From Paraphysomonas bandaiensis (taxonomy: Eukaryota; Protista; Chrysophyceae): 48,024 nucleotides of DNA. Under the pieces are notes generated by a model, which was given only the letters and a program-made list of their open reading frames with translations, was not told where the DNA came from and searched no databases. Shown here in pieces: positions 1 through 48,024 of the stretch. The translations under genes and the position numbers were made by a program. The stretch is from assembly GCA_965644295.1 (NCBI GenBank), contig CBFFRP010000531.1, positions 1-48,024 on the forward strand. The letters are read 5' to 3'. The stretch's first letter is position 1, and every line of letters starts with the position of its first letter.

Positions 1-52
1 ATGACACGCATCATTGCCACATGTACGTACGTACGCACGCACGCACGTACGA

Positions 53-1607
53 ATGTATGCATGTATGCATGTATGTATGTATGTATGTATGTATGTATGT
101 ATGTATGTATGTATGTATGTATGTATGTATGTATGTATGTATGTATGTATGTATGTATGTATGTATGTATGTATGTATGTATGTATGTATGTATGTATGT
201 ATGTATGTATGTATGTATGTATGTATGTATGTATGTATGTATGTATGTATGTATGTATGTATGTATGTATGTATGTATGTATGTATGTATGTATGTATGT
301 ATGTATGTATGTATGTATGTATGTATGTATGTATGTATGTATGTATGTATGTATGTATGTATGTATGTATGTATGTATGTATGTATGTATGTATGTATGT
401 ATGTATGTATGTATGTATGTATGTATGTATGTATGTATGTATGTATGTATGTATGTATGTATGTATGTATGTATGTATGTATGTATGTATGTATGTATGT
501 ATGTATGTATGTATGTATGTATGTATGTATGTATGTATGTATGTATGTATGTATGTATGTATGTATGTATGTATGTATGTATGTATGTATGTATGTATGT
601 ATGTATGTATGTATGTATGTATGTATGTATGTATGTATGTATGTATGTATGTATGTATGTATGTATGTATGTATGTATGTATGTATGTATGTATGTATGT
701 ATGTATGTATGTATGTATGTATGTATGTATGTATGTATGTATGTATGTATGTATGTATGTATGTATGTATGTATGTATGTATGTATGTATGTATGTATGT
801 ATGTATGTATGTATGTATGTATGTATGTATGTATGTATGTATGTATGTATGTATGTATGTATGTATGTATGTATGTATGTATGTATGTATGTATGTATGT
901 ATGTATGTATGTATGTATGTATGTATGTATGTATGTATGTATGTATGTATGTATGTATGTATGTATGTATGTATGTATGTATGTATGTATGTATGTATGT
1001 ATGTATGTATGTATGTATGTATGTATGTATGTATGTATGTATGTATGTATGTATGTATGTATGTATGTATGTATGTATGTATGTATGTATGTATGTATGT
1101 ATGTATGTATGTATGTATGTATGTATGTATGTATGTATGTATGTATGTATGTATGTATGTATGTATGTATGTATGTATGTATGTATGTATGTATGTATGT
1201 ATGTATGTATGTATGTATGTATGTATGTATGTATGTATGTATGTATGTATGTATGTATGTATGTATGTATGTATGTATGTATGTATGTATGTATGTATGT
1301 ATGTATGTATGTATGTATGTATGTATGTATGTATGTATGTATGTATGTATGTATGTATGTATGTATGTATGTATGTATGTATGTATGTATGTATGTATGT
1401 ATGTATGTATGTATGTATGTATGTATGTATGTATGTATGTATGTATGTATGTATGTATGTATGTATGTATGTATGTATGTATGTATGTATGTATGTATGT
1501 ATGTATGTATGTATGTATGTATGTATGTATGTATGTATGTATGTATGTATGTATGTATGTATGTGTGTATGTATGTATGTATGTATGTATGTATGTATGT
1601 ATGTATG

Positions 1608-1639
<32 letters not shown>

Positions 1640-1716
1640 TGTATGTATGTATGTATGTATGTATGTATGTATGTATGTATGTATGTATGTATGTATGTAT
1701 GTATGTATGTATGTAT
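53..1716. repeat. (TATG)n tetranucleotide microsatellite, about 1.66 kb
   Basis: Near-perfect TATG units with rare TGTG/TATA variants, preceded by (GTAC)/(GCAC) variant units at 21-50. Ends about 240 nt upstream of the CDK ATG. Confidence 0.99.
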
Positions 1717-1957
1717 CTGGAATACGATGTGCGTACGATGGGTTACTTGAGGCCTGTGCTGTGTGTGCACGTTCACCACATGTCTGTCTGTATCTTATTT
1801 GCACTGGGAATTCCCTTGACTTCCACTTCATTCATATACTGTATGTGCACACCTCTCACTCACATACACACACACAGTACTTGATTTCTCTACATACATA
1901 CATGAGCATCACTCTTCCACATCATATCAACTAGATCACAACACATCACTACATTCA

Positions 1958-3688
<1,731 letters not shown>

Positions 3689-4020
3689 TACACATGCCCA
3701 GTGGATTTTCGACATGTGGAATATTGACTTCCATGCTTTATTTTAATGCTGTTTGATTAGCTTTTTATTGCGAACTGAAAAAATAATGCACTTTCATATT
3801 GCAACGCATGACAAAGTTCGTAGTTTCGTTAATAGTTTTTGTGTAGCATCATCTTTTAATAGTTAATATATTTGTATTTAAACGTTTTATGTGCTTATGT
3901 GGGTGAGAAATATCTTGAGTAAGAGCCCAATTGTTAACACATATTTCGTGTTTGCACACTATTTCACACACAGGAGTACTTCGGAATATGACTTGAAATT
4001 TTTAGTGATGTAACAATGCA

Positions 4021-5150
4021 CAAGGCCAGTCAACAATATATTGCTATAAAAAATAGCAGTAGTAATAATACTTTCAAGGCCAGTAATAATTATTATATAT
4101 ATTGCAATATATTGATATATATATATATTGGGTGCTAAAAGAAGAAATGAGCTCGATCGGTAGTAACTAATTAGTAGAGGTTACAACATAATAACAAAAG
4201 CCTTATTATTGAAAGTCTTATTATTAGCAGTTTGTTGTACTGAATATATGCTTGGTCAATTGATATGGGTGTCTAGCTGTCGTCGTAACTTCTTGCTGGC
4301 TCTATGGCTTTCAAAAGAGCAGCAGCGTTCCTTACATTTGCCACTTCGACGGCCCAGGCTATCCAGTGACTCAGCTGCTTCTGCATTCATTCGAAATCTC
4401 TTGGCCTCACCTACAGGTACATTATTGAGAAAATCTCATGATATTTATTAGGAGTAGTAGTGAAAGTCTTATTATTAGCAATAGAAAGTCTTGTATTGTA
4501 CCTATAAGTACGTTCTAAATAGACGACCACATATAGGAGCTACCAACGTGACGATATATATATCGATTCGGGAAAGTGAGGCTTTTTGTTATCATCTTGA
4601 ATTTTCATGAACGACTTTTCGAAGCTGCGTAATGAATAATAGCAGCATTGTCATCCAGTTGACGCTCAACCACCGGATACGATGGGATGCGTTCGTCAAA
4701 CAACATAAGAGGGTCGTGGATGTTTGAGCTGGTGTGTATCTTCCTCCAGTAAAAAGAAAAAGTTGACACAAATTAAATTTCCAGTTGTCCCGTATTTGCA
4801 CCAGCTTGACATACTCCAATTTAATTAGAACTAGATTCAGAACGGAAGAATCAAAACTGCATGATAGCAAGTGGCAAGATAGAAGCAAGTAGCGGTCAAT
4901 CATTACAAAAAAGTGGAGTTCTACCTGCTGGTATCTTTTTGACTACTGTGCATAAAAGGTCTTTCTTATGGAACTTACGAGCATTCTTTATAGTTCACTA
5001 TTGCCGGCACAATTCATCAAAGAACACTCGTGCGGTGACTTCTGGTATCGATCATCTTGTTGATTTATTAAATGAATTGAATTTTCACAACAAATATCTT
5101 AATTAAGCATGCATGAAATAACTGCAGTCATCATCGTTATTCGTATTAAA
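4021..5150 (-). mobile_element. Highly degenerate hAT-like DNA transposon remnant
   Basis: Minus-strand fragments across frameshifts read TIKNARKFHKK..., DTSR*NST/FVMIDRYL (resembles hAT TRWSST..MIDRY) and LFDERIPSYPVVERQLDDNAAIIH../FEKSFMKIQD (parallels IVNDPNFENGIAKIQ in the 39.5 kb element). Sequence at 4021, CAAGGCCAGTCAACAATATATTGC, resembles the reverse complement of the 40.18 kb terminus, CAGGGCTAGGAAACAATATATTGC. Confidence 0.7.
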
Positions 5151-5235
5151 GTAATTTCGATGTTGAAAAATGATTGAAATCTGCTTCTCCAATTATATGA
5201 CTTTCCAATAGATGTCAAGTAAACTTTTTCCTGTA

Positions 5236-5375
5236 GCCCGGAAAATTATATAATCTGTCTCTAAGTTTCATAATAAACACATATTAATGGTTCTATAGTA
5301 CTATAGTAAGGTTTAATATTCAACCTTTGACTGGCTACCTGTAGTCTGTACCGCTTATGATTATGTGTAATAACT
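5236..5375. repeat. Dispersed repeat, copy A (pairs with 18022-18182)
   Basis: Shared blocks GCCCGG..AATT....AATCTGTCTCT, CTATAGTAAG..ATTCAACCTTT and TGTACCGCTTAT.A.TATGTGTA in the same order. Confidence 0.8.
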
Positions 5376-5394
5376 AATATACGTACTCCAATTA

Positions 5395-5536
5395 TACCTT
5401 GCAAGTGTCACATTGATAGTATTTTTTTAATAATTAATCGCAACTAATTGGCAATGAATTGAAGCAAGCTGTAGTCAATTATAATTGCAATTATGATTTG
5501 CTGTCCCAATTTCAATTAATTGATACGTATCCCTGC
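5395..5536. repeat. AATT-rich MITE-like short repeat family member
   Basis: Contains AATTGGCAAT.AATTG..GCAAGCTG and TGTAGTCAATTATA...GCTGTCCCAATT, shared with about 17890, 19795 and 43142. Confidence 0.65.
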
Positions 5537-5861
5537 CAGCTACAGGTGGGTCCTATTTGTTTATTGTTTATACCTAAAAATCTCTTTAGGAACCCCATTA
5601 ACCATTATATTTTCTAACTAACACGTACGTATAGTTACTACCTATAATTGTCACTGCTCTCTACAGGTACGACTTTCATGGTACTTATAAGTGATGAGTG
5701 ATAGGAATACATATAAGTAGGTGCCTAACTGGTGTGCACGAAGTCCCAATAGGCAGGTAGCAGTACTTATACGTGCCTAATATGGCCCACTGATGATAAG
5801 CTACCGTTCAGTATAATAACATACTTTCACTTCACAACATATTAGCATTAAGATATCATAT

Positions 5862-6803
5862 CTACGTTTCTAATATACCATCTGCATTAATGGTTTCATT
5901 AGCTTCTCCACTTCTGGTCGCAAAAACACTTCTTCCTGGGAAATTAAGAGTATCCTATACTCCGATAATCTATGAGACAACTATTCTTAGGTCGACAGGT
6001 TGTGACTGACCTTGTACCAGGACTTCGCAAATGTTACCACATATACTGGCCTCGGAGCATCTGTTCTATTGGCAGTACCTCTGTGTAACACTCTGTAATC
6101 AAACTGTACATACCAAAGCATTACGTCAGATATTAAGATGTGGGTATACTAACCAGAAGGGCCGAGCCTTTACGTAGAGTTGGTTTTACTGGCTTCCGGA
6201 GCTGCTTGCTAGCGAAAGCCCGCAGAAACATATTCTTAAGGTCAAGAGTGAGGCGCTGAGATCCAGGTCTGAATTCAGTAGGTCCCTCCGCAAGTGTAAT
6301 ATCAATAAGGGGGACGAAAACATTCAACACGTGGCAAGGCAAGTACTCAGTAACCTGAGGAAAAAAACCATTACAATAAAATATATAATACAGTAAAATA
6401 TACAACCACTTACACTCATATGAGGACCATCTGAATGCCAGGCTTGATCTTGAGCACCAGGAACACTAACAAGTAAGCTTTCATTGGCAATAACAATATC
6501 AGGTCCAAGTATATGATGAACTAGCTGTAATAAAACTGGATGCTCTGATATTAAACGGAAACTGTTTTTCATTTTATATGGTACTTCATATCGACCTGTA
6601 TGCCTTTGTACAATCTCATCGTATCCTTCCTTTATACCGATACCGAGATACAAGCCACGATCTGCTATGATCCGTTGAATCTCTTCATAGTTCTCTAATG
6701 CTGTAGTACGGAGACTGTCAATATTCAGATCAGAGAAGAGAGAGTCAACAATACAGTAACCATCTTGATGAAATGTATCAGTAATGGATTCTATTGATGT
6801 CAT
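5862..6803 (-). CDS. Phytanoyl-CoA dioxygenase (PhyH)-family Fe(II)/2-oxoglutarate dioxygenase, 4 exons
   Basis: Exons 6803-6414, 6354-6154, 6103-6011, 5954-5862. FHQDGYCIV start, HxD motif (QAWHSDGPH), GPTEFRPGS, distal His in FDYRVLHRGTAN, then RPV. Confidence 0.9.
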
Positions 6804-6893
6804 TAGTATGATAGAATTGAATGGAATGTATGAGATTTACTGGAATGGAGTGTGTGTTAATAGGAGGGAGATGTGGATTACTATCTTTAGTTT

Positions 6894-6913
6894 GGAAAAC
6901 CCTGGTTTTATGA
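6894..6913 (+). promoter_or_regulatory. Candidate divergent-promoter motif GGAAAACCCTGGTTTTATGA
   Basis: Lies between head-to-head PhyH and AMT starts. The 14-nt CCCTGGTTTTATGA recurs exactly at about 27522, with looser copies at 21908 and 30107 (minus strand). Confidence 0.45.
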
Positions 6914-7384
6914 GACAAAACATCGATTTTTATAAAAAACAGAGGATATTAGAGAGAGATAAACTACGAAGAGGCCTTTGGGCAAGTAGTGTACAGCAGT
7001 ACGACTGTACAGAGTAGTGCAGTACATGATCAATGCATTGGGTAACATATATCCAGATATGTACCGCTGTGTATTGGATAGGTATGTATGCATCATACAG
7101 TATCTAATATGTACTGCTGTATGTACAGTATATGTACTATACTGCTGTAATAACATGCATTTGGTTCGTAGATCAAAATACAGGGATGAAAATACACGCA
7201 TGAAGTGTCTGAAGTGTATGAAGTGTATGGGATGAACCTCCTCTAGTTTAATAGGCGCATATCTCCATACACACCTACATACATACATACATACAGGCAC
7301 ATGTAGGTATATATATATATATATGAGCATATAACAACACACACATATATATATACACCCCCCTCACCCCCCCCTCTCTATTCC

Positions 7385-9112
7385 ATGAATATGAGTGACA
7401 GTATCACATGTGATGACTCTCTCTCCCCATACAACCACACTCATCATATACATACACTCCAAGACGCCATTCAATCTCTTCGTATACAAATCAACACAAT
7501 GAAAACTATACAAAGAGGATTAGACGGTACGGGAGATCCGGATAGTGCAGGAGATACAGCATGGATATTAACAGCTACCGTCCTCGTACTTCTCATGACC
7601 ACACCTGGTATCATGCTCTATTATGCAGGAATGGTACGTCTACAGAATGTATTATCAACTGCGATGCAAGGCTATAGTATTATGTGTGTTGTTACGTTCC
7701 TATGGATGTGCTTTGGATACAGTTTAGCATTTGCACCAGCTGATAGTGAGAATATTAATGCCGTAATATTCGGAGACAGCAGTCGTTTCTGGCTAAATGG
7801 TCTGAAGATGGGTGGGAGCCATCAGATGGCTCCTACGATTCCAGAGTCTGTGTTTTGTGTTTTCCAGCTCTCGTTTGCAGTCATCACTCCGAGTCTCATA
7901 TGCGGGGCTTTCGCTGATCGAATGAAGTTCACGGCAGTGCTGGTATCACTAGGCCTTTGGCATCTCATTGTCTACTGCCCAATTGCCCACGCCAACTGGC
8001 ACCCTAACGGTTTTCTCTACAAGGCCGGAGTTCTAGACTTTGCTGGTGGAAATGTTGTGCACATATCAGCTGGAATGAGTGCCCTTGTGTCTGCTATCAT
8101 TATTGGTAAGCGGACAGGGTTTGGGAAGAGCACTTTCCACCCACACAACATGCTGGTTTCGCTTACAGGTGCTCAGTTGTTTGATTAATACCGTATATGA
8201 CTGAGAAGAATACACAGGCTCCTGCTTTCTTCTGATTGGGTGGTACGGGTTCAATGCGGGCTCTGCTTTAGCTGCTAATGCCTTAGCAGGACTTGCAATG
8301 CTAAATACGCAGATCGCCAGGTGCCTATTCATGTCATTGTTGTTGTTATCAGGGATTGTCTGATGTGACGTGATGTAGCGGAGTTGCCAGTGTGACCTGG
8401 ATGTTTCACGACATCTTTGTGCTTGGCAAGCCAACAGTTGAAGGCATAATGAATGGTATGATGTATGTATCTTGGCGTGGTCTGTTGTAAAAAACACGCA
8501 GGTTGTATTGCTGGCCTTGTCGCTATAACTCCTGCTGCGGGATTCGTTAATCCCACAGGAGCCTTTGTAATAGGAGTAGTGGGTGGCATCGCTTGTGCAA
8601 AGGGCGTGCGTATAAAAGACTATTTTGACTTCGACGACGCATTGGACGCATTCGGTATTCATGCCATTGGTGGGGTTGTAGGTGGACTAATGCTTGGTTT
8701 GTTGGCCACCTCTTCAGTGAATGGAGAGGATGGCGCATTTTATGGAGACAATGGTAAACAGCTATCTCTACAGCTGTATGGCATTGTGATAACAATAGTA
8801 TGGAGTATAATCGGGACCGGGGGAATCATGCTACTGGTAGACAAGACGTTAGGTCTAAGGGTGAGCCCACAGAGTGAACTAGCGGGTCTGGACAGAACCG
8901 AGCATGGCAATACATTGGATGCACAGATGGTCAATGTGCCCAAGAGGCGAAAGACAGAGGGTTTAGGGGTGTTCTATTGCTGCTGCTGTGTTATCGGTGA
9001 TGTGGCTGGGGCAAAAGAAAAAATAGCAGCTAAGAAGGCAGTCAAGTCTGGGGGACGTACACCTAGCAAGCCGGCGGCTCAAGCGGCTAGTGCTGCCGCT
9101 GGGTCGGATTGA
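7385..9112 (+). CDS. amt: Ammonium transporter (Amt/MEP family), 4 exons
   Basis: GDTAWILTATVLVLLMT, YSLAF, FQLSFAVIT, DFAGGNVVHISAG, GWYGFNAGS, AGLVAITPAAG, DDALDAFGIHAIGG. Three short GT-AG introns near 8169-8216, 8320-8377 and 8456-8501. Confidence 0.97.
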
Positions 9113-9903
9113 AGTAATATTGGTATTTGGGAGACATCATATTTTACTGTGACATGACGTTATGAAAGACCTATGTGTTTCTTTGTATTATAGTAGAAAA
9201 TTTGAGTTTTTCATAAAGTTGAGCAATCTTGTTTTTTTAAAATGCTGCAGTTTATGGTTTTCGGACTATAACCTTGTAGTGTCGAGTGTAGTAGTTACAG
9301 GCGGTATTATATGGGTTAGATTAATTGTTATGAAATGTATATGATAAACTGAATACAGTGATTTCATATGCTTGTGAACTTTGCTTGATTGAATTGAAGT
9401 CAATCATGTAGTAATTTGCAATGGATGATGAAAAATGTACATCACAGTGCGTTTTAAATTATCGTGAATGATATCTACATGGTTCAGTTATCATACATAG
9501 GGGTCAAAATTTCAAATACTTAAATGGGGAATGTTTGAATTAGAGGTTCTTAACTCTTAACGAATTATACCGATACTAACCCTCAAAACAGTGTATATTG
9601 AACTGAGAAGTTACAACACACTCATTTTCAACGTATAGTTTGCATTTTTTACTACAACATGCATACCGTTAGCATAATCATATACGTAGAGTATAGAGTA
9701 TAGAGTGTTGACATACAATTCAAAACACCATAGAATTGCCTTTTTCATTGTACCTCACACAAACAAACATGAACACAAGTCTATATCCCCTCGAAGGCAA
9801 AAATGACAACAAAACGCAACCAAATGATTTCTCACAGTCGTGTTACGTCATCCACAGCACGTTCACATTAGGTAAAACTATAGCTAGACACGATAGTTTT
9901 AAT

Positions 9904-11796
9904 TTAGTCGTCGTAATCTATTTGAACAGGCATATCCCATTGCGTTACTCTACAATACCAATCGGAATCATATTACGAAGCAAGATAGCATTGATACTTC
10001 TTACCCAGTCTCCGGATTGTGGTAGTACGGTCTGCCTGAATCTTTATCTTTAAACTCTACCCAATGTTCTTCTGGCTGACCATAACCCCGACTGATGCGA
10101 AAACACACACACTCATCATTATCCATTCCTACATTGTGCTTTGTTACACAGAACAAAATATAGAACGAAACAATCAACCTGGGGACGAAAGACTTCCATT
10201 TACACTGTTACTATTGGCAGTACTTAGCCGCTTCCTTGGACTCTCACTACTGCCAGAAGCATCTTCGATGTCATCAGGAGGCGCAGCAAGTACAGGAGTC
10301 TCTTGTAAGTACTGTGCAATATCTGCGACCTGTGATACATCCATAAAGTCCAACATTCTTAGAGTACTTTCTTTCTGTGCCTCAGCCCCATCTACCATCG
10401 TCTGTGTCCCGCGATCTGACATACGATTCACTGGCTGCTTCTTGTCTACATTGGTATCCCGCCGAAGGCCAGACCCATCCCACTTGAAAGCAGGAGGTTC
10501 GCTTGGTTTGTCAGCCTTATCTTCATTGGCTGCTTCCTCCTCTCCCTCTCGGGGAAGGTATTGAAGGCTGAGTACTCCAGTCTCCAGCAAATCCACTATG
10601 TCCCGTATATCCAAGACAGGTTCTCGTGGCTCCATTCCTCTAGCCTTGGTCCTGATCGGGTCACCCCCTTCAAGCAATCCATATCTCTGAAGTAGTGACT
10701 CAACTAGTTCGAAAATTTGAGGGTCGTGGGTCTTTGCATCCATGAGCGCGGTGGACAAATGTACCACATCCGGGCCAGCCACTCGAGCCACACGAGCTTC
10801 TGCATCCGCAAGTAGCCCGCGAAGGAAGTCAACCTCTATCTCAGAGTCTGCGATCTTGACGTCACACTCTTTACGTACTTTTTGTGCATCTATCTTTGCC
10901 TTCTTCAGCTCGTCAACTAAACGTGATATCTCCAGCTTACATTGTCGAGTCTCCGCCCTGGCGCTAGAGACTTTATCATTGGCATCCTTTACCATTTGCT
11001 TCTGATGCTCTACCTCTTTCACACTCTCCGCCAACTCTTCTTCCAATCGCGAGACTGAACCCCGCAGAGCCAAAAGAATTTCATCTCTATCTGCCGGCAA
11101 CATTCCGTTGATTTCAAGTGATTGTCGTTCCTCCTTCATTTTGTTTATGACCTGATCCCGTTCGCTCAATTGCCGCCGCTGTTGCACCAATAAGTCATGC
11201 ATCTGCTCAACCTCACTACGCTTTTCCTTGAGTTCAGTTGAAAGTTTATCAACCATTAGTGTTTTAGACTCTTTGTGTGCATTTAACTTCGTTATAGTTC
11301 TCTGTAATTCAGCATTCTCAGCACGGAGCTCACCATACCACTGCTCAGAATCCACCTCATTCTTTGATCTAGCATTACGTAACTCACCTTCCAATCGATG
11401 AACATTATTATCAAGTTGTCGTATAGTTTCTTCTAACATATCAATCTTTTTACGTTGATCTTTTGTCTCTAAATGTAATTTCATATTAGCTGAAGTTTGT
11501 TCTGATATTTGTCTCATTTTTGATTTAATTTCACGGGACAATTTTTCAATTTGTTGATTTTTTTCATTAATTTCATTTGATGAATTTGTTTTATTTGTAT
11601 GAGATGATGGTATATGTGTAGCAGGTGCAGTATCTGATCGACGTAAATGAGGGCTCTTGGATGGACTGTGATTATAACTCTTTGCACGTGTATATGCGGG
11701 TCGATTACTAGATAGAGGACCAGGGGACATGTTATCATCAGAGTCAGAATCTGATTCTAAAGAGATTTGTTTGAATCCACTTGCTACACTGCTCAT
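9904..11796 (-). CDS. Long coiled-coil protein with C-terminal WW domain
   Basis: 540-aa heptad-rich ORF. An intron at 10178-10129 and a second short intron near 10004-9950 extend it to ...EEHWVEFKDKDSGRPYYHNPETGVTQWDMP..., a WW signature. Stop TAA at 9904. Confidence 0.85.
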
Positions 11797-11905
11797 GATG
11801 ATAGAGATGTGGAGTGGTTAACAGTACAGTGACCAGATTATGACAACAACAACAAACCACAACATAACATAACAGATACTTCTGCACCGTATATCCGTAC
11901 ATACA

Positions 11906-12412
11906 GTGTATGTATGTATGTATGTATGTATGTATGTATGTATGTATGTATGTATGTATGTATGTATGTATGTATGTATGTATGTATGTATGTATGTATG
12001 TATGTATGTATGTATGTATGTATGTATGTATGTATGTATGTATGTATGTATGTATGTATGTATGTATGTATGTATGTATGTATGTATGTATGTATGTATG
12101 TATGTATGTATGTATGTATGTATGTATGTATGTATGTATGTATGTATGTATGTATGTATGTATGTATGTATGTATGTATGTATGTATGTATGTATGTATG
12201 TATGTATGTATGTATGTATGTATGTATGTATGTATGTATGTATGTATGTATGTATGTATGTATGTATGTATGTATGTATGTATGTATGTATGTATGTATG
12301 TATGTATGTATGTATGTATGTATGTATGTATGTATGTATGTATGTGTGTATGTATGTATGTATGTATGTATGTATGTATGTATGTATGTATGTATGTATG
12401 TATGTATGTGTG
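11906..12412. repeat. (TATG)n microsatellite, about 0.5 kb, between divergent genes
   Basis: Directly visible. About 110 nt from the minus-strand ATG at 11796 and about 90 nt from the plus-strand ATG at 12502. Confidence 0.99.
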
Positions 12413-12501
12413 TGGGGTTCAGAGGTGGTTGTTTATGGAATGGTCATATATGGCAATTGTTTACAGCTCCACCCAGCGTTTCTTAATTATCGTTTTACTC
12501 C

Positions 12502-14158
12502 ATGAAACGTCGTGACGAAAATCGCCAACTTAGACCTGAGGAGTTAGAAGCTCTTGAGAATGTAACCGAGGAGAGGGACACGTATACGAGAGCCTCTGCT
12601 GATGTATTACAAACCAGACGTATACTTAAACCAAAGAGGTATGAACGTATTTCTATAGAATACACACTGTGTAATTGAATAATAGGAAATCATATAATGC
12701 GTCGAGTGATAATGATGCCTCTTCAACCTCTATGTCGCCCTTTGGGTCTTTGTCTGGTTCTACAGGTGGTGCTGGGGCCTCGAATCCATTCTCTGGACTC
12801 TCATCACTGTCTAAGCGTTCATCTGTTGCATCTGGAGATAGCAAGTCGCTCGGTTTCAATCTTGCACCCACGCAGAATTCTATGAAACAGCCGTTTGGGT
12901 CCACTGAAATCACAAAATCCTCAAGCAGTGCTCTGTCCAGCACCAACTCTAACTCGAACAGTAATAGTGCCAATAGCAGTAAGATCCAGCGCCTAAATCA
13001 GTCATTTCTCCAGTGGATGTCGAAACAAATCGTCGAACATCCCATATCTATCTGGTCAGCTGGGTTACAGGTGCGGTTTTAGCTTGGTTTACTAACTACT
13101 TCTGATGCAATATGTTTTAAATCTATTAGAATTACATCGACTACGCTGAGAAGATCGCAGAGGAAAGTCCAGTCCCAACTTCTGCATCTACCGCCTCTGC
13201 AACCACTACGCCTTCGTTACCGTCCTCTACAAATTTTTCGGTGAATCCCTCCTCTGATTCTAAACCTGCATCCACTTTTTCGTTCAAGCCCTCTGGTAAT
13301 GCCTCCTCTGATGCTAAACCTGCTTCCTCTTTCTCATTCAAACCCTCTACGAATACCTCCTCTGATGCAAATTCTTCTTCCTCTTTCTCATTCAAGCCAA
13401 CTGGTGATACCTCCTCTGATGCTAAACCTGCTTCCTCTTTCTCATTCAAACCCTCTGGTAATGCGTCCTCTGATGCTAATCCTTCTTCCTCTTTCTCATT
13501 CAAGCCCTCCGGTAATGCCTCCTCTGATGCCAACCCTTCTTCCTCTTTCTCATTCAAGCCCTCTGGTAATGCCTCCTCTGGTGCTAATCCTTCTTCCTCT
13601 TTCTCATTCAAACCTTCTACAAATGCATCTTCTGCCACAACAAGCGGTGGATTTGGGTCATCTGGGCTTTCATTCAGTGCTCCATCAGCATCAGCTCCAT
13701 CGTTTTCTTTATCTAGTGCGGGAACTAACTCTGCTACAACTAACGGTGGTGGGGAAGCTGGAGATGAGGAGGACGGTGATGCGATGCCAGCTCTTGAGCC
13801 CGAAGAAGTGTTGAGAAATGATCAAGATAAGGACGAGATCCTTTACGAGACCGCGTGTAAACTCTTCAGGTTCTCCAAGGAAGATAAAGAATGGCGTGAG
13901 AGCGGTAAAGGCACATTGAGGGTGACCAGAGAGCCTGGCAGCACAATCAAGAGAATATTAATTCGAAATTCACTCGGCAAAATTACGCTTAACTCGAATA
14001 TTTGCAAGGGCATGAACTTCAAGAAGTCTGGGAAAAATGGAGTTCAGTTTATGGCGGGAGATGACAGCGGCAAGCTGCAGGCATATATGGCAAAAGTTAA
14101 AAACGATGTTGTATCAGATACAGTAGATTTTCTTTCTAAGGCCGAAATGGAGTCATAA
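12502..14158 (+). CDS. NUP50: Nup50/Nup2-like nucleoporin (N-terminal importin-alpha-binding region, FxF repeats, Ran-binding domain), 3 exons
   Basis: Exon 1 MKRRDENRQLRPEE...TRASADVLQTRRILKPKR matches the Nup50 N-terminus pattern. The LNQSFLQW helix is followed by FSFK repeats and a RanBD (KLFRF..EWRESGKGTLR..RILIR). Introns at about 12639-12685 and 13071-13129. Confidence 0.85.
13245..13635 (+). repeat. Coding tandem repeat, 60-nt unit (SSDAxPxSSFSFKPSGNA-like), about 6.5 copies
   Basis: TTCTCATTCAA(A/G)CC recurs every 60 nt. Confidence 0.95.
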
Positions 14159-14663
14159 GTAGAGCTGTTGTCGTTGAACCAAGATGATAGAACACTTTTT
14201 GTGTGTAAAATTGTTTTTATATGACTTCGCTCATATATTCTGCTGGCACAACAGCTCCATTATTGAGCTCTCAAGCGTAACTTGGTATCGCTACTTTAGA
14301 AATATTCACGGCCATTCATTCTAGTTGAAATTAGTAGTGGATCAAACATAAAATTCAGCAGCTTTTTGGATAGAATCCTTGCTACTTTAGAATTTAGAAG
14401 ATTACGTAGTAGTTATACTTTGACATGGGCTGTAAGGAGGTTTTATCATCCTGCACTCCATATTTTGAATCGAGGACGAAATAGAGAATCCGAATTAACG
14501 CGGGGTCTCCCCTTTTTGTTCAAAACATCGTTTAGTAATCAGTTCATAATTCCAAAACTATAATAACTGCTCAATTTCACACTTATTATATTTGCAAGCA
14601 TCAGTAAATACGGAAGAGAGGTCACAAGATAGAATAAACACTTAGCTGGTTATTACAACATAA

Positions 14664-15452
14664 CTATAGAAATTCTTCATCACCATTGGGGCATTGGTAC
14701 TGGGTTACATTCTGCCAGCCTAATAAAGGTACTTCAATACGCTTGTTTTTCATCATGGCTCTAATCTTCTCCCCTGTACTCAGAGTCACTAGTAAAACAG
14801 GTACAGTGACATCTCTCCACAACATGGCGCTGTCATAGGCTCCGAATCCACCTTCTGATGGAGACCCTACTCTACGCCCGCAGTGCTGGAACGCCTCACT
14901 ACACTGACCATCATCGACAACTATTATTGCCAATGTACCGGTCTATACAATTCAAGTTATATGACCAAGCGTGAAAATAGCGTAACATGGCACCTTTTGT
15001 ATGTTTTTAACTTTTTCTACGAGAGAAACTTTCCCTCTATCTACAAGGGCTATGCTATCTCTCAGTTCATGTCTGTTCATAATCTTCCTACTTTCGCCAA
15101 AATTGGGTATACTGTACACAATATCTGCAGTATGTATATTCAGCATCAGCGTTAACTCCGTACACATATTACTCTACCAGATGTTAAATGGAAATGCCTT
15201 GGGCCATGTCGAGCTATCATTCCAAGAACTGCCAAATATAGGGACTCATCACATCAACTTCAAATATGAAATTATTTTACCTATCGAACCTTCCCGCTCT
15301 GGAGATGGGCATCTTGTGCAAAACTTTATTATTTTCAATGCACTATGAACAGAATCGCTGTGACTGCTGTTAATATTGATCAATAGAGCTGAAGAGAACA
15401 GAGAAGCATATGTCAATAAGACCACTAATCTGATTGCATCATTGTATCTCAT
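14664..15452 (-). CDS. Secreted protease-associated (PA) domain protein, 4 exons
   Basis: Hydrophobic N-terminus. Spliced product contains IALVDRGKVSLVEKVKNIQKTGTLAIIVVD and VPVLLVTLSTGEKI, both PA-domain-like. The start codon is uncertain. Confidence 0.75.
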
Positions 15453-16379
15453 TCATGCACATAAGAATGATAATATTTACACAAAATTTATAGAAAGAAT
15501 CAAAGATCTTTACAGTGTATCTGTCTACATGTATATGTATATGTATGTATATGTGGAGTGATGAGGACTGAGTTAGGTATTCTCTGCACTCGTCTCACAA
15601 CACTAATACAATAGAATATAAACTAACAGACAAATGAGATGCAAGAGATTATCATAAACTGCAGTGTTGATGCATCTATCGCTCTGTGGGATCTACTCAG
15701 TGTGGGTGTGGGTGTCATAGTATGTATATATAGCAGCCGTGTATGTAGCATCATATCCGTTGACTCAGATACTGGTGTATACACAGACTACGTTCCGTTG
15801 TATACCATGGAGACGTTTTTCGACAAAGCGGACCAGCAGCTTCATTTTTTTGTATTGTGTTTTTTCGTATGGAAAATGAGTGTAGAGCTTTGAAATTGAC
15901 CCACAATTTTTTTAGAACGAGTGGGACCATCTACAGTCCGTATGGAAGTCATCATCACCAGTTCAAACCCTCACTTACATTCCATAAACGAAGTGACGAG
16001 CAGCAGTTAGAAGAAGGGCAAGAAGGAACATCCACACACAAAAAAAAATCAAGTGGTGTATAGTCGCCAATCAGTCACTGTGGACGTATCGGCATCCTTT
16101 GTATATTTTTGTTCCAAGATGCCGCTAATATTGAGACAATAATTATCTGTATTCCAGCCGTAGTTGTATTGAAGTAATATAGAGTATATTTGCTTCTATT
16201 TAATCCCGAAAAATATGATGCAGACTGCCGACACGGACACCTGGGCGTGTACCGAGATCAGTATGTACTGTGTATATGTATGAACATATGTACGTATGTA
16301 CATGTATGCATGTATATGTCCATATATACACAGTTGTCTGTACCATTATTCTTAAACTATCCATATATACAACAATACA

Positions 16380-17602
16380 ATGAGCTCATCATTGCCTCGA
16401 GTAAACTCACAGTTGGTACGTCATCACTACCCCTCTATTAATCATACAACACCTCTCATATTCATATACAGCAACCCATTCTATTAAAGGGCCATGAGAG
16501 ATCCATCACTCAAGTGAAATACAATGCTGATGGAGATCTTATCTTCACTTGTGCTAAAGATAATAAACCAACTGTATGGTATGCTGAAACAGGGGAGAGA
16601 ATTGGGACATACGAGGGACATAAAGGTGCAGTATGGGACTTAGATCCTAACTGGGATTCCACATACTTAGTCACTGCATGTGCTGATGGCAGTGCGCGTC
16701 TATTCGAGACAACTACTGGTAGATATATTGCTAGAATGCCTCACCGTGGGTATGATTATCTATTGTACGCGTATTATTTTGCTCTTAACTGTTGCATAGC
16801 GCTGTGAGAGCGGTTTCATGGGGTGAGGGATCACATGTCTTCGCCACGGCTTCTGATCCTTTTACCTCAAGAGAGCGCGGTCTTATCTCAATATTTGAGT
16901 TCCCAAAAGACGATGGTGCGTAGTAATCTGAGCAGTTGCGAGACCAGGAGACCCATAATTTGTTACTTGATAGGTTTGGCTCTTTCAGGTGACGAATGTC
17001 TGCACACTCCCAAGCTAGAAATCGAAGTGGACGACCTCAACAAGGCCACATGCCTGGCCTGGACCACTGCTAATGAACACATTCTTGCTGGATTTGACTC
17101 TGGTATGATTGTAAAATATGATCCAAACACAGGGAAGGAGGTGACCCGTGTCCAGTTCCACGAGGACCGCGTGAATCGTCTCAACTTCAATGTTGACAAG
17201 ACTCTTTTTATTACCGCCTCAAAGGACACTACATCGAAGTTAGTGGACCCTGTCAACCTGGAAGTTATTAAGTCATTCAGCACGGACCGGCCGGTGAATG
17301 GAGCCGTTATTCACCCACATAAACCCCACGTATTGCTTGGAGGAGGACAGGACGCCATGAGCGTCACTGTTACAGCTGCCAATGTTGGAAAGTTCGAGAC
17401 GCGTTTCTTCCACTACATCTATGGGGAGGAGTTCGGGAGAGTTAAAGGTCATTTCGGTCCCATCAATGCCATTGCTATCCACCCACAGGGCAAATCATAT
17501 GCCAGCGGCTCGGAAGATGGCTTCATTCGCCTTCACCATTTCGACTCGGCATACTTGAATTGCCCGGATCACATTCCTGATGACTTGAAAACCGCAGAGT
17601 AG
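16380..17602 (+). CDS. EIF3I: Eukaryotic translation initiation factor 3 subunit I (WD40)
   Basis: PILLKGHERSITQVKYN, GERIGTYEGHKGAVW, GGGQDAMSVT, GKFETRFFH, GRVKGHFGPINAIA, SGSEDGFIRLH. Three short GT-AG introns. Confidence 0.96.
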
Positions 17603-17867
17603 ACGACAGGCAGAAAACGGTGAACATAACGGTGAATGTGTGACGAAGGGTAGATTACAAAGCTGCCATGTTGGCCGTAGGTTATAGACTCAGTCACCTC
17701 TCTCGTAATGGTCGTTGGCGCCGTCATGAGCAACGAGTGTGTATCATTGTAGTCCCTTTTGTCTTGTTCAGAGTAAATTTTCAATGCCTTATCTAGTAAT
17801 AATATATTCTTACATAGTCCGACATTATGCCTTCTTTTTGAAGTCAAAGAACTCTAAAATATCAAAT

Positions 17868-18182
17868 ACACGTATCCTGGAAAACAGGTTGTAGTCAATT
17901 ATATTTCGCTGTCCCAATTAATTGGGTTGGAATAAGAATTGATAATCTAAATTAGATACTCATGTAGCTATATATTAGCTGCCAACTTCCAACATAGCTT
18001 GCTCAATCTGTTTTTGCAGCAGCCCGGCGAATTGTTTAATCTGTCTCTCAGCAGTCAGCAGTTGCTATTGGCTATTGGCTATTGGCTATTGGACACATCC
18101 TATTGGATAGTAGACCTATAGTAAGATTCAACCTTTATCTAGGTACATGTGGCTTGTACCGCTTATAAGTATGTGTAGTAAC
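17868..18182. repeat. Dispersed repeat cluster: AATT-family piece, copy B of the 5236 repeat, and (GGCTATT)4
   Basis: Matches to 5470-5510 and 5236-5375, with a 7-mer tandem at 18063-18092. Confidence 0.75.
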
Positions 18183-19688
18183 GTTATAATTTTTATACAC
18201 ACATCAATAATTGTACGTTGCTAGTATCAAATTGGACTTTTCCTTTGCTCTAGGAAGCCACAGGCACCATTTCATAAAACTTCTTTTTACTTATTACAAG
18301 CTCTACCACGGTTCCACATGACCACAAACACCTCACAGTGACCACACTCCACGAATTACGCACCGAAACTATTAAAGACCTACATAATCAGGTCTTTGGA
18401 TGGACGCTCAACAATCAACAAACACCCAACTACAAAATAACAATTGAGCCTTGACACACTTCAGTATTAAAGTTTGGCATTATATTATGAGAAGTATTAA
18501 CATAACAACTGAAAGATAAACTTATACTCAATGCTGAGAATTATAAATTATAATCAATATATCTCTTATCATTTACCAATTTCATGTTGTCTCTACTGCC
18601 ACGCATTTCTCGCACGATCTTACTTCTTCGTCACTACAACTCTCATCTCATTCATCCTCACAGTACGATTAATAAGAGTACAACTGTATACTACTGTAAG
18701 TTATATACCTTATAACTACAGCCTTTAATTACTCTCATATAACAGAACTCAACATCCAGTGCAGGGATGCAGCCCTGGCAGTTGCTCTCTGCCCCACAGC
18801 ATGGCCTCTCCCAGTGCCATCCCCGGATTATGCATATCCACCAGGCTACATGTTGGCAGCTCTCACACTTACTTAAAGACTCACCATCCTGAAGTCAGAA
18901 GATGTCAGGTATATCAACACCCTGATAGCTCACTGATGAAAATTATTTATATTATATGAACAAGAGGCTGAGTAAACTTACCAGTACAGATTAGACAACT
19001 AAGACGAGATGGTATTCTGTTGCCGAGAACACACACAACGACAAAGTTAAGCAATAAAAGAATTTGTAAAACTCTGTTTACAGAGGGCACCAATATGCAG
19101 CGATGGCGAAACGGAAGATAAAAGAAAGTGAAATTTCCCCCCCCCTGATTTTGTGGTCGTTGTGTGTTGTAGAGGTGAAAGGGAAAAGGGACTCTAGAAA
19201 GCACAAACAAATCAGGAGATTCAGAAACACATACACATGCATGCGTTTGCTGCAAATTAACGACAAATCTTGAGCATATATAAATTTCACCTAATCTTAT
19301 AGTTCATTACTACAGTACCATCTAGTTCTCATTATTGCCTGCGCATGTAACAGAAAAGCAATAACTGTACGCCAATGAGTGAACTGATTATTATTCAACA
19401 GCCCAATAGTACTCCAGCTACACACTCTACTACTCTAGTCTCTAGTACCACTACTTATTACCTGACACTAGCCGGGAGTCTCTGGAGCTTAAAGCCATTT
19501 CTGATGCATTTTCCTTTTTACCACGACTGAGAGCATTGCTCAGTAAGTCGAGTATATCCACTACCTCACCTGCATGGTCTTCTTCTTCCATTTCAAACAC
19601 GGTTTCATGCTGTAAATCAGCACATGAATCAACGACGTACTCGGACTGAACTTTTCTCCCCTCTAATACTAATAGTGACAAGTAACCT

Positions 19689-19760
19689 TACACTTAGTAA
19701 CACTTACTTCTATTCACACTTAGTAACAACTTAGTAAAACTTACTTCTATTCACACTTAG
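19689..19760. repeat. Short dispersed/tandem repeat ACTTAGTAACACTTACTTCTATTCACACTTAG (two copies here, one at 38122)
   Basis: Exact match of more than 30 nt between 19693-19728 and 38122-38157. Confidence 0.9.
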
Positions 19761-19794
19761 TATATATATTTATATATATATATTGTACTTGAAA

Positions 19795-19867
19795 GCTTGT
19801 AAGACAATAATAATTGCAATTATTAATCAGGCATCCAATTATTGGCAATTAATTGTTACGCAAGCTG
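19795..19867. repeat. AATT-rich mini-element with imperfect terminal inverted repeats
   Basis: Begins AGCTTGTAAGACAA and ends TTGTTACGCAAGCTG. The reverse complement of the end matches 43142 CAGGCTTGCGTAACAATT. Confidence 0.65.
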
Positions 19868-20226
19868 CAAATCAGATTACATTTCGTTATTCCAAGGAGT
19901 CTAGTACTGCATGCGATTAATTTTTACTTTCAATTTACTGGTAGGTTTGCTTTATGTAGTACTGACAATCCGGTTATATATATTGCCATTAGCTTAATTA
20001 TTTTAAAAAATCATAAATAATTCAAATCTACTACTCGTAACAAAACATAAAGGAATAAATTTGACAGCGGCTTCCATGTCAAAGCTTTTCCTAGCGTACT
20101 CTATAGATCTTTAACATAACATAATAGCCCATATACAAAGCAAGTCACGCAATATAACAGAATGTTTCAAATCACTGGAATTGGAATAGAATGTGATAAG
20201 TAAATATATCAAATGCCATTTCTATG

Positions 20227-21426
20227 TTATCTTGAAGCGACTCGCTGACCAACAGGATGGCCCTCACGAGTCCTCTTTCCGGGAGAGAAGCTTAAGGGTG
20301 GTGTGGTGCTTACATCCATCTGTGGACTGGGTGTGGAGCAAAACAAATCCATTTCCTCAGCACAGGACACTGGGCTATGGTTGCAGATATCCTCTGTTAT
20401 AGGCTGACAAAGAGGCCGGGGGGTTGATACAATCCATGGGTCCGACATCAGCTCTCCAGCAGTCGGGCGCTGGGAGGGATCTTTCTTAAGAATTTTTCGG
20501 ACCAAATCCTTTGCCACATCCGAAACCTCATCCCATCGAGGACCACGTAGTGGGAAATATGCCGCCTGTACGATCTGTTCCCGACAATTCATGTCGAATG
20601 GAGGACTCCCCACTAGCATACCGTACAAACACACTCCCACTTGCCAAACGTCAGTAGCTGGTGAATGTATACCTTCAAGAATAGTTTCGGGGGCACGGTA
20701 TCCTGCTGTGCCGAGATGCTTCTCACTGCGGTGTTCTTTCTCCCCATCAGGTAGCTGAACCATCATGCCGACATCAATCAACTTGGCACAGGCGTTAGGG
20801 CCACGATGTGTAAACATTATGTTTTCCAACTTGATGTCACCTACACAGTCAATTCGTCAAAAGCGAAGTGTAAACATAGCGCTTCACATACAGTGAACAT
20901 AGCGATTTCTATGTAGCTCTGCCACAGTTGTAATGATATCAGAGAAAGTCCTCTTTAACTCGTTCTCAGAAAGGTAGGCTCGCTTTTCTAGAGTATTCAG
21001 TAGGTCACCGCCTTCCAACAGCTCGGTCACTACACACGGAAAAGATTGCATAAATTGTTTGTTACGTGCCACGCCAATATGAGTGTCCATGAATACGGCC
21101 TCCATATGGACGATTCCAGATATATGACTCAGGCTTTTGAGCATTTGGATCTCTCCCTCAATATCAGACATTTTTGGTCGTCTTCTCCCGTAACCGAAAA
21201 ATTTCATAGCGACTTTTTTATTACAAGGTACCCAAAGGCCTGAGTAGACAACACCATATGCACCCTGCTGCAGTAAATGCCCAACAATAAAATCTTGAGC
21301 CTTACCAGTGCATTCCCCGTGAAAGAGTGAGATACCCTCCTCTTTCTGCATGATACAGGGGCTACTATGAACCGTCTTGCACTTGAATAGAGGTAGCGGT
21401 GCTTGGTTATGCATATACATGCACAA
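20227..21426 (-). CDS. CAMK-group-like Ser/Thr protein kinase, 2 exons
   Basis: QGAYGVVY, VAMK, VTELLEGGDL, spliced HCDIKLEN, DVG, GTAGYRAPE, DVWQVG, VSDVAKDLVRKIL. Intron at about 20892-20842. The exact start is uncertain. Confidence 0.88.
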
Positions 21427-23912
21427 CCGCCAAGGTATGTCAAGAGTTAGTGAGTTTCCAGTGATATAGAGTTAGGCAGGCTGAGATCTGATGCATTCTA
21501 CACGTTTCTTCATATATAAAACTATTGAAAAAATTTACAAAAAATTCAACTGAAAATTTAATCCTCGGACTGGCCCCATCCGCCCACCGTATCAGCAGTC
21601 AGCAACTTATTCTTCGGGAATAAAATGAAGCAACAATACTCTATATAAGTCCTGTATAACTACGGCAGTAATACACAGAATTGTTGTCTCAATATTAGAG
21701 GCATCTTGGAACAAAAATATACAAAGGATGCCGAGACGACTGTGTGGATATATACGATATTGAAGTACTAAACTGTGTGTATTTCCTGGAATAGATAGAA
21801 TTTTTCTAGAAACCAGGGATATTGTGAGGAATACAATATCAAAGATTGTGATTGGATGATATTGTGAAAGTATTTGAGGATTTGACATATCATGGAACTT
21901 TTCTTCCAGAAACCGGCTTTTTATGAAATAATGGGTTGCAAGATTATACTGCTGTACTGTATATAATGTTTGGAAATCAGGGATTTTCTTCATAATTTAT
22001 GATGCATATCCTGCCGCACCCACACAGTAGATGGTTGCTATGTCCAGCGTAGACATCAGATTGTTCCTGGAGAATCCCAATAGAGTCATAGAGCAGATAG
22101 ACACTGATGAGACACAGAGAGGGTCTGGAGTATACCGTCCCTTGTCATTCATAATCATGAGGATGATGCCATGTATATATCAGTGAACAGACAACCATAT
22201 GATCGTGTGATCATATGAGGGCAGAGGGGAATATCACTCCTACTACTATCTCATACATTATACATACATATACATATATATGTAAATAAAAAAACATGTC
22301 CCAATCCCCCCTAAAGACACTCAGTCCAATGCCCGTATCTATATACCATACCCATACACTGTACGTGGAGTAGATATGAACGAAAGTGCCATAAAGGACA
22401 CACCTTCATTTTTTTTGTATGACAGTTTAATATACGGATAATAGACACTGTATATCAGCACTTCAAGTCATTGAATATTAACGTCAATTTCTATATGTTA
22501 TAGTGTCACTTTTTTGTCATATTGAGGAACTGATGTGTGGTGAAGACTACTGACCATATGGGACAGTGTGTATGTGTATGTGTATATGTGTATGTACTGA
22601 CCATATGAGGCAGTGTGCATATGTATATGTGTATGTGTGTATATGTGCGGTATATGTATACGTACAGTATGTATGGTAATATTATTTAGATTTGGACGAC
22701 TTCATAATAATAACCATAGCTACATCATCACGTCAACACCCTCGTCACTGTTGAACTATAATACACTTAATAAGGTAGTTACACCATTGGGATGACGAGA
22801 TAGCCCAGCCATATCTGTAGTATCAAGCTGCCGTTTACGGATGTATGGACAGGCATAGTTAAAGTATGCTATGATGATTATCTAAAGTAACTAGAAGAAA
22901 ATGCAATCTATGTAGCTTTACCAACCTTATATACACGCTATATCATACATTCTACCAATCCTTCCACAAATCGTTACAACACTATTTGAATTTTATAAAC
23001 CTAACCTCTAAAATAGCGAAACGACAGTTTACAATCGTGACGAAAGTGTCAAGAAACCACTGTGCGTGCCTCCTTGAATAGCTCTGGAGGAGAGACTCAT
23101 TGACACTCCATATACTCTTCAGGTCATTTGAGTGTGATGTTAAATATACTGCTTTCATTTAGTTAAAATTCTACGCTTCCTATTGATTTGTCTTCGTCGG
23201 TTTGAGTTCGAGTCACTTCTACTGAAGCTGACCTTTTTCTACATTCACATCTATGAAACTAAAATTATGAACAATATTACATTTTACATATGCTGATGTG
23301 TTACAATGTAATAGCTATCGACGTCTATCATCCCCTAAAACCAAAATTATTCTATACAACTATGATGTACACGATTTCAGGGGCTATTTGTTTAGAATGC
23401 ATCATATGGTATATACCAACAGCTGAATTCTAGACTATCATCGTTAAGAGATGTACACCAATTTCGACACGATGTGTGAAATATTCGTGCTAAGAATCAC
23501 CCGTTATCATACATTACTTCTTGCCAATTCATGTGTCAGATTCCAAACCTGTCACCTGATGACACCATTGTCAGACAGAGGTATATTACACCTTCGGTTA
23601 ATTTTGATTTCCAAGCAATGTATCGGAGTGCTTCTCTATGATGGTGCATACTATCATCTATGCTTGCATTGAATAGCCTGCACGTGTGTATATAAAGAGA
23701 GCGCCGTGCCTCCAGTAAACCCGAATGTGCAAAATCCAAATTAGGGTCTGACATACATTCTATATCGTTACAACTTGAACTTTCTTTCCAGGTTAGTCGT
23801 GACTTCAACCATTTCGGAGAGAGCGAAACATGTGATTCCATACCGTTTGATTTGGATTAGGAGATGCAATGTACGGTTGTCAACCCACCCATCAAGGGGT
23901 AATGAAGAAAGC

Positions 23913-26900
23913 TCATGTCACATGTTGCTTTCTGTGTCTGCAAGCTGATATTGCAGCCGCTTCCATTGCGGCAAGAGACTCCCAAGCATCCTCACTAAGA
24001 GTATCTACACCATACACACCAGGACAAGGGGCAGAATTGCAATGATGGACAGAGATACTTGAAGTTGATGAACTGGTTGACTCCTGACTCTGGCGTCTTG
24101 CGGAGAGTGTCATCTCCATGACCTTATCGAACTCCGCAATATCATCCAGAGGAGAAGTTCTAGAATACGGGAGAGAGTTAGACGGTGCTACTCCACTCGA
24201 TGAATGGCAGAAAGTACGAGAGCGACTGGGCGAGCTCCTTTCCACATCGGTAACTGAGGATTTCTTCGCTACGGCATTCTCCAAGAGGTAGGAGGCTTGT
24301 TGATCTGGTGCAACGACACCCATAGATGATCCAGAATGCGGATGAGAAGATGGAGGCGTTATTCCACCCGATATTTTGTTCGAAGTGGCACTCCAAGAGG
24401 TTTCTGGAGTTGGTGCAGCGGCACCCATAGAAGATCCAGAACGCGGATGAGAAGATGGAGGCGTTATTCCACCCGATGTTTTGTTCGAAGTGGCACTCCA
24501 AGAGGTTTCTAGAGTTGGTGCAGCGGCACCCATAGAAGATCCAGAACGCGGATGAGAAGATGGAGGCGTTATTCCACCCGATGTTTTATTCGAAGTGGCA
24601 CTCCAAGAGGTTTCTGGAGTTGGTGCAGCGGCACCCATAGAAGATCCAGAACGCGGATGAGAAGATGGAGGCGTTATTCCACCCGATGTTTTGTTCGAAG
24701 TGGCACTCCAAGCGGTTTCTGGAGTTGGTGCAGCGGCACCCATAGAAGATCCAGAATGCCGATAAGAAGATTGTGGCGCTACTCCATTCGATGCTTTGTT
24801 CGAAATGGTATTCAAGGAGGTTTGTTGAGTTGGTGCAGCAGCACTCATAGAAGTACCAGAATGTGGGTGAGAAGATGGCGGCGCTACTCCACCCATTTTG
24901 TTCGCAACAACACCCATAGAAGATCTAGAATGCGGATAAGAAGATGGTGGCGCTACTCCACTCGATGTTTTGTTAACTGCACTCTCCGAAGGGTAGGAGG
25001 TCCGTTGAGTTGGTGCAACGACACCCATAGAAGATCCAGAATGCCGATAAGAAGTTTGTGGCGCTACTGCCCCCGATGTTTTGTTCGTAACAACACCCAT
25101 AGAAGAACCAGAATGCAGATGAGAAGATGGCGGCATTCTCCCAGGCGAAGTTTTGTTCGCAACAACACCCATAGAAGTACCAGAATGCGGATGAGAAGAT
25201 GGCGGCACTACTGCCCCCGATGTTTTGTTCGCAACAACACCCATAGAAGAACCAGAATGCAGATGAGAAGATGGCGGCGTTATTCCACTCGATGTTTTGT
25301 TAACGGCACTCTCCGAAGGGTAGGAGGTCCGTTGAGTTGGTGCAACGACACTCATAGAAGATCCAGAATGCCGATAAGAAGTTTGTGGCGCTACTCCATT
25401 CGATGTTTTGTTCGAAATGGTATTCAAGGAGGTTTGTTGAGTTGGTACAACGACACTCATAGAGGATCTAGAATGCGGATGAGAAGGTGGCGGCGCTACT
25501 GCCCCCGATGTTTTGTTCGTAACACCCATAGAAGAACCAGAATGCAGATGAGAAGATGGTGGCGCTACTCCACCCGATGTTTTGTTAATGGCAATCTCCG
25601 AAGGGTAGGAGGTTCGTTGAGTTGGTGCAGTGGCACCCATAGAAGATCCAGAATGCCGATAAGAAGATTGTGACACTACCCCACCCGATGTTTTGTTAAC
25701 GGCATTCTCCGAAAGGTAGGAGGTACGTTGAGTAGGGTGGTTGTGGTGAATTGACATTGCCGGTTTTTGTTGACCAGGAGACGGAGACGTCTTTCTTAAT
25801 CCTATCGTCCTGGGATTAGAGTATACGCCTCTATCGTACTTAGTCTGGCCAGGAAGAGGGGGTTTACAGGGTGTGCGATTGATACCACAGCTAACATGTT
25901 TATCAGCAGGTTCCTGACTTAAGCGTTTGGCGGAAACAGCCATCGCAACGATTTTGTCGAACGCTTCAATATCATCAAGTAGAGCAGTCTCTGGGGGATC
26001 GTGCGAAGACGAAGTAGAAGATAAAGAGGACATTTGGCAGGCAATCCCAGAACGATGGAACAGGGGGTCGACCTCTACATCCACCACGCCTGGTTGAGAA
26101 CTTACTTGGGAGGACAGAGAGAATTGTGGTGAGCAGGGCATACCGGTTTCCACTTTTTGATGCAGGAGAGATGTGTGTATTTTACTCACTCTACCTGCAC
26201 TGTCGCAGAAATCGCCGCCAGTATTCACAACATTCGACCGTGAGGTTGCGTTGTGATAATGAGCGGACTGCTGCTGTTGAGGAATGTGGGCACGAAACTC
26301 TTCCTGTAGAGGTTGAACAGGGTACGTTTCAGAAGTGCTCTTCCTACTATTCTGGAATTTGTTTTCATTGACCGTGGTTTCATCTGCTTTTAACATAAGA
26401 AACAACGTAACATAGAAGGTGAAGGTAGTCTATCCGCTGTATCGGCACAAACTCACCGTTTTGCTCGTAATCCGAAGCATATTTCGTTTCCTCTTCAACG
26501 CTACCTTTCTTTGCGTTGGAATCAGCAATGCCAAAATTAGAAGTGCTAACTAATGCATCAAATGCATCGCTTCCCCTCTTAAGCATCAGCGAAGACCTTG
26601 GAAAGTTCTCCAAATCAGCTTTGAACCTATAACACATCCATATCCAGGTAAGAAATTGAGAGAATAGGCTATACATATTTGCCTACATACACATGGAGAT
26701 TTACGTAACTATCCGTACACACAGATATATATACACAGATGTCAACCCCTACACCTCTATCTATCTATCCATCTATCTATCTATGCATACAGAAATGGAC
26801 GTGAATCTTTCTATATATATCCATATATATACACCCGTTAACTACTATACTTATATATATAGCTCTGACAGTACATAGACATGTATATCTCAATACACAT

Positions 26901-27222
26901 ACATACATATATATCTCCCTATATACTTCTCTATCATACATATATCCATCTCTGTGTACACATACACACACATACATCTCTATACCTACATACATATCTC
27001 GTACCTCTTATAAGACATGTGAGATAAGCCCTCCCCCCTTCTCTTCCTCCCCCCCTGTGATCTATCTCCTCCCTCCCCCTCTCCTCCCTCTAGCCCCTCC
27101 CCCTCTAGCCCCTCTAGTCCCTCATAATCAAAGCTAAGGCTAAGAGGCCCTTGAGGAGACTCTCCCCATGTTACATCTTGGGCCTCCTCCTCTTGAGTGA
27201 GAGAGAATGGACTATGATGCAT
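23913..27222 (-). CDS. Large disordered Ser/Thr/Pro-rich protein with an N-terminal ETAA1/Dna2-like motif, 3 exons
   Basis: Exons 27222-27005, 26626-26457, 26383-23913 join in frame via GT-AG introns. N-terminal LTQEEEAQDVTWGESP and an internal tandem repeat block. The function is inferred. Confidence 0.75.
24300..25740 (-). repeat. Coding minisatellite of mixed approximately 72-nt and 120-nt units (NKTSGGxxPPSSHPHSGSSMG)
   Basis: Near-exact 120-nt units at 24320-24770 and more diverged units to 25740. Confidence 0.95.
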
Positions 27223-27515
27223 ACGGAGAGGTCTCCTCGTTTCGCCTTATCACTATATACATACACACCCCATGACTGACAATGTTCTGAGGAGCCTTAA
27301 CACACACATACATATACACACACACACTGCTATACTATAGCATACACATACACACATACATATACTACATACACATACGCTCCATATGTACATGTACATA
27401 TACATACAGCAGTTCATACCGTATACTTTGACGTAGTGGTGGTTCCAAAACCCCCAACTATTGTATATGGAAAATCTTGTAGAACATAATACACCATTTT
27501 TTCCATCAGATGATT

Positions 27516-27535
27516 AGAAATCCCTGGTTTTATGA
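27516..27535 (+). promoter_or_regulatory. Candidate divergent-promoter motif AGAAATCCCTGGTTTTATGA
   Basis: Second near-identical copy of the 6894 motif, upstream of the minus-strand start at 27222. Confidence 0.45.
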
Positions 27536-27825
27536 CATTTGGGGGACATCATGCTCAGTGCTCGTATGTATCATATGCATGGCATATGGATGTTGCACAA
27601 CAGGCAGGCAGTGTGTATTGTTGATAAGGCTTGAATGCACAATGATGCATCATGACGACAACTATCATAAGCCACAATGTGGGATGTCGAATCACTTGAA
27701 CGGTGTTGTCGTAAGGGGGAACACACGCATACATAGTGCATACGTATGCATATAGTTATGCATGTACATGTGCATTTCAACAGTGATGTGGATTATGTGT
27801 CACTATATATCAGATTGTGATTAAG

Positions 27826-28108
27826 ATTTCTACTTTCAAGTGATGTGCTGGAAGTTGATAAACACAGCTATGTAGACGTGTGTGGAACCATCGCTGATGT
27901 TCATGTTGTCCACTTGAACACTGCTGAAGGTAACCCTAACGGCATTGATCTTGAAGTGGGTGAGCTCACGGAGAGACGTATATCCGATGTGCAAGTGGAA
28001 GATGTTGAAGTTGTTGAGCCAACATTGGTGAGTTCCCAGGAAGCAGATTATGCTTTTCATACTGTCATTGATTGTGCTATCCAGATGGTCAACGTTCAGA
28101 TATGTTAG
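27826..28108 (+). CDS. Probable terminal exon of a small hypothetical acidic protein
   Basis: Open frame FLLSSDVLEVDKHSYVDV...NVQIC* with protein-like composition after a possible AG acceptor. The upstream exon is not resolved. Confidence 0.35.
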
Positions 28109-28716
28109 CTAGCAAGAATGGTATATTTTTACCCCTGCCTGCCACTGAGTCATATACGCTGCCTACAAAAGACTCGTAAATGCCAAAAGATCTGATCAAG
28201 GGATCGTATATGATTTCGCATTGAGAGCAATATATGGTTATATATTAAGACAAGGTATTCTTTATGGCATAGATTACAAGAAAGAAAACTATCCCACGGA
28301 GGCAGACTAACACACTCACAGTCCATGACAAACGTATGATATTATATAAGCGCTCCTTACTACCAACCGGTTTGCATCGTGGTATGATGGAATGGATATT
28401 TCAGAATCAGCTGTCGCCGTGACATGATACCACCAGGATGTGCAATTCACTAATCCACGTCACCGCTGTAGTTGAAATAGTTTTATATGTTCTATTTCAT
28501 TTTCCATCTCGCAGTGTACAAGTATATAGGAAATAAATAATTAGTTTGGCAGAGTGTAGACAAACCACATCTTTAGCAATTTATCTCTCCATAATCCATA
28601 CATCCATACCCTGTGTGCAAAGTATCAAATTATATAAGATGAGAATCTGCTAGAGAAGGAAATTATTAATATATATGAACAAACGAAAATACTATCATTA
28701 CACAAAATCCTAGAAA

Positions 28717-29868
28717 CTATAGCGTAAAGAATTGACCGAAAGCACTTCCTCTACCAAACCTACTGGATGGTTGACCCGTCTTCCCATAAGCAGCGGCACT
28801 TGATCGCTGTGCAACATAGGACTTACGTTTTATATCACCATTTCCACTACCGAATAAACTTCTCAAATCATTACGCGCTCTGTTGGTACTACTGGGAATA
28901 CTACTGGGCGTTCTGCTTTTACTACTTGAAGTGCCCTGTGTCGACAGAAGTGCATACAACTGATCTCTGTCCTTACCAGTGAGCCACATCTTGGATGGCC
29001 ATTTACATTTTATAGAAACGAAAAGTTGCCCCTTCGCACCTGGAGTGGGTGATCCATATACCGGCATTCCCATATTCGGTATTACTAATACGTCACCCTG
29101 CTGCAAAACATCACCTTCTGCCCCTCGAACAGTAAATCGGCTCCCGTCAAGGTGAGTCATCTCCCGTGAGAAACCGAAGAGTGCTTCCTGTGGAGAGAGT
29201 GTTACTTCTGCCATCAGATCTGCATTGCGACGCCTGAATACAGAATGCGGTGCCTCTCTTAGACGCACTATAATATCCCTGCCACCGGCTGCCCCTTTTA
29301 GGTACACCTCCTGTCCATCAACCATACCGGGAGATATACGGATCTTAACAGGGTTTCCACTCTGTAGAGAGACTGAAACCTCCCGACCGCGGTACATATC
29401 CTCTAGTGATACTTCTAACTGCACTATCAGAGGTAGAGAAAAACCAGAAAACTCTCGGAACAGATCTCTGGCGAAGTCAGCAGCACCATCCGAAGGGCCA
29501 CCTTGATTAAACGCTGGAGATGTTCCAGCCACGCCGAATCTGTTGTATTTTTCCCGCTTGACTGGATCAGATAACACCTCATACGCAGCAACTAATTTCT
29601 TAAACTTGTCTTCACTGCCGCCTTTATCAGGATGCATTATACGTGCTTTCGAACGATATGCTTTCTTTATATCTTGCAAAGATGCATCCTTACTAACACC
29701 AAGAATATCATAATAATCTCCATCTGTTGGTGTTTTGCTTGGCTGCTTTTGAGAAAACTTTCCTCTTCCGAATCCAAAAAAATCAGAACCGACAGAGGCC
29801 GTTATGCTATAGATACATGCATTGCATATGACAGATAGCAATAGGAGTGATCGTAAGTGCATATGCAC
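28717..29868 (-). CDS. DnaJ/Hsp40 class B-like co-chaperone with N-terminal signal-like peptide, intronless
   Basis: DYYDILGV..IKKAYR..HPDKGG..AYEVLSDP J domain. C-terminal peptide-binding domain (FRRRNADL, EALFGF, MGMP). No CxxCxGxG zinc repeats. Confidence 0.95.
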   Translation of the reverse strand: MHMHLRSLLLLSVICNACIYSITASVGSDFFGFGRGKFSQKQPSKTPTDGDYYDILGVSKDASLQDIKKAYRSKARIMHPDKGGSEDKFKKLVAAYEVLSDPVKREKYNRFGVAGTSPAFNQGGPSDGAADFARDLFREFSGFSLPLIVQLEVSLEDMYRGREVSVSLQSGNPVKIRISPGMVDGQEVYLKGAAGGRDIIVRLREAPHSVFRRRNADLMAEVTLSPQEALFGFSREMTHLDGSRFTVRGAEGDVLQQGDVLVIPNMGMPVYGSPTPGAKGQLFVSIKCKWPSKMWLTGKDRDQLYALLSTQGTSSSKSRTPSSIPSSTNRARNDLRSLFGSGNGDIKRKSYVAQRSSAAAYGKTGQPSSRFGRGSAFGQFFTL

Positions 29869-30450
29869 CAGTTAATGCATGTAGAGATGTAGTGATCTAA
29901 TCGTTGTCAGGTAGAGATGGTAAATAATAGTTCCATGGGTGTTATGTGACTGGCAATGCAATGGAACGATGGAATGTAAGCAGTATATAACATGCATATA
30001 TACTATAGCTGCATGGGCCTGCTGTGTGGTGTTGTGTATTGTACCACTGTGCGTACATACTGTACGTGTACATGAAGACTATATTTGCTATGGACTTGTT
30101 TTCTAGTCATAAAATACCCGCTTTCCTAATTTATAGCAAATAAAATCCACAGTTTTTCCATCACCCATAAAACTGGGTCAAACGGAACGTAGGATGAGAC
30201 AGACAGTCGTTTCACTGCTAGATGTGTGTACATATATACATACACTGTATAGTACTCTCCCTCTATATATATGTATGTGTGTATGTAAAGTATGGATGGA
30301 TACGTAGACGTTGCTTGTGACTATCTTTCTATGTATATACATCTTTACAACTCGATAATTAAACATACACACACAGTGTACATATCTGCTTCTATCAACC
30401 ACGTCTGTGCTTATTATATAGCCAGGCGATTGATTTAAGTACCTCATACA

Positions 30451-32229
30451 ATGGCTGATATTAGCTTAGACAATCCTCTACTAGACGGAGAGGACGATGT
30501 CAGTGTTTCTCTTACTATCATCTGTATAATATAACTATTAACATACAGGATATTGAAGAGAAACCAGATCCAGCACTTAAGGCACCTGAATTATTCACTG
30601 CTGTAAAGAACAATGATACGGCAGCTGCAATGGAGATGTTAAATGAAGGGGTGCCTCCTGATTATATCGATGATACGAACTATTGGACGGTATGAATTTG
30701 GCTTATGAGTAGATGATCTTAATGTATATGTATATAAGGTTATAAATTGGGCTGCAAAAAATGGTAATGTTAAAGTTTTAAAAAAGCTGTTGGAGTGTGG
30801 AGGGAGCGCATCGTATCATGAATATAGAAATCGTGAAAAGGTAGTTCCCCTGAACGCAGAGGAAGAAACAGAGGCCGAGGATCCATCCGAAAAACAGTTG
30901 CTTACAAATACACCTTTGATGTGGGCTGCATATAAAGGCTACCCACGCATGGTATGGCTGCTACTAATAGATGGGTACAGCCCTGATGACTGTGACCCCA
31001 TGGGCAACAATTGCCTTCATCTAGCGGCCAGCTCTGGCCACGCAATGATTCTGCAGAGTCTAGTGGACGACGGTGCAAATCCATTTGTACTCAATGCGTA
31101 CAAGAACCGGCCTATAGACGTGGCTTCCAACGCAGCTTGTAAGGAGATTTTAACAACAGCTATGGAACGTTTTGCTTCTATGGACGAAGAATCCAGGAAA
31201 TCTATGCACGCCAAGAACCTTAATATGGTAAGTGTTTGACCTCTATTTCCCGTTTCTGTGTTTGATCATGTCGGAATTCAGTATGCTGAGAAAGTGACAG
31301 CACTTACAGAATCTATTGCTGCTGCTGCCAAGGTAGAAAGTCCACGTGCTTTTCGGAGCGTGGTGGATATACCTGCCGTCCTGAGTAATCTCTCAGATGT
31401 GGTTGAAGAGTCCGCACGGCTAGGAGTAGACGACGATCAGATCGCCGAGGGAAGACGGCTCCTGCGTAAGCTAGACCGAACACAGGAGCTTATGACTTCA
31501 CTCTCTAACGTTCAAAGACAAGTGCCTATCAATACTCAAGCGAAATATATAGAGCATATTCAAAGTCTAGAGAAGTGCGTTGCAAGAGCTGAGTCTGTGG
31601 GAGTGGATAGAGGGCATCTACAGTACGGTCGTGATTTGATTGTGCGTTCCCAGGCGGAGTTTCTGATATTTACAGCATTGCAGCGCCTCAAGCACGTAGA
31701 TTGTGCCGTAGACGCAAACGAGCAGGATATGATGAAGCTGAAAGCGGTAATACAAAAAGGTCAGGCGCTACAAGCCTGCGATGATTTAGTAAACGAGGCG
31801 GTGAAACGGCTTCAGAGGCTTGAAACAGAACTAGCGATGTCTCGGGCAATCCTTGCAGTGCCTGCTGTGAAGCTTCCCATTGAAGAACCTCCTGCTGACT
31901 ATTGGGGAGAGGGTGACGTCGGGAAGATCACTGAAACAGAGGAATATCCTCTCCCTCCGGCTGATAACAACGGCGAGTATCTCTGGGAACATTCGGCAGC
32001 GTATATTAAATTGGCAAACTCAATCGACAGACTCAGAGACAGTATGGATGGAGCGGAAGGTCTGGGAGCTAACCCAGATGTTATCAAGTCGGCAAGTGCG
32101 AAGTTAGCTCAAGTGGAGAAAGAGATGAAACTTCTGGATGCGAAAGACGCGGAAGACAAGAGAATCGCTGTGGAGGCTGCAGTGAAGGCAGCCAAAAAAC
32201 TCAAAAAAGGAAAGAAATCGAAGAAATAA
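30451..32229 (+). CDS. Ankyrin-repeat protein with helical C-terminal region, 4 exons
   Basis: LFTAVKNND, INWAAKNGN, NTPLMWAAYKGY, GNNCLHLAASSGH, NRPIDVA. Three GT-AG introns link the ATG at 30451 to ORFs 30790 and 31258. Confidence 0.88.
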
Positions 32230-32712
32230 ATCACAAGTTGAACATAATATAATAGAAAGAAATATTGTCTATCATCTAGTGTCAATGAAGTGTATTGTGA
32301 GTTTAGCCAGTAAGGCCTGTTGTATCAGGCTATTTATTAATTATTTGCTTGATCTGATGAGACTAAATTTGGCATTATCTTTAGAATCACTGATATTAAA
32401 GGACACACCATTATAGATTATATTTGTCGCAGTTTAACAATACTATATACCTACTTTAAAACAAGACACACAATACCACGCCGATTACAACCGTTTCGCA
32501 ATAGGACTATTTAAAACACAGAAAATGTAGTGCTTTACTACCCGACGTTTTATCGATGTACATTGTTTTCCACTCTGTGTTCTACTGATGAACAAATTCG
32601 ATTTAGAATAAGTATAGTAGGAAGCGTTTAAATTATTTAGAGACTCAACTAATTCCAGTCTTATTAAAACATAAAATAAATATATTGCCATATGACGATT
32701 CGATGCATGTAA

Positions 32713-33379
32713 CTAACACGATGATTTGTTTTTTAGTCTAGGACTGCGTCTCCTTCCCTTGGTGACAGTCTGAAACCCATCTTCGTCTACCTCTGGAGCG
32801 TGATTCTCGATAATGGTTTGCTCTTCTTCCTGTGTACATTCCTCAATAGGCTCATCGATAACATCTCCACGCTCAATTCCTTGGCTTCTACTTAATGCAT
32901 CAGCCCGTGCCTGCTCCCGATTAAGTGCATTCTGAACCAAAGTAAAGTTTCCCTCTCGTGCTTCGCGATACATCGCCAAAAGAAGCTCAGCAATCTCATC
33001 TGGACTACCATCTTCGCAAACCATAGAAAACTCCGCATCAACATAGTCTTCAATAAGCATCGATATTTCCTATCAACATATCCCCATTACATCATATATA
33101 TATATATGTGTATGTCTATGTACTCTATAGGTATGTATACTCACATCTTTGTACATTCTTCTCGGATCTTCAAACACTTTCAATATTTGATTTAATAACT
33201 CATTCGCTTTCTCAGATGAGTTGGGTCCTCCCCATTGATTATGAACAGCTAGTTCGAGTGCAGTCCATTGTCTAAAGACAGATCCCAGTCCTGTGGATAG
33301 TTATAAGATCAGAGAGATAGAGAAGGGTTGAGGGACCTTGAGTGAATGCCTCTTGAAATTGAGGGTGAGGGGAATTCAT
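32713..33379 (-). CDS. TSR2: Pre-rRNA-processing protein TSR2, 3 exons
   Basis: Spliced product contains FRQWTALELAVHNQWGG and EFSMVCEDGSPDEIA, with an acidic tail ending VDEDGFQTV. Confidence 0.92.
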
Positions 33380-33556
33380 TTGTGTGAGAAGGGGTCGTGT
33401 ATGGTGTGTGTGTTATTGATGGTAGTTGGGTTATAGGAGGCAGTGGTGTGTATATACGAGTGTACACTGATCATATAACTCCATATGACCAGAATACAGC
33501 AGAGAAGACACGGCCAATACTACAGAGAACATTATTCGTGGACACAATACACTCCC

Positions 33557-34087
33557 ACATACATACATACATACATACATACATACATACATACATACAT
33601 ACATACATACATACATACATACATACATACATACATACATACATACATACATACATACATACATACATACATACATACATACATACATACATACATACAT
33701 ACATACATACATACATACATACATACATACATACATACATACATACATACATACATACATACATACATACATACATACATACATACATACATACATACAT
33801 ACATACATACATACATACATACATACATACATACATACATACATACATACATACATACATACATACATACATACATACATACATACATACATACATACAT
33901 ACATACATACATACATACATACATACATACATACATACATACATACATACATACATACATACATACATACATACATACATACATACATACATACATACAT
34001 ACATACATACATACATACATACATACATACATACATACATACATACATACATACATACATACATACATACATACATACATACATACA
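33557..34087. repeat. (CATA)n = (TATG)n on the minus strand, about 0.53 kb, between divergent genes
   Basis: Perfect array about 180 nt from the TSR2 ATG and about 165 nt from the helicase ATG. Confidence 0.99.
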
Positions 34088-34250
34088 GCAGTGTACATAT
34101 GTGTGTCATTTTTTTCACACTGTATTTTTGAAGTGTTTCGAAGTGTGTTGGGTTGTTGTTGTGAGCATCACGCACGTCTTGTTGCAGTCTTCTTCTTCTA
34201 TGTGTTGTATACACACACATATGTATGTATAGTCATCTCCATCTCATGTC

Positions 34251-37200
34251 ATGACAGATCCCTCTAGATTCCAGAAAGGCCTTAGCGCCTCAACTGTCCG
34301 TGAAGATCTTCGCATTCGCTTCACATCGGAGCTGATGGGACTGAGAGAGGGGTCCGTCCAGGAGGTGCAGTTCCCTTCTCATCTCTCTAATACGGTCAGT
34401 CTGCATACATACATACATACATACATACATAGACATATATACGTATAGTTATATATACATACATGTGTGTGTTACATGTATAATGTGATATATACAGGAG
34501 CGGAAGTTTCTTCATCAGGTTGCACAGGAGTTGGGGCTTAAATCAAAGAGCAGAGGGAAGGGAGAGAGTCGGTTCATTACTGTAACTAAGCCTGTAGGGT
34601 CCTCTGCATGTATATCTGCACAGGGATATGAGATTACATATGAGACGAGAGGTATACTGCGACCATTAGTAGAGGCCTGTGATCGACAGCCGGTGCATAT
34701 ACAGTCATCTCATGTGCGGAGGAGCAGTAGGGGTCGTAAGGACGGTAGGGGACGTAGGGATGAGCAGCAGCACCCCTCTGCAGTCTCCGTACAGCATGTT
34801 GAGCACTTTATTAGTCGTCAGACTGTTCGCCGTAACAGTCCGGAGTACGCGTCTCTTCAGTCTTCACGCGCAGCCCTTCCTGCACATGAACACAGAGATT
34901 CGATTGTGGAGATGGTGGATAAGAACTCTGTATCTCTGATCAGTGGTGACACAGGGTGTGGGAAAACCACACAAGTTCCTCAGTTTCTGTTGGACGATGA
35001 GCGTACAGGGGCTACTTGTCGTATAGCTGTGACACAACCGAGAAGGATCAGTGCTATGACTGTATCAGAGCGCATTGCATATGAAAGAGGTGAACAGTTG
35101 GGTAAGTGATATTGCATTGTTGAATGTTGCTCACAATCTGGCGCTTTTAATAGGTGACATTGTCGGATACAATATACGTCTTGAGTCAGAATGTGGCCCC
35201 AACACGAAGATCCACTTTATGACTCCAGGAATACTACTACGGCTCCTGCAAGATGACCCTACTCTTTCCGCCTGGACCCATATTATTATAGATGAAGCAC
35301 ATGAGCGTGATCGCTACACAGAATTTTTGTTCATAGTATTGAGGGATCTCCTGCAGGCAACCCCCAAGCGCGCCAGTGTCAAGCTGATTTTGATGTCGGC
35401 CACAATGCACACTGCAAGATTATCTGAGTACTTTGGGGGTGTTCCGCATCTCCGTATAGGAAGCTCTATGTATCCTGTGGAGGAATTCTATCTCGAGCAC
35501 GTACTGCGAATCACTGGTGTCGTGGATACGCTTTCTTCATCATCCCGTCCCGCCCCTATGAAAAAGTTTCGGTGCCCTATATGTAACAACCCTGACAAAG
35601 AGTTCTTGTCGGCTGTTGAGCTTGGAACCCATGTAGCCCTATGTACTGGTTCCTCCACGATATCTTCGAGTAGCCAACAGAATGAGGAGCAACAACACCA
35701 TTATGGTAACCAGCAGCACGACGATGATGGCGATGACTACGGCACGGAATATCTAGAAGATGTTTCCTCAGCTGATGGGGGCGACAGTGATAGAGACGGG
35801 GATGACGAAGAAGGCCTTGTGCCGCGTGATGTCATTATTCCTTCTGATGTTGTGGGTGTGTCTGCTGCTGTGCCACAGTCTGTTTCAGTGGAAGATGAGG
35901 AACTTCTACGGCGTTATCAACTGACCTGGGATGATTCCATGGTTGACTTGAATCTCATATGTTCTCTTATGCAGTATGTGTTTCGTTCGGAATTTTGTAG
36001 GAACGGAGGGGTAGTGTTGGTATTTCTTCCGGGGTGGGATGATATATCAAAACTTAAACGCATGCTGGTTGACACTGGCGGATTCGGAGACACCAGAAGA
36101 TTTAAAGTCCTGCAGTTGCATTCAGGTCAGTGTATGTCATATGGCATATGCGGATATACGCAACTGGATTGATTGCTTACTCAGGTATTCCAAAGAGCTC
36201 TCAGCGAGAAGTATTCCGCCCAGTGCCCCCTGGGATGCATAAAATTGTTCTCAGTACGAATATCGCCGAGACTTCAGTCACCATTGACAACGTTACTGTC
36301 GTCATCGACTCCGGAAGGGTCAAGGAGAAGGTTTATGATCCACACATAAAGCTTTCCAGTCTGAAAGAGAACTGGATATCCCAGGTACTTGTGGTAGATT
36401 ATGTTCGTACTGCTGCTCTTATTGCCGTCACAGTCGTCAGCACGTCAGAGGAAAGGAAGAGCTGGCAGAACCCGTGCTGGTGAGTGAAGCTATGGTTTTT
36501 AATGCACAGTTCAGTGCTTCTATAGGTGTTGTGTTTCGGCTTTACTCCAGTCGCAGATTCCAGTCTTTGCCGTCTCATCAAGACAGTGAGCTCTTGCGCT
36601 CATCGCTGGAAGAGCTCGTTCTCACCGCAAAGCTGATGGGTCTTGCACCAGGACAAGGAGCGAGCGCTGATGATGGAATCCACCGTTTGTTGCTCAAAGC
36701 TATGGATCCCCCACATCCATTAGCCATCACCAATGCGGTGGAGCTTCTGCGGGCAATTGAGTGTCTCGACAAAGAAGAAAGAATCACAACTATCGGACGT
36801 ACCCTCTCTTTGTTACCTGTTGACCCCTGTCTTGGTCGAGTGATTCTTTTAGGGGCACTTCTAGGTTGTGTTGGACCGATGATTCGCGTTGTCTGTGCTA
36901 TGAGTTACAGGGATCCATTTGTTATGCCTGCCACTGACCAACAGCGTGCAGACTGCAATAGGATGAAAGCTCGTCTTGCAAGAGGTGTTCCAAGTGACCA
37001 GTTGACACTTCTTCACGCCTTGTCTCAATACGAAAGTGCCTTGAAATCTGGTGCAGGGGTAGCTCAGAGATTTTGTGACGACTACTTTCTCTCCAAAAGT
37101 ACTCTAAGCTTTGTTTCAGACCTCTGTAAACAAGTGTCACGTTATCTTGAGAACTGCACAGGTATCAGTTCAAAACACCCATTCAACTCTCGACATAGTG

Positions 37201-37925
37201 GCAGCATACCTCTACAGTGCGCCCTCATTGGTGCTGGTCTCTTATCTTCTACTGCTGCCCGAAAGAAAGGCACGAGCGTCTTTGTGACTGAAAAGGGCTG
37301 CAAAGTGAAAGTACATCCATCAAGCGTTAACGCGAAGAAAAGTCGGTCCTCGGCTTTTGCAGAGAAATGTGAAGCAGAGGTGGAAATGATCGGATACCAG
37401 GAGTTGGTTGCAATTTCAGGTGGTCCATCTCACTGTGGAGGAGCGTCTTTGCAAATGCTGTCGACTACCCCTATCAGTGTTTTCTCCTTTCTATTGTGCT
37501 GCGGCTCCCTTACTTGCGCACCGATAACTACTGAAACAGTAGAAAATGATGAAGGGGACATAGACCCCTTGACTGTGGAAGTGTTAGCTGATGGTTGGCT
37601 TGCGCTTAAAACGTCTATAGACACGTATCAGCTCATATCTTCAATTCGAGTTCATCTGATGACCGCACTAGTTACATATCTTCAATCTCCTGGTCGTTCC
37701 CTACCGCCGCACCTGGCCGCTTTGCTGGATGGAATTGTGAAAGCTTTTTCCTTCGAGCAATTCGGAGCTAGGGTCTCGGGCTCAAAGCCTCCAGGTTCAA
37801 TGTCTCCTCATTCGATCGATGCCCGTACTGCGAGACAAAGTGTGGAGGGACCCACTATATCAGGAAAGCAATCCACATATAGAACTCGTAATAAAAAAGG
37901 TAGTAAAAATGCTAAACCAAGCTAG
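34251..37925 (+). CDS. R3H-domain DEAH-box RNA helicase (DHX36/YTHDC2-like), 6 exons
   Basis: R3H: FPSHLSNT|ERKFLHQVAQELGLKSKSRG. Helicase motifs GDTGCGKTTQ, TQPRRISA, DEAHER, MSAT, FLPGWDDI, STNIAETSVTID and spliced QRKGRAGR, followed by an HA2 region. No YTH domain is recognisable. Confidence 0.93.
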
Positions 37926-38339
37926 AAGTGTAGTAACCATAGAGTTGTGTATGATATCTAACTTGTAACTAGAATGATTTGTCAAGTTATGACAACATGC
38001 ATGACTGTTTAAAATTGATTAGCTTTCAAAGAAACTGAGACCAGTTTCTAACGTATCAAAGTAAAAAATGTTACTTCAAGTGGTTGAGTGATGAGCATGT
38101 GATAGCAATATGCAATATGTAACTTAGTAACACTTACTTCTATTCACACTTAGTAACACATCATCACACGTATCACTAATATGTTACAACTTTATCGAAT
38201 TGTCATTGAATGGAAGTTTTGCGAGACATAGTGAGTAATAGCCAATTAGTTATTTCCATAACATGCTTAGTAATAAAGCTTCTGTCTTAGAAATGAATAT
38301 AATATTAGTTTCAAAAATGTGAAGTAACGAATATATAAT

Positions 38340-40182
38340 ATATGACAATGTATTGCAATATATTGTAAAATATATTGATTGTTCGACCGGCCAAAATTCC
38401 CATCAATATTGTTTCTGTTAAAGTGGCGCACAATATATTGCAATATTATGATAGTCATATAAGAGAAGATCCTTAACTGTAGGGTAAAAAATACAAGTCC
38501 ATGTATACAAATATCCGGAAAATAAGAAAAAAGCCTATTTTTGATGTTATTTTCTATTTTTTATATGTATCGCCACCTCAAACAGCACTCTACACCTCTC
38601 CACATGTATGTACAGTACTTCTCTTAATATAGTATATATATCCTATAGTGACAAGAAGAGACAACTATAGGATATAAGAATGCTTAGTGGTATGATAACG
38701 ATGAGTGCATACAAAAGTAGGGACATTTACCGCTGTTTTTGGAGTCCGGTTGAAGGTGAACCAAACAAGCACGTATGCAAAGTCTGTGGGCGCGTACGAG
38801 TGCAGAATATATCGAATGGCTACAACAACTTGAAGAACCACACATTGTCGCATGGTGAGTGGGAAGATTCAATGAAGAAGTATTTAAGGGTTGTCTGCAC
38901 CAATGGTCCCATGGATGCTTTTGTTTTTTCCAACCTTCGGACAAAGCAAAAAACATTTTTGAGTGGGTAGAGTGGATTGTGGATGAAAATCTTCCGTTTA
39001 TTTTTTGTGAGAAGAAACTAACTAGAAAGAAGACTTGTTTGGGTAAGATATGTGCTAAAACAGTTAAAAAGTACATGAAACTGTTGGAGATGAAGTTACG
39101 CGAGATCATCAAAGATATGCTGCCGCCAACATTTGGTCTAATCATGGACGGTTGAACTGCGGATTGCTACCACTACAGTGCCATATTTGCCACCTTCTGT
39201 GACCGGAATAAGATTCCTAGTCAGATATTACTATCATGTGATGTACAAGAAGATATTGATGATTGCACTGTTTTTGACGAAGATTTACCCGATGAGGAGA
39301 AGTTATATGGATTCACTGCTGCCGATTGGTTCGATAATGTTGTGAGCGTTCTCAATAAATTCGGTGTTGAGGTTAATGCTGATAATGTTTGCGATATTGT
39401 TGAGTTGATAGGGACAACTGCGCTACAAACAGAAAGCTGGCGAACGATTCCGGTAATACCTTCGGGTAATACCTTATTGAGGGACTTCGGGGCAAAGTAT
39501 CCCCTATCTGCTTTACGGAAAGAGAGCTCCATTGTTAATGATCCGAATTTTGAGAATGGAATTGCAAAAATCCAAGCAGGCGAAGAATTTGATTGGACAA
39601 GGTCTGAGAAAGATGCTGTTAGAATATATCTCCATTCAGACAGTGATTGCAACAATACAGAGGATGATGAAGCTGGCGTTGGCTATGCGGAAAAAATTCT
39701 TCAGTCAGCTCAAAAAATTAAGAAACGAAAAGTTGAAATATCTAAGTACAGGTCAACAAGTCATGTAGTATGTACTTCCAATACATGTGAACGCCTGTTC
39801 AGCGTAGCTAAACTTATCATTTCAGTGTTGCGCAAAAGTATGCATCCTTCTACACTTAATATGCTGTTGTTTCTGAAAGCTAATCGACAGTTGTGGCCGG
39901 ATGCAAGCATATTTCAAATAATTTTGGATGAATTTGGTGATGTTGACGTCAGCGATGATGGATCAGAGGATGAGGACGAGGTGGATTTTTATTAGCTATA
40001 AGCAGTTGTTACTTACTAATACTAAAAATTGAATCTACGGGTGTGTTTACTTACTGCTTAGTCATACTAATATATTGCAATATATTGTAATTGTATTGTT
40101 GAGCCTGCTTAAAATCTCCATCAATAGTATTGATAGAACGCTAACTTACAATAGTATTGCAATATATTGTTTCCTAGCCCTG
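38340..40182 (+). mobile_element. Defective hAT-superfamily DNA transposon
   Basis: Right end reads TATTGCAATATATTGTTTCCTAGCCCTG (CAGGG-type terminus on the minus strand). Paired TATTGCAATA palindromes at both ends (38345-38447 and 40070-40170). The left terminus is degenerate and no target-site duplication is identified. Confidence 0.85.
38680..39995 (+). pseudogene. hAT transposase pseudogene
   Basis: BED-finger-like CKVC...NLKNHTLSH, a frameshift near 38930, and an in-frame stop in LIMDG*T (DGWT motif). The central catalytic region appears deleted. C-terminal dimerisation motif TSNTCERLFS...LLFLKAN. Confidence 0.88.
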
Positions 40183-40838
40183 AATATATGGCCCCAGCCA
40201 AGAAAGTATATAAATCTCATATACAAAATCTAGGGAATGACCTCTTGCTAATTTGTCTTACCATCAAGGTTGACCTTAATTGTAAGAGATATGTTTCAAA
40301 ATATATTGTTCAAACCCGAGGAAGTAAGGAAGGTTGGATATTAGAATATGGATCTTATTCTAGTATATTCAGTATGTCACTTCAAGACAATGTACGAGAA
40401 TACAGTGAAATATAGTGATGTACAAATGCTGTGATGATATTGAGAAACTGAAATAGTTTGATCGTTCAAGATATGTTCAGTAACGAGAGGTTCGCATATG
40501 TAGGATATTATGCAGGGATTATAATGAGTTAGTGTTGGTTATCACAACTTCGTGTAAACGATATTAATAAATCTATCTAGTCTTACGACAAATTCTCTCT
40601 GTGATCTAGTGTAAAATGAGCGTTTCTCAATATTGGAGAAGACAGTACTAATGTCAACGAAATGATTAAATGATTAAGTGACTTTGGACCTTCGATACAC
40701 CAAATACATTACATATTACATATCCAAATTCTAGGTAAATTCAATTCAACAATATACTCCAGTTAATATACCTACATAGTCACAACAAAAGTTAACGTAT
40801 ACTAGCCTCATATATACACCCTTGATTTACGCGGCCAT

Positions 40839-41288
40839 TCATTTCGTGGAATCTTCATTAGAAATTACGGCCTTAAAGAAACCCTTTGGCTCCAGTTGCA
40901 AGTCATCATTTGTGTCAAATTGAAAGTACTGTTGATCAATCTCTGAGTCAGTAAGCTTTTCACCCAATCGAAGCAATACACGTTTAATCTGATGCTGATT
41001 AATAGTCCCGACAAGATCCTTATCAAACACATCGAATGCTTCTTGCATCTCAGCCCGACACCAGCTATCCGTAGACAACGTCATCGCCACTATGATGCTC
41101 ATGTATTCCTGAAAACTCACTGGTTTGGATGATTGCCCTCTCTCTATAAGTCTACCATCAGGCTCTATGCCATGAGCCTTCAGAGCCAAGAGGAGCTGAG
41201 ATCCTGATATCTGACCCTCGTCATTCTCATCAAGCATCTTGAATGTGTCCATGAATTCATTGTTGAGATCATCGCTGAGTTGTGCCAT
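40839..41288 (-). CDS. Calmodulin-like EF-hand protein with degenerate loops, intronless
   Basis: 149 aa. EFMDTFKMLDENDEGQIS, EMQEAFDVFDKDLVGTIN, LGEKLTDSEID. Confidence 0.9.
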   Translation of the reverse strand: MAQLSDDLNNEFMDTFKMLDENDEGQISGSQLLLALKAHGIEPDGRLIERGQSSKPVSFQEYMSIIVAMTLSTDSWCRAEMQEAFDVFDKDLVGTINQHQIKRVLLRLGEKLTDSEIDQQYFQFDTNDDLQLEPKGFFKAVISNEDSTK

Positions 41289-41397
41289 GAGAATGAGTGC
41301 TTAAGACTCAATCACCAGGAACGAATGAATATAAGCATATATATACACATACAAGACAACATAACAACACCACACCCCAAAAACAGAAACAGACACA

Positions 41398-41916
41398 TAT
41401 ATGTGTATGTATGTATGTATGTATGTATGTATGTATGTATGTATGTATGTATGTATGTATGTATGTATGTATGTATGTATGTATGTATGTATGTATGTAT
41501 GTATGTATGTATGTATGTATGTATGTATGTATGTATGTATGTATGTATGTATGTATGTATGTATGTATGTATGTATGTATGTATGTATGTATGTATGTAT
41601 GTATGTATGTATGTATGTATGTATGTATGTATGTATGTATGTATGTATGTATGTATGTATGTATGTATGTATGTATGTATGTATGTATGTATGTATGTAT
41701 GTATGTATGTATGTATGTAGGTATGTAGGTATGTAGGTATGTAGGTATGTATGTATGTATGTATGTATGTATGTACGTATGTATGTATGTATGTATGTAT
41801 GTATGTATGTATGTATGTATGTATGTATGTATGTATGTATGTATGTATGTATGTATGTATGTATGTATGTATGTATGTATGTATGTATGTATGTATGTAT
41901 GTATGTATGTGTGTAT
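41398..41916. repeat. (TATG)n microsatellite with TAGG and TACG variants
   Basis: Between the divergent CaM-like ATG (41288) and the membrane gene ATG (41957). Confidence 0.99.
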
Positions 41917-41956
41917 CTATGCATATCATTGTTAGTTATTCTTCGTAGGTGTTAAT

Positions 41957-43081
41957 ATGGACGAAGGCATCTCATTAAACAATTCCATTCTCGTCCGCTC
42001 AGTCAGGGACTCCTCGCCATTCAATATCAACTCTGCTCTTCCTTTCGATCTCGTATGGTGTAGAGGTATTGTAGGGAGCAGAAGAGGGTGTATATGGATT
42101 ACATCTCTATATATAATAGTCGGGATATTTTCCCTCGCTATTAGTTATTTTTATTCGATTATATCTTATAATGGGGCTTTTTTTATCTTCCGTGTGACAC
42201 AAGCCTTTCATATGATCGTACTACCTCCTTTATACATATGGTCATTACGAGCTGTGTTTACAAGTAAAGAGGTATCATATATACTCGAACACACACTACA
42301 CCATCATCCAAATATAAGACATCATTTCACATTGTTCTGTCGTGCTAATATCATATTAGTGTGCTGTGCTATTATTGCATACTGTGCAAGTATTAAAGCT
42401 GCATGGTATTTTAAGGTATTCTCTGCATTCATGGCTGGTTTTTATGTAGTGCCGTACGTCATCACATATGTCTTATTTATCTGTATATTAATAACTTATC
42501 ACCATTTATCTATTAGTTTTGTACATGATATAAGACTATATATGGGAGAGCCAGTGACTTTCACTGATGAAGATCGTCTATCTGATCATGTCATTAAGTA
42601 TCCTCAGAATGCTCTTGCTGACTTTCATCAGATCAGACAACGTTACTATCGCGCCCTTCTTTCATGTCGACATGCCTCTAGACGATGGGGTCCAATGCTT
42701 GGTATACTCCTCTTTTTTGCTGGGCTGTACGTAGTGTACGCTGTGTGGAACCTGTATGTCGGAGAGATTTCTACATCTGCACTTATCGGGTATATTGTGG
42801 TGGGACTAATTCAATTGGGTGAGATAGGTGTAGCTATTACCTCAGTCAATGGTGCCGCACAATTAGTTTGTCGTGACATTGCTGCGTATGGTATATATTT
42901 GGGGTTGCACGGGAAATTGGGACAAGAGCATACCCAGGATGTTACGCTGTTTGTGCAGTCTGCAATGCATTCCAGATTAGAGATCTCTTTCATGGGAAAC
43001 TTTGTGCTTCGGACACGAATGTTAATGGCAGTCGGGGGATCAATTATTGCAGCCGTTATTCCTGGAATTATTCTGAGATAA
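41957..43081 (+). CDS. Multi-pass membrane protein, candidate gustatory-receptor-like 7TM ion channel, copy 1
   Basis: 374-aa intronless ORF with about 7 hydrophobic segments, a long loop after TM4 and a C-terminus LEISFMGNFVLRTRMLMAVGGSIIAAVIPGIILR. The family assignment is by pattern only. Confidence 0.8.
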   Translation: MDEGISLNNSILVRSVRDSSPFNINSALPFDLVWCRGIVGSRRGCIWITSLYIIVGIFSLAISYFYSIISYNGAFFIFRVTQAFHMIVLPPLYIWSLRAVFTSKEVSYILEHTLHHHPNIRHHFTLFCRANIILVCCAIIAYCASIKAAWYFKVFSAFMAGFYVVPYVITYVLFICILITYHHLSISFVHDIRLYMGEPVTFTDEDRLSDHVIKYPQNALADFHQIRQRYYRALLSCRHASRRWGPMLGILLFFAGLYVVYAVWNLYVGEISTSALIGYIVVGLIQLGEIGVAITSVNGAAQLVCRDIAAYGIYLGLHGKLGQEHTQDVTLFVQSAMHSRLEISFMGNFVLRTRMLMAVGGSIIAAVIPGIILR

Positions 43082-43141
43082 TCCCAGTTTTTTTGTTGCG
43101 CCATATATCACTGTGTGTTTCGCTGCTATAGGGCGTATTAT

Positions 43142-43240
43142 CAGGCTTGCGTAACAATTACTTGGTTTTAATAGTGGTAATTTCAATTATTAGTATTGGT
43201 AATTGTTGCCAATTTAGTTGCAATTAATTGGTTGGCTACA
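43142..43240. mobile_element. AATT-rich MITE-like element at the duplication breakpoint
   Basis: Starts CAGGCTTGCGTAACAATT, where similarity between the two 3' flanks ends. Related to 19795-19867 and 5395-5536. Confidence 0.55.
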
Positions 43241-43486
43241 TTTTATATAGCATCTTAAAATATATAGCTACTGATCATAGATACAAACTCGTTAAGGGTT
43301 ACTATACACTCTAACCTCGGCACGTAAGAGAGGAATAAAGAATAAAGCATGTCAAATATCGTTGGCAAAGCACAAAAACTGAGAACCTCAACAACGATCG
43401 TCTAGATACATAGCATATAAAAGATGACTGCAGATCTTCAACTGCTTCGAAATATTCAAGTATAGTAGTGTAAATGAAGTTAGAAG

Positions 43487-44273
43487 CATGTACGTATGTA
43501 TGTATATACGTATGTATGTATGTATGTATGTATGTATGTATGTATGTATGTATGTATGTATGTATGTATGTATGTATGTATGTATGTCTGTATGTATGTA
43601 TGTCTGTATGTATGTATGTATGTATGTATGTATGTATGTATGTATGTATGTATGTATGTATGTATGTATGTATGTATGTATGTATGTATGTATGTATGTA
43701 TGTATGTATGTATGTATGTATGTATGTATGTATGTATGTATGTATGTATGTATGTATGTATGTATGTATGTATGTATGTATGTATGTATGTATGTATGTA
43801 TGTATGTATGTATGTATGTATGTATGTATGTATGTATGTATGTATGTATGTATGTATGTATGTATGTATGTATGTATGTATGTATGTATGTGTGTATGTA
43901 TGTATGTATGTATGTATGTATGTATGTATGTATGTATGTATGTATGTATGTATGTATGTATGTATGTATGTATGTATGTATGTATGTATGTATGTATGTA
44001 TGTATGTATGTATGTATGTATGTATGTATGTATGTATGTATGTATGTATGTATGTATGTATGTATGTATGTACGTATGTATGTATGTATGTATGTATGTA
44101 TGTATGTATGTATGTATGTATGTATGTATGTATGTATGTATGTATGTATGTATGTATGTATGTATGTATGTATGTATGTATGTATGTATGTATGTATGTA
44201 TGTATGTATGTATGTATGTATGTATGTATGTATGTATGTATGTATGTATGTATGTATGTATGTATGTGTGTAT
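43487..44273. repeat. (TATG)n microsatellite, about 0.79 kb
   Basis: Ends with the same GTGTGTATCTATGCATATC junction as the 41.4 kb array. Confidence 0.99.
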
Positions 44274-44313
44274 CTATGCATATCATTGTTAGTTATTCTT
44301 CGTAGGTGTTAAT

Positions 44314-45438
44314 ATGGACGAAGGCATCTCATTAAACGATTCCATTCTCGACCCCTCAGTCAGTGAATCCTCATCATTCAATATCAATTCTGCTCTTCCT
44401 ATTGAACTCGTATGGTGTAGAGGTATTGTAGGGAACAGAAGAGAGTACACGTGTATTACATCTCTATATATAATAGTCGGGATATTTTCCCTCGCTATTA
44501 GTTTTTTTTATTCGATTATATCTTATAATGGGGCTTTTTATATCTTCCGTATGACACAATCCTGCCTTATGATCGTACTACCTCCTGTATACATATGGTC
44601 ATTACGAGCTGTGTTTACAAGTAAAGAGGTATCATATATACTCGAACACACACTACACCATCATCCAAATATAAGACATCATTTCACATTGTTCTGTCGT
44701 GCTAATATCATATTAATGTGCAGTGCTATTATTGCATACTGTGCAAGTATTAAAGTTGCATGGTATTTTAAGGTATTCTCTGCAATCATTGCTGGTTTAT
44801 ATGTAGTGCCGTACGTCATCACATATGTCTTATTTATCTGTATATTAATAACTTATCACCATTTATCTATTAGTTTTGTACATGATATAAGACTATATAT
44901 GGGAGAGCCAGTGACTTTCACTGATGAAGATCGTCTATCTGATCATGTCATTAAGTATCCTCAGAATGCTCTTGCTGACTTTCATCAGATCAGACAACGT
45001 TACTATCGCGCCCTTCTTTCATGTCGACATGCCTCTAGACGATGGGGTCCAATGCTTGGTATACTCCTCTTTTGTGCTGGGCTGTTCGTAATGTACGCTG
45101 TGTGGGACTTGTATGCCGGAGAGATTTCTACATCTGCACTTATCGGGTATATTGTGGTGGGACTAATTCAATTGGGTGAGATAGGTGTAGCTATTACCTC
45201 AGTCAATGGTGCCGCACAATTAGTTTGTCGTGACATTGCTGCGTATGGTATATATTTGGGGTTGCACGGGAAATTGGGACAAGAGCATACCCAGGATGTT
45301 ACGCTGTTTGTGCAGTCTGCAATGCATTCCAGACTAGAGATCGCTTTCATGGGAAACTTTGTGCTTCGGACACGAATGTTAATGGCAGTCGGGGGATCTA
45401 TTATTGCAGCCGTTATTCCTGGATTTATTCTGAGATAA
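44314..45438 (+). CDS. Multi-pass membrane protein, candidate gustatory-receptor-like 7TM ion channel, copy 2
   Basis: 374 aa, ungapped paralog of 41957-43081 with about 33 amino-acid differences by manual count. Confidence 0.8.
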   Translation: MDEGISLNDSILDPSVSESSSFNINSALPIELVWCRGIVGNRREYTCITSLYIIVGIFSLAISFFYSIISYNGAFYIFRMTQSCLMIVLPPVYIWSLRAVFTSKEVSYILEHTLHHHPNIRHHFTLFCRANIILMCSAIIAYCASIKVAWYFKVFSAIIAGLYVVPYVITYVLFICILITYHHLSISFVHDIRLYMGEPVTFTDEDRLSDHVIKYPQNALADFHQIRQRYYRALLSCRHASRRWGPMLGILLFCAGLFVMYAVWDLYAGEISTSALIGYIVVGLIQLGEIGVAITSVNGAAQLVCRDIAAYGIYLGLHGKLGQEHTQDVTLFVQSAMHSRLEIAFMGNFVLRTRMLMAVGGSIIAAVIPGFILR

Positions 45439-45920
45439 TCCCAGTTTTTTTGTTGCGCCATATATCACTGTGTGTTTCGCTGCTATAGGTCGTATTAGCA
45501 GTGATCGAATAGCACTTTGTATAGTAGATGCCATGTCGACGGTGTTTTATTTGGCCGGGCATATCCAAAGTATTGCTAAACCATAGAGTATATCTCGTTC
45601 TTGCAACCACAGAGTCTGTCTCTAATTTGTTTTTAATTTAATTTGTTTTACATGACTACATTAGTGCCATGTCCCATGTCCACCTTTCGTGATTGAACGT
45701 CTCATATTAAACATGGCGCAATTGATGTGTATGATAGTCATGCTACTCTTGTATAATTGCAGAACAACTACATGTGCATCATTATAAGCACTATTCCACA
45801 CCAGTGATGTTTGCAAAGAGTTAATTTCTTCTACAAAACTAGTTGCGCAATATGGAAAAAGCAAACCTATATTATTTGATGGCTCGTAAACGATTATTCA
45901 CTTAGACGCATACATATATA

Positions 45921-47446
45921 CTACGACTGTATATTAAAGGTATTTACAAAGCTGGTTAACGATGAAAGCATGGCCTCTTCTGGATTCTCCTCCTTCTTTC
46001 GGGCGATGATACTTTTCTTTTCATTTTCAGTAAAACGAAACATAGTAACGATAGCGTTCTCCATGTGATCTTTCACAACAGCGTCTTTACAGGATAAATA
46101 CTGGTGAATTAGATTTCTGATGTATTGGTACTTGGCAGCTTCAATCCCACCACCAGGCTGTGCTGATGACGGCGAGGGAGAGGATGCATCCCCTCTTCTT
46201 TTCTCCCGACGCCTCTCTCGCTCCTGCTCGAGAACCAACACCCGACGCTTGAATTCTTTGTACTCAGCCTGGAGTTGCGCGTATGCCCTCTCAAGAGACG
46301 GATTGTGCCCCTTCCCTAAATCACCACCCGTCGACAAACCATCACCGCGGCACAGAGAACCCTCCGACACAGAGCCGGAGATAGTGCCCCCTCTTGAACC
46401 TCCAAGTGCTCTAAGTCTATCTTCTAGGGCCTCCTTCTCAATTAAACAAGATTCAAATCTTTCTCGCCACTGGGAGGCCGCCTCAGATTCTCCACCACGG
46501 CTACGGAGCTGTTCGTTCTCCCTCGCCAGCTGCTCATACGCGCTGCGCCACCGACGAGACTCCTCCTCCGCAGTAGACAAGGCTCCCTATACCCATACAA
46601 CAGTTAGAGACTATTTTAGGCTTAGTGTTGAGTTAATACACACCTGAAGTTTACGCACCGCCCCAGGACTGTCCTGGAAATCCCCATTACTACCAGAGGG
46701 ATCACTAGCACCCCCCAGAAACCCAACAGATCCAGCTGTCATTATGCTCTGCATGCTACCATCTCCTGCACCCACCCTGGTCCCACCCACTGTGGGTAAC
46801 GATAGGTGCGCCGCCCGGGCTTCGAGCTCTTTGTCGCGCTGCTTGCGTGCTATCTCTGTTTTCACCTTGTACCTAAAAAAATCTCATGAGAACGAATATG
46901 CGAAAACGGAAGGCACAAACCGTCTAAACTCCTCCACTATTCTCTCTACATTCTTTCGACTCTCTGTTTCCTACACATAAAAAATACCAGACTAAGTTAG
47001 AAAGCAGACAGATTTGCATCTTTTCAGCTACTAACAATCTGCGCAGACTCCTCAACTGTTAGACATCGCTGTGGTTTCTTTAATGGAGCTCCTGGAATAC
47101 GTTGAATATAATCATCTAATTCTTCTTCACTTGTGAACTCTATCCATTCATCATTTTTCCCTCCACTATACTCTACTAATATCCATATATGTCCCTCTAC
47201 ATCTACACGACGAGATAGATGTCTCGGATAACAGTCTATGTCATCTGTATCTTGCAGTGTGTTCCCTCCAGATCGACGAGAGGACCTCTGATTGGCTTCC
47301 TCTAATGCAGATTTGAGTTGATTAATTTGATTATCTTTTTCTACTATTAAATTTCGATGTGATTCTAAACTGCTACGAGCCATACTTAATAAACGCTTAT
47401 ATTTACCCACCACATCATCATGAGAGGTAGATGAGGTGTCTTCCAT
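45921..47446 (-). CDS. GRIP-domain coiled-coil protein (golgin-like), 4 exons
   Basis: C-terminal KYQYIRNLIHQYL..MENAIVTMFRFTENEK is GRIP-like. Coiled-coil exons are joined by short GT-AG introns. Probable start MEDTSST at 47446. Confidence 0.82.
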
Positions 47447-48024
47447 GATGATAGAGGAGGGGGGAGAGGGAGGGAGTTGGAGAGTAGAGGGGTATAGGGT
47501 TATTGTATGTGAATTTAATAGGATAGTGGTGTCTATATAGTTCACTACATAGTGCTGTAAAGAGTATAGTGGAGAGACAAGTCAGAGGCATAAGACGATA
47601 GGGATATCCGTGGTTTGGAATAAAACTTTTGGGTTTATATGCAAAATCGGAACATGAAAACCATTTTTCTCAACTTTTTACAGCAGTCTATGAGAAATAC
47701 CAGTATGTACAGTGGAGGACTTCCAAAAATACAACATGCGCACCGGATTGTTCCACTTTTGTTTTTTCGGATGTTGCATTTTTGGAAATGTGTACTGTAC
47801 GTACAAAAACGTAGCGGTACACTTCTATTTTTTAGTCTGCTCTGTAATTTCATAGATAACAAAAATAAGTGGTATCCTGCAGCTGTCCTACGGATCCCTA
47901 CATATCTGTTACAGCTTCAACACATGCCGTACAGCATACGTATCATATCGATAGGAGTCACTTCTCCATAAGATAATTCAGCAGTATACAGAGAGTGTAG
48001 TTTATAGTGTTGTGAACCACCGCA

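What the first reader, a model, noticed from the sequence alone, without database searches (positions are those of the whole stretch)
41957..45438. Tandem pair of candidate gustatory-receptor-like (7TMIC) chemosensory ion channels in a protist-like genome
Seen: two intronless 374-aa proteins with about 7 hydrophobic segments, a long loop ending IRQRYYRALLSCRHASRRWGPML before TM5, AITSVNGAAQLV after TM6, and a terminal ISFMGNFVLRTRMLMAVGGSII followed by a last short hydrophobic helix. Known: insect GR/OR, GRL and plant DUF3537 proteins share this layout, including a 'G.F.l.r..l' split TM7, and remote homologs have been reported in some unicellular eukaryotes. Inference: these are ligand-gated channels of that superfamily, possibly an undescribed chemosensory family in this lineage. 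The canonical TY.....QF motif is absent, so the call is not secure.
Basis: partly seen in the sequence, partly recalled or inferred. Interest (0 to 1): 0.85.

Follow-up and report, generated by a model that had tools for sequence, protein, structure and literature searches.

The report
Insect-taste-receptor-fold channel pair in flagellate
A bacteria-eating marine flagellate carries two recently duplicated genes whose proteins fold like insect taste and smell receptor channels and differ mostly on the outward, ligand-facing side; they are new members of a known superfamily whose function outside insects is untested.

The parts
41957..43081 (+). Copy 1: intact 374-aa 7TMIC-fold protein
   Evidence: ORF; model; fold matches; pieces in polyA run X15
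44314..45438 (+). Copy 2: intact 374-aa paralog, 91% identical
   Evidence: its variant letters seen in runs X4, X5, X7
42971..43012 (+). S7a-S7b hairpin (residues 339-352), the most conserved stretch of the family
43013..43078 (+). Predicted pore helix S7b (353-374): no TY...QF; conserved P369 at the BmGr9 I440 position, I372 at Q443, L373 at F444
   Evidence: end points of structural alignments, paper PMC11100771, column counts
41401..41912 (+). TATG microsatellite upstream of copy 1; holds the left break of the duplicated unit
43082..43140 (+). 59 nt of 3' flank shared with copy 2 (45439-45497); right end of the duplicated unit
43142..43485 (+). Left part of a hAT-type non-autonomous element (MITE), internally deleted and cut off by the TATG run; its inverted repeat starts where the homology of the two copies ends
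   Evidence: 66 matches genome-wide; three full copies of 0.8-1.0 kb have terminal inverted repeats and 8-bp target duplications, one perfect and two with one mismatch
43490..44270 (+). TATG microsatellite upstream of copy 2

Best explanation
The two genes encode subunits of a 7TMIC (insect GR/OR-superfamily) channel of the Class-A type in a phagotrophic chrysophyte. SHOWN computationally: the fold, the N-in topology, an unnamed eukaryotic family around them, and a recent duplication. INFERRED from insect homologs: four subunits pack through the cytosolic S4-S6/S7a anchor, S7b lines a central pore, and a small molecule binding between the outer halves of S2-S6 opens a cation path. Most likely use: sensing dissolved or prey-derived chemicals, with the two copies tuned to different ligands while still able to co-assemble. 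The gate must differ from the insect Phe/Gln switch, since the family has a hydrophobic residue at the Gln position, a proline at the inner hydrophobic gate and small residues (Ala, Ser, Gly) on the pore face. The pair most simply arose by unequal crossing-over at TATG runs between a MITE-bearing and a MITE-free allele (inferred). Confidence is about 0.97 for the fold, about 0.65 for a ligand-gated channel, about 0.45 for an external chemosensory role.
Against: No functional data; per PMC12635824 it is unknown whether non-insect homologs are chemoreceptors. TY...QF absent. The pair keeps only 19 of 26 strongly conserved family columns, the lowest level seen (the homologs help define the consensus, so this is biased), and sits on a long branch. 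dN/dS is 1.2 overall and 2.5 in the outer halves, the latter not significant locally (p=0.15); long identical tracts (274 and 217 nt) could be gene conversion. Only three subfamily members in the genome. Tetramer not modelled. Single-sequence fold was uninformative (pLDDT 52).
Confidence: 0.62

Rival explanations
1. True 7TMIC-fold proteins that are not ligand-gated chemoreceptors: a leak or otherwise gated channel, a transporter or scramblase-like protein, or an internal sensor.
For: The pore helix lacks the Gln/Phe switch and has Pro at the inner gate; removing that gate in BmGr9 (I440A) raises resting current. No function is known for plant, protist or vertebrate members.
Against: The outer halves of S2-S5 are the variable part within the family and between the copies, as expected for a tuned ligand pocket.
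Confidence: 0.25
2. The pair is a decaying or relaxed branch: the differences are near-neutral and the clustering reflects patchy gene conversion.
For: Overall dN/dS about 1.2; loss of seven conserved columns, five in the anchor; long branch; synonymous changes are also rare in the inner part.
Against: Both frames are intact; only one of 33 changes (a conservative D/E) touches a column conserved at 60% or more; RNA pieces exist.
Confidence: 0.15
3. About the arrangement only: the two copies are alleles of one locus that the assembler joined through TATG runs.
For: The junction is the one a haplotype mis-join would give; no public contig crosses the TATG run into copy 2; both flanks are single-copy.
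Against: No leftover contig with the shared flank exists; the assembly resolves TATG runs of over 1.6 kb in this window; the copy 1-MITE junction is exact in independent run X7.
Confidence: 0.12
4. A GPCR or other seven-helix family.
For: The family profile hits 5-HT2C/BRIL chimeras at E 2e-7.
Against: That hit spans two helices plus the engineered cytochrome insert and falls to E 0.5 with the C-terminal profile; no GPCR appears among the listed fold matches; topology is N-in.
Confidence: 0.01

Closest known systems
Insect gustatory and odorant receptors (BmGr9, DmGr43a, DmGr64a, Orco, MhOR5)
   Different: 8-12% identity; no TY...QF; Pro at the I440 position; no gating Gln; three genes, not dozens; function untested.
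Class-A eukaryotic 7TMICs, including protist GRLs (Benton 2020, PMC7746228; Himmel 2023, 10.1101/2023.08.30.555482)
   Same: Size, topology, short IL1, degenerate TM7 motif, small per-genome families, unicellular host.
   Different: A separate sequence family with no named or NCBI/UniRef member among 28 clusters checked. Neither paper's main text mentions stramenopiles; their sequence sets were not available, so overlap is not excluded.
Plant DUF3537 (PF12056)
   Same: Same superfamily; TM7 motif also unrecognisable.
   Different: No PF12056 match in the window proteins, in 45 family members or in the genome search (the last has no positive control).
PHTF-like Class-B 7TMICs
   Same: Same core fold (published).
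   Different: Class B has a long IL1; here IL1 is about 30 residues.

Membership tests
7TMIC superfamily | Intracellular N-terminus, extracellular C-terminus | tested here: met
   Positive-inside bias across the family and collinear superposition; DeepTMHMM itself not available
7TMIC superfamily | Inner loops longer than outer loops | tested here: met
   Family means 31/96/68 against 10-12 residues
7TMIC superfamily | Long S4-S6 forming a cytosolic anchor | tested here: met
   H150-196, H219-268, H273-317
7TMIC superfamily | Split S7 (S7a, hairpin, S7b) | tested here: met
   H323-338, loop, H353-373
7TMIC superfamily | N-terminal re-entrant S0 element | tested here: met
   H24-27 and H30-40 at pLDDT 95; alignments start at residue 16-29
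7TMIC superfamily | Tetramer with S7b-lined pore | not testable with these tools
   Only monomers can be folded here
7TMIC superfamily | Ligand-gated cation conduction | not testable with these tools
   Needs electrophysiology
Class-A Euk7TMIC | Short IL1 (not PHTF-like) | tested here: met
   IL1 about 30 residues
Class-A Euk7TMIC | Phylogenetic placement in the Class-A clade | not tested
   Reference sequence set not available
Insect GR / animal GRL (PF08395) | TYhhhhhQF motif in S7b | tested here: not met
   1 of 4 positions in the pair; 0 or 1 of 4 in all 28 homologs. Papers call the motif diagnostic but not definitive
Insect GR / animal GRL (PF08395) | Pfam 7tm_7 score above cut-off | tested here: not met
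   No hit for the pair; two homologs below cut-off
DUF3537 (PF12056) | Pfam match | tested here: not met
Class A GPCR | Rhodopsin-like fold, N-out topology | tested here: not met

The most novel reading that the evidence does not exclude
A chrysophyte-type 7TMIC family works as true external chemoreceptors with its own gate (proline-kinked, small-residue pore helix), and the tandem pair is a tuning receptor caught diversifying its ligand pocket, possibly assembling with the more conserved C269 paralog in a tuning-plus-partner arrangement that parallels OR/Orco.
Probability: 0.15. Interest if true: 0.8.

Novelty: new member of a known kind. Interest (0 to 1): 0.45.

Why it matters
What 7TMICs do outside insects is an open question, and the receptors that bacterivorous flagellates use to sense prey are largely unidentified. 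This pair is a convenient test case: intronless coding sequences from a culturable genus, nearly identical in anchor and pore, differing mostly around the predicted ligand pocket, so any difference in tuning maps to about 20 residues. The family's proline-bearing pore helix would also show how the fold gates without the insect Gln/Phe switch. The presence of 7TMICs in protists is itself already published, which caps the surprise.

Tried and rejected
Pfam and PDB sequence searches with the window proteins: nothing. Word-index homolog searches: nothing with the single protein, one known hit with the alignment. GPCR hit rejected as a BRIL-insert artefact. PF08395 and PF12056 searches of the genome were blank but had no positive control. 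A first outer/inner split (17/95 against 2/210, p=8e-8) was drawn after seeing the changes, so the hydropathy-defined split (p=0.002) is the one relied on. Assembly error as the source of the differences was rejected. Host lineage of the homologs could not be established; one neighbour gene is 67% identical to its counterpart here, which is not diagnostic.

Full report
OBSERVATION. The window holds two intact + strand ORFs of 374 codons at 41957-43081 and 44314-45438. They differ at 42 nucleotides and 33 residues. Each follows a TATG microsatellite, and they share 59 nt of 3' flank. The host is a eukaryote of 62.6 Mb in 669 contigs. A window eIF3i fragment is 92% identical to an MMETSP1103 protein filed under taxid 36769, Paraphysomonas, so the host is a Paraphysomonas-like chrysophyte; the species is not determined.

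SEQUENCE FAMILY. Neither protein hits Pfam or PDB sequences. An exhaustive phmmer search found 49 relatives at 20-40% identity for most. Of 28 clusters looked up, all come from ENA, JGI or Logan assemblies and none has a name beyond 'hypothetical protein'. The long contigs examined look eukaryotic, and three members come from one sample. The genome holds one further paralog, G000:C269 (24% identical); profile searches found no more (lower bounds). In a tree the pair sits on a long branch and does not group with C269.

PORE HELIX. The last aligned pairs fix the register: model residue 373 falls on BmGr9 F444, MhOR5 V468 and Orco L473, and 372 on BmGr9 Q443 (residue roles from PMC11100771). Assuming no gap in S7b, the TY pair is Ala-Ala here (Gly/Ala-Ala in the family), the gating Gln is Ile/Val/Leu/Phe in all 28 homologs, and the inner gate I440 is Pro in 26 of 28.

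DIVERGENCE OF THE COPIES. Thirteen changes lie in residues 9-47. The rest cluster at 64, 76-92, 135-162 and 254-268; residues 163-253 and 269-343 are identical. With helix midpoints set by family hydropathy, 14 of 96 outer and 9 of 215 inner residues differ (p=0.002). In insect GRs the outer parts of S2-S6 line the ligand pocket. This fits tuning divergence, but dN/dS is 1.2 overall, the outer-half excess is not significant against local synonymous sites (p=0.15), and the long identical tracts are non-random (p=0.0002), as gene conversion would also give. The pair has also lost seven strongly conserved family residues. Positive selection is therefore plausible, not shown.

REALITY AND EXPRESSION. 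All 27 listed variant letters equal the copy-2 letter, so both versions exist in at least three studies; the mosaic contigs are what collapsing two similar copies would give. The polyA metatranscriptome X15 has two pieces identical to copy 1 across diagnostic sites and one piece with three differences where exactly three diagnostic sites lie, probably copy 2 (letters not shown). These are contigs, so DNA carry-over is not excluded. No splice joints appeared.

HOW THE PAIR AROSE. The spacer 43142-43485 is the left part of a dispersed element with dozens of copies; full copies have terminal inverted repeats and 8-bp target duplications, typical of hAT elements (family assignment from my own knowledge). 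Its end coincides with the end of homology between the copies, and copy 2's flank is an empty site. Unequal crossing-over at TATG runs between a MITE-bearing and a MITE-free allele would give this layout and would make the two copies former alleles. A haplotype mis-join gives the same layout; it is less likely but no read available here spans the junction.

NOVELTY. 7TMICs in unicellular eukaryotes are published, and their function outside insects is unknown. The two main papers do not mention stramenopiles in their text, and their sequence sets were not available. Earlier notes of this scan list several other 7TMIC candidates in this genome; I did not check them, and one may be the C269 paralog. 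Verdict: a real, probably expressed, new member of a known superfamily, from an unannotated family with a distinct pore helix. Interest 0.45.

Noticed in passing
fold searches with the model of window 41957-43078: Four uncharacterised giant-virus proteins (Catovirus A0A1V0SCD1, Yasminevirus A0A5K0UB49, Edafosvirus A0A3G4ZRZ0, Mimivirus LCMiAC02 A0A4D5XEV6) top the viral search at prob 1.0, TM 0.46-0.49, and an Atlas cluster that is 57% viral (Nucleocytoviricota) matches at TM 0.63/0.74. Giant viruses of protists may encode 7TMIC-fold proteins; one paper search found no description.
   Followed up: no
G000:C269:23188-24468 (-), loci L004/L008: Third, single-ORF family member that keeps the conserved anchor residues lost in the tandem pair; candidate partner subunit.
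   Followed up: partly
window 38680-39995 (+): Broken hAT transposase remnant (Dimer_Tnp_hAT, E 0.002) with stops and a frameshift; it does not carry the MITE's terminal repeat.
   Followed up: partly
window 40839-41288 (-): Calmodulin-like EF-hand gene lies head-to-head with copy 1, about 670 bp away, mostly TATG repeat. No sign of this neighbour beside the homologs examined.
   Followed up: partly
window 45921-46580 (-): 3' exon of a GRIP-domain golgin-like gene, tail-to-tail with copy 2.
   Followed up: no
window 72-1713, 11909-12408, 33558-34085, 41406-41909, 43511-44266: Very long TATG microsatellites recur through the window and create spurious long ORFs.
   Followed up: no
window 23913-26405 (-): Long Ser/Pro/Thr-rich ORF built of imperfect tandem peptide repeats.
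   Followed up: no
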